Shown here one piece after another: positions 1 through 64,000 of a stretch of DNA of 64,000 nucleotides; position 1 is the stretch's first letter; the number at the start of each line of letters is the position of its first letter. The notes under the pieces were generated by a model. It searched no databases. It was not told the DNA's origin and worked only from the letters and a program-made list of their open reading frames with translations. Position numbers and translations under genes: made by a program. Source of the stretch: Candidatus Iainarchaeum sp. (GTDB lineage Archaea; Iainarchaeota; Iainarchaeia; Iainarchaeales; UBA10219); assembly GCA_018304425.1 (NCBI GenBank), contig JAGVWE010000004.1, positions 123,181-187,180 of the forward strand, given 5' to 3'.

Positions 1-584
1 ATTCTTTCGACCTCGTCGCGTCGCTTGATGGAGAAGCTGGTGTTATCCCCTTTGGCGGCCAGGATCAGTTCCTTGGCGAGGGCCTGCTCCGCCGAGGTCT
101 TGCTGTTGAACGACTGCGCGAAGGCCGCCAAGGCAATGTTCTTCAGCGCCTCGTCCACCCGCTTCATGGGCGCGATGTCGACCGCGACCGTGTAAGAGAT
201 GCCGCCCCGCTTGATTCGCGTGATGTCCTCCCTCGGAGCAGAGTTCTCGATGGCCTGCACGAGCACCTGCACGGGGTTTTGCTTGGTTTCCCTTTCAGCA
301 ATGGCAAAAGCCTTTTCCACGATTTTCAGGGCCTGGATCTTCTTCCCGCAGCTGCCCCGGCCCCGGATGTACTTCCCGGACAGCTTTCGCTTGCCCTGGC
401 CCGAGCGCATGACCTTGTTGACCAGCCTTTCCACGACGCTCATGCGGGCCTTCTGGAAGGGGTATTCCTGCATTTTGCCGAACGTGTGGGGAACCATCTT
501 GGTCGCCAGGTCCAGGTAATTGGCGAGGCTCACATCGCTTATCTTCACGTCCGTGGTCTCCCAGTGGTCAAAAACCTTTCCCAT
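1..584 (-). CDS. rps7: 30S ribosomal protein uS7 (3'-partial, runs off window)
   Basis: Manual translation from ATG 584: MGKVFDHWETTDVKISDVSLANYLDL...IENSAPREDITRIKRGGISYTVAVDIAPMKRVDEALKNIA; follows uS12. Confidence 0.95.
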   Translation of the reverse strand, partial: MGKVFDHWETTDVKISDVSLANYLDLATKMVPHTFGKMQEYPFQKARMSVVERLVNKVMRSGQGKRKLSGKYIRGRGSCGKKIQALKIVEKAFAIAERETKQNPVQVLVQAIENSAPREDITRIKRGGISYTVAVDIAPMKRVDEALKNIALAAFAQSFNSKTSAEQALAKELILAAKGDNTSFSIKRRDEVER

Positions 585-594
585 ATCAATCCCT

Positions 595-1017
595 TTACCG
601 CTTTACCTTCTCCTTTCTGCCGGTGCGAAGCATTTCCAGGGCCTGCCCGTTCACGTGCGTGACCTTGTATTTCACGCCCCACAAGTCCCCCACCGGGCCA
701 TGCTTCCTTCCCCCGATGCCCGAAATGATGACTTCATCGTGTTCGTCAATGTACTTGATGGCGCCATCCTTGGGCGCCAAGGCCGTTACTTCCACGCCGT
801 TCTTGATGATTTGCACGCGCACGCATTTCCGTATCCCGGAATTCGGTTGCCTCGCCGTAACCCCGCGCTTCTCGAGGACGATGCCCCTTGCCTGGGGCGC
901 GCCCTCCAAGGGGTCGACCTTTTCCTTGAGGAGCCTCCGCTTGAAGGAGGCTTTCTTCTTCCGCCACTTCTTCCGGTTGTCCTCAAGACTCGCCGCTGCA
1001 AATTCTCCTTTCGCCAT
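595..1017 (-). CDS. rps12: 30S ribosomal protein uS12
   Basis: [25 protein letters not shown], archaeal S12 motifs. Confidence 0.97.
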
Positions 1018-1022
1018 AAACA

Positions 1023-1436
1023 TCATCTGATAATCAAATCAGCTACCCCGTAATTTCTTTTCAATATTTCCTTTATCTTCCTCAGCTTGCCCAGGCTTTG
1101 CAGGGCCTTCTTCTTGTGCTCCGCTTCAAACGAGGCAATCAGCACCTTCCGCCCCTGCCGCTCCGAGAACGCGGTTTCCTTGATGGGAACCTTGTAAAAC
1201 GCTTTCCTCACAAAGTCCACAGCACTTTCCGCGTACTCGAACAACTCAATGCTCTTTCCAATCCTCTCCCTGACCTTCGCAATGGTCTGGCCGTTCTTGC
1301 CGATTGCCAGCCCCATTTGCTTGCCGTTGACCAGGAAAATGATTTCATCCTCCTTGGCCAGGCAGTCCCTCGCCGAAACCCCGGCAAGGTCCTCCAACGC
1401 GTTGATGTAATGGATCTCTGTCTTGCCCAACTTCAT
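1023..1436 (-). CDS. nusA: Archaeal NusA (KH-domain transcription factor)
   Basis: [10 protein letters not shown] motif; canonical position between eL30 and uS12; start reassigned to MKLGKTEI. Confidence 0.9.
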
Positions 1437-1452
1437 TCTTCCACGTCCAAGG

Positions 1453-1770
1453 TCAGGCCTTGGCCTCGCCACCCAGGCTCAGCACGTTGCTCTTGCCCGG
1501 CTTGACAACCACCATGGAGAGAATGCTGAATGGCTTCCCGCAAACAGAGCCAAGCTCCAAACCCGTTCCCATGAACTCATAAACGGGTACACCGGCAACG
1601 CTTGCCTGTGCCTGGAGCTTTTCCTTTACAAGCTTCGGGATGTTCCCGCTAATTATTAGTAGTTGTCCGTCTCCCTTTAAAATACTTTTCTCGGACTCCC
1701 TGCGCCCGAAAAACACTTCCCCGGAGTCAACCGCCCTCCGGATTTCCTTGCCCGCATCCACTGCCGCCAT
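1453..1770 (-). CDS. rpl30e: 50S ribosomal protein eL30
   Basis: GTGLELGSVCGKPF motif; synteny. Confidence 0.95.
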   Translation of the reverse strand: MAAVDAGKEIRRAVDSGEVFFGRRESEKSILKGDGQLLIISGNIPKLVKEKLQAQASVAGVPVYEFMGTGLELGSVCGKPFSILSMVVVKPGKSNVLSLGGEAKA

Positions 1771-1772
1771 AC

Positions 1773-5725
<3,953 letters not shown>

Positions 5726-5727
5726 CT

Positions 5728-7551
5728 TTACACCTTGTCCCCGATTTTCAGTTTGGGGTTGACTCCCAACGCCTTCAGCTCGTCCAACAACAACTTGAAC
5801 CCGTAACTCATCTCAACGGGGTACACCTTGGAGCCGTCGCAGATCGCGCAATACTTCTTGTTCCGGATCTGGTCGTTGATGCCGATGACCCCGCACTTCT
5901 CGCAGACCAGTTCGATGGCCTTGTCCGAGTCCTCGATGAGTTTCTCGTGCAAGAGCATTGCGGCACCGTGGCCCACCAGGGTCTCGCCTTCCATTTCACC
6001 GAAGCGGAGGCCTCCCTCTTTTTCCTTTCCCTCGGTCGGCTGCCGGGTGAGAATCTGCACCGGGCCCCGTGACCGGGCCTGCATCTTGTGCGCGACCATG
6101 TGGAACAGCCGCCGGTAAGCCACGACCCCGGTAAAGATTTCGCCTTCGACCCGTTGCCCGGTCGTGCCATCGTAGAAGACTTCCTTGCCGTCCTCCCGGA
6201 AACCGTGTTCCTTGAGGATATCGGCCATTTCCTGCCTATCGCTTGCCGCGAACGGCGTGCCATCCACTTCCATGGCCTTCAACGAACCGGCCTTGCCTGC
6301 CAGCATTTCCAGCAGGTGCCCCATCGTCATACGGCTTGGCACCGAGTGCGGGTTCAGGATGAGGTCGGGCTTCATGCCGTCCTTCGTGAAAGGCATGTCC
6401 TCTTCGGGGATGATGGCGCCAATGACTCCCTTCTGGCCGTGCCGGGAACTGAACTTGTCGCCCAGCGCGGGCACCATCTCGCTCCGGATCTTCACCTTCA
6501 CCAGCTTGTTGCCAGACTCCCCCTCCGTGACAATGACCTTGTCGACGAAGCCGTGCTTGTTCTTGCGAATCGTGAGACTGCTTTCCCGTCTCTTTTCCTT
6601 GACCACGCCGAACTCCGAGATTTCCTCCAAGAACCTTGGCGGGGACGTCCGGCCCATGATGGCCTCTTTTTCCTGGACAAAGGACTCGACTCTCGGCAGG
6701 CCGTCCTCGGACAAGTGCTTGTAGACTTCCGGGCCCATGAACCCCACTGTTTCCTCGACCGGCACCTCGAACTTGTCAATCTGCCCGCCCGGATACCGGT
6801 TCTCGGCCGCCTCATACGTGCGAAAGTAAGCGCTCCTGGCCAGGCCCCGGTCAATGGCTCCCTTGTTCAACACCACGGCATCCAAGATGTTATACCCATA
6901 ATACGGCATGATGGCCACGACAAAGTTCTGGTTCGTGGGCCGCTTGTGGAGTTCCAGGACATCCATGGTCTTCGTCTTCACCAGCGTTTTCTGGGGATAG
7001 TACAGCAGATAACCCTCCGTGTCCGTGCGCAGGTTGTAGTTGATGCCGCTCAGGCCCTGGGCCTGCTTGAACATCTTGGCCCCGTGCAAGGCCTTTCCAG
7101 CCATGTTGTGCTGCAAGTAGGGAATCATGGACGTGATGACCGATAGGATGCCGATGGCCGCAACCTCGATGTGCGTGTGCTCCTTCGACAACTCCTCTTC
7201 ACCAGTCGCAATCAAGGCGTTCTCCTCTTCTTCCGCGTCCAGGTACTCGATGACGCCCGCATCCACGAGGTCCTGCCAGGCAAGCTTGCCTTCCCTGACC
7301 TGCTTGAGTATCTCCTCGGTCAGCTTGGGCTTGCCGTTCTCGACCACGATGAGCGGCCGCTGCACCCTCCCCGAGTCCGTGTTGATGTAGATTTCGTTCG
7401 TGTCCTCGTGGAACGCGATGTTGACGGAGGGCACGATTTTCCCCTGCCGCCGCCGCTGCACCAGGTCGTGCACGAGCTTCTCGCCGCTGGGGTGGAACCC
7501 AATCAGGCGGCCATTGATGTACACCCTGGACTTGCTTTCCTTCGCGCTCAT
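5728..7551 (-). CDS. rpoB1: RNA polymerase subunit Rpo2C (B')
   Basis: GDKFSSRHGQKG, GGLRFGEME, C-terminal CxxC...CxxC. Confidence 0.97.
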   Translation of the reverse strand: MSAKESKSRVYINGRLIGFHPSGEKLVHDLVQRRRQGKIVPSVNIAFHEDTNEIYINTDSGRVQRPLIVVENGKPKLTEEILKQVREGKLAWQDLVDAGVIEYLDAEEEENALIATGEEELSKEHTHIEVAAIGILSVITSMIPYLQHNMAGKALHGAKMFKQAQGLSGINYNLRTDTEGYLLYYPQKTLVKTKTMDVLELHKRPTNQNFVVAIMPYYGYNILDAVVLNKGAIDRGLARSAYFRTYEAAENRYPGGQIDKFEVPVEETVGFMGPEVYKHLSEDGLPRVESFVQEKEAIMGRTSPPRFLEEISEFGVVKEKRRESSLTIRKNKHGFVDKVIVTEGESGNKLVKVKIRSEMVPALGDKFSSRHGQKGVIGAIIPEEDMPFTKDGMKPDLILNPHSVPSRMTMGHLLEMLAGKAGSLKAMEVDGTPFAASDRQEMADILKEHGFREDGKEVFYDGTTGQRVEGEIFTGVVAYRRLFHMVAHKMQARSRGPVQILTRQPTEGKEKEGGLRFGEMEGETLVGHGAAMLLHEKLIEDSDKAIELVCEKCGVIGINDQIRNKKYCAICDGSKVYPVEMSYGFKLLLDELKALGVNPKLKIGDKV

Positions 7552-7749
7552 TTAAGCTTCACCCGCCACAACTGCCGAGGCGTCAGTTGGCACCGCATAC
7601 GGCCGCCCCATCTCGCTGCTGCTCGATGGGGCATAAATATCTGCCGAGGCGTCAGCCGAGTAGGCCCCCATGGGGGTTGACACCGCAGGCATGCCCCATT
7701 TCGCCCCGAAGGGGTTCGATGGGGCGGTAGGCTTATTGGCCAGCGTCAT
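7552..7749 (-). CDS. 65-aa mini-ORF made of two copies of a palindromic repeat, between rpoB'' and rpoB'
   Basis: ATGA overlap with rpoB'' stop; its TAA abuts the rpoB' ATG; PTAPS..PAV..AYSADASA peptide shared with the PdhC linker. Confidence 0.45.
   Translation of the reverse strand: MTLANKPTAPSNPFGAKWGMPAVSTPMGAYSADASADIYAPSSSSEMGRPYAVPTDASAVVAGEA
7569..7733. repeat. Two tandem copies (one shortened) of a hairpin-forming dispersed repeat
   Basis: ctgccgaggcgtcag at 7572 and 7641, caccgca at 7591 and 7681, gccccat..atggggc stems at 7605-7632 and 7693-7725. Confidence 0.85.
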
Positions 7750-9212
7750 TTCAATTTCACTCCCATGTCCCGCAACATCTTCTCCACCGGGCTTTCATCG
7801 GTTTCCGTGGTTACCTCCGCCAACAAGGCGAGGTTCTTGACCAGCCCACACTGCGGGCCGTCCGGGGTCTCGATGCAGCAGAGCCGGCCCCAATGCGTTC
7901 CATGCACGTCCCTGGCCTCGTACAACTCCCGGTTCTTGTCCAGGGGAGACTTGACCTTCCGCAAATCCGTCAACGGACTCAAATAATTCACGCGGTCCAT
8001 GAACTTGCTCACACCGGTTGCCCTGCCAATCCAGTTGCCGGTGCTCATCGCGAACCTAATTCTCTCCGTTATCGCACCGGGCCTCACCACCGTGCTGATG
8101 TTCAGCTTCCTTCTCCGGGTAACGGTTCGGTCAATCTGGAACTTCAAGTCCTTGATGAAGTACTTGAACGAGTACCGGAACAGGTGCTCCATGAGCTTGC
8201 CCGACAACTCAAGCCGTTTGTTCGCGTAGTGGTCCTTGTCGTCGTCTTCCCTGAGGTTGCTGGCCCGTTCAATGGCCTTGGTGGCCATCATGACCAGGTA
8301 ATAGGCCTTGGCCAGCCGGTCCTTGGGCTCCTGGCCGATGTGCGGCAACAGGAAGGCGTCCACGACTTCCTGCGCGCGCTTCAACCGGTATTCCTCGACC
8401 TGGCCGGGGGCCACGAACTTCCCGATCTTGTCCAGGGCCTCTTCCTCGGTCTTCACCTGCAGGGTCTCCAGGTTAATCAAGGCATCGTTCTCGATTTCCT
8501 TCGGCCCGCCCTCAAAGGCTTCCATGATTTCCCGGTCGTTTTTGAGGCCCAGCGCCTTCAACAACACGAACAACTTGAGCTTCCTCGGCGAGGCCGGGAA
8601 GGTGACGTTCAACGTGCCGTCCGGGTTCCGCAGGATCCTGACGCGGCCCTTGAACGCGCCCCGCGTCGAAATCACTTCCGCGATGATCTTGTCCTGTGCC
8701 TGCTTGGACACGAGCACACGGTCCGAGGCCAGCACTTCCTGGGTCATCAACGCCTTCTCAGAGCCGTTGATGATGAAATAACCGCCAAAGTCCTTGGGGT
8801 CCTCGCCCATCTCGACGAGTTCGTCCCCGGTCTTCCCGTTCAACCAGCACCGGTTCGACTTGAGCATGATGGGCAGTTCCCCGATGTACGCCCTTTTGAC
8901 GTCCTGCTCCACATCCCGCCGCAGCAACCGCATCGTCAAGTAAATGGGCGCCGAGTAAGTCCGGTTCCGGATGCGCGCCTCCATGGGGTAGAAGTTGGTG
9001 CGCGGGCTCCCGTCGGCTTCCACGATTTGGGGCCGGCCCACCTCGATTTTGTCCAACTCGATGCGGACTTCCTCGATTTTGGGCACGATCTGCTTGTTTT
9101 CCTCGACGATTTCGTCGAGCTTCTTGTCCAGGAACTGGTTGAAGCTGTCAATCTCCATCTGAGCAAAATTCCGGTTATGGAAATAGGATTGTACGAGCGG
9201 CCAATTCTTCAT
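7746..9212 (-). CDS. rpoB2: RNA polymerase subunit Rpo2N (B'')
   Basis: GGYFIINGSEK, DDKDHYANKRL, HWGRLCCIETPDGPQCGLVKNL; start reassigned to MKNWPLVQSYF. Confidence 0.97.
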   Translation of the reverse strand: MKNWPLVQSYFHNRNFAQMEIDSFNQFLDKKLDEIVEENKQIVPKIEEVRIELDKIEVGRPQIVEADGSPRTNFYPMEARIRNRTYSAPIYLTMRLLRRDVEQDVKRAYIGELPIMLKSNRCWLNGKTGDELVEMGEDPKDFGGYFIINGSEKALMTQEVLASDRVLVSKQAQDKIIAEVISTRGAFKGRVRILRNPDGTLNVTFPASPRKLKLFVLLKALGLKNDREIMEAFEGGPKEIENDALINLETLQVKTEEEALDKIGKFVAPGQVEEYRLKRAQEVVDAFLLPHIGQEPKDRLAKAYYLVMMATKAIERASNLREDDDKDHYANKRLELSGKLMEHLFRYSFKYFIKDLKFQIDRTVTRRRKLNISTVVRPGAITERIRFAMSTGNWIGRATGVSKFMDRVNYLSPLTDLRKVKSPLDKNRELYEARDVHGTHWGRLCCIETPDGPQCGLVKNLALLAEVTTETDESPVEKMLRDMGVKLK

Positions 9213-9342
9213 TCCAACTAACTCCTTCAACCTTTCTCCGCGAAAAGCCCCGAAGGGCAGGTTGCGGCCGTTCAAAGCCGCAACCGAGGTGGTTAAACCA
9301 ATCCAGTTCAATGGTTTGGAGTTGGTTCAATCAATGCAATGA

Positions 9343-9576
9343 TTACACTACGATCCGGTAGTACACGCTTCTTCCGGCCGTGGGGCTGTGCCGTGTTATC
9401 TTCACGATGTCGCCCCGCTTGGCCCCGATTTCTTCGATGACGGGGTCGTTGGCCAGAATCTGCGGGATTTTTTCGTTGGTGGCGTGGAACGCCTTCAAGA
9501 CTTCCGGAGCCTTGTCCTGTGGCACCACTTCGTGCTTGGGCACCATGAAATGCTGGGACAACTGCTTTAACACCAA
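9343..9576 (-). CDS. rpoH: RNA polymerase subunit Rpo5 (H)
   Basis: HFMVPKHEV...DPVIEEIGAKRGDIVKITRHSPTAGRSVYYRIVV; start uncertain (TTG 9576 or GTG 9573). Confidence 0.93.
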   Translation of the reverse strand: MVLKQLSQHFMVPKHEVVPQDKAPEVLKAFHATNEKIPQILANDPVIEEIGAKRGDIVKITRHSPTAGRSVYYRIVV

Positions 9577-9879
9577 GGGGACCACGCCATACTTTACGGC
9601 TTTAACGGGAATCCATGGGCCAGCCTCGCAAGGGAATTCAACGCCAAATCCTTGCCTTGGGGAAACGCCAATCCAACCCATTCACCGCGCAATCAGCCGC
9701 TACAAATACATCTACTCAGATGCACTATGTATTTCTACTATTTTCTCCAAAGAAAGAAATTTAAAGGCATACCCTAGCCGCCTAAAAACCCTTAAATGCC
9801 TTCCGCTCGCCCTCCCCCAAAGCATTACCCGAAACCGTTAACCAACCCGTTTTTAAGTAGTTAGCCGGGGTATTCCCTT

Positions 9880-10548
9880 GTGAGCTCGGAACACTTCTTC
9901 TTGTTGTTGGAGGTCTTGAAACAAGCCGGCCTGCAAGGCACCGCCCGTTCCTCGACCACGCGGTTGGCCAGGGTCCTCCATTGCAGCCAGCAAACCGTTT
10001 CCCGGCAACTCCGCGAACTCGAGGCCCGGAGCCTGCTTTTACGCCGCGCCTCTCCCCTCGGCGTTGAACTCTCCCTCTCCCCCCAAGGCCAGCGCTTGCT
10101 GCAAGGCGTTTACACCGAACTCTGCCAGTCCCTGCAAGCCAGCGGCAACCCCTGCACGCTTTCCGGCACCGTGGAAACCGGTTTGATGGAAGGGGCTTAC
10201 TATCTTTCCCTGCCCCCCTACCAACGGCAACTCCGCGAAAAACTCGGCTTCCCTCCCTTCAAGGGAACCCTCAACCTCCACGTCAACGAAACCGACTTGC
10301 ACGCCTTTCTCGCCCAGGCCAAGCCCCTGCACGTGGAAGGCTTTCAAAGCGAGGAACGTAGCTTCGGCGGCCTCAAAGCCTACCGCGTCCTCGTCAATGG
10401 AAAAATCCCTGCCGCCTTGATTCACCCAGACCGCACCACGCACAAGAACGTCGCAGAAGTCATCGCCGAGAAGAAGCTGCGCGACCAACTCGGCCTCAAA
10501 GACGGCGACCGCGTCTCCTTGACGCTCCAGGAGGAAAGCCATGCCTAA
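9880..10548 (+). CDS. ribK: CTP-dependent riboflavin kinase with N-terminal wHTH (RbkR-like)
   Basis: SQQTVSRQLRELE HTH; GLMEGAYY, GFPPFKGTLN, PDRTTH, LRDQLGLKDGD. Confidence 0.9.
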   Translation: MSSEHFFLLLEVLKQAGLQGTARSSTTRLARVLHCSQQTVSRQLRELEARSLLLRRASPLGVELSLSPQGQRLLQGVYTELCQSLQASGNPCTLSGTVETGLMEGAYYLSLPPYQRQLREKLGFPPFKGTLNLHVNETDLHAFLAQAKPLHVEGFQSEERSFGGLKAYRVLVNGKIPAALIHPDRTTHKNVAEVIAEKKLRDQLGLKDGDRVSLTLQEESHA

Positions 10549-11017
10549 AACACCGGTCATCGGCATCGCGGACACGATGTTCGCGCGCGCGGACATGGGT
10601 TCCCTGGCCGAGCAAACCATTCGAAGGGAGGCCCCGCAGGCCATCATTTACCGCGTCACGGTTCCGGGCATCAAGGACCTGCCGGTTGCCTGCAAGCGCC
10701 TCCTCGAGGCCAGGAAGTGCCATATCGTGGTCGCGCTGGGCATGCCCGGCAAGATGCCCATCGACCAGCAGTGCGCGCACGAAGCCTCTTTGGGCATCCA
10801 GTGGGCACAGTTGATGACGAACAAGCACGTCCTCGAGGTCTTCGTTCACGAGGGCGAGGGCAAGAACGACCAGGACCTGGCCGAGGTCATGCGCAACCGC
10901 ACGATTAAGCACGCCGTCAACGCCGTCAAGTTGTTGACCGACCCCGGTTGGTTGCGCGAGCGCGCGGGCACCGGCCAGCGGCAGGGAAGAGCGAATGCCA
11001 GGCCCCTCAAACTCTGA
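10541..11017 (+). CDS. ribC: Archaeal riboflavin synthase
   Basis: IGIADTMFARADMG, TVPGIKDLPVACKRL, GQRQG. Confidence 0.93.
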   Translation: MPKTPVIGIADTMFARADMGSLAEQTIRREAPQAIIYRVTVPGIKDLPVACKRLLEARKCHIVVALGMPGKMPIDQQCAHEASLGIQWAQLMTNKHVLEVFVHEGEGKNDQDLAEVMRNRTIKHAVNAVKLLTDPGWLRERAGTGQRQGRANARPLKL

Positions 11018-11426
11018 ACGCCGTCCCAGGCTTGGAATCGCGGTCAGCCGCTTCAACGAGGAGTTGACCTCGCGCATGCTTCGCACCGCCGAACAACACG
11101 CCGCATCCCTTGGCTGCACCCTCTCCCAGGTCCTTCACGTGCCAGGGGCTTATGACCTGCCGCTCGCCGTGAAAAAACTGCTGCAGCGCAGGGACGTGGA
11201 CGCGGTCGTGACCCTGGGTGCGGTCATCGCGGGGGAAACCGGGCACGACGAAGTCATCTTGTCCGCGCTCGCGCCCGCCTTGACGCAACTCTCGCTGGAG
11301 TTCATGAAACCCGTTGCCCTCGGCGTCATCGGCCCGGCCACCGAAGCCCAGGCCGAAGCCCGCGCCGAAGAATACCCCAAGCGCGCGGTCGAGGCCGCGG
11401 TGCAGATGCTGGCGGCTCTTCGATAG
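10995..11426 (+). CDS. ribH: 6,7-dimethyl-8-ribityllumazine synthase
   Basis: IAVSRFN, VPGAYDLP, LGAVIAGETGHDEVI. Confidence 0.93.
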   Translation: MPGPSNSERRPRLGIAVSRFNEELTSRMLRTAEQHAASLGCTLSQVLHVPGAYDLPLAVKKLLQRRDVDAVVTLGAVIAGETGHDEVILSALAPALTQLSLEFMKPVALGVIGPATEAQAEARAEEYPKRAVEAAVQMLAALR

Positions 11427-11469
11427 CCTTTTATTTATTCGCGGCCCCTGCGTTTAGGTGGAGAACAGC

Positions 11470-11834
11470 ATGAAGAACCTCGCACCCAAGCTCGTGCGCC
11501 AGCGCATCATCATCGAGGGCACGACGATGAAATCGCCAAGCCCCCGCTCATTAAGGCCTATCTATTGGCCTTGTCCAAGGCCGTCAAAATGAAGGCCTTG
11601 CGCAAGCCCCATGCCTATGTGGCAGGGGACATGGGCTACGGGGGCTGGATCCACTGGGCGACTTCGGGCGCGCACTTCTATTCCTATCCTGCCGAGCACA
11701 CGCACCCCACCAACCCGCCCTTGTTCACCGTGGATGCGTACACCTGCAAGCCGTTCTCGGCCCGGAAATCAGTCGCCTTCACCAGGCGCTACCTCAAGGC
11801 CCGGCACCTCGAGTGGAAGGAAATTGAAATCTGA
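11470..11834 (+). pseudogene. S-adenosylmethionine decarboxylase-like gene with an apparent -1 frameshift near 11527
   Basis: Frame A MKNLAPKLVRQRIIIEGTT (stops at 11590-11592); frame B continues DEIAKPPLIKAYLLALSKAVKM...GWIHWATSGAHFY...VDAYTCKPF. Confidence 0.65.
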
Positions 11835-12248
11835 TTACCTAGGGCTTCTGCGGCGCGTGAACACACCCATGGATTCCAGGGAGCGCGTGCCCCGTGTCCC
11901 ATAGCCGTGGAGGGTGCGGATGGTAACGTCAAGCAGTATAGCAATTTCGGCTATTCGTTTGGCTACTCTGGCTCTTTCAGCGGCACTTTCCACCACATCA
12001 AATGCGCGGTGGTAAGCGCCCAGCAAGGCCCGGGCTCTTTCGACTTCGTTCAGGTGCGGCGTGGTCTCGAAGTTTGAAATCGCCCGAAGCACGCGTTTTC
12101 CCTTTAAGGAAGGGAATCGGTGCAGGAGGTTCCTTTCAGCCACGCCCCGCAATTGCTTGCGATGCTCGCGTACCGACTGAAACAGGGGTTTTCTGGCTGC
12201 TTTATCGGTGCTCCTTCGCCTCGGATTTCGTACATGTTCCCTTTGCAT
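11835..12248 (-). CDS. Hypothetical basic (Arg-rich) protein
   Basis: 137-aa ORF fills the gap between convergent neighbours; visibly lower GC; no motif. Confidence 0.45.
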   Translation of the reverse strand: MQREHVRNPRRRSTDKAARKPLFQSVREHRKQLRGVAERNLLHRFPSLKGKRVLRAISNFETTPHLNEVERARALLGAYHRAFDVVESAAERARVAKRIAEIAILLDVTIRTLHGYGTRGTRSLESMGVFTRRRSPR

Positions 12249-12277
12249 TTTTTCGCCTCGTCTTCATCCTGCTCGTC

Positions 12278-13702
12278 CTAATTCAGGTTCAGCCCCAACA
12301 GCTTGAGTTCCGTCATCTCTTCCATGGCGTACTTGACGCCCTCGCGGCCGAAACCGCTGTCCTTGACCCCGCCATAGGGCATGTTGTCGACGCGGAAGCT
12401 TGACACTTCGTTGACTATCAAGCCGCCCACTTCGAGTTCTTCGAACGCCCGCCAAATCTTTTTCAAGTCGTTCGAAAACAGGCCGGCCTGCAAGCCGAAC
12501 CGCGAGCGGTTGACTTCCTTGAGCGCCCAGTCGAAGTCCTTGTAGGGGATGCAAATCACGAGGGGGCCGAAGGCCTCCATGCAGCCCAACCTGCACTTCT
12601 TTGGCACGCCGGTGAGCACGGTGGCCTCGAAAAAGCTTTCCCTCCGCTTGCCACCGCACAGGACTTTGGCGCCGCCAACCCGGGCTTCTTCCACCCATTC
12701 CTGCACGCGCTTCGCGTTCTCCTCGTCAATCATGCAACCCAACTGCGTGTCCGGCTTCAAGGGCTCGCCGACCTTCAACTCCCGTGCCTGCTTGACGAAC
12801 GGTTTCATGAACGCATCCCACACCCGTTCATGGACGAACAACCGCTGGATGGACACACAGCTCTGCCCGCTATAGTAGAACGCGCCCGTCACGCACTTCT
12901 TGACCGCAGCTTCCAGGTCCGCGTCCGGCTCCACGATGACGGCCGCGTCCCCGCCCAACTCCAATGCAACCTTTTTCTTGCCCGCGCGCTGCTTGATTTC
13001 CCATCCAACGACGTCACTGCCCGTGAAGCTCACCATCTTCACGCGCGGGTCCTCGACGAGCGGCCCAGCCAACTTGGACGAGCAGGGCACGACGTTGAAC
13101 GCCCCCGTCGGTACCCCAGCCGCTTCCACGACTTCCGCCAGCTTCAAGGCGCTCAACGGCGTCTTGCTGGCCGGCTTCAACACCAGGGTGTTCCCGGACG
13201 CGAGCACCGGGGCAACCTTGTGGGCCACCAGGTTCAAGGGAAAGTTGAAGGGCGTTATCCCGGCAACCACTCCAATCGGAAAACGCTTGGCGATGCCCAC
13301 CCGCTTGCCGGCTGCTTTCGTGACGTCCAAGGGCACGAGTTCCCCGGACAACCGGTGGGCTTCCTCGGCCGCGAACTGGAACGTGGAGATGGCGCGCTCG
13401 ACCTCGATGTCCGCGTACACCCAGGGCTTGCCGGCTTCGAGGCAAAGCGTCTTCGTCAATTCCTCGCGGCGTTCAACCAGGCCGTCCGCGATTTTCTTGC
13501 ACCACTCAGCCCGCTCCCAGGCCAGGCTCTTCCGCGTCACCTGGAAGGCTTTGTCCGCAGCCGCCAACGCGTCCTGGATGTCCTTTTCCTGGGCCAAGTG
13601 CACGCGCGCGAACGCCTTGCCGTCAAACGGGTAAACCACGTCCAAGAACTTGCCCGACTCCCGCCACTGGCCGCCGACGAAGAACTTATAGGTCTTAACC
13701 AT
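12278..13702 (-). CDS. NAD(P)-dependent aldehyde dehydrogenase (GapN/lactaldehyde dehydrogenase-like)
   Basis: ITPFNFP, FTGS, LELGG, GQSCVS, EAFGP, PYGGVKDSGFGREG. Confidence 0.93.
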   Translation of the reverse strand: MVKTYKFFVGGQWRESGKFLDVVYPFDGKAFARVHLAQEKDIQDALAAADKAFQVTRKSLAWERAEWCKKIADGLVERREELTKTLCLEAGKPWVYADIEVERAISTFQFAAEEAHRLSGELVPLDVTKAAGKRVGIAKRFPIGVVAGITPFNFPLNLVAHKVAPVLASGNTLVLKPASKTPLSALKLAEVVEAAGVPTGAFNVVPCSSKLAGPLVEDPRVKMVSFTGSDVVGWEIKQRAGKKKVALELGGDAAVIVEPDADLEAAVKKCVTGAFYYSGQSCVSIQRLFVHERVWDAFMKPFVKQARELKVGEPLKPDTQLGCMIDEENAKRVQEWVEEARVGGAKVLCGGKRRESFFEATVLTGVPKKCRLGCMEAFGPLVICIPYKDFDWALKEVNRSRFGLQAGLFSNDLKKIWRAFEELEVGGLIVNEVSSFRVDNMPYGGVKDSGFGREGVKYAMEEMTELKLLGLNLN

Positions 13703-13755
13703 GCAGGTCTCCCCTATCTACTTGCAGGCTATATCTTCTTATTTATTGGCGAAAA

Positions 13756-14148
13756 CTAGAACGTCTGGCTTCCCGCCAAGTCAACGAATTCGAGTTTGAT
13801 TTCCAGGCCGCCCGCGGCCGTGCCCTTGACGAGGGTGCCGTTGAAGGAGTTCATGCCCTGCTTGCAGAGGATGTGCAGGTCGCCTTGGAGGCCTTGTTTG
13901 GTGCGGACAAACCTTCCCGAGGCCGCGGCAAGGGGAACGTCCTTGATTTCTTTGACCACGTACTTGCCTTGGCTGAACCCGTTCATCACGCCTTCCCGCA
14001 CGTTGCCCGCACAACTCACAATCTTTCCCTCGCCGATGCGCGCGTCGGTCATGGCTTTTTCCAGGCAGGCCAGGATGTTGTCGGCCTCGTCCAATTGGAG
14101 GGTTAAACACCGCTTTTGGCCGCCCTTGAAGTAACAGGATGCTGGCAT
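13756..14148 (-). CDS. PPC (DUF296) domain protein, degenerate His motifs
   Basis: LQLDEADNIL..SCAGNV..ASGRF..DLHIL..GTL pattern. Confidence 0.6.
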   Translation of the reverse strand: MPASCYFKGGQKRCLTLQLDEADNILACLEKAMTDARIGEGKIVSCAGNVREGVMNGFSQGKYVVKEIKDVPLAAASGRFVRTKQGLQGDLHILCKQGMNSFNGTLVKGTAAGGLEIKLEFVDLAGSQTF

Positions 14149-14220
14149 TCATACAGCCAACGCCTTCCCGGTTATTGAGCCTTGACTGTTCGGAAACCTA
14201 AACGGAAACCAGGCAAAAAT

Positions 14221-14258
14221 AAAAGAAAAAAAGGAGGAAGGGGCGAAAAGCCCCCTTC
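14221..14258 (-). terminator. Hairpin plus U-tract after the Cys-rich gene
   Basis: gaaggggc/gcccccttc stem at 14237-14258, followed on the minus strand by a T-rich run. Confidence 0.55.
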
Positions 14259-14262
14259 GTCC

Positions 14263-15879
14263 TCACGCAGCGGTGTCGACGCAGACCTTCGCGAAGAGGT
14301 CGGCGCCCCCGCCCTGCCAACTCCCGTTCGCGCAGACCTCGGCCTTCCGGCTCTCGTCATAGCACCGGAATTCTCCTTCCTTGCACTCCTTCTCGCCCGT
14401 GAAGGCGCTCACCACGGCCTGGACGATGTTGCGCCTCCCGCACCCCATCTCAAACTCTTTGGGGTCCTGGCTGCGCACCATCTCCCCGGCGCGGCAGTAG
14501 ACCACGGTCCGCTCCTCGGGGTAGCACTTGTACCAGCCTTCCCGGCACGGTTCCCCGAATTTTTCGACGGGCCTCGTGGGCTCCATGGGTTTCATGGGCT
14601 CGGTTCGGGGCATGGGGGTGCCCTTGCCTTCCCCGCCGCTCGACGTTCCAGCCGTCGTTGGCTGGACCGGCATGGGCCTGGGCGGCACCTTTACGCCGGA
14701 GCAGTAGGGGGGCTGCTCGAACACCGGGTTCCAGTTGCCGCCGCTGCAGACCATGACCTTCACGGCGCCGTCATCGCATTCGCCGCGCGTGGGCGGCACG
14801 TAGCCTCTGCACTCCCGAACGCAGTACTCGAGTTTCTCCGGGTATTTGCCGTACTCGCGCCTGCACTTGTCCTTGCAGTCATCGGGCGGCAGCTCGATCG
14901 GTGTTTGTCTCGCCCACTGGCACTGGTTCTTCACGCAGCCGCAGCCCAGGCCGTAGTTGCCCGCGTTGTAGCATTGCCTGGCTTCGCAGGTCGTGGCCCT
15001 GCTTTCTTCTGACCGGCTCTGGCACAACTGGCCCGAGCAGCCTCCGCTCGTGCAGTCCGCGTCGGTCTCGCACTTGCCATAGGTCGAGGAACCGCAGAAC
15101 GCGTCGTTGTCCCCGTCGTCTCGGGCTTCGCATTCCTCGCGGAGGCAGCGCGCGAAAACCGCTTCGTTGATGCCGACGGTTTTCGCATTGGCGACCGTGG
15201 CCGAAACGGTTATCCAGGCCTTTTGCCTGCACCGTTCCTCGCACGAGCTGCCCGTGTCACTGCGCGTCTCACAGCGTTTCCTGTAACAGTCCTGATAGCC
15301 ATTGGGGCCCTCGCTGAGGTAGCACTGGTCCTTGCACGAAATCTCTTGGCCCTCGCACTTGGCTTGTATGCAGAGCCGCGCCTGGTATTCGTCTTTGAAC
15401 TCGCGCTCACAGTAGCCAGCACAACTCTCTATGGGCGCCGGGTCGACGCGTGGCGCGCAGTATTTCGCGTAGTAGTCGGAGGCCGTGTCATACTTCTGGT
15501 ACTCGCCGTTCTGGCACACCGTGACACTGTACTGGTCGCACGTGTATGTGCCTTCCCTGCACGTTACCCGGCGCGTCTGACAATACTTTATGTAGTAATC
15601 AGAGTCGGTGCCGAATTTCTGGTATTCGCCGTTCAGGCAGACCGTGACACTGTACTGGTCGCACGTGTATGTGCCTTCCCCGCACGTTGTCTGTGCACCA
15701 CAATATTTTCTGTAATAGTCTGATGCCGTGTCATACTTCACGTACTCGCCGTTCTGGCAGACCGCTACGCTGCCCTCGTAACAATTGTAGCTGCCTTCCG
15801 CACAGCGCGTGCCTACATCTTGTGCCGTAACGGTTCCTGCAAGCAGCAACAGGAAACCAACCAGCAAAACTCCCTTCAT
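14263..15879 (-). CDS. Secreted Cys-rich repeat protein with an eight-cysteine-cluster domain
   Basis: Signal peptide MKGVLLVGFLLLLAGTVTA; repeats CxEGxYxC..VCxNGEY..DYYxKYC; FCGSSTYGKCETDADCTSGGCSGQLC...CGCVKNQCQW. Confidence 0.85.
   Translation of the reverse strand: MKGVLLVGFLLLLAGTVTAQDVGTRCAEGSYNCYEGSVAVCQNGEYVKYDTASDYYRKYCGAQTTCGEGTYTCDQYSVTVCLNGEYQKFGTDSDYYIKYCQTRRVTCREGTYTCDQYSVTVCQNGEYQKYDTASDYYAKYCAPRVDPAPIESCAGYCEREFKDEYQARLCIQAKCEGQEISCKDQCYLSEGPNGYQDCYRKRCETRSDTGSSCEERCRQKAWITVSATVANAKTVGINEAVFARCLREECEARDDGDNDAFCGSSTYGKCETDADCTSGGCSGQLCQSRSEESRATTCEARQCYNAGNYGLGCGCVKNQCQWARQTPIELPPDDCKDKCRREYGKYPEKLEYCVRECRGYVPPTRGECDDGAVKVMVCSGGNWNPVFEQPPYCSGVKVPPRPMPVQPTTAGTSSGGEGKGTPMPRTEPMKPMEPTRPVEKFGEPCREGWYKCYPEERTVVYCRAGEMVRSQDPKEFEMGCGRRNIVQAVVSAFTGEKECKEGEFRCYDESRKAEVCANGSWQGGGADLFAKVCVDTAA
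15456..15810 (-). repeat. Three tandem ~117-120 bp coding repeats
   Basis: accgtgacactgtactggtcgcacgtgtatgtgccttccc occurs twice; three ~39-aa units. Confidence 0.85.
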
Positions 15880-15955
15880 TTCCCCGCCTCCCTGGCTAAA
15901 AGCCGTTTTAACCAGCGCCAATGTTTTTTTAAACCCGTTTTCGCACCGTTTCCGT

Positions 15956-16408
15956 ATGCCTGCCAAAAGGGCCGCGGAGGAAGAGGCTTTCTGTGAAAGC
16001 CTTGCCTCCAAACCCGGGTGGAAGAAGGACTGGGCGGGAAACCTTTTCGTCGTCCACGAGCACCATGCTTCGCGCCTGCACTGGGACTTTCGCCTGGAAC
16101 TCGGCGGCGTCTTGAAGTCCTGGGCCGTGCCCAAGGAGCCCTCCACCGACCCCGCAACCAAGCGCCTGGCGGTTGAAACCGAGGACCACCCGCTGGCCTA
16201 CGCGCGCTTCGAGGGCAACATCCCGGAAGGCAACTACGGTGCCGGCAACGTGAAAATCTGGGACACCGGCAGCTTTGAATTGGCCGAGCGCTCGGACAAA
16301 AAAATTGCGGTTGACTTGAAAGGCAAAAAACTGAAAGGCAAGTTTTTCCTCGTGAAATTCGACCGCGCGGGGCCCAAGAACTGGCTGTTCTTCAAGGGAA
16401 AAGAGTGA
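15956..16408 (+). CDS. Stand-alone LigD 3'-phosphoesterase domain protein
   Basis: FVVHEHHASRLHWDFRLE, LKSWAVPKEP, RLAVETEDHPLAY, YGAGNVKIWDTG. Confidence 0.9.
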   Translation: MPAKRAAEEEAFCESLASKPGWKKDWAGNLFVVHEHHASRLHWDFRLELGGVLKSWAVPKEPSTDPATKRLAVETEDHPLAYARFEGNIPEGNYGAGNVKIWDTGSFELAERSDKKIAVDLKGKKLKGKFFLVKFDRAGPKNWLFFKGKE

Positions 16409-16413
16409 GCCCC

Positions 16414-16752
16414 TTATCCAATGATTAGCTCGATTTTTTTCTTGGACTCCGGCACCAGCCTTACTTTTGAGCCTTGTTTGAGTTCACAGTATTCTGCAAG
16501 GTCTTTGGGAAGGGTTATTGCAAGCGACCGCCCGGCTGAAATTACGGGTCGGCGAAACGAAAATTTTTGGTTTATCAAGTCGCTCAACTCCTGCATTTGC
16601 TTGCCCGTAGCAAATTCTTCTCCGCATTTGCGGCACTTATAGTAGGGGGATCCCTTTATCGTTATTTTTTCATCCGCCAGTTTCAGGTCTCTAACCCGAA
16701 GCTTGGCCATGCCCCCACACAAGTGGCAAGTTATTTTACTGTTTTCCGCCAT
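16414..16752 (-). CDS. Putative antitoxin: YgiT-type Zn finger fused to an AbrB/MazE domain
   Basis: CHLC...CRKCGEEF, then AGRSLAITLPKDLAEYCELKQGSKV. Confidence 0.75.
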   Translation of the reverse strand: MAENSKITCHLCGGMAKLRVRDLKLADEKITIKGSPYYKCRKCGEEFATGKQMQELSDLINQKFSFRRPVISAGRSLAITLPKDLAEYCELKQGSKVRLVPESKKKIELIIG

Positions 16753-17003
16753 TTATTCACCTCGTTCTCATTTGATTCCCACAGGGTAAGTACATGGACA
16801 AGATTTTTTCTTTCAACCTTTACAACCGTCAGAAAACAATTCAGCACTTTGAATATTGTTTTGAATTTGTCTTTTCCGGGTTCCCGCAATCGCACCTTTT
16901 GTCTGACTACTTCCATTTCAATGTCGCCATAGTTTATACCATATTTGGCTGCCTTCTCCGCGAATCTGAGCTGTGCATGGGCCGTCCAGCACACCGTTTG
17001 CAT
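16731..17003 (-). CDS. Putative toxin, DUF4258/RelE-like
   Basis: WTAHAQLRF start, VHVLTLW end; overlaps the antitoxin; low GC. Confidence 0.6.
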   Translation of the reverse strand: MQTVCWTAHAQLRFAEKAAKYGINYGDIEMEVVRQKVRLREPGKDKFKTIFKVLNCFLTVVKVERKNLVHVLTLWESNENEVNKWRKTVK

Positions 17004-17068
17004 ACTAATCTATTGGCTGGCCAAGTATATAATCATTACCTTTCACTAATCAGGTAAGTCCGGAAAAA

Positions 17069-17110
17069 GCCGGGCCCAGGCACTGGCTGTTTTTCAAGGG
17101 AAAGGAATAG
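17069..17110 (+). repeat. Diverged duplicate of the LigD-PE gene 3' end (16367-16408)
   Basis: 34/42 nt identical; AGPRHWLFFKGKE* vs AGPKNWLFFKGKE*. Confidence 0.85.
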
Positions 17111-17155
17111 TCGTCCTTGGCAATTACGTTTATATAGTGGTTCAGCAACCCTTGT

Positions 17156-18037
17156 TTGGGTGTCCCTCTGCCTTCGAGGAGAATTTCACGCGCGGAAAGA
17201 AGAAAGCTTAGCAAGGCAAGCCGCACGCGCCTTGCGCCTTATTATCGAGGCACTAGGAAACCTTTACCTCCAATGGTGGGAAAGCTTTACCGGCTGCTTT
17301 CTAGGATGTATGGGGTGCCTGTGCGGGAATTGACTCCCGCTTATAGAGGTCAAAACGCCAAGCACCCGATGGTCGTGGCCGAATATGATCCAAAAAGACA
17401 CGAGCTGCGCGGCGATATCGAACAGCCACATGTTTATGAGCATGAATTATTTCACAGCTTGCAATTCTTACTTTTGCCAAGCCACATGACGCTGGGTGCC
17501 GCCACCCCTTCACGCTTTCGGCTCTCCAAACTTCGCTCGTCCAAACAAGCAGAACACGAGAATCGATCTAGGGACGCACGAGCATTAGAATTCCAAGAAA
17601 TTGGTGCAAGTTCGCAGGACGCACCACTTAGTAGGGCAATGCCTTACCTTCCTATTCTGAGACCTAAAACTATGCTTGTTTCTGCCGCCTTGCCGCTCGT
17701 TTTTGCTTTTTTAGGGACCCCCGCCTGGGTCGCACTGTCTTCTCTAGCAGGCGGCGCTCTTGTTTCAACTGCGAGCCTTTACCGTCGCTTCAAATGGTTT
17801 AACCAGTATTTTGGACGTCATGGCCCTGAGTCCCTTTTATTGATATATGCCGACCCCCCAAAAAACGTAAGCCCGCGCCTCTTGCAGCTTAAGGAAGATG
17901 AATTCATTGCAAGAGGCTTCTTGAGTTCCAATGGGGGCCTTACAAAGGCCGGCATGGGGCACATTCGCTTTCTCGTTCCGCGCACGGAGTTAATCCGTAG
18001 GTTAAAGGCCGCAAACCGAGCAATTTCAGGCAAGTAA
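17156..18037 (+). CDS. Hypothetical basic protein with HExxH motif and a hydrophobic segment
   Basis: YEHELFHSLQF; SAALPLVFAFLG..WVALSSLAGGALV; TATA-like tttatata at 17129-17136. Confidence 0.6.
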   Translation: MGVPLPSRRISRAERRKLSKASRTRLAPYYRGTRKPLPPMVGKLYRLLSRMYGVPVRELTPAYRGQNAKHPMVVAEYDPKRHELRGDIEQPHVYEHELFHSLQFLLLPSHMTLGAATPSRFRLSKLRSSKQAEHENRSRDARALEFQEIGASSQDAPLSRAMPYLPILRPKTMLVSAALPLVFAFLGTPAWVALSSLAGGALVSTASLYRRFKWFNQYFGRHGPESLLLIYADPPKNVSPRLLQLKEDEFIARGFLSSNGGLTKAGMGHIRFLVPRTELIRRLKAANRAISGK

Positions 18038-18051
18038 TGAATGCCGTCAAC

Positions 18052-18471
18052 TCAGCTGAACGACTTCCCGCACCCGCATCCGCCGTGCACGTTCGGGTTT
18101 TGCACGGCGAAACCGCTGCCTTGGAGGCTCTCCAGGTATTCGAGGACCGAGCCCTGCAGCATGGCCCAGCTCTCTTGGTCCACGCAGACCTTGGCCCCGT
18201 TCTTTTCAATGACCAAGTCGTTGGCTTCGGCTTTCTTCTCGAACCACAAGCCGTACGTGAACCCCGAGCAACCGCCCGGCATGATTTTCACGCGCAACAG
18301 CCAGCCCTCCTTGTCCTCCTTCTTGGCGAATTCCAGGATTTTTTTCGCGGCGTTGGAGGTTACTTCCAGCACGCCCTCGGCCTTGGTCTCGCTTTTCTCC
18401 GCGGCAGCGTTGCCGACGCTGGCACACGAGCTATCGATATGATGACCTGATGGCATTCCCATGTCGTTCAT
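18052..18471 (-). CDS. A-type Fe-S carrier (HesB/IscA/SufA/ErpA family)
   Basis: GGCSGFTY and CGCGKSF. Confidence 0.93.
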   Translation of the reverse strand: MNDMGMPSGHHIDSSCASVGNAAAEKSETKAEGVLEVTSNAAKKILEFAKKEDKEGWLLRVKIMPGGCSGFTYGLWFEKKAEANDLVIEKNGAKVCVDQESWAMLQGSVLEYLESLQGSGFAVQNPNVHGGCGCGKSFS

Positions 18472-18525
18472 CCTCCCCAGGATTGGTTACACACTTCATG
18501 CAGCCAATCCTTTAAAACCCTTGTC

Positions 18526-19116
18526 CTAGGCTCCCGGCAGCAACCCGCTGCCGAGGGTCAGGGCCGCCACGCAGTTCCCCATCAGGGGAAGGCCGGGCAG
18601 CATGGCCTCGATTTGTTGACGGGCCGCCTCGTCAAAGTCGCCTTCCAGGACCCGGGCCTTTCCCGTCTGCAGGTTGGCTTCCACGACCACTTTCTGGCCT
18701 TGCACTTGTTGTAAGAGTTCGGGGTAGGGGCAGGAGGGGCTGAGCCGCACTTCGTACTCGATGCGGTAAACGCTTTCGGCTTGCCGCGTAGTGCGGTCAT
18801 CTACTCGTGGGTCACAGGCCTTGGATGCGGCCACGATGGCCTGGGCCTTCGCGGGATCGGTTTCGAGTTTCACGTCCTTGACGAAGCTCTTTGCCAGTTC
18901 CGCCACCCGCAAATACTCTTCCTCGGAACAGTTGCGGGTCTTGTCGAACGCGTTCGCTAACGTCGCCAGCGCCTCGCCTTCCACGGTCTGCTGCCGGGCC
19001 AGCGCCTCGGCCTTGGCTTCCGGGGTTTTCGGCTTGGGTTTGAGGAAGTCAAGTGCCTCCGTGCAGCCCGCCAACAACACGACCACTAATACCAGTGCAA
19101 CGCCCCCCGCCTTCAT
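18526..19116 (-). CDS. Putative lipoprotein
   Basis: MKAGGVALVLVVVLLAGC lipobox; ATGA overlap with the Rieske gene. Confidence 0.7.
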   Translation of the reverse strand: MKAGGVALVLVVVLLAGCTEALDFLKPKPKTPEAKAEALARQQTVEGEALATLANAFDKTRNCSEEEYLRVAELAKSFVKDVKLETDPAKAQAIVAASKACDPRVDDRTTRQAESVYRIEYEVRLSPSCPYPELLQQVQGQKVVVEANLQTGKARVLEGDFDEAARQQIEAMLPGLPLMGNCVAALTLGSGLLPGA

Positions 19117-19415
19117 GCTTCCACCCATACCTTGTCGCCCTCGACTTTCACGTTGTACTTGGGCACGCTCACGCTCTTCACCACGGCCGAAACCCCCGTG
19201 GTCACGTCGAACTTCCAGCCATGCCAGGGGCAGGTGACCACGCAACCGTCCAGCACGCCGTCTCCGAGCGGTCCGCCCTTGTGGGGGCAGGTATTGGCAA
19301 TCGCGTGGTATTGTCCGTCCACCAAAAAGACGGCCACATCCTCGCCGTTGACGCTCACGACCTTGGCCGCGCCTTCCCTGATTTCGTCCACGCGGGCCAC
19401 TTCCTGCCATGCCAT
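19113..19415 (-). CDS. Rieske [2Fe-2S] ferredoxin
   Basis: CPHKGGPL and CPWHGWKFD. Confidence 0.93.
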   Translation of the reverse strand: MAWQEVARVDEIREGAAKVVSVNGEDVAVFLVDGQYHAIANTCPHKGGPLGDGVLDGCVVTCPWHGWKFDVTTGVSAVVKSVSVPKYNVKVEGDKVWVEA

Positions 19416-19451
19416 GTCATCCCCCCAAGCTTTTGCCTGCATACCCTTTTC

Positions 19452-19757
19452 TTACGCAATTATTTTAATTGCCTTCTTCTCGGGCACCAGGGTTACTCTC
19501 CCGTCCTTTTTGAGGCCATACTCCTGGGCAAGCGCCTTGGGGATGCGCAGGGCCAGGCTTTCCCCCCACTGGCTGATTTTCGCCGTGTAGCGCTTCATTT
19601 CCCGGTATTCCTTGGCGACCGCGTGCAGTTGGCTCATGTTCACGATTTCCTCGCCACAGGAACCACACTTGAAGTAGGCATAGCCTATTCCTTCCGGGGT
19701 CTTGTCCCGCCCTTCCGCCATCTTCTTTCCGCATTGTGGGCAATTCATTTCCTTCAC
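19452..19757 (-). CDS. Putative antitoxin: Zn finger plus AbrB/MazE domain
   Basis: CPQC...CGSCGEE; KISQWGESLALRIPKALA. Confidence 0.78.
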   Translation of the reverse strand: MKEMNCPQCGKKMAEGRDKTPEGIGYAYFKCGSCGEEIVNMSQLHAVAKEYREMKRYTAKISQWGESLALRIPKALAQEYGLKKDGRVTLVPEKKAIKIIA

Positions 19758-19987
19758 CGCCTGTTTTTTTCGATTGTAACTATCCGAATGGTGTGGCCGA
19801 CGATTTCATCCACGCAGGACGCCGTGAACTCCCTGAAGCGCTTCACGAATTTCACGCGGTCCTTGCCGAAGCGCACCATGCGGCCGGTTTCGATGGTGGC
19901 CTCGATGAGGCCTGGATGTACTTGCCGCTGTAGCGCCCGCAGGAACGCGTGCCGTTTCAGGAGGACTTCATAGTTGCCCTTGCGCAA
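19754..19987 (-). CDS. Putative toxin, DUF4258/RelE-like
   Basis: LKRHAFLRALQR start, IRIVTI end; 4-nt overlap with the antitoxin. Confidence 0.6.
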   Translation of the reverse strand: MRKGNYEVLLKRHAFLRALQRQVHPGLIEATIETGRMVRFGKDRVKFVKRFREFTASCVDEIVGHTIRIVTIEKNRR

Positions 19988-20109
19988 GGCACCACACCCC
20001 TATTACACCATATGAGATATATAAAGATATCTTTTAATATCTATCCGTGCTGGCCATGTGGAACAGGCGCTTTACGGGTTTAAATTCCTTTTCCTGGCCA
20101 GGTATCCAT

Positions 20110-20787
20110 ATGGTGTCGGGGACCCAGAGAGCGCTGCTCCTCCTCAGCGGCGGCATCGACAGTCCGGTCGCGGGATGGCTGGCCCGGCAGCGCGGCGTCC
20201 ACGTGGACTGCATCCACTTCGCCAACGAGGTCTTCGCCGGCAACGAACCGGAATACAAGTCGCGTCTGCTCGCCAAAAAACTGGGCTTTGGGCAATTCTA
20301 TTTCGTGGACATCAGTTCCCTGCTCGCCAGGCTCGCCGGCCACGGCAACCGGAAATACTATTTCGTCTTGATGAAGCGCGCCATGATGAAAATCGCGGAA
20401 CAAGTCGCGTTGCGCCACGGCTACGACTTCCTGGTCACGGGGGAGAGCCTGGGCCAGGTCAGCAGCCAGACCCTGAAAAACCTGGCCGTCATCGACAAGT
20501 CCACGCGCATCAAAATCGTGCGGCCGCTGCTCTGCCTCGACAAGGTGGAAATCATTCATTTGGCGGAAAAAATCGGTTCCTTCGACTTGTCCAAGGGAAA
20601 AGAGCACTGTGACGCGCTGGCCACGGGCAAGCCGTCCACGCAGGCCGATGAAGACCTGGTCCTCCAAGACGAGGCCCTGGTCCAACTGGACAAGCTCGTG
20701 GCTGAGGCCGTGCAACAAGTCGTGCAAGAACCCGTGGCCTCGATGAAGGAACCGGAAGCCCCCAGGCACTTGAAGGGCGTGTGCTAA
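20110..20787 (+). CDS. ThiI-like PP-loop sulfurtransferase catalytic domain without THUMP
   Basis: LLSGGIDSPVA, TGESLGQVSSQTL, RPLLCLDK. Confidence 0.8.
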   Translation: MVSGTQRALLLLSGGIDSPVAGWLARQRGVHVDCIHFANEVFAGNEPEYKSRLLAKKLGFGQFYFVDISSLLARLAGHGNRKYYFVLMKRAMMKIAEQVALRHGYDFLVTGESLGQVSSQTLKNLAVIDKSTRIKIVRPLLCLDKVEIIHLAEKIGSFDLSKGKEHCDALATGKPSTQADEDLVLQDEALVQLDKLVAEAVQQVVQEPVASMKEPEAPRHLKGVC

Positions 20788-20797
20788 ACTGGAACGG

Positions 20798-21370
20798 GTG
20801 GCCCCTCGCCTCTTGGCTGAGACGGTAAAGGAAAATGGAGCCAAACCGGTCGGCTCCCGCTTGGCTCGGATGAGGAACGTCGACCATCGGCTGGAAAAAA
20901 AATCGATTCCCCCCTATCCTGAGACCGGATGGAGATACTATCGCGTCCGGGAGATGGACGTCTCGCGCAATCATCCTGGGCTGAGGGTGGTCATCAAGCG
21001 ACACCATGGGGGCGGGACCACAAGCGCCGAATTGATTCGGGTCGTCCAGAGGGATGTCCGCTGGCACAACAGGGTATTCCGGCACGAGACCAGTTACAAG
21101 GTTCTGATGCCCTATGCCCATGCGATCCACGACAAGCTCATCGCGATGGCCTGGCTCGGCGCACCGACTTGCAACGAAGTCATTGATCGCCAGACGAAAA
21201 GGGGGACGGCGGTGTTCGCCAAACTCATGCGGAAGGGCGTGACCCGGGAGCGGTTGGAAGAGATCGCCATGTTGGCCGCCGACCGGTTGCGGACCGACAC
21301 CGAGAATCTGATGCTCGTCGACTACGCCCGCGGGAAATTCGTGTTCATGCCCCTCATCGATTATGGATGA
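20798..21370 (+). CDS. Hypothetical basic protein
   Basis: 190-aa ORF; possible kinase-like remnant (VVIK..ENLML..ID) is weak. Confidence 0.5.
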   Translation: MAPRLLAETVKENGAKPVGSRLARMRNVDHRLEKKSIPPYPETGWRYYRVREMDVSRNHPGLRVVIKRHHGGGTTSAELIRVVQRDVRWHNRVFRHETSYKVLMPYAHAIHDKLIAMAWLGAPTCNEVIDRQTKRGTAVFAKLMRKGVTRERLEEIAMLAADRLRTDTENLMLVDYARGKFVFMPLIDYG

Positions 21371-21436
21371 GAGGAACGTGCGCCTGGTTGTCGGATTTCC
21401 TGCTGAAATAGAAGCGGCTGGACACGTGCCTGGGGC

Positions 21437-21865
21437 TCACCGCAGCCGTCGCAGTTTTTCCTCGTAGCCTCTTTGGAGGATGGCAATCGGTTTCCTGTCC
21501 TCGTAGCCGGTGTCGAGGCGGTGCCAGGCCGTGATTTCCTTTTCGTCGAGCTTCCAGCAGAGGTAAACGTCTTCGTCGTCCAGGCGGTGGTAGAAGTCCA
21601 CGAGGCCCTTTTCCAGGTCCTTGACGATGCACCCCATCTTCACCAGTTCCTCCATGAGCGAAAAGAATTCGACGGACTGGAGGTGGAATTCCTTGTTGGC
21701 GTTGATCATGAGCAACTCGTTTTCCAGGCTTTCCTCGAGGGGCTCCAGGTTCATTTGGCTGATGGCGTTGATGTCCTCGTTGAGCTTCATGACCCGCTCG
21801 AGTTTGGGCCGGATTTCCGCCAGTAATTCATTGGCTTCCTCGACCGTGAAATAAATCTTGCTCAT
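21437..21865 (-). CDS. DUF2203 family protein
   Basis: FTVEEANELL, VKDLEKGLVDF, VYLCWKLDE..WH..GYEDRKPI. Confidence 0.85.
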   Translation of the reverse strand: MSKIYFTVEEANELLAEIRPKLERVMKLNEDINAISQMNLEPLEESLENELLMINANKEFHLQSVEFFSLMEELVKMGCIVKDLEKGLVDFYHRLDDEDVYLCWKLDEKEITAWHRLDTGYEDRKPIAILQRGYEEKLRRLR

Positions 21866-21933
21866 ACTCCATCAATGGAATGAGCGACGGGTATTTAAAG
21901 ATTTTTTTCAAGGCGTTTGACTGAAATTTCCCG

Positions 21934-22356
21934 TCAGATTTTGATGCCCGCCACCACGTGCGTCTGCTGCGGGTCATTCCGGTAGGCCCGCATGCCTTCC
22001 TTCAAGACGTGCAAGCCCAGCAACGCGCACTTGACCCTGGTTTCAATGATGTTGCCAAGCACTTCGAACAAATCAGCGGGCGTCAAGTGCGTGATTTCTT
22101 CAGGGGATTTGCCTTTCACGAGCTCGGTCACCAGGCTTTCCGCGGCCCGGCTAATGGCGCAGCCCTGCCCGTTAAACCGTATCTCGGCGACTTTCCCGGT
22201 TTCCGCGTCAAACCGGACGTCAAACGCCACTTCGTCCCCGCACAAAGGGTTTCCCCCTGCCAGGTGCAGGTCCGGCTTCTCCAGGCTGCCGAAGTTCACG
22301 GGGTTCCTGTACAAGTCCAGGATGACCTCGGAATAGATGTCCTTCAACTCGACCAC
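21934..22356 (-). CDS. sufU: SufU/IscU-type scaffold or sulfur acceptor
   Basis: NPLCGD, GCAISRA, RVKCALL. Confidence 0.9.
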   Translation of the reverse strand: MVELKDIYSEVILDLYRNPVNFGSLEKPDLHLAGGNPLCGDEVAFDVRFDAETGKVAEIRFNGQGCAISRAAESLVTELVKGKSPEEITHLTPADLFEVLGNIIETRVKCALLGLHVLKEGMRAYRNDPQQTHVVAGIKI

Positions 22357-22360
22357 GCGT

Positions 22361-23587
22361 TCACCCCATGAATTGCTTGGCCTTGTGCAGGACTTCGGCC
22401 ATCAACTTGATTTCGTCCGGCGTGTTGTAAACGTAGAAACTCGCGCGCGCCGTGCCCTTGATTCCCAGTTCGCGCATGAGGGGCTGCCCGCAGTGGTCCC
22501 CGCTCCGAACCGCTATCCCGTACCGGTCGAGGATGCTGGCCACGTCATGGGGGTGGATGCCTTTCAGGTTGAAGGAAACGACCCCGGAACGCTTCTCGAT
22601 TTCGTCGGGGCCGTACACGGTCACGCCCTCGCTTTCATGCAGGGCCCTCAACGCAACCGCCATCACCTTCTTTTCGTGCTCGCGCACGTTCTCCATGCCG
22701 AGCTTCTGCAGGTAGTCAATCGCGGCACTCAACCCGATGCCTTCCGCGATGTTGGGGGTGCCGGCTTCGAACCGCCAGGGCAGCTTGTTGAACACCGTGT
22801 GATCCAAAAAAACCTCGGCAATCATGTCGCCCCCGTAGAGGAACGGCTCCATGCGCTCCAGGAGGTCTTTCTTCGCGTACAAGGCCCCGATTCCGGTCGG
22901 GCCCAGCATCTTGTGGGCCGAGAACACGAAAAAGTCGGCATCCATGTTCCGGACGTCCACCGGCATGTGGGGCGTTGACTGGGCGCCGTCAACCAAGACC
23001 AAGGCATCGAACTCGTGCGCGACCTTGATGAGGTGCTCGGCCGGGTTGATGGTGCCCAAAACGTTCGAGCAGTTCGTGAACGCGACCAGCTTCGTCTTCT
23101 TCGACAGCTTCTTCTCGAAATCCTCGGTGTCCAGGGTTCCATTCGAGCGCACGTTCGCAAAGTTCACCTTCAGCCCGTGCGCCAGGGCCAGCTGCTGCCA
23201 GGGCACGAGGTTCGAGTGGTGCTCCATCTTGGTCAAGAGAATCTCGTCGCCTGCCTTCAACTGCTTCTTGAGCAAGCTGTAGGCCACCAGGTTGATGGCC
23301 TCCGTCGCGTTCTTGGTGAACACCATTTCATCCCAGGACTTGGCGCCCACGAATTTGGCGGCCTTTTCATGCGCCTGCTCCCAGGCATTGGAGGCCTCGG
23401 CGCTCAGGGAATGCACCGCGCGGTGCACGTTGGCATTGTAATTCCGGTAATAATCGTTCATGGCCTCGATGACCTGCCGTGGCTTCTGCGTCGTCGCGGC
23501 ATTGTCGAAGTAGACGAGGGGCTTGCCGTGCACCTTTCGCTCGAGGATGGGGAAGTCTTCCCTGATTTTTTGTGCGTTCAGGCTCAT
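22361..23587 (-). CDS. sufS: SufS cysteine desulfurase
   Basis: YFDNAATTQKP, SAHKMLGPTG, RSGDHCGQP. Confidence 0.95.
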   Translation of the reverse strand: MSLNAQKIREDFPILERKVHGKPLVYFDNAATTQKPRQVIEAMNDYYRNYNANVHRAVHSLSAEASNAWEQAHEKAAKFVGAKSWDEMVFTKNATEAINLVAYSLLKKQLKAGDEILLTKMEHHSNLVPWQQLALAHGLKVNFANVRSNGTLDTEDFEKKLSKKTKLVAFTNCSNVLGTINPAEHLIKVAHEFDALVLVDGAQSTPHMPVDVRNMDADFFVFSAHKMLGPTGIGALYAKKDLLERMEPFLYGGDMIAEVFLDHTVFNKLPWRFEAGTPNIAEGIGLSAAIDYLQKLGMENVREHEKKVMAVALRALHESEGVTVYGPDEIEKRSGVVSFNLKGIHPHDVASILDRYGIAVRSGDHCGQPLMRELGIKGTARASFYVYNTPDEIKLMAEVLHKAKQFMG

Positions 23588-24711
23588 GCGTGTCCAGCTC
23601 CTGCCCTGGTTTCGCCCCACTTGCGCCTGAGTTCCACGGCCAGGGGCTCGTGAAAGGCGGGGGGCATGCGATGTAACAAGCTTTCCAGGAACCCCATTAT
23701 AATCATTTCCTGTGCTTCCCCAGCCGGCAGGCCCCGGCTCATCAGGTAAAACAGGGGCTCTTCCTCGATGTGCCTCACCGAGGCCGAGTGCTTGGCTTTC
23801 ACGTCGTCGGCCTCGATTTCGAGGCCCGGCACGTTGCGGCTCTTGGCTTCCCGGCTCAGCAGCAGGCTGTGGGCTTCGAGCAGGGACTCCGTCTTCTGGC
23901 CGCCGGGCAGGATTCGGACCATGCCATCGAAGTTGGCCTGGCTGTGGCCGTTCAGCACGTTCTTCATGGAACTATAGGCTTGGGTGTGCTCTCCGCTGTG
24001 CACGGTCAGCAGGCGGACGTCGGCTTTCTGCCGGCCAGCCAGCAGCATCGCATCCAATTGCTCGGCGGAGCTGCCGCGGCCGTTCAACGCCAGGCACAGG
24101 CTGCCCTTCACGTTCTCGCCTTCCACCCACAAGTTCAGTCCCCTGAATTTTGCGTCCCTGGCCAGGATCTGCTGCTGGCACACGCCATTCCAGCCCCCAG
24201 CCAAATGGATGCGCGCGCAGGAAACCCCCGCGCCGGCGCCCAACACGACCGTCTCCGCAAGCAACCCGTTCCCGCCCTTCACGCGTTCCAGCACCTTGGC
24301 GCTCGCGCCGGCCACGGCCAGCACGATTACCTTGGCGGCCGCGTGCTCGCCCAATTCAACCGTCCACGAAACCGTTTCAGCCGGTGCGCCCTCGATTACC
24401 ACGACAAAGCAGTCCGCAAACGCGGCGTTTGCCCGCGCTTCCATGGCGTCATGGGGGGCCTGCTCCGATTCCAGGGCCTGCCTGATTTGTTCGCCGTAGG
24501 CCGGCAACGCCTCATCGAAGCCCAGCACGCGCGCGCCCCTCACTTCGGCGATGCGCGTCGCACCCCCGGCGGGCGCGAAGGCGGTCAGCCATTCCTTCCA
24601 CTTCCTCTCGTCGGAGGACAAGCGGTAGGGCCAGGGCCAGGCCTCGAAAACCTGCCTGTTTTTCTCCCGGTAGGCTGAGAGCCAGCCGGGTTGCGTGCCA
24701 ACAGTAGCCAT
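23584..24711 (-). CDS. sufD: SufD
   Basis: PGLEIEADDVKAKHSASV, LFYLMSRG; start 24711 or 24732. Confidence 0.88.
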   Translation of the reverse strand: MATVGTQPGWLSAYREKNRQVFEAWPWPYRLSSDERKWKEWLTAFAPAGGATRIAEVRGARVLGFDEALPAYGEQIRQALESEQAPHDAMEARANAAFADCFVVVIEGAPAETVSWTVELGEHAAAKVIVLAVAGASAKVLERVKGGNGLLAETVVLGAGAGVSCARIHLAGGWNGVCQQQILARDAKFRGLNLWVEGENVKGSLCLALNGRGSSAEQLDAMLLAGRQKADVRLLTVHSGEHTQAYSSMKNVLNGHSQANFDGMVRILPGGQKTESLLEAHSLLLSREAKSRNVPGLEIEADDVKAKHSASVRHIEEEPLFYLMSRGLPAGEAQEMIIMGFLESLLHRMPPAFHEPLAVELRRKWGETRAGAGHA

Positions 24712-24736
24712 GCCTTTCCCTTCCGGTTCCATTGGC

Positions 24737-27313
24737 TCAGCCGACGGAGTTCTCCATCTCCAATTCAATCAGGCGGTTCAGTTCCACGGCGTACTCCATG
24801 GGGAGGCTGCGCGTGAACTCGCGGATGAAGCCCATGACGATCATGGTGCGCGCTTCCTCTTCCTTGAGGCCGCGGGACATCAAGTAGAATATCTGGTCTT
24901 CGCCGATTTTGCCCACCGTGGCCTCGTGCCCGATGTCCGCAGTCGGCTCGTCGACTTCGATGGTTGGATAGGTGTCGCTCCTGGATGCGGGGTCAAGCAT
25001 GAGGGCATCGCATTGCACGTGGCTGGTGACGTTCTTGGCGCCCTTGAAGACCTTCAACAGGCCCCGGTAGGTCGCGCGGCCGCCGTCCTTGCTCACGCTC
25101 TTGCTGGTAATCGTGCTCGTGGTATTGGAAGCCAGGTGCACGACCTTTCCGCCCGCGTCCTGGCGTTGTCCCTTGGAGGCCAGGGCCACGCTCAAAATCT
25201 CGGCCTTGGCGCCTTCTTCCATGAGGTAAACGGAAGGGTATTTCTGGGTGACCTTGCTGCCCAGGTTCCCGTCCACCCATTCGACTGTAGCATTCCGGTA
25301 GGCAAAAGCTCGCTTGGTGACCAGGTTGTAGATGTTGTTGGCCCAGTTCTGGATGGTCGTGTATCGGATGGTCGCGCCCGGCCTCGCGATGAGTTCGACG
25401 ACCGCGGAGTGCAAACTTTCACTACTGTACTTTGGGGCAGTGCAATTGTGTACGGCCACGCCGCCAGCCACGTAGCTTTCGTCCTTCTCCACGCTGAAAT
25501 TGTAAACGGAGACCTTTTCGACTTCCCTGGCCGAGACGCTTTTGATGGGCACAAACGCATACTCTTTGCTGATGTGCGCGTAGGACTTGGCGTTGACTTC
25601 CTTGACCGCCTGCCAGGCGCTCTGCTTTCCCACTGCGACCTCGTTGGCCACCACGGTGTCCACGATTTCCGCGAACTTCGGCAAAAAGCCTCCGCCGACG
25701 TGTACGCAGTAAATGTTCCGCCGCTTGCCGCTGCGTTTGTGTTCGTTGAGTCCGGCGAAAATGTCCAACCGCAACAGCAGGCCCTGCAACTGCTTAGCCA
25801 GCGTCTTCGAGATGGTGTTCATGCGGAACAGGCGCTTGACGCCCCACCCGTACTGCTTGAGCATGAAGCTTCCATCGCCCCTCCAGAAGCCTTTGACCAA
25901 CTCCATCTGCTTCGCCGGAGCCTCGCGCATGGCCCAAGCCGGCGCGTGCTTGCCCGCGGCGCCTTTCCCGCATTCGCGTTCGAAGAACCTCGCCGCCATG
26001 GTCGAACACAGCACCAGCGAGATACCATTCTTGTATTCCTTGTATTGCAGTGGCGCCTTGTGGAAGTATTTGACCAGTAGCCGCTTGGTGTCCTCAATAT
26101 ATTCCGTCTCGTTCTTGTTGAAGGTGAATGCGAGGTAGTGGCTGCCCATCGTGTTGCCTTCGGACAGATAATAGCCCAGTAGTCGGAAGAAGTCCGCGTC
26201 GGTTTCAAGCGTGAGTGTTTCTTCCTTGAAACCGTGCCCGCCTTTTCCCATTGGGACCATGAATTCCCGCACGCTTTTTTCTTCGGTCTGCCGGTCAATC
26301 GGGATGGCCAGGTAATCCCCCGGCAGGAGCGCGTTTGCCGGCTGCCAGCCAGGTTCCCAGGCAGTATTCTTGTATTCTGCTTTTTGCCGCTTGACCACCA
26401 GGAACGGGTGTTCTTCCGTGGCTTCAATTTTCTCAGAGCTGTCGCCAAAGTATTCAATCGTGAAAAGGTTGCCTGTGTAGGGCCGTACCTGGGTTTGATA
26501 AACGTCCTTGTATTCGCCTGCATGCGTCAGCACCTTCTCGCCCACTCGAACCTCTTCAATGGGCTTGTGCCCGTTTTCAGTCACAATTTCCGTGCCTGCG
26601 GTAAAGCAGCCCTCTATGTACGTCACCTTTGCGCCCTCGTCCGCGATGATAAGCGTCCGCTCGAACTGCCCCATGTTCTCGGCGTTGATGCGGAAGTAGG
26701 CCTGCAGGGGAACCTCGACCTTCGTGTTCTTCGGCACGTAGACGAAGCTGCCCCCGCTCCACACCGCGGTGTTCAGGGCCGCGAACTTGTTGTCGTCGAA
26801 GGGGATAACGGTGTTGAAGTATTCCTTGACGAGCTCCGGGTACTGCTTGAGGCCCTCGTCCATGCTCAGGAAGACCACGCCCAGTTTTTCGAGGTCCTTG
26901 CGTATGTTGTGGTAGATTACTTCCGAGTCGAACTGCGCGCCCACCCCGCCCAGGAACTTCTTCTCGGCTTCCGGGATGCCGAGCTTGTCGAAAGTGTTCT
27001 TGATGTAGTCGGGCACGTCCTTCCAGTCGGTCTTGTTCTTTCCCGCGCTCATGTAGTAAATGATGTCGTCGAAGTTGATGGCGGAGAGGTCGGGGCCCCA
27101 CTTGGGGAGGGGCTTCTCCTGGAACGCTTGGAGGGCCTTTAAACGCAGGTCCAGCATCCATTCCGGTTCATTCTTGATGTGCGAGATTTCCCGAACGGTT
27201 TTCTCGTTCAAGCCCTTGTCCAGGATGATTTCGTACTTCTTGGTGTCCGAGCGGAAGTCGTACTTCGAGTAGTCGAAGGTCGTAAGCGCGCGTTCCTTGG
27301 TCTTGGGCGTCAT
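24737..27313 (-). CDS. sufB: SufB precursor containing an intein
   Basis: GQFERTLII, YIEG|...|CTAPKYS, GHEATVGKI. Confidence 0.96.
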   Translation of the reverse strand: MTPKTKERALTTFDYSKYDFRSDTKKYEIILDKGLNEKTVREISHIKNEPEWMLDLRLKALQAFQEKPLPKWGPDLSAINFDDIIYYMSAGKNKTDWKDVPDYIKNTFDKLGIPEAEKKFLGGVGAQFDSEVIYHNIRKDLEKLGVVFLSMDEGLKQYPELVKEYFNTVIPFDDNKFAALNTAVWSGGSFVYVPKNTKVEVPLQAYFRINAENMGQFERTLIIADEGAKVTYIEGCFTAGTEIVTENGHKPIEEVRVGEKVLTHAGEYKDVYQTQVRPYTGNLFTIEYFGDSSEKIEATEEHPFLVVKRQKAEYKNTAWEPGWQPANALLPGDYLAIPIDRQTEEKSVREFMVPMGKGGHGFKEETLTLETDADFFRLLGYYLSEGNTMGSHYLAFTFNKNETEYIEDTKRLLVKYFHKAPLQYKEYKNGISLVLCSTMAARFFERECGKGAAGKHAPAWAMREAPAKQMELVKGFWRGDGSFMLKQYGWGVKRLFRMNTISKTLAKQLQGLLLRLDIFAGLNEHKRSGKRRNIYCVHVGGGFLPKFAEIVDTVVANEVAVGKQSAWQAVKEVNAKSYAHISKEYAFVPIKSVSAREVEKVSVYNFSVEKDESYVAGGVAVHNCTAPKYSSESLHSAVVELIARPGATIRYTTIQNWANNIYNLVTKRAFAYRNATVEWVDGNLGSKVTQKYPSVYLMEEGAKAEILSVALASKGQRQDAGGKVVHLASNTTSTITSKSVSKDGGRATYRGLLKVFKGAKNVTSHVQCDALMLDPASRSDTYPTIEVDEPTADIGHEATVGKIGEDQIFYLMSRGLKEEEARTMIVMGFIREFTRSLPMEYAVELNRLIELEMENSVG
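25445..26608 (-). mobile_element. 388-aa intein with LAGLIDADG homing endonuclease
   Basis: N-terminal CFTAGTEI, block B ATEEHPF, LLGYYLSEG and LVKGFWRGDG, C-terminal VYNFSV..SY..VHN/C. Confidence 0.95.
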
Positions 27314-28095
27314 TGCCTCGCCTCCACGGCCACTTCAGGGGAAAGCGGCTTGTCCTCGGTGATCCAGGCATAGCCCTTGGCCTCCAACTGGTCGGCGAAG
27401 CCCGCGTCCCCGGAAGCAACTATTTTGCCGTCCACGAGCACGTGCACGCGGTCGGGTTTGAGGTAGCTCAAAATGCGCTTGTAGTGGGTGATGACCAGGG
27501 CGCTGGACTCCGGCGTGCGCAAGCCGTTGACGGTCTCGGCCACCAGCTTGAGGCTGTCGATGTCGAGGCCGGAATCGGTTTCGTCGAGAATCGCCAGGAC
27601 GGGTTCGAGCATCATGAGTTGCAGGATTTCGGCGCGCTTTTTTTCGCCGCCGGAAAACCCGACGTTGAGTTCGCGTTTGACGAGTTCGTCTTTCATTCCA
27701 AGCTGCTTGGCTTTCCCGGAAAGCCTGCGGCTGAATTCCAGGATGCCCTCATTCTTGCCTGGAAACCGCGCCTTGTGGGCCGCGTGCAGGAACCGGATGA
27801 ATGGAAGACCCTGGATTTCAAAGGGATACTGGAAGCTGAGGAACAACCCTGCCTTGGCGCGCTGGTCCGGCGGGAGTTCGGCCAGGTTCCTGCCCTTGAA
27901 CAAAATGGTTCCCTGCGTGACCTCGTACTTGGGGTGGCCCATGAGGACATTGCTGAGCGTGCTCTTGCCGGCGCCATTCGGCCCCATGATGGCGTGCACC
28001 TCTCCGGGCAGGATGGTAAGCGAGAGGCCCTTCAAAATCTCTTTTCCGGCCACGGTGGCGTGGAGGTTCTTTATTTCAAGCAAAGGCGTTTGCAT
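27310..28095 (-). CDS. sufC: SufC ABC ATPase
   Basis: GPNGAGKST, FSGGEKKR, LDETDSGLDID. Confidence 0.96.
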   Translation of the reverse strand: MQTPLLEIKNLHATVAGKEILKGLSLTILPGEVHAIMGPNGAGKSTLSNVLMGHPKYEVTQGTILFKGRNLAELPPDQRAKAGLFLSFQYPFEIQGLPFIRFLHAAHKARFPGKNEGILEFSRRLSGKAKQLGMKDELVKRELNVGFSGGEKKRAEILQLMMLEPVLAILDETDSGLDIDSLKLVAETVNGLRTPESSALVITHYKRILSYLKPDRVHVLVDGKIVASGDAGFADQLEAKGYAWITEDKPLSPEVAVEARQ

Positions 28096-28103
28096 GCATT
28101 CAC

Positions 28104-28433
28104 CTACTTGCAGTCCAGCCGCTTGCACTCGTTCTGGCAGCAATGCGTTACGTGCTGGTTCATGATCTGGATGACGGACAACCCGGACTGGTTGTCGTGG
28201 CTGTGCGGCATCTCGCGGAGGGAGTAAATCCGTTGCTTGCCCTTCTTTTCCGCGTTGACGTAGTTGCAGGCGCGCAGGATTTCCAATGAATGGCTGACCC
28301 GGCTCTGCTCGGCCGCCAAGGCCCGTGCAATCTCGGACACCGGCTTCGGCCCCTCTTTCAGGGTCTCCAAAATCTGCAGCCGCAAGTCGTTGGCCAGGGT
28401 CTCAAAGCAGAGCTTGTATGGCACGGCATTCAT
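28104..28433 (-). CDS. ArsR-family regulator with His/Cys-rich C-terminus
   Basis: LANDLRLQIL..VSEIA..QSRVSHSL; tail HVTHCCQNECKRLDCK; first gene of the suf operon. Confidence 0.88.
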   Translation of the reverse strand: MNAVPYKLCFETLANDLRLQILETLKEGPKPVSEIARALAAEQSRVSHSLEILRACNYVNAEKKGKQRIYSLREMPHSHDNQSGLSVIQIMNQHVTHCCQNECKRLDCK

Positions 28434-28440
28434 ATGAAAT

Positions 28441-28460
28441 ATAGTTCATGCATCAACTAT
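28441..28460. promoter_or_regulatory. Near-palindromic operator of the suf operon
   Basis: ATAGTTCATGCATCAACTAT between a TATA-like box and the start codon. Confidence 0.65.
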
Positions 28461-28515
28461 TTAAGGTTTTTGGGTCAGAAGCCGAAGTAAAGGCCTTAAA
28501 AGGCGTTTCCAGGCC

Positions 28516-29709
28516 TTACCACCCATAGTACTTGGCCGAGCTGTACTTGAAGGCGTGGAACACTCGCAGGACGCCTTTCCGCACCAGGTTGTGGTTGCCG
28601 ACCAACAGTTTCAAGGCGATGCCGAGCTTTTGCCAGGCCGTCATGCCCAGCAAGTCCTTCGGCAGGAGATGCGCCATTTGATTCAATTCAGGGTCCGTGA
28701 ATGCATACATGGCTTCCTTGCCTTCCACGATTTTGGGGTAGGGCGGAAACTCGGCCTTCCATTTCCGCTCGTACTCGGACAAGGCTTTCGCGTTCCAGTC
28801 CCCGCCATGAATGGCTTTCGCCGCGGTCTCGGCCGCGAGCTTCCCCGACACGATGCCCAGGTGCGTGCCGCCCTCGAACAAGGGGCTCGTGAACCCCGCC
28901 GCATCCCCCACCAACAACAAGCCGTCCGCAAACGTTTTCTCCACTGGCCCCGAAGCCGGAATCGGGCCGCCAAAGGTTTTCTTCACCACTTTTTTCTCCC
29001 AACCCATCTGCTTGACGAACTCGTCCAAGTACGCTTTGGCCTTGTTCTTTTCCGTGGTCACCAGTCCCACGTTGGCGCGGCCCGCGCACTTGGGAATCAT
29101 CCAAAGATAACCCTCCGGCGCCAGCTTGGGCCAGAGGTAGAAGTCCAGCCAGCCCTCCTGGGGGATGTCCATCATCTCATACTGGATGCCGATGACGAGG
29201 TCAAACCGTTTGTTCAACCCCAGCTTTGAACTGCTCAACGCCTGGGGGCCGGTCGCGTCAACCACCACCTTTGCCGAAAAACTTTTCTCTCCACAGGCCA
29301 CGCGCCAGAGTTTGCCTGCCCCCGTAAGGGGGCCCACGCGCTGCAAGTCGGTTACCCGGTGTCCCAGCTTTACTTCCGCGCCCGCCTTTTGCGCCTCGGC
29401 CGAAATCCATTGCTCGAACTTGTGCTTTTCGAGGACGTAGCCCTTTTCCTCGACAAGGCTCGCGGTGCCATCCGGGAAAATCACGCGCACGCCCTTGACG
29501 TCCAGGGAAACGGCTTCCGCCGGCAACGGCATGCCCAGCTTCGCCACGCAGGCCTCGGACAGGCATTCCCCGCAGTGCACGGGCTCGCCGGTCGTCAGGT
29601 GCTCTTCGAGCACCAGCGTCTTCAAGCCCGCACGCGCCGAATGAAGCGCGGCACTGCCGCCCGCCGGCCCTGCTCCAATGACGATGACGTCATACCTTGG
29701 TTCGGTCAT
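28516..29709 (-). CDS. Geranylgeranyl reductase family flavoprotein (archaeal lipid reductase-like)
   Basis: GAGPAG, PVHCGE, GYLWMIPK, VGDAAG..PLFEGG. Confidence 0.85.
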   Translation of the reverse strand: MTEPRYDVIVIGAGPAGGSAALHSARAGLKTLVLEEHLTTGEPVHCGECLSEACVAKLGMPLPAEAVSLDVKGVRVIFPDGTASLVEEKGYVLEKHKFEQWISAEAQKAGAEVKLGHRVTDLQRVGPLTGAGKLWRVACGEKSFSAKVVVDATGPQALSSSKLGLNKRFDLVIGIQYEMMDIPQEGWLDFYLWPKLAPEGYLWMIPKCAGRANVGLVTTEKNKAKAYLDEFVKQMGWEKKVVKKTFGGPIPASGPVEKTFADGLLLVGDAAGFTSPLFEGGTHLGIVSGKLAAETAAKAIHGGDWNAKALSEYERKWKAEFPPYPKIVEGKEAMYAFTDPELNQMAHLLPKDLLGMTAWQKLGIALKLLVGNHNLVRKGVLRVFHAFKYSSAKYYGW

Positions 29710-29717
29710 GGCTCCCC

Positions 29718-29873
29718 TCACAGCAACGGATAAATGAAGGCCGAAATCACGGAACTCTGCGCCAACAACACCAACGCCCCCACGATGATCAGGAGGATGA
29801 ATAACGGCAGCAGCCACCAGGCCTTGCGCTCCCAGAGGAAGGCGGCCACGTCCTTCAACAGTTCAAACGCCAT
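29718..29873 (-). CDS. Small membrane protein DUF5989/SxtK-like (absent from the ORF track)
   Basis: MAFELLKDVAAFLWERKAWWLLPLFILLIIVGALVLLAQSSVISAFIYPLL. Confidence 0.85.
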   Translation of the reverse strand: MAFELLKDVAAFLWERKAWWLLPLFILLIIVGALVLLAQSSVISAFIYPLL

Positions 29874-31591
29874 GGGTTCACCAGTTTGTCGCGGTCAACT
29901 CCACTAATGTCCTTCTTATCGATTATAAACCTATCCATGACGAGGAAGTCGATGCCGGTTCCCGCAAAGCACTTGAAGGCGTCATGCGGCGAGCAGACGA
30001 TGGGCTCGCCTTTGACGTTGAAGCTCGTGTTGATGACCACGGGAACACCCGTCAGCTTCTTGAATTCCCTGATGAGGGCGTGGAACAAGGGGTTTATTTT
30101 CCGGTCCACGGTCTGCAGCCTGGCCGTGCCATCGATGTGGGTGATGGAGGGCAGCAGCTTCTGCTTGCCTTTCTTGACGTCGCACACCAGCACCATGAAG
30201 GGGTCAGGCTGCCGGATTTCAAAGTAGTCCCGCGCCTCTTCAAGCAGTGCGGCGGGCGCGAAGGGCCGGAAGTCCTCGCGGTGCTTGACCCTCGAATTCA
30301 GGATATCCTTCATGTCGGGGTGCATGGCGTTCGCGAGAATGCTCCTGCACCCCAGCGCGCGCGGCCCCCACTCCATTCTCCCCTGGAACCAGCCCACGAT
30401 GTGGTTGGCCTGGATTAGCCTTGCGGTTTCCCCGAGCATGCCGTCCACGCTCAGCTCCCGGTGCCGGATGCGGTTGGCCTCCAGGTAGGCCCGGATTTCC
30501 TCCGGCGAATACCCGGGGCCCAGGTACGGCTTTTCGAGGACGAAAGAACGCGGTCGGCCGAGCACGTGGTGGTACGCGTGAAAGGCCACGCCCATCGAGC
30601 CCCCGGAATCCCCTGCAGCCGGCTGCACGTACAACTCGTCGAACCCGGCTTCCTTCAGGATCCTGGCATTGGCCACGCAGTTCAAGGCAACCCCGCCCGC
30701 CATGCAGAGCTTCTTCAGCCCTGTTTCCTTTTGCACGTGCCGGGCCAGGGCCACCATGGATTCTTCCAGGATTTGCTGCAACGAGCACGCCAAGTCTATG
30801 TGGTGTTGTTCGACTCTTTCCCCGGGCTTCCGCGGCCTGCCGAACTCGCGCTCGAACCGCGCCGAGAACATCCGCTCCAGGCTCATGAAGTCAAAGTAGT
30901 CCAGGTTGTTCTCGTAACTGCCGTCAGGAAAAGACCGGAAGACTTGCTTCATTTTCTCGTAGTACACGGGCTTGCCGTAGCCGGCCAAGCCCATGACCTT
31001 GTACTCGTCGGAGTTGACCTTGAAGCCAAGATAACCCGTGACCATGCTGTAAAACAGGCCCAGGCTATGGGGAAACCGCATTTCCTTCCACAACTCCATC
31101 TGGTTGCCCCTGCCCACGCCATACGCGGCCGTCGTCCACTCCCCCACCCCGTCCACGGTCAGGATAGCTGCCTCCTGGAAGGGCGAGGGGAAGAAAGCCG
31201 AAGCCGCATGGCTCTCGTGGTGGCGGATGAACACCATTCGGCCCTTCCAGCCCAGCTTCTTGCGCACGGTTTCCGGGATGCGCAGCTTTTCCGTCAGCCA
31301 GCTCGGCATCATGGCCAGGAAAACCGGCAGCGAGCGCGGAAAATAGTGGAGGAACGAGAACAGCACGCGCTCGAACTTCAGCAGCGGCTTCTCGTAGAAG
31401 CCGACGCAGTCCACGTCCTTCATGGTGATGCCGGCCTGCCGCAGGCAATAGCCGATGGCGTGCACGGGAAAGTCATCGTCGTGTTTTTTCCGCGTGAACC
31501 GCTCCTCGTCCGCGGCCGCCACGACTTCGCCGTCCTTCAACAAGGTAGCGGAAGCGTCATGGTAATGGCACGAAATGCCCAGCACGTACAT
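29855..31591 (-). CDS. Carbamoyltransferase (NodU/CmcH/TobZ/SxtI family)
   Basis: YHDAS, EERFTRKKH, HHESHA, EYKVMGLAGYG, GPRALG, REDFRPFAP, INTSFN. Confidence 0.95.
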   Translation of the reverse strand: MYVLGISCHYHDASATLLKDGEVVAAADEERFTRKKHDDDFPVHAIGYCLRQAGITMKDVDCVGFYEKPLLKFERVLFSFLHYFPRSLPVFLAMMPSWLTEKLRIPETVRKKLGWKGRMVFIRHHESHAASAFFPSPFQEAAILTVDGVGEWTTAAYGVGRGNQMELWKEMRFPHSLGLFYSMVTGYLGFKVNSDEYKVMGLAGYGKPVYYEKMKQVFRSFPDGSYENNLDYFDFMSLERMFSARFEREFGRPRKPGERVEQHHIDLACSLQQILEESMVALARHVQKETGLKKLCMAGGVALNCVANARILKEAGFDELYVQPAAGDSGGSMGVAFHAYHHVLGRPRSFVLEKPYLGPGYSPEEIRAYLEANRIRHRELSVDGMLGETARLIQANHIVGWFQGRMEWGPRALGCRSILANAMHPDMKDILNSRVKHREDFRPFAPAALLEEARDYFEIRQPDPFMVLVCDVKKGKQKLLPSITHIDGTARLQTVDRKINPLFHALIREFKKLTGVPVVINTSFNVKGEPIVCSPHDAFKCFAGTGIDFLVMDRFIIDKKDISGVDRDKLVNPWRLNC

Positions 31592-31603
31592 CCATTCACC
31601 TGG

Positions 31604-31873
31604 TTAAAACTGCCTGTAAAAACTCTTCTCCGACTTTACTTTCTCGAACGCGATCCAGCGGCTCCTTCGGTCAACGCCCTTTCCGAAGCCCAGGTCGACC
31701 TTGAACAGCCGGGCAAACAGCCAGGTGGGTGCGATGCCCACCACGTACACCGCGAACAACAACACGGTGTTCACCACGGTGATGAACGCGAACCGGATGA
31801 ATTCCGCGAGTTCCTGGATGGGTTTCGGCACCACCTTCTTCAAGAACCCTGAAACGCTGTCCAATGCCTGCAT
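31604..31873 (-). CDS. SxtJ-like membrane protein
   Basis: One TM segment (NTVLLFAVYVVGIAP), SRW, C-terminal YRQF; next to the carbamoyltransferase. Confidence 0.7.
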   Translation of the reverse strand: MQALDSVSGFLKKVVPKPIQELAEFIRFAFITVVNTVLLFAVYVVGIAPTWLFARLFKVDLGFGKGVDRRSRWIAFEKVKSEKSFYRQF

Positions 31874-31913
31874 GCTGACACCAATCTGCATCCATTCAAT
31901 TCCGTAACCGTTT

Positions 31914-33011
31914 TCAAACCATGCCCTGGACGGCAAGCGCCGAGGCAAGGGCCTCCGCGGCCACCTCATGCCCGGCCGCATTCCAGTGCCCGTCCACCGG
32001 CAGGTTCAGGGCCCCTGCCTGCCTTGCCTCCTTTAGCGCCGGCAAAAGGTCCAGGACGGCCAGTCCCTGGCCTCTGGCAAACCCCTGCAAGGCCTGGTCC
32101 GGCTTCTCCAAGTCAAACCCGTTGGACTCCAACCCGAATTGCCGCCGGACGGCTTCCCATTTTTCCCCGTCATACTGCATCTGCGTGGGAATGACCACGA
32201 GCAGGGGCTCCGCCCCGGCCTCCCGCGAAACCCGCGCCATCTCGGCCACCACCGCCTGGCTGACTTCCATGCCTGCTTCGATGTCCGGCGAATAGTCTTT
32301 GCGCAGCATCTCAAACTCGTTCAAGGCAACGCCTTCCCCGCTAGCTGCCCTCGCCGCTAGGATGGTGCGGACCTGCTCGGACAGGAACGCGTACACCAAA
32401 AAGTTTTTCCGCAAAAACGACCGGAATTCAAGGGCATTCAGTTCCTCGCCCGACAACAGGGGCTTCACGCGCTTCAGCTTCCCCTCTTCCACCACGAAAA
32501 ACTTTTTCGTGAAGGAGTCAATGGCGTCATTGCCCACGTAGAACGCGATGACCACCACGTCCGGTTTGAGCTTCACGCCCTCGCGCCGCAACCAAATCAG
32601 TTCCTGGTCAGGGCCCCAGCCGAACACGCCCGCGTTGATTACCTCGACCGTTTTCCCCCGTGACTGCAACGACTCCTCGAGCCTCGCCGGAAAAGCCTCG
32701 GCCTGCTTCACGCCGTACCCGAACGGATAACTGTCCCCCAGCACGAGCACGCGTTTCACGCCCGGCCGCTTTTCCCCGACTTCCGCATCCCGGAGGCCCA
32801 GGGCATTCGTTTGAACAACCATTTCAAAGTCCCGTGCCCTGACCAAAGCGTGGTGGCTGGGAGCGAGTTTGCGCTCGAGTTCCGCATCGGGAGCATACAG
32901 CTCCGCCGCCGAGCTTATGTAGAAAATCCGGAGGGTGGCCTCAAACACCGCGAAAAACAGCACCACGGCGGCCAGGGACACCAACAGGTTCTTCCGCGTT
33001 TCCGCCTTCAT
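31914..33011 (-). CDS. Membrane-anchored SGNH/GDSL hydrolase (AlgJ/AlgX-like)
   Basis: LGDSYPFG, NAGVFGWG, GND, DGHWNAAGH; N-terminal TM. Confidence 0.88.
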   Translation of the reverse strand: MKAETRKNLLVSLAAVVLFFAVFEATLRIFYISSAAELYAPDAELERKLAPSHHALVRARDFEMVVQTNALGLRDAEVGEKRPGVKRVLVLGDSYPFGYGVKQAEAFPARLEESLQSRGKTVEVINAGVFGWGPDQELIWLRREGVKLKPDVVVIAFYVGNDAIDSFTKKFFVVEEGKLKRVKPLLSGEELNALEFRSFLRKNFLVYAFLSEQVRTILAARAASGEGVALNEFEMLRKDYSPDIEAGMEVSQAVVAEMARVSREAGAEPLLVVIPTQMQYDGEKWEAVRRQFGLESNGFDLEKPDQALQGFARGQGLAVLDLLPALKEARQAGALNLPVDGHWNAAGHEVAAEALASALAVQGMV

Positions 33012-33025
33012 GCCCGTGTCCCTTT

Positions 33026-34426
33026 TCACTTTCTTGGCTTCAGGTTGGGTTTGGTCAGCGAAGCCGCGTTCAACCAGGCCCTCAACTGTTTGCCGTCCAG
33101 CCCGCTTTCCTCTGCCAACGCCTGCCGCACGCTCTTCCCCTGCTTCTGCGCGTGCTTCACGATTTCGGCTGCCCTCGCGTACCCGAGGACGGGCGTCAAC
33201 GCCGTCGCGATGCCTGCCGAGTAATCAAAGTAGTAACCGCACGCCATCTTGTTCACCCGGATGCCACGCAGGCAGTCCCTTGCCAGGATTTTCGAGGCAT
33301 TCGCCAGGATTTGCTGGCTCCGCCCTACATTCAACACCACGGAAGGTGCGAACACATTCAACTCCAGCTGCCCACCCATCGCCGCCAAGCGCACCGCATG
33401 CGCCAGCCCGGACACCTGGAAGCACACCATGTTCACGACTTCCGGCACGCTGGGGTTGACTTTTCCCGGCATGATGCTGGAACCCGGTTCAACCTCGGGG
33501 AGTTTCAACTCGTTGAACCCCGTGTACGGCCCCGAAGCCAGCAACCGCAAGTCGTTGCACAACCGGTTCAATTCAATCGCGTATTCCTCGACGGCATTCA
33601 TCAGTTCCACGAAGTCCGCCATCGAGTTCGTGGCCTCCACCAGGTTCCGCGCGTTGCCCAGCCGCAGCCCCGTAATCTTCCGCAGGTTCTTCACCATTGC
33701 CCCCGCAAATCGCGGGTGCGAGTTCAGCCCGGTTCCCACTGCCGTTCCCCCGATGCCCAGCAGGCGCACGCTCTCGGTAGCCGTCTGAATCCGTTTCCGA
33801 GCCTTTCCCATGCCCTCCGCATACGCCGCGAACTCCTGTCCCAGCGTAATCGGCACCGCGTCCTGCAGGTGCGTGCGCGCGGACTTCAGCACGCGCCGGA
33901 ATTCCTTCGCCTTCCGCTTGCACGCGGCCTCCACCACTTCAACGCCTTCCAGCAGTTCTTCCGCTTGCTTCAAGGCCATCAGCCTTCCAGCGGTGGGGAT
34001 GACATCGTTGCTGGACTGGCCCAGGTTCACGTGGTCGTTCGGATGAACGCGGTCGTACTTTCCCTTTTTCCCGCTCAGCAACTCATTAGCGCGGTTGGCG
34101 ATGACTTCGTTGGCGTTCATGTTCCAAGGCGTTCCGCCGCCAGCCGTGAACGCATCCAATGCAAAGTCCTTGGCAAACCTTCCATGCAACGCCTCGCGCG
34201 CCGCCCTGACAATCGCAGCCCCTTTCTTCCGGTCGAGCACGCCCAGCCTGGCATTGGCCTGTGCCGCTGCGAGCTTGATTTCGAGGAGCGATTCAATCAG
34301 CAGTGGGGAAACCGGCCAGCCGCTGACCGGAAAGTTCTCCAGCGCCCGCTGGGTGAACACGCCATAATAGGCGTCCGCTGGCACTTTTTTCTTGCCCAAC
34401 GAGTCCCTTTCCACCCGGAAACGCAT
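33026..34426 (-). CDS. Class II fumarase / aspartate ammonia-lyase
   Basis: RTHLQDAVP, GSSIMPGKVNP; divergently adjacent to sdh genes. Confidence 0.9.
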   Translation of the reverse strand: MRFRVERDSLGKKKVPADAYYGVFTQRALENFPVSGWPVSPLLIESLLEIKLAAAQANARLGVLDRKKGAAIVRAAREALHGRFAKDFALDAFTAGGGTPWNMNANEVIANRANELLSGKKGKYDRVHPNDHVNLGQSSNDVIPTAGRLMALKQAEELLEGVEVVEAACKRKAKEFRRVLKSARTHLQDAVPITLGQEFAAYAEGMGKARKRIQTATESVRLLGIGGTAVGTGLNSHPRFAGAMVKNLRKITGLRLGNARNLVEATNSMADFVELMNAVEEYAIELNRLCNDLRLLASGPYTGFNELKLPEVEPGSSIMPGKVNPSVPEVVNMVCFQVSGLAHAVRLAAMGGQLELNVFAPSVVLNVGRSQQILANASKILARDCLRGIRVNKMACGYYFDYSAGIATALTPVLGYARAAEIVKHAQKQGKSVRQALAEESGLDGKQLRAWLNAASLTKPNLKPRK

Positions 34427-34490
34427 GAACCCATCCATGCAACCAAACGCCTTTAAACCCCTCTTTAGTCTATTATCAAGGGAGTTTGCC

Positions 34491-36203
34491 TTGGCTCAAC
34501 CGGCTGAAACGATTGAATCCGATGTGCTCATTGTCGGGGCGGGAGGCGCAGGCTTACGTGCCGCGATTGCCTCCCTGGACGCCGGCGCGAACACGGTCAT
34601 CCTCGGCAAGACCCTGGCCGGCAAAGCCCACACCGTCATGGCGGAAGGAGGCATCAACGCCGCGCTGGGCAACCTCGACCCCCAGGACAGCTGGCTCGTC
34701 CACGCCAAGGACACCATGGAGGAAGGCATCAACCTCTCCGACTGGCGCATCGTCGAAAAGATGTGCCGCGAGGCCCCGCAAGCCATCTCCGAACTAGAAT
34801 CCTATGGCGCCATCTTCGACCGCACCCCGGACGGGAAAATCATGCAGCGCCCCTTTGGCGCGCACACGTACCGGCGCACCTGCCACATTGGGGACATGAC
34901 CGGCCTCGAAATGATGCACGTGCTCGTCGAACAAGTGCAGAAGCGCAATGGCCGCCTCATCGACGAAGTCTACTTGACTGACTTGCTCGTGGACGGCAAC
35001 CGCTGCGTGGGCGCGGTCGGCTATGACTTGAAGAAGGGAAAGCTCCTGCAATTCAATGCGCGCGCGGTCATCCTCGCAACGGGGGGTTATGCGCGCGCCT
35101 ACAAGCGCAACTCCAACGCCTGGGAGAACACGGGGGACGGAATCGCCATGGCCTACCACGTGGGAGCCATCCTCATGGACCTGGAGATGCTGCAATTCCA
35201 TCCCACGGGCATGATTTGGCCGCCCAGCGCTTCCGGTATCCTGGTAACGGAGTCCGTGCGCGGCGAGGGCGGGTTGTTGTTCAACGCGAAGGGCGAGCGC
35301 TTCATGCCCAAGTACGACGCCAAGCGACTCGAGCTTTCCGCCCGCGACGTGGTCGCGCGCGCCATCTACAACGAAATCCTGGCGGGAAGGGGCACGGAGC
35401 ATGGCGGGGTGTGGCTGGACGTCACGCATCTTCCCGCCGAAAAGATCCTCAAGAAGCTGCCCCGCATGCACAAGCAGTTCCTCGAGTACGCTGGAGTGGA
35501 CATCACCAAAGAAAAAATGGAGGTCGCGCCGACCGCGCACTACGCCATGGGCGGCATCAAGGTGGACCCGGCTACGAACAGGTCCAACGTACTCGGCCTC
35601 TTCGCGGTCGGCGAGGTCTCCGCGGGCGTGCACGGCGGCAACCGTCTGGGGGGAAATTCCTTGACCGAGCTCCTGGTGTTTGGCAAGCAAGCCGGCCAGG
35701 CCGCGGCTGCGTACGCGCTCCAGCAGTCGCCCGCGAAACCCGACGCCAAACAAGTCGAAGAAAAACTTGCGCAGATTACCGCGCCCCTCGAACGCAGGGA
35801 AGGCGTAAAGCCCGCCGAGCTCCGCGACCGCATCCGGGAAGCCATGTGGAAGGGCGTTGGGGTCAAGCGCACGGAAACCGGCTTGAAGCAAGCCATCGCC
35901 GAACTCGAAGCCGTCAAGGCCCTCGCACCCTCAATGAAGGTCTCCGGTTCCCTGGTCTACAACCAGGACCTCAACACGGCCATGGACGTCCGCAACATGC
36001 TGGTCGCGGCGGAGGCCACGGCGCGCGCGGCCCTCTACCGCGAGGAATCGCGTGGCGCGCACTATCGGGAGGACTTCCCGGAAACCAATGACGGAGTCTG
36101 GCGCGTGAACATCGTGATGTCCAAGGGCTTCAAGGGCTTCAATTTAAGCGTTTACCCTGTGCCCAGGCCGGAGGGCGAACTGGCGAAGGCAATCAAATGG
36201 TAG
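34491..36203 (+). CDS. sdhA: Succinate dehydrogenase/fumarate reductase flavoprotein
   Basis: GKAHTVMAEGG, QFHPTG, ESVRGEG, HGGNRLGGNSL; TTG start after an AGGGAG Shine-Dalgarno. Confidence 0.93.
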   Translation: MAQPAETIESDVLIVGAGGAGLRAAIASLDAGANTVILGKTLAGKAHTVMAEGGINAALGNLDPQDSWLVHAKDTMEEGINLSDWRIVEKMCREAPQAISELESYGAIFDRTPDGKIMQRPFGAHTYRRTCHIGDMTGLEMMHVLVEQVQKRNGRLIDEVYLTDLLVDGNRCVGAVGYDLKKGKLLQFNARAVILATGGYARAYKRNSNAWENTGDGIAMAYHVGAILMDLEMLQFHPTGMIWPPSASGILVTESVRGEGGLLFNAKGERFMPKYDAKRLELSARDVVARAIYNEILAGRGTEHGGVWLDVTHLPAEKILKKLPRMHKQFLEYAGVDITKEKMEVAPTAHYAMGGIKVDPATNRSNVLGLFAVGEVSAGVHGGNRLGGNSLTELLVFGKQAGQAAAAYALQQSPAKPDAKQVEEKLAQITAPLERREGVKPAELRDRIREAMWKGVGVKRTETGLKQAIAELEAVKALAPSMKVSGSLVYNQDLNTAMDVRNMLVAAEATARAALYREESRGAHYREDFPETNDGVWRVNIVMSKGFKGFNLSVYPVPRPEGELAKAIKW

Positions 36204-36213
36204 GGGGAGTTGC

Positions 36214-36939
36214 ATGAAGGTACGCGTTTACCGCAGTGACGCCCGGCAACGGGACGCCAAACTCATAGCCTACGACGTCCCCTACACCAAGGGTATGCGC
36301 GTCCTCACCGCGCTTGAGTTCATCCAGGAACACCTCGACCCCACGCTTTCCTTCCGCTGGAACTGTGGGGCCGGCCAGTGCGGGAGCTGTGCCGCGGAAG
36401 TCAACGGCAAGCCGGTGCTCACCTGCAAGACCGAAATCCGGGAGGGCATGCAGGACCTCTCCGTTTTTCCCCTGAAAGTCTTTCCCCCCGTCAAGGACCT
36501 CGTCGTCGACTTCGCCCCCGCGCAAAAGAAGCTCAAGGACCTGCGCGCCCACTTCACGCCCGCGCGCGAGAAAAAGCCCGGCGAATTCTATCGCCTGCAG
36601 GAATGGCAGGTGCAGGCCGCGCAGGAAATGCGCAAGTGCATTGACTGCTTCATCTGCTATGACGTCTGCCACGTCTTGCGCGACGCGCCGCACCTCAACT
36701 TCGTTGGACCACGCAACCTCGTCAAGGCGGCGGCCCAGGAATTCCATCCCCTGAACGTGGTCAACCGCGCGCCCCTCGTCGAGCAAGGCGGCTTGTCCGC
36801 CTGCAATGTCACCCGCTGCTGCACCGAGTCCTGCCCGCAAGGCATTCAAATCACGCAGAACGCCATCATCCCCTTCAAGGAACGCGTCATCAGCTCCAAA
36901 GACCCCTTCGAAAAACTCCTGAAGAAGGTGCTTAAATGA
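36214..36939 (+). CDS. sdhB: Succinate dehydrogenase/fumarate reductase Fe-S subunit
   Basis: CGAGQCGSC, CIDCFICYDVC, CNVTRCCTESCP. Confidence 0.93.
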   Translation: MKVRVYRSDARQRDAKLIAYDVPYTKGMRVLTALEFIQEHLDPTLSFRWNCGAGQCGSCAAEVNGKPVLTCKTEIREGMQDLSVFPLKVFPPVKDLVVDFAPAQKKLKDLRAHFTPAREKKPGEFYRLQEWQVQAAQEMRKCIDCFICYDVCHVLRDAPHLNFVGPRNLVKAAAQEFHPLNVVNRAPLVEQGGLSACNVTRCCTESCPQGIQITQNAIIPFKERVISSKDPFEKLLKKVLK

Positions 36940-37931
36940 GGAAACTCTTCTTTCTCGCTCTCGCCTTCTTGCTGTTGGTTCCCACCGTGTCAGCGCACTA
37001 CGGCATCTTCCATAACTACAAGGGGCCCTACGTCTTCCTCTGGGTGGCCCTCCTGCTCGTGGCCCTGTTCCTCTACGAAAACCTGGGGGACACGCCGCTG
37101 GGGCACGCCATCCTGTTCAGCGGCCTGCTCGGCAGCCTTTACCCCTCCCTTGCTTCTCCCCACCAGGAACTTACCGCCCAAGGCTGGCAAACACTCGCCC
37201 TCCTGGTCATCGCGTGCTTTGCGTTCTTCTTGGGCCGTGCCCGGCTCGCGAAAAAACAAGCCGGTCACGCCGCCGTTTTCGTTCTCTTTATTCTCATCGC
37301 GCTCGCATTCCTGTCCTTGAATGCCCTGGCGCACAGCCAAGCCGACTTGTTCCCGGAAGAACATTACACCGAGCCCGAGGTAGCCTTGGCCGGCAAGCCC
37401 TGGTATGCCAGTGCATTGTATTGGGGGTGGCTCAGCCACGACTCCATTCACTGGTGGTTTATTCTCCTCATGCTGTGGACCTGCTACCACTTCCGCTTCG
37501 CGGCGGGCCGGCTGGTCCTAGGACATCCCAGGCAATGTGGCGCCCTCGCCATGGACAAGGGCTACGGAGGCGAGCGCCGCCTGCATGCTTACCACCGCTA
37601 CTTCTGGTTCGCGAACGTCCTGCTCATCGCCATCCACTGGCATGAAGTGCTTCCCAGCTGGCTGTTCAACGCGCCCTACACCTATACCTACCAATACCAA
37701 CTGCTTGGACAGTATACGGAACTTGCCTACCTCGTGTTCTTCTCCCTGTGGCTGCTGTCCTGCCACGTCTTCAAGTACGCCTTGAACCGGCCCCTCTGCG
37801 AGGCCTGTCCCTCGCGTGCTTCCATTGCGGCAGCCCACACGGTTGACCAGGCCAACCTCTGGCACGGGGTCTTCCTATGGCTGGCCCTGGCCTCCATGCT
37901 CGCGTTGTTGCTCGTGGAAGGGCACTTGTAA
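36936..37931 (+). CDS. Putative Sdh1-type (Rv0249c-like) membrane anchor
   Basis: TCYHFR, GYGGE..HRYFWF, LSCH, NLWH..LW; multiple TMs; ATGA-coupled to sdhB. Confidence 0.7.
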   Translation: MRKLFFLALAFLLLVPTVSAHYGIFHNYKGPYVFLWVALLLVALFLYENLGDTPLGHAILFSGLLGSLYPSLASPHQELTAQGWQTLALLVIACFAFFLGRARLAKKQAGHAAVFVLFILIALAFLSLNALAHSQADLFPEEHYTEPEVALAGKPWYASALYWGWLSHDSIHWWFILLMLWTCYHFRFAAGRLVLGHPRQCGALAMDKGYGGERRLHAYHRYFWFANVLLIAIHWHEVLPSWLFNAPYTYTYQYQLLGQYTELAYLVFFSLWLLSCHVFKYALNRPLCEACPSRASIAAAHTVDQANLWHGVFLWLALASMLALLLVEGHL

Positions 37932-37936
37932 AAAAA

Positions 37937-38425
37937 TCAGACGCCCACTTCAACAATTTCGCGTCCCCACAACTCGCGCACCTTGTCCTCGACTTCCTTG
38001 AACTCATTGGGGCAGGAGCCCTTGCAAACGACTGTCTTTGTGGCTTCGCCGAAGTTCACCGAAATCTGGTACGTAGTCGCGTCGGCCAGGCTCTCGTCCT
38101 CGTAGGCCGCGTTCAGGTTCATGAAACCATTCGACAACAGCAACTGCTTCAACTCCAGGGCCTTTTCCGGGGTGACCCGCGCTTCCTCCGCCACCGGGGG
38201 CTTGCCTTGCTCTTCGGCCGCGTACTGGACTCTCCCCGAGTCCTCGATGGCCACGCTCGCCGTCGAAAACGGCGCTTGCACGGTCAACTCGACCCGGTAG
38301 TTCTGCATGGGCGGCGACCACGGCGGCTGGGCGTTCCCCTGCGACTGCGTTCCGCCCTGTGGTGGCTGCATACAGCCCGCAGCCAGCAACGCCAACACGA
38401 TTCCCACTATCCAAACCCATTTCAT
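37937..38425 (-). CDS. Putative lipoprotein
   Basis: MKWVWIVGIVLALLAAGC lipobox. Confidence 0.75.
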   Translation of the reverse strand: MKWVWIVGIVLALLAAGCMQPPQGGTQSQGNAQPPWSPPMQNYRVELTVQAPFSTASVAIEDSGRVQYAAEEQGKPPVAEEARVTPEKALELKQLLLSNGFMNLNAAYEDESLADATTYQISVNFGEATKTVVCKGSCPNEFKEVEDKVRELWGREIVEVGV

Positions 38426-39876
38426 TTTTTCCCTCCCTTCTTGAACGGCAAATGCGTGCACTCGCCGAGTGCGTCCTCGCAGGCTTCGGCAATCATTTCC
38501 GACAGCGTGGGGTGCGGGTGAATGGTGTGCGCGACGTCCTCGAGCAGCGCCCCACACTCAATCGCCAGCGAGGCCTCGCTGATGAGGTTGCTGGCCTGCA
38601 CGCCCACGATGGACACGCCCAACAACTCATGGGTCTTGGCGTCCCCCACCACTTTCACGAAGCCCTCGGAACGGTTCACGCTCAACGCGCGACCCGAAGC
38701 GCTGTACGGGAACTTGCCCACCACGACGCTGCGGCCCTTTTGCCGGGCCTCGGCTTCGCCCAGCCCGGCCACGGCCAGCTCGGGGCTCGAAAACACGACC
38801 AGGGGCACGCAACGGTTGTCGAACGCGGACTTGAGCCCGGCAAGGGCTTCCGCGGCCACCTTGCCCTGTCGGTATGCCTTGTGCGCCAGGGCGGGGCCCG
38901 GCGTAATGTCTCCGACGGCGAAGATACTCGAATCCGTCGTGCGCCCCTGCGCGTCCACCTTGATGAGCCCCTTCTCGTCCAATTGCACGCGCGTGTTCTC
39001 CAGCTTCAAGGCCCTGGCATCCGTCTTCCGCCCCACCGCGACCAGCACCTTGTCTGCACTCACTTCCAGCTTCCCGTTCGCGGTCTCCACTTGCACGACG
39101 AGCTTCTTGCCTTTTTTTTCGACTCCCGTGGCCTTGGCCTTGGTGACGATCTTGACGCCCGCAGCCCGGATGCGCTGCTCGACCACCGCGACCAGGTCCG
39201 GGTCCAGGCCCGGCAGAATCCGTTCCCCGAATTCAATCAACGTAACCCTGCTGCCGAACCGCTGGAACGCCGTGCCCAACTCCACCCCAATGTAGCCGCC
39301 GCCCACGACCACGAACTCTTCGGGCGCGAAGTCCAGGTCCAACGCTTCCGCAGAACTCAACACGGTTGAGCCGTCGAAGGCCAGCCCCGGCAAGGAAATG
39401 GGGGAACCGCCCGTGGCAATGATGCATTTCTTGAACTCCACGGCGTGAATCGAGGCCTTCTCGCCTTCGATGCCGACGCGGTTCGAGGACTGGAAAAAGG
39501 CCTTGCCCGTAATGGTTTCGACGCCGAGTTGCGTGAAAAGCCCCGCGATGCCCGTGTCCAGTTTCCGGACGACGTTGTTCTTCCACTCCTGGAGTTTCTT
39601 CAAGTCCACGGCGCCCTTCCCGCAACCCTTGCCCACGTCAAAGCCCAGGGCCATCGCGTTTTCAAGGGTGGAGGCAACCGTCGAAGCATAGATGATGGCC
39701 TTCGAGGGAATGCAGCCCGCGTGCAAACAAACGCCTCCCAGGCCCTGGATGCCCGCAGGGTCGATAACCACCACGTGCTTGCCCAGCTGCGCGGCCCGGA
39801 TGGCGGCCACGTAGCCCCCCGGCCCGGCGCCAAGCACGGCGACGTCGAACTGCTCGGCAAGTTCGCCCATAACCAT
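38422..39876 (-). CDS. lpdA: Dihydrolipoamide dehydrogenase (E3)
   Basis: GGVCLHAGCIPSK, HPHPTLSE. Confidence 0.96.
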   Translation of the reverse strand: MVMGELAEQFDVAVLGAGPGGYVAAIRAAQLGKHVVVIDPAGIQGLGGVCLHAGCIPSKAIIYASTVASTLENAMALGFDVGKGCGKGAVDLKKLQEWKNNVVRKLDTGIAGLFTQLGVETITGKAFFQSSNRVGIEGEKASIHAVEFKKCIIATGGSPISLPGLAFDGSTVLSSAEALDLDFAPEEFVVVGGGYIGVELGTAFQRFGSRVTLIEFGERILPGLDPDLVAVVEQRIRAAGVKIVTKAKATGVEKKGKKLVVQVETANGKLEVSADKVLVAVGRKTDARALKLENTRVQLDEKGLIKVDAQGRTTDSSIFAVGDITPGPALAHKAYRQGKVAAEALAGLKSAFDNRCVPLVVFSSPELAVAGLGEAEARQKGRSVVVGKFPYSASGRALSVNRSEGFVKVVGDAKTHELLGVSIVGVQASNLISEASLAIECGALLEDVAHTIHPHPTLSEMIAEACEDALGECTHLPFKKGGKK

Positions 39877-39877
39877 G

Positions 39878-41245
39878 CTATATGACCTCCAAGAGCATGG
39901 CATAGGGGTCTTCCAAATGCTTTTTAACCTCGTTCACGAACCGCGCCGCCAGGGCCCCGTCCACCACGCGGTGGTCAAAGGAGAGGCTCACGTTCATCAC
40001 GTGCCGCAAGAGTATCCGGTCTTCGACTACGCGCGGCAGCTTCCGAATCGTGCCCAGCGCCAGGATGGCGACTTCCGGGTAGTTGACCACGGCAATGCCT
40101 CCGATGCCGCCCACCGAACCAATGTTCGTAATCGTGAAGGTGCCCCCCCGTAGGTCCCCCAAGGCAATCTTCCGCTCCCTGGCCAGCGCAGCTTTCTCCG
40201 AAATCTCTTTCGCGATTTCGAGGATGCTCTTCTGGTCCGCGTCCTTGACGACGGGCACCATCAACCCGTCCGGCGTGTCCACGGCGATTCCAACGTTGTA
40301 ATACTTTTTCAGCACGATTTCCTGTTTCCCCTCGTCGAGGCTCGCGTTCACGTACGGGAACTCCTTCAACGCGTGCGCGACCGCTTTCGCGATGAACGCC
40401 AGGTAGGTCAGTTTCACGCCCTGCCTTTCCGCGCGCGCCTTCTCCTTCTCGCGCGCCTCCACCAACTCGCTGACGTCCACTTCGTCGAATTGCACGGCAG
40501 TGGGCACCATCCAGTTGCTGCGCGACATGTTTTCCGCGATTTTCTTCCGCAACCCCTTCAAGGCCACGCGCTCCTCTTCCCCGGTCGCCAGCCACGACGC
40601 CTTCTCAAACGCGGGCAACGCCATGCCCCCCGCCGCGGCCGCCCCTGCTTGCGGTGACACGCTTCCCCCTCCCCCCGCAAACCGTTTCACGTCCTCGTCG
40701 GTAATCCTTCCAGCCGGCCCGGTGCCGGGCACGCGTTTAATGTCCACTCCCAGCTCGCGGGCCAGTTGCCGGGTGTGCGGCATGGCCAGCACCTGGCTGG
40801 GAACCTGCATGGGCTCAAAGGCGGCTGCCGATGCGTCAGCCGAGTAGGCGGCCACCTTCGGGGCCCCCGGCACCGCAGGCGTGCCCCCTCTCGCCATGCT
40901 CGAGGGGGCGGTAGGCTGGGCCTTGGAAACGGTTGCAGTCGGCGCCTTCGCCTGGGCAGCCGGAGGCGTAACCGCCGGAGCCGCCGCAGGCCCCGCATAC
41001 TTTTCCCCTGCCGAGCCAATCGTCACCAGGACTTCGCCGACCTTGATGGTGTCCCCGACCTTCGCGTGCAACTTGAGCACGGTTCCGGCTTTCGGGCACG
41101 GGATTTCAACGACGGCTTTGTCGGTTTCCACGTTGGCAATGGCTTGGTCGGCCTTGACGACATCGCCTTCCTTCACGAGCCACTCCACCAGTTCCCCTTC
41201 GTGGATGCCTTCGCCGACGTCCGGGAACTTGAAGTCAAAAGCCAT
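39878..41245 (-). CDS. pdhC: 2-oxoacid dehydrogenase E2 acyltransferase
   Basis: Lipoyl VETDKA, E3-binding GTGPAGRIT, DHRVVDG. Confidence 0.94.
   Translation of the reverse strand: MAFDFKFPDVGEGIHEGELVEWLVKEGDVVKADQAIANVETDKAVVEIPCPKAGTVLKLHAKVGDTIKVGEVLVTIGSAGEKYAGPAAAPAVTPPAAQAKAPTATVSKAQPTAPSSMARGGTPAVPGAPKVAAYSADASAAAFEPMQVPSQVLAMPHTRQLARELGVDIKRVPGTGPAGRITDEDVKRFAGGGGSVSPQAGAAAAGGMALPAFEKASWLATGEEERVALKGLRKKIAENMSRSNWMVPTAVQFDEVDVSELVEAREKEKARAERQGVKLTYLAFIAKAVAHALKEFPYVNASLDEGKQEIVLKKYYNVGIAVDTPDGLMVPVVKDADQKSILEIAKEISEKAALARERKIALGDLRGGTFTITNIGSVGGIGGIAVVNYPEVAILALGTIRKLPRVVEDRILLRHVMNVSLSFDHRVVDGALAARFVNEVKKHLEDPYAMLLEVI
40823..40917. repeat. Copy of the hairpin repeat, in-frame in the E2 linker
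   Basis: Blocks of 24/25, 22/25 and 17/18 nt identical to 7641-7733. Confidence 0.88.
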
Positions 41246-42231
41246 CAGAAATCACTCATCGTTTTTTTAATCGCGTTCAACACCCGCTTGGGGTTCGGCA
41301 GGTAATAGTCTTCGAGCCTCGGATAAGGGGTTATGATGTCGCAGCCCGTGATCCGCTCCATCGGGGCCTTCAAGGACAGGATGGCGCGCCGTGCAATCGT
41401 GGCCGCCAGCTCCGCGCCCACGCCGCAACTCCGCGGGGCCTCGTGCACGATGACGGCCCGCCCGGTTTTCTTCACCGAGTCAACGACGGCTTTCTTGTCC
41501 AAGGGGCTGACCGTACGCAAGTCAATGACTTCCGCGCTGATGCCCTGCTCCTGGGCGAGCTCCGCCGCGTCGTTGGACACGCGCGCCATGTTCCCATACG
41601 ACACCACGGTTACGTCCGTGCCCTCCCGCACCAGCCTGGCTTCCCCCAGGGGAACCGCATACGGTTCTTCGGGGATTTCCTGCTTGAACGCGCGGTACAG
41701 TTTCTTGGGTTCCAGGAACAGCACGGGGTCCTCTTCGCGGATGGCGGAAACCATCAAGCCCTTCGCGTCATAGGGGTTGGAGGGAATGACGACTTTACAG
41801 CCCGGCAAGTGCACGAACAGCGCTTCCATGGCCTCCGAGTGGTGCTCCAAGGCCTTAATCCCGCCCCCGTAGGGCATGCGCAGTACCAGGGGACAGTGGA
41901 AGCGGCCGCGGCTCCGGTTCCGGATGCGCGCGGCATGGGAAATCAACTGGTCAAAGGCCGGGTACACGAAGCCATCGAACTGGACTTCGGCAACGGGGCG
42001 AAGGCCCGAAACCGCCAGCCCGATGGCCGTGCCCACAATCCCGGACTCGGCCAAGGGGGTGTCGATGACGCGTTCCTCGCCGAACCTCGCATACAGGCCA
42101 TCAGTCACCCGGAACACGCCCCCGTCCTTTCCCACGTCCTCGCCAATCACGATGACCCGCTTGTCGCGCTCCATTTCCTGGCGCAACGCCGCGTTAATGG
42201 CTTCCACCAAGGTGGCTTTCACCATCGCCAT
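41245..42231 (-). CDS. pdhB: 2-oxoacid dehydrogenase E1 beta
   Basis: GEDVGKDGGVFR, DTPLAESGI, EHHSE. Confidence 0.94.
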   Translation of the reverse strand: MAMVKATLVEAINAALRQEMERDKRVIVIGEDVGKDGGVFRVTDGLYARFGEERVIDTPLAESGIVGTAIGLAVSGLRPVAEVQFDGFVYPAFDQLISHAARIRNRSRGRFHCPLVLRMPYGGGIKALEHHSEAMEALFVHLPGCKVVIPSNPYDAKGLMVSAIREEDPVLFLEPKKLYRAFKQEIPEEPYAVPLGEARLVREGTDVTVVSYGNMARVSNDAAELAQEQGISAEVIDLRTVSPLDKKAVVDSVKKTGRAVIVHEAPRSCGVGAELAATIARRAILSLKAPMERITGCDIITPYPRLEDYYLPNPKRVLNAIKKTMSDF

Positions 42232-42233
42232 GC

Positions 42234-43319
42234 CTATTCCTGCCTCTCCTCGTCCAGCCATCGCTTGAGCATGGCCATCTGCTCCGTCAAGTCCATCGTC
42301 ATTTCCTTGTACATGTACTTGAACATGTCCTCGGGCTCCGGCTTCGGGAACGCCTCGTACGCTTCGACGGCTTTCTCCACGGTTGCCACCGCGTCGTCCA
42401 GGCACTTTTGCTCGAAGCCCTCATCCCACAAGCCGTTGGCTTTCCCGTACTTCTTCAACCGGTCGATGGGGTCACGCTCCCTCCAATAAGCTATTTCTTC
42501 GGGCGGCCGGTACTTCTTGGCGTCATCGCTGGTCGTGTGGTCGCCCATGCGGTAGGTCATCAATTCAAGGAGCGTCGGGCCCTTGCCGGCGTGGGCCTTG
42601 TCCAGCGCGTGCTTGGCCGCGGCATACACCGCGAAGACGTCGTTCCCATCCACCTGGATGCCTTCGAAGCCGTAGGCCAGCGCCTTTTGCGCCAGCGTTT
42701 CCGCGCGGGTCTGCTTCTTGCGCGGCACCGAGATGGCCCACTGGTTGTTCTGGCACACGAAAAGAGTCGGGGTCTGGAACACGCCGGCAAAGTTCATGGC
42801 CTCATGGAAGTCCCCCTCACTGGTTCCGCCGTCTCCAAAATAGGTCACCGTTGCAACGTCCTTTCCCTGGAGCTTGCTGCCCCACGCATAGCCGACCGCG
42901 TGCAGCATCTGCGTTCCAACCGGCACGGCCACCGGGAAGACGTTCACGTCCTCGGGCACCTTCATGCCCCGCTCGTCTCCCCCCCAATACCACAGGTACT
43001 GGGCCATGGGAAAGCCCCGCATCAGGATGATGGGGTGCTCGCGGAAGCAGGGAAAGACCCAGTCCTGTTCCTGCATGGCCAAAGCGACCGGGATCTGGCA
43101 GGCTTCCTGGCCCGTGCTCTGCGCGTAGGTGCCCATCCGTCCCTGCCGCTGCAGCTTGAAGCACTTGTCGTCGAACACCCGGGCAAGCACCATCCAACGC
43201 AGCATCTCCTTGACTTGTTCCTTGGAGAGCTTGGGCATCATCTTCTCGTCGGTCTTGCCGTCCTTGTCCATGACCGACCAGGACTCGACCCGGCCCTCAT
43301 AGGCCACCTTCTTAGGCAC
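42234..43319 (-). CDS. pdhA: 2-oxoacid dehydrogenase E1 alpha
   Basis: TPP motif GDGGTSEGDFHEAMN..NNQWAIS; HTTSDD. Confidence 0.94.
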   Translation of the reverse strand: MPKKVAYEGRVESWSVMDKDGKTDEKMMPKLSKEQVKEMLRWMVLARVFDDKCFKLQRQGRMGTYAQSTGQEACQIPVALAMQEQDWVFPCFREHPIILMRGFPMAQYLWYWGGDERGMKVPEDVNVFPVAVPVGTQMLHAVGYAWGSKLQGKDVATVTYFGDGGTSEGDFHEAMNFAGVFQTPTLFVCQNNQWAISVPRKKQTRAETLAQKALAYGFEGIQVDGNDVFAVYAAAKHALDKAHAGKGPTLLELMTYRMGDHTTSDDAKKYRPPEEIAYWRERDPIDRLKKYGKANGLWDEGFEQKCLDDAVATVEKAVEAYEAFPKPEPEDMFKYMYKEMTMDLTEQMAMLKRWLDEERQE

Positions 43320-44223
43320 GCTGTTCCGCCCCCACCTGCTTTCCTGCCCTGATTACGCCCTCCAGGAACAGCTCCCCTGCCTTGTAACTGCTGCGCACGA
43401 AGGGCCCGGAGGCCACGTAGAGGAAGCCCCGTTCGAGGGCCCGCTGCCTATACCACTCGAATCTTTCTGGTGACACGAACTCCTTCACTGGCAAATGCAG
43501 TTTGCTGGGCTGGAGGTACTGGCCCAAGGTGAGCACGTCGCATCCAACGCCCCGCAAGTCATCCATAGCCTGCAAGACGTCCGCCTCCCTTTCGCCCAAG
43601 CCCAGCATGAGGCTTGACTTCGTGTAAATCCTTGAATCGAATTCCTTGACGGCCTTCAACACGGAGAGGCTCTGCTCGTAGCCGGCGCGGGGGTCGCGCA
43701 CGCCCTGTTGCAGTTCCCTCGTGGTCTCGAGGTTGTGCGCGTACACGTGGGGCAAGGCCGCCGCCACCTCCTGCACAAGCCGCTTTTCCCCGCGGAAGTC
43801 AGGAGTCAGCACCTCGACCAGCATGCCCGGCAACTGTTTCTTGATTTCCGCGATGCAGCGCGCGAAGTGCCCCGCTCCCTGGTCCGGCAAGTCATCGCGG
43901 TCCACGGAAGTGATCACCACGTACTTCAACCCGAACACCTTGACGGCTTGCACCAGCTTGAAGGGCTCGAAGGGGTCCAGGGCCTTCGGGTTGCGCCGCG
44001 TTTTCACGTTGCAGAACCGGCAGCCCCTCGTGCACTCATCCCCCATCACCATGAAGGTCGCGGTTCCTCCCCCCCAGCACTCGCTGCTGTTCGGGCACTT
44101 GGCTTCCTCGCACACCGTGTTCAAGCCCAGGCTTTCCAGGGTGGTCTTGACCAGGGCATAGTTTTGGATGGCGTGCCCGACCGGAATCCGCCGCTTCAAC
44201 CACAATGGCTTGCCTACGCCCAT
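43312..44223 (-). CDS. lipA: Lipoyl synthase
   Basis: CEEAKCPNSSEC, CTRGCRFC, VRSSY. Confidence 0.96.
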   Translation of the reverse strand: MGVGKPLWLKRRIPVGHAIQNYALVKTTLESLGLNTVCEEAKCPNSSECWGGGTATFMVMGDECTRGCRFCNVKTRRNPKALDPFEPFKLVQAVKVFGLKYVVITSVDRDDLPDQGAGHFARCIAEIKKQLPGMLVEVLTPDFRGEKRLVQEVAAALPHVYAHNLETTRELQQGVRDPRAGYEQSLSVLKAVKEFDSRIYTKSSLMLGLGEREADVLQAMDDLRGVGCDVLTLGQYLQPSKLHLPVKEFVSPERFEWYRQRALERGFLYVASGPFVRSSYKAGELFLEGVIRAGKQVGAEQRA

Positions 44224-44358
44224 TAAACCGCCTTACCCGTCCAGTTCAGTCTTTCCTATTATATAACTTGAACTACTTATAAGGGTTTGGCTTCCAAAGC
44301 GATTACCTCAGCGTTCGACGAGAATCCGGTTCAACGAGTCAATGGTCTGTCCAAGGAT

Positions 44359-46020
44359 TCAGCCCCGGTAAGTGAAGGGGTTCTCGCCTTCGCCCTTCAG
44401 GTACTTCGTGACCCCCACCACGACAATGACTGCCACCACCAACAACACCAGCAGGGGCTGCCAGTTGAAGCCCTTCTGCGGCTTGGCCCCCTCTTCCTTG
44501 TCCCCCAGGGTAACTACCCGAACGTTTTCCTTCAATTCCTCCACGGCCACGGGCTGGTTGCTGACCGCAACCTGCCTGCCCTTCACGAGGGCACGGGCCT
44601 TTCCCAGCCCGGCCAGGGCCTCCGCGGAATTGGCTTTCAACAGGAACTGCAGCGTCTTCTGCTCCCGGGGCTTCAACGGTGGCAGCACGGCGTGGAAGAC
44701 GAGCTTGCCCTCTTTTTCTTCAATGGCTTCGTTGTCCCCCACCTCCGAGAACTGGCTGGCCCCGTACTCGTCCACGACTTCCACGCCCTCCAAGAGGCCC
44801 TCTCCCAGGTTTCCCACCACCAGGTCCACGACAAGGCCTTCCCCCCAATTGAACACGCCCGTTGACACGTTCTTCCGCATCTCGACCTTTTCAAAGCAAC
44901 CGGTCTCGGAATTGAAGTTCTCCGCGTTCCGGGGCGTGTCACGGCATGGGTCGCAGGCATCGCCGAGCCCATCGCCGTCCCCATCGGCTTGCCCGCTGTT
45001 CCCCGCCCGCGGGCAGTTGTCGCACGCGTCTCCGCTGCCATCGTCATCCGAGTCCACCTGGTTGGGGTTCTTTTCCCCGGGGCAATTGTCTCCGTCATCG
45101 GCAAAGCCGTCCTCGTCCGAGTCCGGGCTCACGGTCAACGCGGCCAGCTTCAACTCCTCTTTCCGGCCGAAGACATCATACAACAGGAGTTGCAGTTTCA
45201 CTTCCTGGCCGGCAGCCACTCCATTGAACGCGCAGTCGTTGACGCCGGCTTTCTCGCAGGACAACACTTTTTCGCCGTTGACCAGCAACCCCAGGCCGCT
45301 GACGCCTTTCACGCGCGGCCGCAGCGAGACCCGGTAGGGCTTGCCGTCCACGGGCTTCCGGGGCTCGACTTCGACGTCCACGAGCCGGTCCAGGGCCGTG
45401 GCCTTTTCCACGACGACTTTCACGACTTTCGTGGCGTTCAGGTTGTTGGCCTTGTCGGTCGCGACCGCGTTGAACTGCAACTCGGTTCCCACCTCAAAGG
45501 GGCCCGCCCGGTGAAAGCACACCCCCGCGCTGCCGTCACAGCTTTGCACGAGCTTCTTGTTGAAGTAAATGCCGACCCTTTCCACGCCGGACTCGTCGCT
45601 GGCAATCGCGGAAACCATTACCTCATCGTATTGCGTGGGGTTCGGCGGATCCATGGATGCCTCCACCTTCGGGGGCTTCCCGTCATTGGCCTGGGTCTGC
45701 TGGGGATTGCATTCCTGGTCAATCAAGTCGAACGACACGTAGTTGCGCGGCGTCGGGTCGAGGTTGACGTCGACCACGGTAATGCATTTGCCGGCGAAAT
45801 CCCTTTTCTGTCCCTTGGAGATGCGCACCGTGCCCAGGTCTTCGCTGCCCCGCATGGCCCCGAATTCCGCGTACTGCCCGGACACGGAAGCGGTCTTGGC
45901 CGTCAACACCAGGTTCCCGCCCAGTTGCTTGGACTCGCCTTCCTTCAACGAGAACGGCTCGGCTTGAACGGCTAACGCCAGTAACAGCAACGCCGCCAGT
46001 GCAAGCCCTAACCCCTTCAT
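44359..46020 (-). CDS. Membrane-anchored surface protein with Ig-like domains and thrombospondin type-3 repeats
   Basis: Signal peptide; [39 protein letters not shown]; C-terminal TM. Confidence 0.85.
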
Positions 46021-46027
46021 TTTCCCA

Positions 46028-46513
46028 TTACATTACGCTGAACCAGTATAAAATTCTGCCCCCGGGAAGGCCGTTAAAGCCGCTATTGCCCTGTTTTGGC
46101 CGCTTTCCGTTGGAGGAAGCCCAGGCGAACTCCCGGGCAAAGTAGAGGTACGTGTACAGGTAGAAGACCACCATGACCGCGTACGCGCGGTGCAGCCAAG
46201 TCAACTCGGCTGCGGGCATGCCCGCATAAAAGTGGTCCAACAAGTAGTCCCCGAAAACCAGGCCCAGGGCAATCGAGGCAAGCGCGCCCTTGACGGCGTC
46301 CCCAATCTTGTCGGGAAACGTTGCCACGAAGAACACCATGTACACGAGGATGCCGATACCGGAATGCATCAAGGCAAACCCGGGGTCCTGCCGCGAAAAA
46401 AGGTAGCCGCCGCCCAGGAACAGGAACCCATGCAGGAACAGGAAGGGCACCAGGAACCTGGCGAATTCCTCGCGGCTCACCTGCTGGCCGTTGACCGTGA
46501 ACGCTGCCGTCAT
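46028..46513 (-). CDS. Hypothetical membrane protein
   Basis: About 4 hydrophobic segments. Confidence 0.6.
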
Positions 46514-46569
46514 GCGTTGTCCAACCCAACGCATAAATACTTCTTCTCCTTATTATTCCTTGTGGCTGC

Positions 46570-46821
46570 ATGCCTTACTTCGTCTACCTCCTCGAGTGCC
46601 GCGACCAAAGCCTCTACTGTGGTTACACCTCGGACCTCGGAAAGCGCGTGGCCGCCCACAATGCGGGCAGGGGAGGGAGGTACACGCGCACCCACTTGCC
46701 CGTCAAACTCGTCTACTCCGAGAAAGCCCGCACCCGCCTCCAAGCCATGCGAAGGGAACGCGAAATCAAGGGCTATTCGCGGAAGAAAAAGCAGGCGCTG
46801 ATTGAAGAAAAAAGAAAATAA
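46570..46821 (+). CDS. Small GIY-YIG nuclease (UPF0213/YazA-like)
   Basis: [26 protein letters not shown]. Confidence 0.9.
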
Positions 46822-46843
46822 GGCGTCCCCTTGTGGGGACAAG

Positions 46844-46998
46844 CGCCCTGGCCGGGAATCGAACCCGGGTCTCCACCGCGCTGCAACCCATTTTGCGGGC
46901 CCCGCAGGGTTGTCCCATGCCCCGCATGGGACGTTTCCGCAAACCCTTTGTAAAAGGGTTTTGACAGGGTGGAATCCTGGCCGCTAGACTACCAGAGC
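46844..46998 (-). tRNA. tRNA-Asp(GTC) with 83-nt intron at 37/38 (46879-46961)
   Basis: Acceptor GCTCTGG/CCAGGGC, anticodon arm CCACC-CT-GTC-A^C-GGTGG, T-loop GGTTCGATTCC; BHB helix CTGT/GCAG. Confidence 0.95.
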
Positions 46999-47104
46999 AA
47001 CCTATGACCACATGTCGTCAAACTCTTATAAACCTTTGCGGCAATTGGGCCTGTTTTCCGCTCCGGCAATGGCTTTAAATTACGTTTTCTGGTAATATCC
47101 GGTC

Positions 47105-47887
47105 ATGGGAAAGCTGGTGTGGCTCGTGGCCTTGATGTTGTTGTTTTCCGTCGCGGCCCTCGCAGCGTACAGCGGGGGCAGCCGGTCCACGCCGCCCGCG
47201 AAGCCGAAGCCCCTTCCCGTGGCCGAGGAACCCCAGCCAACCCCTCCCACTGCCCGGCCTGAGCCAGCGCCCGAACCCGCAGCCGTTGAACCCATGGCAC
47301 CTGCCTCCAAGCCGGCCTTCGACGAGTCCAAGGCCAAGTGCCTGGGTCCGTCCAGTGTCGTGGAACGCGTCAAGTGCCGCCTCCGGTTGACGGACGAAGA
47401 ACTCGCGGAAACCGAGCCGGATGGCTCCACGGAAATCTATTTCCTGCCCGAGGAATGCCGGCCGCTGGGCGGGGAAGCCAGGGGCCAATGCGTTTCCGCG
47501 TACGCGCGCGTGCAGGCCTGTTGGCGGTTTGAAGGCGAGACACGCGAGGAATGCCTCCGGAAACGCGTGGGCTTGCCCGAGAAGTCCAGCGTGCGCGACG
47601 AAAAAATCAAGTGCCTGGGGGACGCGTGCCGCGAGGAACTCCGGCAAAGGGTTTACTCGCTCGTCAAGTTCCGGTTGTACAGTCTCGAAGACAAGGCCTC
47701 CAAGCTCCTGCGCAAGGGCGTCAGCGAGGACACGGTTGCCCAATTCATTTCGGAAATGGAGCAAAAAAAGGCGGAATTCAATGCCGCAACCAGCCTTGAA
47801 GCCCGGAAAAAAGTCTTGCAAGGCGCGGCCCGGCTCTGGAACGACTTCAAACTCGAAGCCTACAAGCAGGTGAGGACGGGAACATGA
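47105..47887 (+). CDS. Secreted protein with Pro-rich linker and Cys-paired helical domain
   Basis: Signal peptide, P/E-rich stretch, 8 Cys. Confidence 0.75.
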   Translation: MGKLVWLVALMLLFSVAALAAYSGGSRSTPPAKPKPLPVAEEPQPTPPTARPEPAPEPAAVEPMAPASKPAFDESKAKCLGPSSVVERVKCRLRLTDEELAETEPDGSTEIYFLPEECRPLGGEARGQCVSAYARVQACWRFEGETREECLRKRVGLPEKSSVRDEKIKCLGDACREELRQRVYSLVKFRLYSLEDKASKLLRKGVSEDTVAQFISEMEQKKAEFNAATSLEARKKVLQGAARLWNDFKLEAYKQVRTGT

Positions 47888-48120
47888 AGCAAGTGTTTGC
47901 GTTGTTGTTGGCCCTGGTGGTCTTACTCGGCTGCGTCTCCATTCAAGGCGAAAAACCGCCGCTGCCGCCCAAGCAGCCGAGCCCCGAAACGCTCGAGCGC
48001 CAGGCCGAGGCAGCCAAGGCCACGGAGTTGAGCCCGGAAACCATTTCCTCGATTGCCGGGGTTGACGTCTCCGACGACTTGGAGCAGAGCATCCAAGACC
48101 TGGACGAAGCCAGCCAATAA
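47884..48120 (+). CDS. Small lipoprotein
   Basis: MKQVFALLLALVVLLGC; ATGA overlap. Confidence 0.7.
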   Translation: MKQVFALLLALVVLLGCVSIQGEKPPLPPKQPSPETLERQAEAAKATELSPETISSIAGVDVSDDLEQSIQDLDEASQ

Positions 48121-48122
48121 AC

Positions 48123-48515
48123 CTAGTTCCCCGCGTCCAACACGATTGCGTTCTTGAGACCCCTGAAGTCGTTGTCCAGGGTTAGTAGGGTGGCATGGTT
48201 GGCGGTTGCAGAAGCATAAATGAGTGAGTCAACGGTTGCTAGCCCCGTTTTCAGGGATTCTTTGGCGGCCTGCACGCATACTTCAAAGTTTAGCAGAGCC
48301 GTTTGGCTGTTTATCAGCACAAACTCGAGCGCGCGATATATTTCTTTCTCCTGCCAACCCCCTTTTTGGAGGCGACGCCACAGTTCATACATGCTTAAAA
48401 TGGACGTAAACAACAGTTCATCCGTTGACTCGATAAATTGCTTCAGGGGCATGCTTTCCCCCAAGATATAAGCGAGCCAGACGCTTGAGTCAAGGAAGAG
48501 CCTAGAATCGGTCAC
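48123..48515 (-). CDS. vapC: PIN-domain toxin VapC
   Basis: LFLDSSVW, E, VDSLIYASA, LLTLDNDF. Confidence 0.9.
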   Translation of the reverse strand: MTDSRLFLDSSVWLAYILGESMPLKQFIESTDELLFTSILSMYELWRRLQKGGWQEKEIYRALEFVLINSQTALLNFEVCVQAAKESLKTGLATVDSLIYASATANHATLLTLDNDFRGLKNAIVLDAGN

Positions 48516-48720
48516 TTTTATCCCTAAGGTCTTTCAAGAGTTCTTTTAATGAGTATTTCTTTCCCTTTCTGGCCAGTACCCCATACATGGAACCCCGTTT
48601 CACTCGGACAAGCGTGGTAATGGCTTCGTCATACGTTTTTACCTTGTAGGACTTCTTGAGGTTGTCGAGACGTGCCTTGGTTTCGTTCCTCACCTGTATG
48701 GTGGTCGTCACGCGGTTCAT
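48502..48720 (-). CDS. vapB: RHH-type antitoxin VapB
   Basis: TTIQVRNETKARLDNLK..TYDEAI; overlaps vapC. Confidence 0.8.
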   Translation of the reverse strand: MNRVTTTIQVRNETKARLDNLKKSYKVKTYDEAITTLVRVKRGSMYGVLARKGKKYSLKELLKDLRDKSDRF

Positions 48721-48723
48721 AAT

Positions 48724-48741
48724 AACTATAGCGCTATAGTT
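48724..48741. promoter_or_regulatory. Perfect 18-bp palindromic operator of vapBC
   Basis: AACTATAGCGCTATAGTT between a TATA-like box and the ATG. Confidence 0.75.
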
Positions 48742-48759
48742 CTTAATAAGCCTTTGCGT

Positions 48760-49947
48760 TCACTTCACGCGTTCCAGGAACGCCAGGCACTCCACGTGCG
48801 GCGTGTTGGGGAACAAGTCAAAGCCCTTGAGGCTCTTCACCTTGTACTCGGGCTGGAACAGCTCCAGGTCCTCGGCCAGCGAGAGCGGGTTGCAGGAAAC
48901 ATAAGCCATTTCCCTGGGCCCCAGGCCCTTCACCCGTTCGATGAGCCGCGCGCCCAACCCCGACCGCGGCGGGTCAATCAAGGCGTACTCGAAGGTGTGC
49001 GTCAGGTTCTTGATGCGCTTGCGCACGTCGCCGGACAGGAAAGTCGTGTTCTTGACCTCGTTCAATTCCGCGTTCTTCCTCGCGAGCCTCGCCGAGTCCT
49101 CGTCCAACTCGATGCCGTAGACGACCTTCGCCTTTTTGGCGGCGGGAATGGACAACGCCCCCACCCCGCAGAAGAGGTCCAAGACCTTGTCCTCCGCCTT
49201 TAACCCGGCAATGGCTTCGGCGAACATTTTCTCGGCCAGCACGGGGTTCACCTGGAAGAACGTGTTCGGCTCGATGCGGAACGTGCAGCCCAAGAGCTTT
49301 TCGCGGATGAAGGGCTCGCCCCACGTCCGGATGACCTGTCCATGGGAGTGGTCGGACAGGGAGTCCTGCAACAGCCAGTTGATGCTTTGGACGTCGATTT
49401 TCTCGCGCAACGCGCGCACGGCCTCCTGCAACTGGAATTCCTCCACCATGCTGTAGGAAACGAAGTTCGCCATGCGCTCGCCGGTCGTCTTCGACTCCCG
49501 GATCACGAGGTAGCGCAGGAACCCTTCGTGCTTGACCGGGTCGTGGAAGGAAACGTTCCTCGCCTTCAAGGCCTCCAACGCCGTCAACGCGATTTGGTTG
49601 GCTTCCTTGGACACCAGCAGGCAATCGCTTACCTGGAAGGCCTTCGAGTAGTCCTCGCGCGTCCTATACCCGATGGCCCCGTTGAGGCAACTCAACTCAA
49701 TCTTGTTCCGGTAATAGATTTGGTTGGGCGAGGGCTCGACGGTAACGGCTTGGCCGGCCGTGAACTGGCCCAGCTCCTGTCCAAGAATCTGCGACTTCAA
49801 CGCCAACTGCTTTTCGTAGGGGAGGGGCATGACCCGGCAGCCATTACAGGTTTCCCAGTGCACGCACTGGGCCTTGCCGGGGGCGCCCTGCAAGAAGTCC
49901 TTCACCAGCCGGTCCAAGACCTTGCCCTTCTCCTTTTTGTCCACCAA
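48760..49947 (-). CDS. RlmD/TrmA-family RNA m5U methyltransferase
   Basis: CVHWETCNGC, FFQVN, DLFCGVG, DPPRSG, YVSCNP, FPNTPHVE. Confidence 0.9.
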   Translation of the reverse strand: MVDKKEKGKVLDRLVKDFLQGAPGKAQCVHWETCNGCRVMPLPYEKQLALKSQILGQELGQFTAGQAVTVEPSPNQIYYRNKIELSCLNGAIGYRTREDYSKAFQVSDCLLVSKEANQIALTALEALKARNVSFHDPVKHEGFLRYLVIRESKTTGERMANFVSYSMVEEFQLQEAVRALREKIDVQSINWLLQDSLSDHSHGQVIRTWGEPFIREKLLGCTFRIEPNTFFQVNPVLAEKMFAEAIAGLKAEDKVLDLFCGVGALSIPAAKKAKVVYGIELDEDSARLARKNAELNEVKNTTFLSGDVRKRIKNLTHTFEYALIDPPRSGLGARLIERVKGLGPREMAYVSCNPLSLAEDLELFQPEYKVKSLKGFDLFPNTPHVECLAFLERVK

Positions 49948-50005
49948 AAAACAGCACCCAGCTAATAAGCTATGAAGGACTATTAATTCGTTGCGGTCTC
50001 CAAGG

Positions 50006-51127
50006 CTATTTCTCGAACACGACCAGGCTCTCGTTGACGGTGCCGGTCTTCATCGAGCGCAGGGCGTGGCACTGGATTTTCCGGCAAGGAATTATCTCCA
50101 CCGGCTTGAAACCCACGCGTTGCCCGAGCTCCGCCAGCAACTGGTCGCTTTCCACCAACTGGTCGGGAAAGCACCCTCCAGCGATGTTGAAAACGGCCTT
50201 GGCGCCGGGCTTCAGCGCGGGCAAGCAGTTCCGCAAGACCTTTTCAAGGTCCTCGAAGTAAGCCCTGGCAATCGGCGGCAAGCCAGCGCCCGTCGCAGGC
50301 GCCCCGCCCTCGTCCGCGGCCTCCTCGCCGATGAACGCGCGGAGCCTGGTTTCCTGGGCCTTGAAGAACAACGCCAACTCCATCTTGTAAACCGTCGTGT
50401 ACTCGATTTTGTTCAGGTACGGTGGCGAGGTAATCAGGCCGCCGAAGTGGTTTTCCACGAAACTCGTCTTGCGGGCATCGCTTTCCACGGCTTCGGGCTC
50501 CACGGCAGGCAGCCCCCTTTCGGGGGCAGGGGGACTCTTTTTCAGGTCGCGGTACATGAACTTGAGCTTGCTGAAAAAAAGTTTTTTGACGGGCAGCGGG
50601 GGCTTCTTCTCGCGCCGCAGGCTCCCGCCGGCCTTGACCGCGTTGGCCACCCTTCCAGCGGTGTCCACCAGGCCCAGCAATAGGAAGTCGCGGATGAGCT
50701 CGTCCTTCATTTCCTCGATTCTTTCCTTGTAGAACAAAATGTTTTCCAGGGTCTTCGCATAAAACAATTTCCGCACCCAGTCCTGCTTGGGCGGGTTGCC
50801 CTTGAACTCGGGCTTCAGCTTCTTCAACTCCAGCACCGCGTTCCGCAGCCCCTCCAAGTCGTAGGCATGGGTCTTCGCGCGGGCTGCGAGCAAGGCCAGG
50901 GGCGAGACATCGATTCCAACCGACATCAGCCCGCGTTGCTTGCACGCCAGCAGGGTCGTGCCCGAACCGCAGAACGGGTCGAGGACGGGCTCCTCCATCC
51001 GGTAGCGGTCAATGCAGTAATCGACGAGGCCGCGGCTGAACCCCTCCTTGTAGTAGAACCAGTTGTGGATGGGCTCGCGCTTGTTCGGCGTGAAGGTAAC
51101 GGCTTCCGCGAGGTTGACCTCGTGCAT
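50006..51127 (-). CDS. Orphan amino-DNA methyltransferase (N4-C/N6-A)
   Basis: DPFCGSGTT motif I precedes ITSPPY motif IV. Confidence 0.8.
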   Translation of the reverse strand: MHEVNLAEAVTFTPNKREPIHNWFYYKEGFSRGLVDYCIDRYRMEEPVLDPFCGSGTTLLACKQRGLMSVGIDVSPLALLAARAKTHAYDLEGLRNAVLELKKLKPEFKGNPPKQDWVRKLFYAKTLENILFYKERIEEMKDELIRDFLLLGLVDTAGRVANAVKAGGSLRREKKPPLPVKKLFFSKLKFMYRDLKKSPPAPERGLPAVEPEAVESDARKTSFVENHFGGLITSPPYLNKIEYTTVYKMELALFFKAQETRLRAFIGEEAADEGGAPATGAGLPPIARAYFEDLEKVLRNCLPALKPGAKAVFNIAGGCFPDQLVESDQLLAELGQRVGFKPVEIIPCRKIQCHALRSMKTGTVNESLVVFEK

Positions 51128-51175
51128 GCAAGGAATTAGGCGGGCAACGCTTTTAAGCCAACGGCTTTGACCCGG

Positions 51176-51565
51176 TTAGGGCAGCGCCAAGTAGAGGATG
51201 ATCAAGCCCACCACGACCTTGAAGAAGGCCGCGTACCGGATGAAGGTGTTCGACTTCTTGGCCATGGCCTCGGCCACCGCGACGATTCCCTCGCGGAACG
51301 CAAAGCACAGGACTCCAAAGCCCACCATGACGACGCCGAAGAACGAGGCCAGGATGGCGAGCAAGTCGACCTCCGGCCAAATCGTGTACAAGGCGGTTGC
51401 CCCCACCAGGGCAGCCAAGGCGCCCAAGAACTTCGTGTTCTTCCGCACCATTCGCGTGACGAAGCCCTTGAACTTGCCCGGGTTGATGACCGCGGGAATC
51501 CGCGTAATCACGAGCAGCAAGCCAAAGACGAACGCAACCGTCCGCACGGGGTCAACCAATTGCAT
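51176..51565 (-). CDS. Small membrane protein
   Basis: 4 hydrophobic segments. Confidence 0.65.
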   Translation of the reverse strand: MQLVDPVRTVAFVFGLLLVITRIPAVINPGKFKGFVTRMVRKNTKFLGALAALVGATALYTIWPEVDLLAILASFFGVVMVGFGVLCFAFREGIVAVAEAMAKKSNTFIRYAAFFKVVVGLIILYLALP

Positions 51566-51650
51566 GGCATAATTAGCGCTGAACTACAATTTAAGGCTAA
51601 CGTTCGCGTGCTGGGCCGTTTTTCCCGCTTTTCCCCCCACCCGCGGCCCC

Positions 51651-53429
51651 TTACACCTTGAACCATTCCAGCTTGTCCACGGGTTCCCCGGCCGCGCACT
51701 CCCGGAGTTCTTTCAGGAGCTCGGCGCGGTCTTCGAGGACAACGCGGCCCTCCATGAAGTCCGCGATTTTTCCAGCGAAGACGCGGGTGGCGGTCATCAT
51801 GGGCAGGACGACGAAGTCCGCCCCGCACTCGTACAAGGCAAGGGCTTCCCGGAAGTACTCGGCGCGCGCAATCACCTGGGCGCGCGGGTTGTTGGCCTTC
51901 ACGGCCCTGAGAATGTGGACTTCCTCCTCGAAGTCCGGCACCGTCAGAATCACGAGCCGGGCCTTCATCAACCCGGTCTTCTCCCACATGCCCTCGTTGG
52001 ACGCGGAACCCATGACGGCCTTGAAGCCGCGTGCAATGGCGTGTTTCACGACTTCGGGGTTGCGGTCCACGAGCACCACGCTTTCGTCTCTTTCGGCCAG
52101 CATCTCCGCGATGGTGTACCCGTTCCGGCCCGCGCCCACGACCACGGCGTGCTGGGCCATGCCCTCCTCAAGGTTCTCGTAGGCCGCGAGCTTCCGCCGG
52201 AAAAACCCCTTCCAGGTCTTGGACGCGAAAAAGGTTTCGCTCACCTTGTTGACGACGCGGTAAAAGTTCTTGTCGCCCGCGTTGAAGTAGGGCGCGATGG
52301 CCATGGAGGCGCCGACCAGCACGATGAGCCACGAGTAAAGGCCCTGGCTGATTTGGCCGAGCTGCAGGCCCTCCTTGGCGATGATGAGCGAGAACTCCGA
52401 GACGTTGCCGAGCCCGGCCGCGGCGAAGACCGCGTTCCGCGCCCCATAGCCGCCGAGGACCGTGGCCGCGAAATACGCGAGGGGCTTGACGAAGTACACG
52501 CCCAGCAGCGAGACCGCGATGACGGCGGGGCTGATGTTGATGCCGCTGAAGTCCAGCTGCATGCCGAGGGTGACGAAGAAGATGGCCGCGAAAAAGTCGC
52601 GGAGGACCTTGATTTTTTCGTGCACGTCGTCGCTGTACGGCAACGAGGAAAGCGAGACGCCGGCGATGAAGGACGCGACCGCGACCGAGAAGCCGGTCAG
52701 GCCCGCGACGCCGATGAAGAACAGGCAGCAGGCCACGGCCGCCAGGAACAGGAGTTCACTGGATTTCGAGGCCAACGCGAACAGGGGCGGGTAAGCGAAG
52801 CGGTGCAGGAGGTAGGCGAGGGCAATCAATCCAATGGCGGGGGCCAGCGAGGCGGCCACGCTGCCCACGTTGAGGCCGGCCGAGAAATTGGCCAGCAAGG
52901 GCAGCACCATCACCACCAGCAGGTCCTCGACCAGGAGGAAGCCGACCGTGAGCTGGCCGTGCAGGGCATGGATTTTCTTGCTCTCCGTCAGCATCTTCAC
53001 GATGACGGTGGTTGAACCGAAGGCGACGGTAGCACCCATGAACACGGCTTCGTTGAACGGCAGCCCGGCCATGGAGCTCAGCAGGGCAACGACGGAAACC
53101 GTGATGGCGACCTGTGCAACGGCCCCCAGCAAAATGGTTTTGCCGAGCACGGAGAGCTTGCCGATGTTGGCCTCGACCCCCACGGCGAACAACATCAAGG
53201 CGATGCCGAACTCGCCCAGGACCTTCAGGGTTTCCAGGTTTTCCACGCCCAGGCTTATCCCGCCTATTTGGAGGTTCAGGGAGGCGAGGCCCATGGGGCC
53301 CAGCAGGAGCCCGGCCGCGATGAACGCCAGGAACAGGGGCTGCCGGAGCATGACGGCCAGGTAGCTGAGCGCAGTGGCCACCAACACAATCAAGCCGACT
53401 TCAAACAGCCAGGCAAACTCGGGCGTCAT
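51651..53429 (-). CDS. CPA2 (Kef-type) cation:proton antiporter with RCK/TrkA-N domain
   Basis: FGSTTVIVK, LLVEDL, FFVTLG, SEFSLII, VGAGRNG. Confidence 0.92.
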   Translation of the reverse strand: MTPEFAWLFEVGLIVLVATALSYLAVMLRQPLFLAFIAAGLLLGPMGLASLNLQIGGISLGVENLETLKVLGEFGIALMLFAVGVEANIGKLSVLGKTILLGAVAQVAITVSVVALLSSMAGLPFNEAVFMGATVAFGSTTVIVKMLTESKKIHALHGQLTVGFLLVEDLLVVMVLPLLANFSAGLNVGSVAASLAPAIGLIALAYLLHRFAYPPLFALASKSSELLFLAAVACCLFFIGVAGLTGFSVAVASFIAGVSLSSLPYSDDVHEKIKVLRDFFAAIFFVTLGMQLDFSGINISPAVIAVSLLGVYFVKPLAYFAATVLGGYGARNAVFAAAGLGNVSEFSLIIAKEGLQLGQISQGLYSWLIVLVGASMAIAPYFNAGDKNFYRVVNKVSETFFASKTWKGFFRRKLAAYENLEEGMAQHAVVVGAGRNGYTIAEMLAERDESVVLVDRNPEVVKHAIARGFKAVMGSASNEGMWEKTGLMKARLVILTVPDFEEEVHILRAVKANNPRAQVIARAEYFREALALYECGADFVVLPMMTATRVFAGKIADFMEGRVVLEDRAELLKELRECAAGEPVDKLEWFKV

Positions 53430-53827
53430 GCAATGATAACCCTGCCCTTCTTCTTGGGCGGAACCGGTTTGGCCTTGAATTCGAGCACGACTTCAGGGCT
53501 TAAATCGTCTTTCTTGATGTCCCCTGCCAGCATCAGGCCCAGCTTGGCGCCCTTCTTGCCCAAGGCGACCATGCCGTACTTGGACTCGACTTCCATGACT
53601 TCCACCATTTTGCCGTTGAATTCGGTGGTCATGTTCTTGCTGATGGTTCCTTCCACGAGCTCGCCGATGACGTAGGTTTCCTTGGTCCCGAAAAACTGCT
53701 CTACCTTGATAACTTTGACCTTCGCGGTGCCCAGCACGCCCGTGCCCTGGCTGGGCTTCACGATCTGCGTGTTCCCGCCTGCCCTGGGGTTGTCTTCCCC
53801 AAACGTCAGACCCACTAAGCCGCCCAT
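53426..53827 (-). CDS. EF-Tu domain II-like beta-barrel protein (Pbp11/PF0907-like)
   Basis: KVKVIKVEQFFG..YVIGELVEGTI..VMEVES..GAKLGLML..LEF. Confidence 0.55.
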   Translation of the reverse strand: MGGLVGLTFGEDNPRAGGNTQIVKPSQGTGVLGTAKVKVIKVEQFFGTKETYVIGELVEGTISKNMTTEFNGKMVEVMEVESKYGMVALGKKGAKLGLMLAGDIKKDDLSPEVVLEFKAKPVPPKKKGRVIIA

Positions 53828-53895
53828 GCAATCACGCTAAGTAATAGGCCAACGTCATTTATAATTGTTTTCCTCCAACCGTCTTCCAGAGGGGC

Positions 53896-54621
53896 ATGAA
53901 AAAAGTCGCCTACGTTTCGGGGCCACGCGACTTGGGGGAAAAGGCCAGGACCTGGTTGAAGAAAGTCAGGGACCTCCATCCACGGCCCCCCGCATTCCAG
54001 TTCCCTTCCGTGCATGCTGCGCATGCTGCGCATGCTGCGCATGCTGCGCATGCCGCCTTGTTCGTCGTCGACCTGCAGAACTTCTTCCTCGACCCCGCCT
54101 CGCATGCCTTCGTCCCCGCCGCCCCCGCCATCCTGCCAAACGTGCAGTCCCTGCTGGCGGCCTTCCGGGAAGCCGGCCGGCCAGTGGTCTTCACGCGCTA
54201 TGCCGTGGCCGACGGCGAAAGCCCGGGCCTCATGGGGGAATGGTGGAGGGACTCGGTCAGGGAAGGCAGCGAGGCTTCCGCCATCGTTTCGCGCCTGCAG
54301 CCGCTTCCCGGGGAACTCGTCCTCCGCAAGCGCTCCTACAGCGCCTTCCAGGGAACCAATTTAGAGCAGCACCTGAGGGCAGCGGGCGTGGACTCCGTGG
54401 TCATTTCGGGGGTGCTGACGCACCTCTGCTGTGACACCCTGGCCCGCGAGGCCTTCACCCGGGACTTCAAGCCCTATCTGGTCGTGGATGCAACGGCTTC
54501 CTACAACGAGGACCTGCACCTGTCCAGCCTCAAAACCCTTTCCCATGGCTTTGCCGTGGCCCTCACCGCGGACGAGGTCCTGCAAGCGCTTCGGGGCACC
54601 AGGGCCCGGAGGAGACGATGA
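53896..54621 (+). CDS. Isochorismatase-family cysteine hydrolase
   Basis: VVDLQNFF, KRSYSAF, GVLTHLCCDT (D-K-C triad). Confidence 0.9.
   Translation: MKKVAYVSGPRDLGEKARTWLKKVRDLHPRPPAFQFPSVHAAHAAHAAHAAHAALFVVDLQNFFLDPASHAFVPAAPAILPNVQSLLAAFREAGRPVVFTRYAVADGESPGLMGEWWRDSVREGSEASAIVSRLQPLPGELVLRKRSYSAFQGTNLEQHLRAAGVDSVVISGVLTHLCCDTLAREAFTRDFKPYLVVDATASYNEDLHLSSLKTLSHGFAVALTADEVLQALRGTRARRRR
54013..54057 (+). repeat. (CATGCTGCG)x4 + CATGCCGCC in-frame tandem repeat, (HAA)5
   Basis: Read directly. Confidence 0.95.
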
Positions 54622-55559
54622 CCCGTGACGCCATCGTGGGCGGTGCCATCGTCGACGTCCTCGTGGTGGGCGCTGGCCCTGCGGGGCTGTCAGCTTCCAT
54701 CCAGTTGCAGCGCATGGGCTTCAAGCCCCTGGTCCTCGAAAAAAACCGGGTCGGTGGCTTGCTGCGCAACGCGCGTTGGGTGGAGAACTTCCTCGGCTTT
54801 CCGGATGGCCTTGCCGGGAAAAGACTTGCCGCCTTGTTCGAGCGCCAGGCACGAGCGCAGGGCGTGGAGGTCAGAAAGGCGGTGGTGACCGGCGTCACGC
54901 GGGAAAAGAATGGGTTCGTGGTGCGCGCGGGCCGGAAGCGCTTCCGGTCGCGTGCCCTCGTCCTTGCCACGGGCACGGCGCCCAGGCCACTGGGGGTTCC
55001 AGGGGAAAAAGCCCTGGCCGGCAAAAAGCTGTTCTACTCCGTCGAGGAAATGCCGGCCTTGAAGCGCGGCCAAGCCAGGGGTTGGACCCTGGCCGTCATC
55101 GGTTCGGGAGACATTGCCTTCGACTATGCCTTGAACCTCGCCGACCAAGGCATTCGTGTGCGGCTGCTGTTGCGGGGCTCGAAGCCGAAGTGCATTCCAC
55201 GCCTCCGGGCAGCGGTTGGCAAGCATCCACGCATTGCCGTGTACCCGCATGCCGTGGTGCGGGGTCTTTCAAGCCAGGGCCACAAGGCCCTCCTTGAAGT
55301 GGCCGTGAACGGCCGGCGGCAATCAATGTCAGTGGATCGGGTCCTGGCCGCGGTCGGCCGGCAGCCCTGCCTGGATTTCCTGCCCCGGGCCTGGCAAAAG
55401 CGCTTGCGCAGGGAAGGGCGCGCCCTCGAGGGAGTGGGGCTTTGCCTGGCGGGAGACGCGGATGCAAACAATTTTAGGCATGCCGGCATAGCAATGGGTG
55501 AGGGTTTGCGCGCCGCCATGTTCCTGGGAGGGTTTTTGTCGCATGCTTCGAGTGATTGA
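54618..55559 (+). CDS. TrxB-fold FAD/NAD(P) oxidoreductase lacking CxxC
   Basis: GAGPAG, ENFLGF, LATG, GSGDIAFD, AGD; LFYSVEE where CxxC would be. Confidence 0.85.
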   Translation: MTRDAIVGGAIVDVLVVGAGPAGLSASIQLQRMGFKPLVLEKNRVGGLLRNARWVENFLGFPDGLAGKRLAALFERQARAQGVEVRKAVVTGVTREKNGFVVRAGRKRFRSRALVLATGTAPRPLGVPGEKALAGKKLFYSVEEMPALKRGQARGWTLAVIGSGDIAFDYALNLADQGIRVRLLLRGSKPKCIPRLRAAVGKHPRIAVYPHAVVRGLSSQGHKALLEVAVNGRRQSMSVDRVLAAVGRQPCLDFLPRAWQKRLRREGRALEGVGLCLAGDADANNFRHAGIAMGEGLRAAMFLGGFLSHASSD

Positions 55560-56478
55560 GTCCACGGGAAAAGAGGGGCTGGCCACGGTTTTCGTGGCAA
55601 GGACCGGGAACGGCCGGCTCATCGAGTTCGCGGAGTCCTTCCAGCCCGGCCAGTCCATTGACCAGAAGTGGGTGTTGATTCTCTCCGTCATGCATGGCTG
55701 CCCCGTGCGCTGCCTCATGTGCGACGCGGGCCAGGCTTTTCTGGGCAACCTCTCCAAGGAGGACATCCTTGCGCAAGTCGGTTACCTGGTGCGACGGCGG
55801 TTCCCCGATGGCAGGGTGCCGAGCCGGAAATTCAAGGTGCAGTTCACGCGCATGGGCGAGCCCGCGTACAACCCCGCTGTGCTCGAAGCCCTGGAAGAGC
55901 TGCCGCGCCGGTTTGACGCCCCCGGCCTGATTCCATCGGTGTCCACGGTCGCGCCCCTTGACCGGGAAGGGTTTTTCGAGTCCCTCCTGGAAGTCAAGCA
56001 ACGACTGTACCGGCAGGGGCATTTCCAGTTGCAGTTCTCCGTCCACTCCACGGACGAGGCAAAGCGGGACCAGCTCATCCCGGTCAAGAAATGGGGGCTC
56101 CGCGACCTCGCCTCCTATGGGGAACGGTTTTTCGAGGCAGGGGACCGAAAGGTCACGCTCAACTTCGCGCTCATGCAGGGCTATCCCGTGGAACCAAAGC
56201 GGGTCGCGGAATTCTTCGACCCGCGGAAGTTCCTGGTCAAGATAACCCCCTTGAACCCCACCCAGAAAGCCGCGAGCAACCGCCTGCTCCCGGCCTTTGA
56301 CGCCTGCCGTGAAAACCCCGTGCCGGAGCTCGTGCAGGGGTTCAAGGACCTGGGCTTTGACGTCATCCTGAGCATCGGTGACCTCGAAGAAAACCAGGTG
56401 GGCAGCAACTGCGGCCAGTTCGTGAGCGCCCTGGAAGCGACCCGCCTCGCCAAACCCAGGATAGTCCAATCAGAATAA
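55543..56478 (+). CDS. RlmN/Cfr-like radical SAM protein
   Basis: GCPVRCLMC, RMGEP, SVHST..R..LIP, C-terminal NCGQF. Confidence 0.85.
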   Translation: MLRVIESTGKEGLATVFVARTGNGRLIEFAESFQPGQSIDQKWVLILSVMHGCPVRCLMCDAGQAFLGNLSKEDILAQVGYLVRRRFPDGRVPSRKFKVQFTRMGEPAYNPAVLEALEELPRRFDAPGLIPSVSTVAPLDREGFFESLLEVKQRLYRQGHFQLQFSVHSTDEAKRDQLIPVKKWGLRDLASYGERFFEAGDRKVTLNFALMQGYPVEPKRVAEFFDPRKFLVKITPLNPTQKAASNRLLPAFDACRENPVPELVQGFKDLGFDVILSIGDLEENQVGSNCGQFVSALEATRLAKPRIVQSE

Positions 56479-56542
56479 TTTGTTCAAGTAATTATTAATA
56501 ATGGAATAACGTGTTTGTTTTATTAAGGGTTGGGGAGCAAAT

Positions 56543-57523
56543 ATGGGTATGCATTTCATGGGCGCCATGCTTGCCGGGCAGGTCTCCCGTTCCGCGGACA
56601 CCATCCGCCTGCACCGCCTGGCCCGGGATGGCCACGCGAAAAAAGAGGAATTCCTTGCCTCGGCTTCGAAGGACGCACAAGCCATCCTCAAAGCCCAGGC
56701 CCAGGGTTTCGCCTTCGTCTCCGGCGGCCAGGTCGAATGGCTGGACTTGTTCCGGCCCATCGCGGCCACCTTTGCGGGGTTTGAGCGGAAGGGCTCGGAG
56801 GGCGAGGACGCCATCGGCCCCGTGACGCGCTGGTTCCGGACCAACACCTTTTACCGGAAGCCCCACGTCAACAAGCGGATTTCAGCCGAAGGCGGGGAAC
56901 TCATCCCGTTCCTGCCCAAGCTGCCGGGCAAGGGGCTCGCATGCCTGCCAGCGCCCTACACTTTTTGGCGGCTCGTCGAACACTCTTATTACCAGGAGCC
57001 CGCGGAATTCGCGGCAGACTATGCGGCCGCGCTGGCGGCGTCAGCCCCGCACCTGAAAAAGCACGGCTATGATTGCCTGCTGTTCTTGAACCCCTCGGTG
57101 GGCTATGACCTCTCCCGCAACCAGTTCCAGAAACTCGACTGGGCCGCGGACTTCTTCGCGTCCCTCAAAAAGACCGGCTTCACCCTGGGCGTGCACTTCC
57201 CGCTCGCGGACGGCTCGAAAGCCCTTCCAATCGTCGAAGACTCGTCCGTGGACTTCGTCGGCGTGGACTGCATCCACACCGACTTCGCGAAACTCCACTC
57301 GAAGAAGGACCTCTTCCTCGGCCTCGTGGACGCGGCGCGCATCGGCGTCGAAAGCCCCGCGCACCTCACCCAGCAGGCCCGCGCCTGCCTCCAGGAAGCC
57401 GGCTTTTCCGGAAACTTTTACCTGGGCCCCAACGACCGCCTCTTCGAGGTGCCGTATGAGGCCGGGCTCGACAAGGTAAAGTCCCTGGCCCAGGCCGCGA
57501 AACAACTGGAGGCAGCCAAATGA
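56543..57523 (+). CDS. Split MetE, N-terminal (folate-binding) half
   Basis: GGQVEWLDLF, TRWFRTNTFYRKP, PAPYTF, GLVDA. Confidence 0.8.
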   Translation: MGMHFMGAMLAGQVSRSADTIRLHRLARDGHAKKEEFLASASKDAQAILKAQAQGFAFVSGGQVEWLDLFRPIAATFAGFERKGSEGEDAIGPVTRWFRTNTFYRKPHVNKRISAEGGELIPFLPKLPGKGLACLPAPYTFWRLVEHSYYQEPAEFAADYAAALAASAPHLKKHGYDCLLFLNPSVGYDLSRNQFQKLDWAADFFASLKKTGFTLGVHFPLADGSKALPIVEDSSVDFVGVDCIHTDFAKLHSKKDLFLGLVDAARIGVESPAHLTQQARACLQEAGFSGNFYLGPNDRLFEVPYEAGLDKVKSLAQAAKQLEAAK

Positions 57524-58689
57524 AGAAAGCCTTTGCTTGCCAGGAAGTCGGCAGCATCCAGCGGCCCATCTGGCGCCAGCAGTTGGAAGCCAAGGCCAAC
57601 AAGGAATGGGTCAAGTCCGCCATGGACTGGGGCGAGAAATTCAACGTCGAGGAGCGCGGGGAACTCCGGCAACTGCTTGAAAAGGACGGGAGCAAGCGCT
57701 CGGCCGGGGAAAAGCAGCGCATCGTCGACATCGCATCTATTTATGTCATCCGCATGCTCGAGCATGCGGGCCTCGACAGGGTCTTCAACGGCGAACAGCC
57801 GCGCACCGAAATGTATGACATGCTGGCCAAGCAGATTCCCGGCATTAAAACCGCGGGCTTCGTGAATTCCTTTGACGCCAACTATTTTCGGAAAGGCATC
57901 ATCGACGGCGAAATCTCCGTCAACCAGGAGGGCATCGACTGGTTCGTGGACGAATTCAGGTTCGTGCAGAAGCACACCCAGCACGCGGTGAAACCCTGCT
58001 TCACGGGGCCCTACACCATGGTGGACTGGTCGTACGTCGAATACTACCGGAAACTCAACGAGAAAAAGGGCTTGAAGCCGTTTGCCGCGCTCCGGCAGGC
58101 GCGCGCCGACGCGGTGCTGGGCTTCGCCCGCCACGTCTTGAACCCCATCGTCCGCGCCCTGGTCAAGGCCGGCGCGGAAATCGTGCAAATAGACGAGCCC
58201 GCCGCGACCACGGATGAAAGCGAGTCCGCCTTGTTCACCGAGGCCATGAACGAGTGCTTCAAGGGCGTGCCAAAGGGAACCGGGAAAGCCATCCACATGT
58301 GTTACAGCAATTACCCCGTGCTCTTCCCGGAGCTCGCGGAATGCAAGGCGGACAGTTACCTGATCGAGTTCACCAACCACGCCTCGGTCAGCCACTTCAA
58401 GCCTGACATGGTGAGCCCCGAAGCCTACAAGTTCATCCAGTCGTTCAACGAGTACAAGGTGCCCGTGAACATGGGAGTCGGGGTAATCGACATCCACTCG
58501 GACCTCGTGGAGAGCCCCGAAGTCATCAAGGAAAGGCTGTTGCACGCCGCCAAGCTCGTGGGAGACGCCTCCCGGGTGCAAGCCAACCCGGACTGCGGCC
58601 TGCGCACGCGGCGCTGGGAGATAGCCGTCCAGAAGCTCGTCAACATGGGGAGGGGCGCGCAATTGGCGCGTGAGGCCCTGGGTGAATGA
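57520..58689 (+). CDS. metE: Cobalamin-independent methionine synthase, catalytic half
   Basis: TGPYT, QIDEPA, Zn ligands HMC..E..NPDCGL. Confidence 0.88.
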   Translation: MKKAFACQEVGSIQRPIWRQQLEAKANKEWVKSAMDWGEKFNVEERGELRQLLEKDGSKRSAGEKQRIVDIASIYVIRMLEHAGLDRVFNGEQPRTEMYDMLAKQIPGIKTAGFVNSFDANYFRKGIIDGEISVNQEGIDWFVDEFRFVQKHTQHAVKPCFTGPYTMVDWSYVEYYRKLNEKKGLKPFAALRQARADAVLGFARHVLNPIVRALVKAGAEIVQIDEPAATTDESESALFTEAMNECFKGVPKGTGKAIHMCYSNYPVLFPELAECKADSYLIEFTNHASVSHFKPDMVSPEAYKFIQSFNEYKVPVNMGVGVIDIHSDLVESPEVIKERLLHAAKLVGDASRVQANPDCGLRTRRWEIAVQKLVNMGRGAQLAREALGE

Positions 58690-59577
58690 ATGAAAGTCCC
58701 GCGAATGATGTTTGAGGTCGTGCCCCCCAGCAAATTCTCTTCCGAGGAAGCCATGGAAAAGGTCGTGGCCGACCTCGCCGATGGCCTCTCCACCGTTGAC
58801 TGCATTGATGCCTTGAACGTTCCCGAAGTCGTGGACGAAAACCGCCACGGCTCGCCTTACTACCGCAACCTGGATGTCTGCCGGTTCGCCGAGGGACTCC
58901 GGAAGAAAACCGGCTTGAACGTGATTGCCAACAAGGTGGTCGTGCAATGCCGGGGCAGGCAGGGCTTCCTGGACTGGCTGGATTCCGCCGTGAAAGTCCA
59001 CGGCCTCACGGACTTCGTTTTCGTGGGCGGCAACTACGCGGACAACATCTATCCCGGGCCAAGCGTTGCCGAAGCCACTGAAATGGCCTTGGAGCGATTC
59101 GGCCTCTCCGTTGGCGGCATCCTCATCCCCTCCCGCCTCGACGAAAGCGAGCGCCTGCTCCGGAAAACCCTTTCAGGGACCTCGTTTTTCACCACCCAGA
59201 TCCTGTTTTCCGCGAACCCCTTGAAGTCCGTGCTGTCCTCGTATTACTCGAAGTGCGTGGAAAACTCCGCCAAGCCCGCCGAGGTCTTCCTGAGCTTCAG
59301 CGTGCCCTCGAACGCGCACCACCTGGAGTTCATGAAGTGGCTGGGAGCCGAGCTGACCCCCAAAGTCGAGGAAACCCTCTTGTCGGGCGGTTCCATGGCC
59401 CAGAAGTCCATTGACTTGGCGCGAAGCGTGTGGCTGGACGCGTTCAACTACTTGCAGGATTCCTCGGTGCCCATCCAGTTGGGGTTGAACGTGGAAGCCG
59501 TTTTCCTCCGCAACCTGGACGCAGCCCTTGAAATGGCCCGGCAACTGTCGGCCGCCAGGGCCAGGAACCGGTTTTAA
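58690..59577 (+). CDS. Methylenetetrahydrofolate reductase-like (mycobacterial-type)
   Basis: FEVVPP, GGILIPSR..E..RL..K..G..FFTTQILFS; follows metE. Confidence 0.72.
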   Translation: MKVPRMMFEVVPPSKFSSEEAMEKVVADLADGLSTVDCIDALNVPEVVDENRHGSPYYRNLDVCRFAEGLRKKTGLNVIANKVVVQCRGRQGFLDWLDSAVKVHGLTDFVFVGGNYADNIYPGPSVAEATEMALERFGLSVGGILIPSRLDESERLLRKTLSGTSFFTTQILFSANPLKSVLSSYYSKCVENSAKPAEVFLSFSVPSNAHHLEFMKWLGAELTPKVEETLLSGGSMAQKSIDLARSVWLDAFNYLQDSSVPIQLGLNVEAVFLRNLDAALEMARQLSAARARNRF

Positions 59578-59646
59578 ACCGCGTCCAGGCCGGGTTCAAC
59601 CGCGGCTTTAAACCGTCGGCTTTAAATTAACCATTCCCTCCTAAAT

Positions 59647-59769
59647 CATCAGTTATACGAGTAAACTAGTTCAGTGGGTTTTGCCCACCTTTTTTCCCAA
59701 GGCTTTTTACCTCGGCAAAAAGGCTTTTCTAGTTTCAGTCGTATAGTCTAAAAAAAGGAGTTAGAAACA
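59647..59769 (+). promoter_or_regulatory. Conserved structured 5' leader, copy 1 (55-nt loop expansion)
   Basis: TATA-like TTTAAATTA at 59621; stem TATACGA-GT-AAACTAG / CTAGTTT-CAG-TCGTATA; AAGGAG Shine-Dalgarno. Confidence 0.75.
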
Positions 59770-59922
59770 ATGGGATTCCAAGGCGGATCTTTTGGTGGTC
59801 CAAGGGAAATGTTCCCCGCGACCTGCTCTGACTGCGGACAAGAAACACAGGTTCCATTCAAGCCCACCGAGGGCAGGCCTGTCTACTGCAGGGACTGCTA
59901 CCAGAAGCACAAGAAGTTCTAA
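59770..59922 (+). CDS. CxxC-x17-CxxC zinc-ribbon mini-protein, copy 1 (absent from the ORF track)
   Basis: MGFQGGSFGGPREMFPATCSDCGQETQVPFKPTEGRPVYCRDCYQKHKKF. Confidence 0.92.
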   Translation: MGFQGGSFGGPREMFPATCSDCGQETQVPFKPTEGRPVYCRDCYQKHKKF

Positions 59923-60137
59923 ACCCATCCAGGCTTAGATGGCTAGCGAGGGCCCCCCAAAAAGGGGGCAAGAAACTAGGCAAACACCATTTTTTTCTTT
60001 TTATTTTCAACGGTTCTTGCCGGTAGGCCGCCGGTGTTCCGGGTCGTTTCCCCCCTTGCACCACTGGCTAGGCCCAGGCGGTTTACCCGTTTTAACCCCA
60101 AACCATGGGGTTTAAATTAGCCACGGGCCCATTAATC

Positions 60138-60205
60138 CATCAGTTATACGAGTAAACTAGTTTTCTAGTTTCAGTCGTATAGTCTAAAAAAAGGAGTTAG
60201 AAACA
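60138..60205 (+). promoter_or_regulatory. Conserved structured 5' leader, copy 2
   Basis: TATA-like TTTAAATTA at 60111; same stem closed by a TTTT loop. Confidence 0.75.
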
Positions 60206-60358
60206 ATGGGATTCCAAGGTGGATCTTTTGGTGGCCCTAGGGAAATGCACCCGGCTACTTGTTCTGACTGCGGCAAGGAAACAACGGTTCCCTTCAAGCC
60301 GACAGAGGGCAAGCCAGTCTACTGCAGAGACTGCTACCAAAAGCACAAGAAATACTAA
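60206..60358 (+). CDS. CxxC-x17-CxxC zinc-ribbon mini-protein, copy 2 (absent from the ORF track)
   Basis: MGFQGGSFGGPREMHPATCSDCGKETTVPFKPTEGKPVYCRDCYQKHKKY. Confidence 0.92.
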   Translation: MGFQGGSFGGPREMHPATCSDCGKETTVPFKPTEGKPVYCRDCYQKHKKY

Positions 60359-60475
60359 AACCTCTTTTCTCACCCGCAAGGGCTGAAACTAGGAACAACG
60401 CGTTTTTTTCGATTTCTTCTTTTTCTTTACCCTGTTGTGAGCCGTGAGGCTGAATTAGCCGCCGCTTTCATGCAA

Positions 60476-61036
60476 CTACTTCCACTTCACGTTGCAGCCC
60501 GTGCTCGGCACGTCCGTCCGGAACTTCACCGGCTTGCCTGCGAGCAGGGCCTGCACGGCTTCCTCGAGTTCGTTGGTCTGGGCTTCCTCGTGGGGCTTCC
60601 CGTGCGCGTCGTCGATGCGGCCATGGTAAACAAGCTTGAACTCCGCGTCGAACAAGTAGGGGTCGGGGGTGCAGGCCGCGTCATAGGCGTGCGCGGTGGC
60701 CTGGCGTTCATCCACCACGTAGGGGAACCGCCACCCAAACTTTTTAGCGTACTCCGCCATCTTCGGGAAGCCGTCCTCCGGGTACTTGACCGCATCGTTG
60801 GCGTTGACGCCAATCATGCCCAGGCCCTTGCCCGAATAGTCGTTGAACAACTGCGCCAGCTTCGGGGCCTTCGGCTGGACGTAGGGGCAGTGGTTGCACA
60901 TGAACACGACCAGCAACCCCTTCTTTCCCTTGAAGTCGGCCAAGGAATAGGTCTTTCCGTCGATGCCTTTCAGCTGGAAGTCCGGGGCTTCGCTGCCCTG
61001 CTTCATTTTCAAGTAAGATGACGCCGTCAACACCAT
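60476..61036 (-). CDS. AhpC/TSA (peroxiredoxin-like) thioredoxin-fold protein
   Basis: APDFQL, FMCNHCPY, AACTPD, GCNVKWK. Confidence 0.9.
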   Translation of the reverse strand: MVLTASSYLKMKQGSEAPDFQLKGIDGKTYSLADFKGKKGLLVVFMCNHCPYVQPKAPKLAQLFNDYSGKGLGMIGVNANDAVKYPEDGFPKMAEYAKKFGWRFPYVVDERQATAHAYDAACTPDPYLFDAEFKLVYHGRIDDAHGKPHEEAQTNELEEAVQALLAGKPVKFRTDVPSTGCNVKWK

Positions 61037-61057
61037 GGTGCTCCCTCCATTACTTGT

Positions 61058-61873
61058 TTACTGCAATCCGCTTTTATTTTTTTGGTGGGGGCCCAGGAAA
61101 AATAGGGCCGCCGCGCCCACGGCAAGTTGGCCGAACAGGGTTTCCACCGTTGGGAACACGCCGAAGTCCCTGGCTTTCGGCAAACCCTTGAACTCGGTTT
61201 CGCCAATCCAGCCGGCTTCCTGGAGTTCGTGCACGCCTTGGCCCATGAAGACGATGGACAAGCCAATCAACAGGGTGCTGGTCACGAGGAAAATGGTTTT
61301 CAAGTCCAGGCGGGCCTCGATTTGGAGGACGAGCCAAAACAACCCCGCCAACACCAGCAACCCGGCCGCCAACCCAGTCCACAAGTCCGCGGGAGGCACG
61401 GAAACCGACAATGCCTGGTAGAACAACACGGTTTCGAACCCCTCCCGGTAGACGGCCATGAAAGCCGTCAAGGCTAGTGCCAGGCCGCTGCCCTTTTCCA
61501 GGGCGTGGTTGACTTTTCCCCGGATGTAGGCATGCCAGTGGCTGACCTCCACCTTGGACAAAAACCAGTGGCTCACGTAAAACAAGACCAGGGAAGCCAC
61601 GACCAGGGTCAGGCCCTCCAGGACCTCCTGCAAGCCTTCATTGGCTTCGAAGGCGGCGTGGAACAGGAACGCCGTGGCCAGGCTCGCCAGCACGGCCAGG
61701 CCCGCGCCCACCCACACCTTGCGTTCCAGGTTTTTCTGCCCGGCCTTTTCGAGGTAGGCGATGATGGCCGCGAGGATGAGGATGGCTTCCAGTCCCTCCC
61801 GGGTGATGACCACCAACGACTGCAACACGCCTTCAATCAAAGAGGTTCCCACGCACTCAACCAGCCAAACCAT
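61058..61873 (-). CDS. FTR1-family iron permease
   Basis: Two RExxE motifs (REGLE, REGFE). Confidence 0.9.
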   Translation of the reverse strand: MVWLVECVGTSLIEGVLQSLVVITREGLEAILILAAIIAYLEKAGQKNLERKVWVGAGLAVLASLATAFLFHAAFEANEGLQEVLEGLTLVVASLVLFYVSHWFLSKVEVSHWHAYIRGKVNHALEKGSGLALALTAFMAVYREGFETVLFYQALSVSVPPADLWTGLAAGLLVLAGLFWLVLQIEARLDLKTIFLVTSTLLIGLSIVFMGQGVHELQEAGWIGETEFKGLPKARDFGVFPTVETLFGQLAVGAAALFFLGPHQKNKSGLQ

Positions 61874-61902
61874 TAAAAAACCGCCGAACCTATTCTCCCT
61901 GC

Positions 61903-63270
61903 ATGACCGGCGAGCGCGTGCACAAGGGCCTGGACCTCACGCAGGGGCGGGTCTTGCACAACCTCCTGGCCATGGGCATCCCCGTCTCCATTGGCTTCAT
62001 GTTCGAGACCTCGTACAACGTGGTCGACACCATGTTCGTCGGCGGCCTGGGCGTCAACGCGCTTGCCGCGTTGTCCATGAGCTTCCCCTTGTACTTCATC
62101 ATCCTCTCCATCGGCATCGGCTTGAGCGTGGGCTCGAACGCCTTGGTCGCGCAAGCCATCGGCGCCAAGGACTACAAGAAGGCCGACAACCTCGCCGAGC
62201 ACTCGTTCCTCGTCGCAGCCGTCGTTGGCTTGCTGGTCACGTTCCTGGGCTTCTACGCCGTGAAACCCTTTTACCTGGCCTTTGGCGCCTCCCCCGAAGT
62301 CCTAGCCCTGGGCGAGCAGTACATGTTCTGGATTCTCTTGAACACCATTCCCTTCTACTTCACGTTCGTGGCCATGGCCTTGCTGCGCGCGGAAGGCGAG
62401 GCCATGATTCCCTTGTATGCCCTGGCAGGCGGTGCCATCCTCAACGTCTTCCTGGACTGGATTTTCATCTATGGCTTGTTCGGCTTGCCGGTCATGGGGG
62501 TCGCGGGCGCAGGGTTTGCCACCTTCCTCGCGGACGTCGCGGCCGTGGGGTTCTTTGCCTTCATGCTCTTGGGCGGCCGCAGGCGCCTCCTCCGCTTCAA
62601 GCCCCGCGACTTTTCGCCTCGCTTCGGGTATGCCTGGCAGTTGCTGGTTAAAGGCGTTCCAGCCTCGGTCGGCCAGGTCATCACCGCGGGCGGCTTCACG
62701 CTCTTGATGGCCCTGGTGGGCGGCTTTGGTGCGGAAGCCGTGGCCGCCTACGGAGTCGGTATCCGCATCGACCAGCTCGTGGTCTTGCCCTCCATTGGCA
62801 TCGCCACCGCCGTCACCTCCATTGTCGGCCAGAACATTGGTGCCCGGAAGCTCAAGCGCGTGGAGTGGACCGTGAACTCGGCGTTGAAGCTCTTGTTCGC
62901 CGTGGAACTCGCGGGCGGCGCGCTGGTCTTTGCCTTGGCCGGCCCCCTCATGGGCTTGTTCACCTCCGATTTGAGCGTCGTCAACCTCGGCGTTGCCTAT
63001 GTTTCCACGGTGGCCTTGACGTATTGCTTTCGCGCTGGCATGATTGTCATCGCCTCGGCCTTCCAGGGCGCAGGCGAGATGCTGAAAGCCCTGGTCATGA
63101 TGGCCTCGTTTTACGGCCTCGCCTTTGCCTTGGCGTACGCCTTCACTAGGTCCAGCCACGACCTCTCCCTGGTATGGATGTCCATCGCCGCTTCAACCCT
63201 TCTCTCGTTTGCCTTGAGCTACGCGATGTACGCGCGAAAGATGTGGGTGCCGAAAGCCCTGCGCGCTTAA
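61903..63270 (+). CDS. MATE-family efflux transporter
   Basis: YNVVDTMFVG, NVFLDWIFIYG, GQNIGA; about 12 TMs. Confidence 0.92.
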   Translation: MTGERVHKGLDLTQGRVLHNLLAMGIPVSIGFMFETSYNVVDTMFVGGLGVNALAALSMSFPLYFIILSIGIGLSVGSNALVAQAIGAKDYKKADNLAEHSFLVAAVVGLLVTFLGFYAVKPFYLAFGASPEVLALGEQYMFWILLNTIPFYFTFVAMALLRAEGEAMIPLYALAGGAILNVFLDWIFIYGLFGLPVMGVAGAGFATFLADVAAVGFFAFMLLGGRRRLLRFKPRDFSPRFGYAWQLLVKGVPASVGQVITAGGFTLLMALVGGFGAEAVAAYGVGIRIDQLVVLPSIGIATAVTSIVGQNIGARKLKRVEWTVNSALKLLFAVELAGGALVFALAGPLMGLFTSDLSVVNLGVAYVSTVALTYCFRAGMIVIASAFQGAGEMLKALVMMASFYGLAFALAYAFTRSSHDLSLVWMSIAASTLLSFALSYAMYARKMWVPKALRA

Positions 63271-63295
63271 ATACTTCCTGCGCTGCTTAATCTGT

Positions 63296-63997
63296 ATGTC
63301 GCGCTGGCCAGCCCATGCTTCCATGCCCGCCGGCTGGCTGCGTCCCGCGCGGGCGTTGGCCCAGGCCCAGCAGCGGCCCGTGGCCGAGTTCAGGGGAAAA
63401 GCCGAGCGGGGCCGGGAAGTGTTCGTCAACGGCCAGCGCAGGCGAATTGCCGGCCTCGATTTGCTTCGATACGAGCTCGGCTGCCACCGAGTGGAAAAGG
63501 CACTCCGGAGGCGCGTGCCCGAAGCCACCAGGCGCTCCCAGCCGGCCTATGACGCGTTCTTGGACGCCAAAGTGGATGGGATTCCCTTCCGGGATGTTTT
63601 CCTCCACATCGACTGGAACCAGGCGCTGTTGCTGCGGCGCGCGTTCGCGCTGGGTAGCGCGGAATTGTATGGCAACCCCCTTGGACCGAAATGCCGGATC
63701 ACGGTTCGTCGCGCCAAGCGCAAGATTGACGCCACCCTAGACTTTCCGGATTTCCTTTCCGGCCAGAGCTGGGAGCGGGTTGGTGCCTCCTTGCGTGACC
63801 CTGAACGGCTTGCGCGCGTCCGCGCCGTGTTCGAGCAACTCAAGGGGAAGACTTATTCCTTTTCGGTGCGCCTCGGAGCGGAGCGGTTCGCGGCCCTGGC
63901 CGAAGCCATTCGCCTCGCTGACCGGTTGGACCGGGTGGTCTTGCGTTCCTTCCGCGAAGCCGATTTCCAAGCCGTGATGGCGGCTGGACGCGCTTGA
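63296..63997 (+). CDS. Hypothetical Arg-rich protein
   Basis: 233-aa ORF, no motif; start uncertain. Confidence 0.5.
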   Translation: MSRWPAHASMPAGWLRPARALAQAQQRPVAEFRGKAERGREVFVNGQRRRIAGLDLLRYELGCHRVEKALRRRVPEATRRSQPAYDAFLDAKVDGIPFRDVFLHIDWNQALLLRRAFALGSAELYGNPLGPKCRITVRRAKRKIDATLDFPDFLSGQSWERVGASLRDPERLARVRAVFEQLKGKTYSFSVRLGAERFAALAEAIRLADRLDRVVLRSFREADFQAVMAAGRA

Positions 63998-64000
63998 TTC

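Follow-up and report, generated by a model that had tools for sequence, protein, structure and literature searches.

A gene-less hairpin element of Iainarchaeales is found with long, often silently recoded duplications of its target

A family of gene-less hairpin elements of 60–95 nt is dispersed through the genome of a Candidatus Iainarchaeum sp. (GenBank assembly GCA_018304425.1, here G000) and through related genomes, and at part of its sites the element lies between two copies of a long stretch of its target that often encode the same peptide with different codons. We consider it slightly better than an even bet (probability about 0.55) that such an element enters by one-sided integration, as part of a single strand that also holds a homologous arm from another lineage. 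The work started from a stretch of 64,000 nt (contig JAGVWE010000004.1, positions 123,181 to 187,180; hereafter the window), in which a first-pass annotation had noticed a three-copy hairpin repeat but had overlooked its main feature, the long, silently diverged target duplication. The family is real, and its footprint is unusual for a small non-autonomous repeat. In the literature covered, largely outside subscription papers and supplements, we found no published account of it.

The three copies, two in tandem and one in pdhC, are present at the positions claimed (Table 1), all on the minus strand, which is the sense strand of the genes, in a window with archaeal gene content (split rpoB genes and a pyruvate dehydrogenase cluster). 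Copy 1 consists of a hairpin 1 with tandem G.A, a middle hairpin and a hairpin 2 that abuts copy 2, which in turn has an 8-bp hairpin 1 with tandem G.A, a linker and a 5-bp hairpin 2. Of the shared blocks, those of 24/25 and 17/18 nt were recovered as the best ungapped ones between copy 1 and the pdhC copy, and the quoted hairpins are present in the sequence and predicted as DNA folds, with z-scores of −2.7 and −3.9 for the tandem copies; despite a z-score of −0.7 for the whole GC-rich pdhC copy, its first and last hairpins are still in the centroid fold. Rfam gave no match in the window at the gathering score.

Real as they are, these copies belong to a much larger family of about 30 copies in the source genome. 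A combination of BLAST, motif scan and HMM listed 29 copies in the 1.48-Mb genome; an HMM of these recovered all 29 at E ≤ 0.043 (best match in the reversed genome, E 1.9), and a covariance model built from 19 copies gave 32 matches at E ≤ 1, including two that the earlier searches had not listed. Each copy comprises a left motif, an 8-bp stem, a linker of ~16 nt and a 5-bp second stem. G.A caps the 8-bp stem, in some copies within a triloop and in others as a tandem followed by a short inner stem; hairpin 1 ranges from 19 to 35 nt. Type B contains a TATA-like motif, and an AT box is absent from type A. Some copies lie within coupled operons and some, in antisense, at the 3′ ends of genes and tRNAs, 13 of 28 right ends in G000 lie within 6 nt of a tRNA end, and several leader copies have, by eye, a separate AT-rich box ~50 nt upstream. 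One further variant copy (G000:C3:228876–228924, minus strand) comes after the tRNA-Leu(CAG) 3′ end, which is present a second time, as a duplicate, behind the copy. A replication-strand bias (~23/30 copies on the G-rich strand) was rejected as separate evidence, since the copies antisense to their neighbour split 6/11 (hand count) and the bias thus follows gene orientation.

At E ≤ 0.01 the model matched 42 of 151 genomes of the order, and in a sample of the phylum 27/151 genomes had a match, every one from the same order. A strict pattern applied to one genome per species found 25 loci, of which the model confirmed 14, all archaeal and six named Candidatus Iainarchaeum, and none of the ten bacterial loci nor the single bathyarchaeal one. 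A metagenome scan used a linker pattern that proved too loose, with 0/120 stretches resembling real copies; in viral contigs the same pattern gave four chance matches and two stricter patterns gave none. From the relatives, part of the matches was fetched and 100 loci were searched, with eight fetched loci left out, yielding 127 copies. In an alignment of 123 distinct copies fitted to the model, with which MAFFT alignments agree, 97.1% of the cells pair, double changes occur at all 15 modelled pairs, and no shuffle reaches the covariation score. The covariation first proposed from the window thus extends to all 15 pairs, and the copies in G000 and its relatives, together with the covarying stems, bear out the idea of a non-autonomous, dispersed, archaeal element held by its structure.

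The loops resemble those of small DNA hairpins. DNA mini-hairpins of the GCGNAGC type close via a sheared G-A pair, have RNA counterparts that are much less stable, and are found at phage priming sites and promoters, according to the part of a review that treats them (PMC13037366). Among the copies of the element the cap is G.A in 106/123 and A.A in 10/123, the triloops are GNA in 69/82 and AAA in 10/82, 14 of 16 inner triloops are GAA, AAA or GCA, and there are 22 G-U pairs against 1473 Watson–Crick pairs. From the G-A caps, the GNA triloops and the scarce G-U pairs we infer that the element folds as single-stranded DNA on one defined strand, which is a signature in the sequence and not a measurement. 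The gap in folding energy between the strands is small and does not decide between DNA and RNA.

The rpoB″/rpoB′ junction was compared with that of 37 relatives. From the rpoB″ stop to residue 10 of RpoB′ there are 14–63 nt in 29/37 relatives and 221 nt here, so that the short, empty orthologous sites that had been suggested for comparison do exist. The insert of 198 nt is made up of 163 nt of elements and a ~34-nt duplicate of the junction, and the insertion junction coincides with the right end of copy 2. The left junction copy holds the working rpoB″ end (MGVKLK-stop), an overlapping ATG and 13 diverged nt; the right junction copy, directly after copy 2, holds spare VKLK-stop codons, two of them silently different from the rpoB″ end, together with the ribosome-binding motif and the working start of rpoB′. 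A genome of another family, G016, has a type-B-like copy within one base of the same position, recognised by eye and given no score by the model, which also precedes a spare VKLK-stop, and the right copy in G000 equals the gene end of G016. In G004 a duplicated rpoB″ end surrounds a different hairpin. The cases of G016 and G004 indicate that this junction was struck more than once. A shared ancient insertion in G000 and G016 was rejected, because the RpoB′ tree (a quick tree, the careful search being unfinished) does not group them and three family-mates of G016 are empty. The 18 sequencing runs listed include no RNA run. Contigs from four of them over window positions 6000–9500 showed no insert-skipping joint among the 15 of 28 joints listed, and one contig, from a run that is possibly the source, spans the rpoB insert unchanged; contigs drop rare variants and are therefore uninformative on empty alleles.

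Table 1. Element copies, host genes and junction repeats in the 64,000-nt window
Feature	Position	Strand	Remarks
Copy 1	7641..7733	−	Type A (CTACC left motif)
Copy 2	7570..7640	−	Type B (AT-rich left motif); E 3.5e-15 in a model built with it
Copy 3	40823..40917	−	Type A, three hairpins, inside pdhC
rpoB″ (Rpo2 N-terminal part), upstream host gene	7746..9311	−	Start codon provisional
rpoB′ (Rpo2 C-terminal part), downstream host gene	5728..7551	−	
pdhC (dihydrolipoamide acetyltransferase), host gene of copy 3	39878..41245	−	
65-codon bridge ORF	7552..7749	−	Through both tandem copies
Left junction copy	7733..7766	−	Cross-locus p 0.003
Right junction copy	7535..7569	−	Spare VKLK-stop codons

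Long duplications of this kind recur among the relatives. In a test of 100 intact copies (the 127 minus 27 with a broken second stem or short flanks), 23 have a duplication of 22–81 nt from the element's right end (score ≥12), corresponding to ~19 separate sites; all 23 start 0–5 nt from the right end and recur upstream of the left motif. Among 1184 cross-locus pairs this score was reached by 0.4%, and in the two shifted controls by 0 and 2 copies out of 100. A stretch of 15–60 nt begins at the fixed right end and recurs 22–97 nt upstream of the element. Because the duplications were sought by similarity near the right end, their polarity of an identical core and a diverged tail is partly built in. 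In G000, duplications of 97 nt (C1:16015) and 78 nt (C6:128899) were found, and further clear ones at C3:313675 and at the rpoB site of the window. Of the two longest cases, one falls where a PD-(D/E)XK nuclease gene starts and the other where a geranylgeranyl-reductase-like gene ends. Over 28 G000 sites taken together, a 45-nt anchored test did not reach significance (permutation p 0.13); by rank, four sites lay below or close to 0.02. No duplication was detectable at 77/100 relative copies, at the pdhC copy and at most G000 copies. In relatives, at L201 and L269 (G019), the element and its duplicated flank of 24 or 35 nt together form the repeating unit of head-to-tail arrays.

Where the duplicated stretch is a gene terminus, the two copies differ mainly in silent positions. 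Over 14 sites, 95 codons are identical, 41 synonymous and 13 non-synonymous; these sites were selected for visible duplication, with one orthologous site dropped, two G000 sites re-framed by hand, and the window site and L036, which encloses a hairpin that the model does not recognise, added. Among codons with a single-base difference 34/39 are silent (p 1.3e-8 against the 43% expected if one copy drifted freely and the other silently), and the bias persists without the two strongest sites (20/25 silent, p 1.8e-4 against 43%). At C1:16015, nine consecutive codons are all silently different beside 11 identical ones, and in the tails at L270 and C6, 7/8 and 4/4 codons differ with the peptide kept. 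The silent excess over 43% makes the spare copy look like a former working allele. Of the silently differing codons, 13/41 end in G/C in the left copy and 24/41 in the right copy, compared with 72% G/C at third positions in G000 gene ends; these counts, and the match of the rpoB right copy to G016, are two hints, neither strong, that the left copy is the newcomer. No filled and empty pair from one species was seen, so that the direction and the donor are putative.

One-sided integration would account for this footprint as follows. The element would fold as single-stranded DNA, and the incoming strand would contain, besides the element, a left arm copied from the corresponding locus of another lineage. 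The left arm would pair with the resident gene and replace the gene end, the right end of the element would be joined to the target where the paired stretch begins, and the resident gene end would remain as the right copy. The right joint would most likely be made by host recombination, flap or repair proteins that recognise DNA hairpins, and not by an element-encoded transposase. Import of this kind needs an oddly distant yet protein-identical donor, with identical peptides and saturated silent sites, and homology arms alone do not explain the exact abutting of tRNA ends (13/28). The broader proposal, that these are a new class of gene-less homing elements of DPANN archaea that spread between lineages, with an arm captured from the host junction at each locus, silently recoded ends of essential genes and host proteins only, we put forward tentatively, as holding rather less than an even chance; in that case tRNA leaders, and occasionally protein linkers, would be seeded by this module as well.

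The same repeats could instead arise if some enzyme cut at a wide stagger and filled in a long duplication, all later differences being drift and the silent bias coming from constraint on the spare copy (a ribosome-binding site, a bridge ORF or repeated excision). Several duplications are indeed perfect or nearly so (L210, L272, L269 and L215), the spare codons at rpoB could be under constraint from the ribosome-binding motif and the rpoB′ start, with which they overlap, and long, variable duplications without a known mobile gene are described for restriction-modification genes, as the relevant part of a survey describes (PMC2853133). We nevertheless judge this explanation unlikely, as the spares at C1:16015 (9/9), L270 and C6 keep the peptide without an evident role and the bias does not depend on the two strongest sites.

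In a screen of 1313 genes of G000, nine gene ends were found repeated, and only one of these encloses the present hairpin family; the others enclose another hairpin family or small gene cassettes. As duplicated gene ends flank other cargo in G000, a general integration route is suggested to exist that the hairpin element exploits, and the duplication may not necessarily be caused by the hairpins. This one-in-nine count, the right ends close to tRNAs and the TATA-like motif of type B would also suit hairpins that are mere passengers, or promoter or leader cassettes, moved by a general host process that duplicates its target, their structure being kept for an RNA or promoter role near tRNAs and operons. 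That seems to us a decidedly weaker candidate: the statistics of loops and pairs are DNA-like, type A lacks the AT box, hairpin 1 varies in length, copies are found within coupled operons and, in antisense, at the 3′ ends of genes and tRNAs, several leader copies appear to have their own AT-rich box, and the duplication begins at the element's own right end.

Among other repeats of the window, the last codons of a gene for a LigD phosphoesterase domain (16366–16410, plus strand) recur 702 nt later (17068–17112, plus strand) with five silent and two residue-changing codon differences, around an AT-rich 660-nt cassette that has a MazE/AbrB-like (antitoxin-like) ORF and not this hairpin family. 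Elsewhere in G000, repeated gene ends at C1:480888, C1:231787 and C5:193837 surround the second hairpin family or small gene cassettes. The window also holds a tandem duplicate of a gene for a 50-residue treble-clef zinc finger with its leader (59642–59926 and 60133–60362, plus strand), the first leader having an extra hairpin block, and a 108-nt repeat in three units spaced 120–123 nt apart within a long ORF without Pfam match (15458–15808).

The fixed right end combined with variable duplications also recalls target-primed reverse transcription. If leader or intron RNAs ending at the element's right end were reverse-transcribed at nicks, the right end would be fixed while the left end and the duplications would vary, and tRNA 5′ processing would release copies lying 5′ of tRNAs with exactly this 3′ end. 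We hold an RNA-mediated route to be very improbable, given DNA-type loops, the absence of a match to RVT_1 in G000 (92.6% complete), where Cas1 gave no match either, and silently recoded arms that it leaves unexplained.

Candidate enzymes in G000 are a TnpB, the product of a small GIY-YIG gene and, encoded at the end of a contig, a TnpA of the IS200 type. The first-pass annotation had stated that no transposase is present in the window; 16 + 12 + 3 proteins were scanned, and the single Y1 transposase match of G000 lies on another contig. It had also named as analogues the REP hairpins spread by HUH nucleases of the RAYT/IS200 type; on that view the element would be REP-like or derive from IS200/IS605, and a Y1 enzyme would mobilise it in trans. 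Single-stranded DNA hairpins do suit HUH enzymes, the right end of the multicopy IS200-type element of G000 shares, by eye, a short motif with the linker of some copies, and there is a weak association at the level of genomes, Y1 genes being found in 18/41 element-bearing and 24/109 other genomes (Fisher p 0.013, with kin not independent). Several results speak against spread by such an enzyme. No element-model match was found in 40 Y1 loci, weak RAYT-like hits included, nor at the IS200 contig end (L001), and a transposase flanked by the same hairpins did not turn up in these loci. The Y1 enzyme of G000 passes the IS200 cut-off but scores 33.7 bits as a RAYT, against a cut-off of 80. Four of seven relatives with at least five copies have no Y1 match, including G016, whose genome is closed, 99% complete and contains 10 copies. 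To our knowledge, HUH insertion leaves no target duplication. Movement in trans by a Y1 enzyme is therefore, in our estimate, highly doubtful.

The multicopy IS200-type element breaks the assembly at the starts of contigs C1, C4 and C7 of G000, following a tyrosine-recombinase-like ORF fragment at the start of C1. TnpB was considered as the enzyme and rejected, since a single copy lies ~670 nt downstream of it, beyond two other ORFs, and no link was shown. Homologues of the small GIY-YIG gene occur in 16/151 genomes, with element copies within 300 nt at 1/16 loci and a weak copy ~1 kb away at one further locus. At L313 (G040:C60:1–572) three copies, two of them back to back, lie directly upstream of a GIY-YIG gene. 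In the window, the small GIY-YIG gene (46570–46824, plus strand) converges on an intron-containing tRNA-Asp (46843–46998, minus strand), and hairpins lie between the two and also fill the tRNA-Asp intron.

At rpoB″/rpoB′ an ORF of 65 codons runs from an ATG that overlaps the rpoB″ stop and duplicates the rpoB′ start to a TAA directly before the ATG of rpoB′, without a match in Pfam or NCBIfam. Such bridge ORFs are found at 5/5 tight operon junctions in G000, including rpl3-rpl4 and rpl23-rpl2, where they read through the element and stop 0–8 nt before the next start (chance in shuffles 0.14–0.36 for each), and at 3/4 ATGA-coupled junctions of relatives, where they share the frame of the spare stop. 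A further six gene-end sites in relatives lack such an ORF. We infer that bridge ORFs reflect selection for kept coupling and not for a peptide. Under one-sided integration, the duplicated start codon at a coupled junction such as rpoB″/rpoB′ would open a short ORF, and insertions would survive mainly where its frame stays open across the hairpins and closes next to the following start.

Both loci in the window do translate with the pattern PTAPS..PAV..AYSADASA, but of the claim that the repeat is translated at two loci only the pdhC copy stands as part of a protein, the frame at 7552–7749 being an intergenic ORF without a known protein match. The same frame is a weak sign of a conserved peptide, as two of three frames are open in both window loci and L212 is in another frame; hairpin 1 starts at codon position 1 in 6/6 translated G000 sites. 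In pdhC the element is in frame as about residues 111–141, in the linker between the lipoyl and E3-binding domains. This linker has 56 residues, compared with 36, 47, 46 and 54 (hand count) in the four closest homologues (70–76% identity), and as it is only 2–20 residues longer, the 31 codons of the element seem mostly to have replaced a Pro/Ala/Thr linker rather than to have lengthened PdhC. The Pro/Thr/Ala/Ser-rich frame would suit a flexible linker, and the element may have survived there for that reason. No element was found at 13 orthologous pdhC loci of the order, all distant. A PdhC cluster member has four residue differences inside the element and others elsewhere, its source quality being uncertain. 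The suggestion that the element creates new peptide sequence accordingly applies to pdhC, the sole true in-protein case, and is weak overall: among 28 G000 sites only this copy is inside a predicted gene, and the one copy in an open frame among 109 in relatives lies beside a tRNA and in antisense and is probably spurious.

Small archaeal genomes are thought to be poor in repeats, yet here an element of 60–95 nt can enter some of the most constrained operons, such as those for RNA polymerase and ribosomal proteins, as well as tRNA genes, without breaking them: the junction is duplicated, a working gene end would be supplied, and translation would be kept coupled via a bridge ORF. If the recoded arms were imported, each copy would document that lineages of uncultured archaea had exchanged DNA, and would mark the gene ends concerned. 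With its fixed right end and DNA-type hairpins, the element offers a defined substrate for finding the joining protein. In annotation, such inserts give rise to spurious small ORFs and spare gene ends.

Among known systems, the REP/BIME repeats with their RAYT proteins are short dispersed palindromes with conserved mismatches, tandem mosaics and a probable function as single-stranded DNA, and, at its 5′ foot, the folding strand of a REP carries a GTAG/GGAG tetranucleotide. With these and with the miniatures of IS200/IS605 the element shares dispersed palindromes, conserved mismatches and tandem mosaics and, with REP, an imperfect palindrome with a single-stranded DNA fold (here a computed signature). 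Unlike REP, its 5′ foot on the strand with the G.A cap is CTACC, TTATC/TTATT or TTTAT, with no GTAG, and in contrast to REP/RAYT it has long target duplications and no adjacent Y1 gene. Its ends do not match the IS200 ends of G000 apart from the short linker motif, and its duplications of 22–97 nt set it apart from IS200/IS605 miniatures, for which we know of no duplication. Flanking direct repeats are shared with young MITEs, although those of the element are long, variable and often recoded.

When prophage e14 integrates at icd, the incoming end replaces the gene end and the resident fragment is displaced. The element likewise lies between a working gene end and a spare copy, corresponding to icdC, and excision of e14 recombines the two, as described in part of an account of it (PMC13626634). 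Unlike the 15-kb prophage at its one site in that account, the element has its own arm at each of many unrelated loci and carries no recombinase. Homology-facilitated illegitimate recombination, as the part of the paper concerned presents it, is a general event that is not bound to a conserved hairpin end (PMC3240628). Classical MITEs have terminal inverted repeats of about 4–30 bp, in the section of a review devoted to them (PMC10969869), whereas the ends of the element are a left motif and an internal 5-bp hairpin that are not mutual inverted copies. In pdhC the element resembles the Rickettsia palindromic elements, palindromes that lie in frame within host proteins, nearly half of which are involved in frame fusions in an example from the same review (PMC10969869), but it is in-protein in a single case among ~140 copies examined. 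The Ssn/NTS repeats (Chenal et al. 2025, PMC11893778) likewise combine a strand-specific hairpin with a conserved flank, and they act as single-stranded DNA and are tied to natural transformation; no duplication is described in the part of that paper on NTS, and here copies lie within 300 nt at just 1/16 small GIY-YIG loci.

The long duplications have their counterpart in restriction-modification genes, whose insertion with long target duplication, according to a survey (Furuta et al. 2010, PMC2853133), occurs for the most part in species that are naturally competent; by its own statement, no archaeal case passed the selection of that survey. In both systems a long, variable direct repeat of a unique target occurs with no transposase or integrase attached. 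By a criterion of a direct repeat of >30 bp that matches a unique empty site, with no mobile gene inside, the repeat lengths fit, as do the empty junctions, which are those of other families. The inserts in the survey are gene cargo of kilobases, with tabulated repeats that are nearly identical, whereas the insert described here is a hairpin of 60–95 nt with a fixed right end and silently recoded repeats.

Follow-up and report, generated by a model that had tools for sequence, protein, structure and literature searches.

Identical leaders on twin CxxC-x17-CxxC genes of an Iainarchaeum genome: probable gene conversion, a REP-like loop insertion and a start-site hairpin of the gene family

Introduction

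Within a 64,000-nt stretch of contig JAGVWE010000004.1 from Candidatus Iainarchaeum sp. (hereafter the window), two neighbouring genes for 50-aa proteins of the CxxC-x17-CxxC type carry leaders that are more alike than their coding sequences, which raises the question of whether selection has held the leaders constant or whether they owe their identity to a recent event. A preliminary description of the locus favoured the former, and proposed a cis-regulatory RNA. We sought to determine how the identity arose, what the extra sequence in the loop of one leader is, and whether the leader hairpin is a property of this locus or of the gene family.

The twin genes and their products

As described before, the two genes differ at five residues and at 15 synonymous codons, which amounts to 23 of 153 nt in a pairwise comparison, and they are the only CxxC-x17-CxxC genes in the genome of the window (G000), which is 92.6% complete. 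Their products score 80.4 and 79.0 bits against TIGR04272 (curated cut-off 36), and 78.9 (copy 1) and 78.3 bits against PF23477 (curated cut-off 27). Each copy is monocistronic: its promoter is followed by a stem-loop at the predicted +1, an open A-rich spacer and the SD, and the unit ends in a putative U-tract terminator, the type of signal on which termination in archaea is reported to depend (PMC8716108). A single-sequence model of the window protein consists of a β-hairpin and a helix (pLDDT 76). Foldseek returned nothing for this model at E ≤ 0.001, the top match of a VIA fold search, to a 98-aa chain of the wheat 40S subunit (Z 3.6, rmsd 3.5, 47 aligned), was uninformative, and an Atlas search with the protein yielded PF23477 clusters only. 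Basic Arg/Gly-rich tails in homologues suggest that CxxC-x17-CxxC proteins may bind nucleic acids. The TIGR04272/PF23477 family of M. mazei, reported to comprise eight members, shares with the window genes the same domain and the occurrence as small genes in several copies; zinc binding was demonstrated for two of its members, A00184 and A01980, and a role in transcription is no more than suggested there (PMC12704099).

Directly upstream of the twin genes, three consecutive genes (56543-59577) encode a Met-synthase N-terminal-like protein, a core cobalamin-independent Met synthase and a protein with a weak MTHFR_2 match, and read as a split MetE plus MTHFR-like operon. They are preceded by a gene for a radical-SAM protein with weak RlmN/Cfr-type matches, all far under cut-off (55498-56478), and by an isochorismatase-family ORF with a perfect HAA tripeptide repeat near residues 41-55 (53896-54618). 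Two extra TTTAAA words, embedded in short palindromes upstream of the copy-1 promoter (59564-59615), could represent alternative promoters or an operator. The best named homologues of a neighbouring thioredoxin-family gene come from Ca. Diapherotrites, and this one gene points to a host that is probably a DPANN archaeon of Iainarchaeota type.

Table 1. Features of the twin genes, their leaders and their 3′ flanks, in window coordinates
Feature	Position	Strand	Basis and remarks
TATA-like box, copy 1, TTTAAATTA	59621..59629	+	Sequence; predicted +1 near 59651
Tract shared with copy 2 except for the insert; putative gene-conversion tract	59647..59783	+	Sequence comparison; ends 14 nt within CDS
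Leader hairpin, copy 1, 5′ arm	59651..59669	+	Fold
REP-like double-hairpin repeat (55 nt) in the apical loop of copy 1	59670..59724	+	Hairpin A 59674-59688, T6 59690-59695, hairpin B 59700-59725
Leader hairpin, copy 1, 3′ arm	59729..59749	+	Fold; 59726-59736 alternatively pairs with SD-spacer 59757-59767
SD core GGAG, copy 1	59757..59760	+	Outside the stem, 3′ of A7 tract
Gene copy 1, 50-aa CxxC-x17-CxxC protein	59770..59922	+	TIGR04272 and PF23477 profile scores
3′UTR segment that complements the L031-type leader arm better than the copy-1 leader now present	59931..59950	+	-24.0 vs -17.2 kcal/mol; putative footprint of a replaced leader
U-tract terminator, copy 1 (putative)	59990..60008	+	Sequence; U-tract termination per PMC8716108
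TATA-like box, copy 2, TTTAAATTA	60111..60119	+	Sequence, conserved in L031; predicted +1 near 60142
Leader hairpin, copy 2	60142..60185	+	Arms 60142-60160 and 60165-60185, UUUU loop; z -6.05
SD and spacer, copy 2	60193..60203	+	May pair with 60162-60172 (11 bp, alternative fold); pairs weakly with codons 2-4 (6 bp)
Gene copy 2, 50-aa CxxC-x17-CxxC protein	60206..60358	+	TIGR04272 and PF23477 profile scores
3′UTR segment pairing with leader loop and 3′ arm 60162-60176	60381..60395	+	15-bp helix; fold, 0/200 shuffles as good
U-tract terminator, copy 2 (putative)	60403..60428	+	Sequence

Leader hairpins in the window

The identical leader tracts are exact (59647-59671 = 60138-60162 and 59725-59769 = 60161-60205, i.e. 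25 + 45 nt) and begin 26 and 27 nt after the starts of the respective TATA boxes, in agreement with the preliminary description; beyond it, the second tract extends past the start codon up to 59783/60219 and so takes in the first 14 nt of the CDS. With +1 positions predicted from TATA spacing, the first paired bases of the stem coincide with +1 (about 59651 and 60142) in both copies. Folding and shuffling likewise support the stem noted earlier, which forms in both copies and is left intact by the copy-1 insertion: the copy-2 hairpin has a free energy of -16.0 kcal/mol (z -6.05, 0 of 200 shuffles as good), and the copy-1 hairpin, insert included, reaches -31.0 kcal/mol (z -4.33, 1 of 200). With its bulges, G-U pairs and tolerance of a loop insertion, the stem resembles an RNA feature, and when the leader is folded by itself the SD is unpaired for the most part (0.94 at 37 °C). 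An Rfam scan gave four weak matches, all far under the gathering cut-off, and a scan of 13 related loci gave one tRNA and nothing else.

An assembly artefact is an unlikely source of the twin leaders. Five of the 20 sequencing runs listed contain 0.96-0.99 of the sampled words, and four of these five may be the source of the assembly; contig pieces from run X6 correspond to 59873-60018 and 59998-60500 with zero differences and do not cover the copy-1 leader, and in three small-share runs examined the stem arms were uncovered. No RNA run containing the sampled words was among the runs listed.

Origin of the leader identity

A DNA search with the leader over the 196 genomes of the order gave matches at E ≤ 0.01 in 10 other genomes, all 18-39 nt long and located mostly over the SD region, so that the leader as such was not found in the 195 other genomes. 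A metagenome scan for relatives, in which 80 of 586 loci were kept, yielded one close relative, L031, a 1.5-kb contig that likewise carries the tandem pair and has its downstream flank in common with the window (79% over 1 kb). Between the window and L031, the copy-2 CDS differs by 5 synonymous changes in 30.7 sites, and the copy-2 leader by 10 substitutions in 67 sites, plus gaps; the leader therefore evolves about as fast as synonymous sites. Since three of the five synonymous changes fall on the window copy-2 branch, this branch is not a slow one. The occurrence of no change in 70 leader nt next to 15 changed synonymous codons between the paralogs has a probability of about 1e-14 at the L031 rate, and of 1e-4 at a quarter of that rate. 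Greater conservation of the leader than of the CDS thus loses its value as a sign of selection at this locus, as the leader was not found in the 195 other genomes of the order and differs in L031 at approximately the synonymous rate. The situation which the preliminary description had itself set against its proposal, namely a leader not conserved in other genomes, as after recent gene conversion, is largely what we find.

L031 also bears on what was exchanged. Its copy 1 has a different (partial) leader and a different N-terminus, and the 3′ flanks are exchanged, with window copy 1 resembling L031 copy 2 (69 of 95 nt) and window copy 2 best fitting L031 copy 1. Moreover, the 3′UTR of window copy 1 pairs better with the L031-type arm than with its own present leader (-24.0 vs -17.2 kcal/mol), which supports replacement of the copy-1 leader. 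To judge from these comparisons, the leaders are probably identical because the copy-1 5′ end was recently overwritten by its copy-2 counterpart, or both were overwritten by one donor. Conversion or segment exchange would be the simplest reading, drawn as it is from one relative on a short contig whose copy-2 leader may be of a paralogous type.

A REP-like repeat in the copy-1 loop

The loop of copy 1 had been described as 59 nt with two extra hairpins. The net insert is 55 nt, with a 2-nt TT ambiguity, ahead of the retained TTTT, which together make up the 59 nt; the hairpins and the spared stem were seen correctly, and the insert is a dispersed repeat. It matches further places in the same genome, where a profile built from 11 copies finds 14 at E ≤ 1e-3, those 11 included. 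Five of the 14 are associated with tRNA genes, a gene class that takes up 1.6% of the genome: two are situated within the introns of tRNA-Leu(CAA) and tRNA-Pro, and three others no more than 200 nt away from a tRNA gene. A strict repeat pattern occurs in 29 of 215 genomes of the class, at 0 to 58 copies per genome, as opposed to none for the reversed pattern, and the copies in relatives are likewise found in or beside tRNA genes. The repeat thus occurs as many dispersed, extragenic, palindromic copies with tandem clusters, in the manner of REP/BIME elements, and we regard it as almost certain that a REP-like repeat occupies the copy-1 loop, in a position that spares the stem. It presumably arrived after the conversion.

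With regard to a MITE, which would have terminal inverted repeats and a target-site duplication, the copy-1 site shows only the 2-nt TT ambiguity. Elsewhere, at L255:1450-1570 and L253:1320-1430 in two relatives, about 20-35 nt from the neighbouring sequence are directly duplicated on the flanks of repeat copies, which may hint at the mode of insertion. We saw no Y1 transposase flanked by the repeat; three Y1 loci, from two of five repeat-rich (incomplete) genomes, gave no repeat match of at least 22 bits. The sole Y1 gene of the window's genome, at a contig end (G000:C1:1-620, L262), is accompanied by two other end hairpins with GC stems, which look IS200/IS605-like. The repeat was not found in viral contigs.

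We also considered an archaeal BHB intron, and rejected it: the insert offers no bulge-helix-bulge, the best arrangement having 1 bp on one flank. An endonuclease gene is present in the genome. Four tRNA introns, those of Gly, Asp, Ser and Gln (G000:C1:296869-297037, C3:170023-170178, C4:152360-152539 and C7:27948-28117), are mosaics of T-tract/A-tract hairpins; these modules resemble the leader insert in style, and similar ones adjoin tRNA ends. The insert places a hairpin followed by T6 inside the copy-1 leader, and this hairpin with its U6 tract may attenuate copy 1.

Start-site hairpins across the gene family

To place the window leaders in the family, we kept 167 of 198 gene records, dropping 31 for a short upstream region, a weak SD, a long protein or duplication; 112 of the 167 have a TATA box and an SD, and 101 a hairpin too. 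In a TATA-anchored test, 79 of 112 family genes had a significant hairpin whose start lay no more than 6 nt from TATA+29, vs 4 of 85 and 14 of 54 controls, and in a fixed upstream window folds with z < -2 were present at 59 of 167 family genes vs 19 of 267 neighbouring genes, in both cases among genes whose kin are not independent. The hairpin test was passed by only 6 of the 20 Halobacteriota leaders scored. In most motif-bearing relatives with a scored box, the hairpin starts 29-31 nt from the TATA box, as at copy 1. Family hairpins more often have the pyrimidine-richer arm on the 3′ side (55 vs 22, as compared with 5 vs 7 and 6 vs 11 in the controls).

A subclass of leaders shares the core AG-UAUAC...GUAUA-A-CU, a motif set post hoc. 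Apart from the window, 20 loci have it, and these belong to Bathyarchaeia, Woesearchaeota and other Nanoarchaeota; none of 267 controls does. Its alignment, composed of motif-selected rows, exhibits A-U to G-C changes in four rows and a C-G to U-A change in one. A covariance model of these leaders (R1), in which one Bathyarchaeia type contributes 11 of the 20 training rows, gave 12 matches, with at most 150 candidates scored per genome; all 12 lie directly upstream of family genes, in five genomes, four of them new to the model. Set A2 omits L135, which is identical to L041, and adds L035. On 99 further loci, R1 gave one strong match (L034) and four weak ones. It did not match the window at E ≤ 5 with filters off, and by eye the window leaders share with its class only the 5-bp core and the basal AG/CU. 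Searched for in 215 genomes, the core pattern gave about as many matches as its reversed control, and none of the eight matches fetched was located before a family gene. GTATA is present in 34 of 118 family leaders vs 5 of 85 controls; a paired RUAUA helix in folded leaders (8 of 95 vs 5.9 shuffled) is not enriched. In viral contigs, the leader pattern gave 40 matches, none with the extended leader, and two frames with the Cys pattern contain stops.

Conservation of the leader over its surroundings, which fails as an argument in the window, does hold for genome G220, where six dispersed paralogs with a Bathyarchaeia-type leader agree at 37-43 of 43-46 leader nt, although their promoters have diverged, at 3 to 27 of the 35 nt that precede +1.

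In the Methanosarcina-type genes examined, whose N-termini resemble those in the M. mazei primers, the leader hairpin is longer and AU-rich, and a second hairpin downstream of it covers the SD. In four such leaders (L326, L329, L331 and L332, from G332 and G362), RUAUAA lies in the 5′ arm and UAUAC/UAUAU in the 3′ arm, so that the 5-bp duplex of R1 appears flipped. Locus L145, labelled Methanosarcinales, has a leader and an N-terminus nearly equal to those of the Nanoarchaeia locus L141, and may be mis-binned or mislabelled. In family genes of the order (L007, L018, L021, L022, L266, L268 and L271), a AATTAGTT-like word follows shortly 3′ of the stop codon.

Overall, a hairpin at the predicted start site, absent from Rfam, is a real trait of the CxxC-x17-CxxC gene family, conserved as a structure. 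The undescribed archaeal element of the preliminary description survives as a non-Rfam family hairpin, but without the anatomy of a thermosensor and without the argument that led from identity to selection.

Possible functions of the stem-loop

Our preferred reading is that the stem-loop may be selected as a structure rather than a sequence, serving as a constitutive 5′-end shield that stabilizes the mRNA, keeps the SD free and permits high expression; as judged from the folds and the family survey, the balance tilts slightly towards this role. To the full account, which combines conversion, repeat insertion and a shielding stem-loop, we give a probability of about one in two as the best explanation of the locus. 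In it, the copy-1 5′ end would have been overwritten recently by its copy-2 counterpart, or both by one donor, after which the REP-like repeat would have entered the copy-1 loop and spared the stem; the stem at +1 would shield the 5′ end constitutively, yielding a stable message, and would keep upstream RNA off the SD, yielding strong expression. Stabilization of mRNA by 5′ stem-loops is known from bacteria. Similar start hairpins are found at 28 of 144 candidate starts across the genome of the window, and 12 of the hairpin-bearing genes, picked by eye and without a hairpin-free comparison, include five that encode S19e, S8e, prefoldin, GrpE and GlmS and two with weak matches to histone and S-layer families. 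This fits a general design for high expression, which favours the shield. A pure shield leaves unexplained the AG-UAUAC/GUAUA-A-CU core in three distant lineages, the pyrimidine-rich 3′ arms and the 3′UTR complement.

In a rival reading, the zinc-finger protein or another factor would bind or melt the 5′ arm, so that the freed loop and 3′ arm would pair with the SD and switch translation off, a minority possibility in our view. With the 5′ arm blocked, an 11-bp helix is predicted to form over the SD in both window copies, and the unpaired fraction of the SD falls from 0.94 to 0.08-0.09. The pyrimidine-richer 3′ arms of the family count in favour of such an anti-SD switch, and an autoregulatory operator would agree with the position of all 12 R1 matches directly upstream of family genes, with the GTATA enrichment, and with the leaders of the six dispersed G220 paralogs, which are kept while up to 27 of 35 promoter sites differ. 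The anti-SD helix is, however, weak (-4.8 vs -16 kcal/mol) and does not form in L031 copy 2, where the unpaired fraction goes from 0.80 to 0.45. Over 101 leaders, the real arms have no advantage over shuffled ones in blocking the SD (0.38 vs 0.40, p = 0.34), with 21 below the 10th percentile and 13 above the 90th. Furthermore, the R1 model misses the window leaders, and RNA binding by the mini-protein is putative.

A broader version, which we consider doubtful, would make the CxxC-x17-CxxC proteins RNA-binding regulators with an uncatalogued multi-state 5′ mRNA element across archaea, in which the +1 hairpin would be the "on" state and its loop and 3′ arm could be captured either by the region of the SD or, for this lineage, by a complement in the 3′UTR that co-evolves with the leader. 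The latter leads to an end-to-end switch, in which the 3′UTR of a ribosome-free mRNA would invade the leader loop, strip the 5′ hairpin and expose the 5′ end, so that decay would be coupled to the state of translation and possibly to warmth. The leader:3′UTR helix of copy 2 has 15 bp, with none of 200 shuffles as good, and in L031 copy 2 another helix, of about 20 bp (-27.6), is built on exactly its changed leader bases, including the one that breaks the stem. Arms also prefer their own 3′UTR type (type B, -21.8 vs -17.2 and -18.9; type A, -27.6 and -24.0 vs -20.6), and the predicted share of the fold in the copy-2 ensemble rises from 0.01 to 0.10, 0.53 and 0.91 at 10, 25, 37 and 50 °C if the CDS is allowed to fold as well. 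When the CDS is kept open, however, the share is 0.03 or less; L031 copy 2 exhibits no temperature dependence (0.96-0.94), and the fold does not form in window copy 1 (0.00) or in the partial L031 copy 1. The pairing was found post hoc, in two related genes, and a family test over 99 pairs gave a mean percentile of 0.48, with 6 of 99 at p < 0.06, two of which are copy 2 and L031 copy 2 themselves. Predictions of long-range folds are unreliable, and CUAG words, which are self-complementary and shared, make such matches look better than they are; we consider the end-to-end switch rather improbable.

A classical RNA thermometer, or a cspA-like cold switch acting on translation initiation, is very improbable, even though a small basic putative nucleic-acid binder is encoded behind a structured leader and the weak 6-bp SD:CDS helix melts on heating. 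The stem remains folded up to 60 °C and includes neither the SD nor the AUG, and the predicted opening of the SD increases only from 0.55 to 0.77 between 4 and 60 °C, via that weak helix; a zipper-type thermometer was rejected, as neither SD nor AUG is held within a melting stem. No Rfam thermometer matched, none of the 120 longer homologues listed is a fusion with a cold-shock domain (CSD), and no CSD gene was seen in the window's genome, 92.6% complete. This genome has two TRAM matches, and archaeal cold-shock TRAM genes are reported to be without a 5′UTR thermometer (PMC5572242). The analogy to thermosensors and cspA leaders drawn earlier thus fails on an SD outside the stem and a predicted SD opening that changes little with temperature, and no link to the cold-shock domain was seen.

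A feature of the DNA itself, either an operator palindrome that spans the start site or a pair of inverted repeats around the CDS that would enable its inversion, is hardly credible: the arms do form an imperfect inverted repeat directly after +1, and a perfect 10-bp inverted repeat surrounds copy 2 (60165-60174 and 60383-60392), but asymmetric bulges, G-U pairs, the tolerated 55-nt central insert and the variable spacing in relatives speak against a DNA operator, and no strand-change joint was present among the few contigs examined, which give thin cover.

Comparison with known systems

Stabilizing stem-loops at the 5′ terminus exist on prokaryotic mRNAs, such as that of E. coli ompA; they are not known from DPANN archaea. 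The window leaders resemble the ompA type in having a stem within a few nt of the (predicted) +1, an open SD, and structure taking precedence over sequence, and differ from it in that part of the CxxC family has a sequence-specific bulged core and in the matching 3′UTR of two genes. With the E. coli cspA leader and the ROSE and fourU elements they share a structured leader on a gene for a small protein and alternative folds on paper, but, unlike these, they lack an Rfam match, an SD-containing stem and a cold-shock domain, and their SD exhibits little predicted response to temperature. REP/BIME, Rickettsia palindromic elements and mitochondrial double-hairpin elements are short dispersed palindromes. 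The insert is similar to REP/BIME-type elements in its tandem mosaics, patchy copy number and insertion into loops of structured RNAs and beside tRNA genes, and differs in being archaeal, in filling tRNA introns and in that a repeat-flanked Y1 transposase was not seen. In the open-licence literature, we found no previous description of the leader, the repeat or the 5′-3′ pairing.

Implications

The identity of the twin leaders reflects mostly ordinary history, that is, conversion and repeat insertion, and is a reminder that twin genes may give a false impression of selection. The loop repeat provides a natural test of the tolerance of the stem to apical insertion, and connects the repeats of tRNA introns with mRNA leaders. 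If the 5′-3′ pairing is real, it would represent a new kind of archaeal mRNA control, an end-to-end switch tying mRNA stability to translation or temperature, and leader and 3′UTR would evolve as matched cassettes which conversion can mismatch, as in copy 1. Beyond this locus, a widespread archaeal mini-protein family bears a start-site hairpin absent from Rfam, for which M. mazei, with its eight reported members (PMC12704099), is a testable host.
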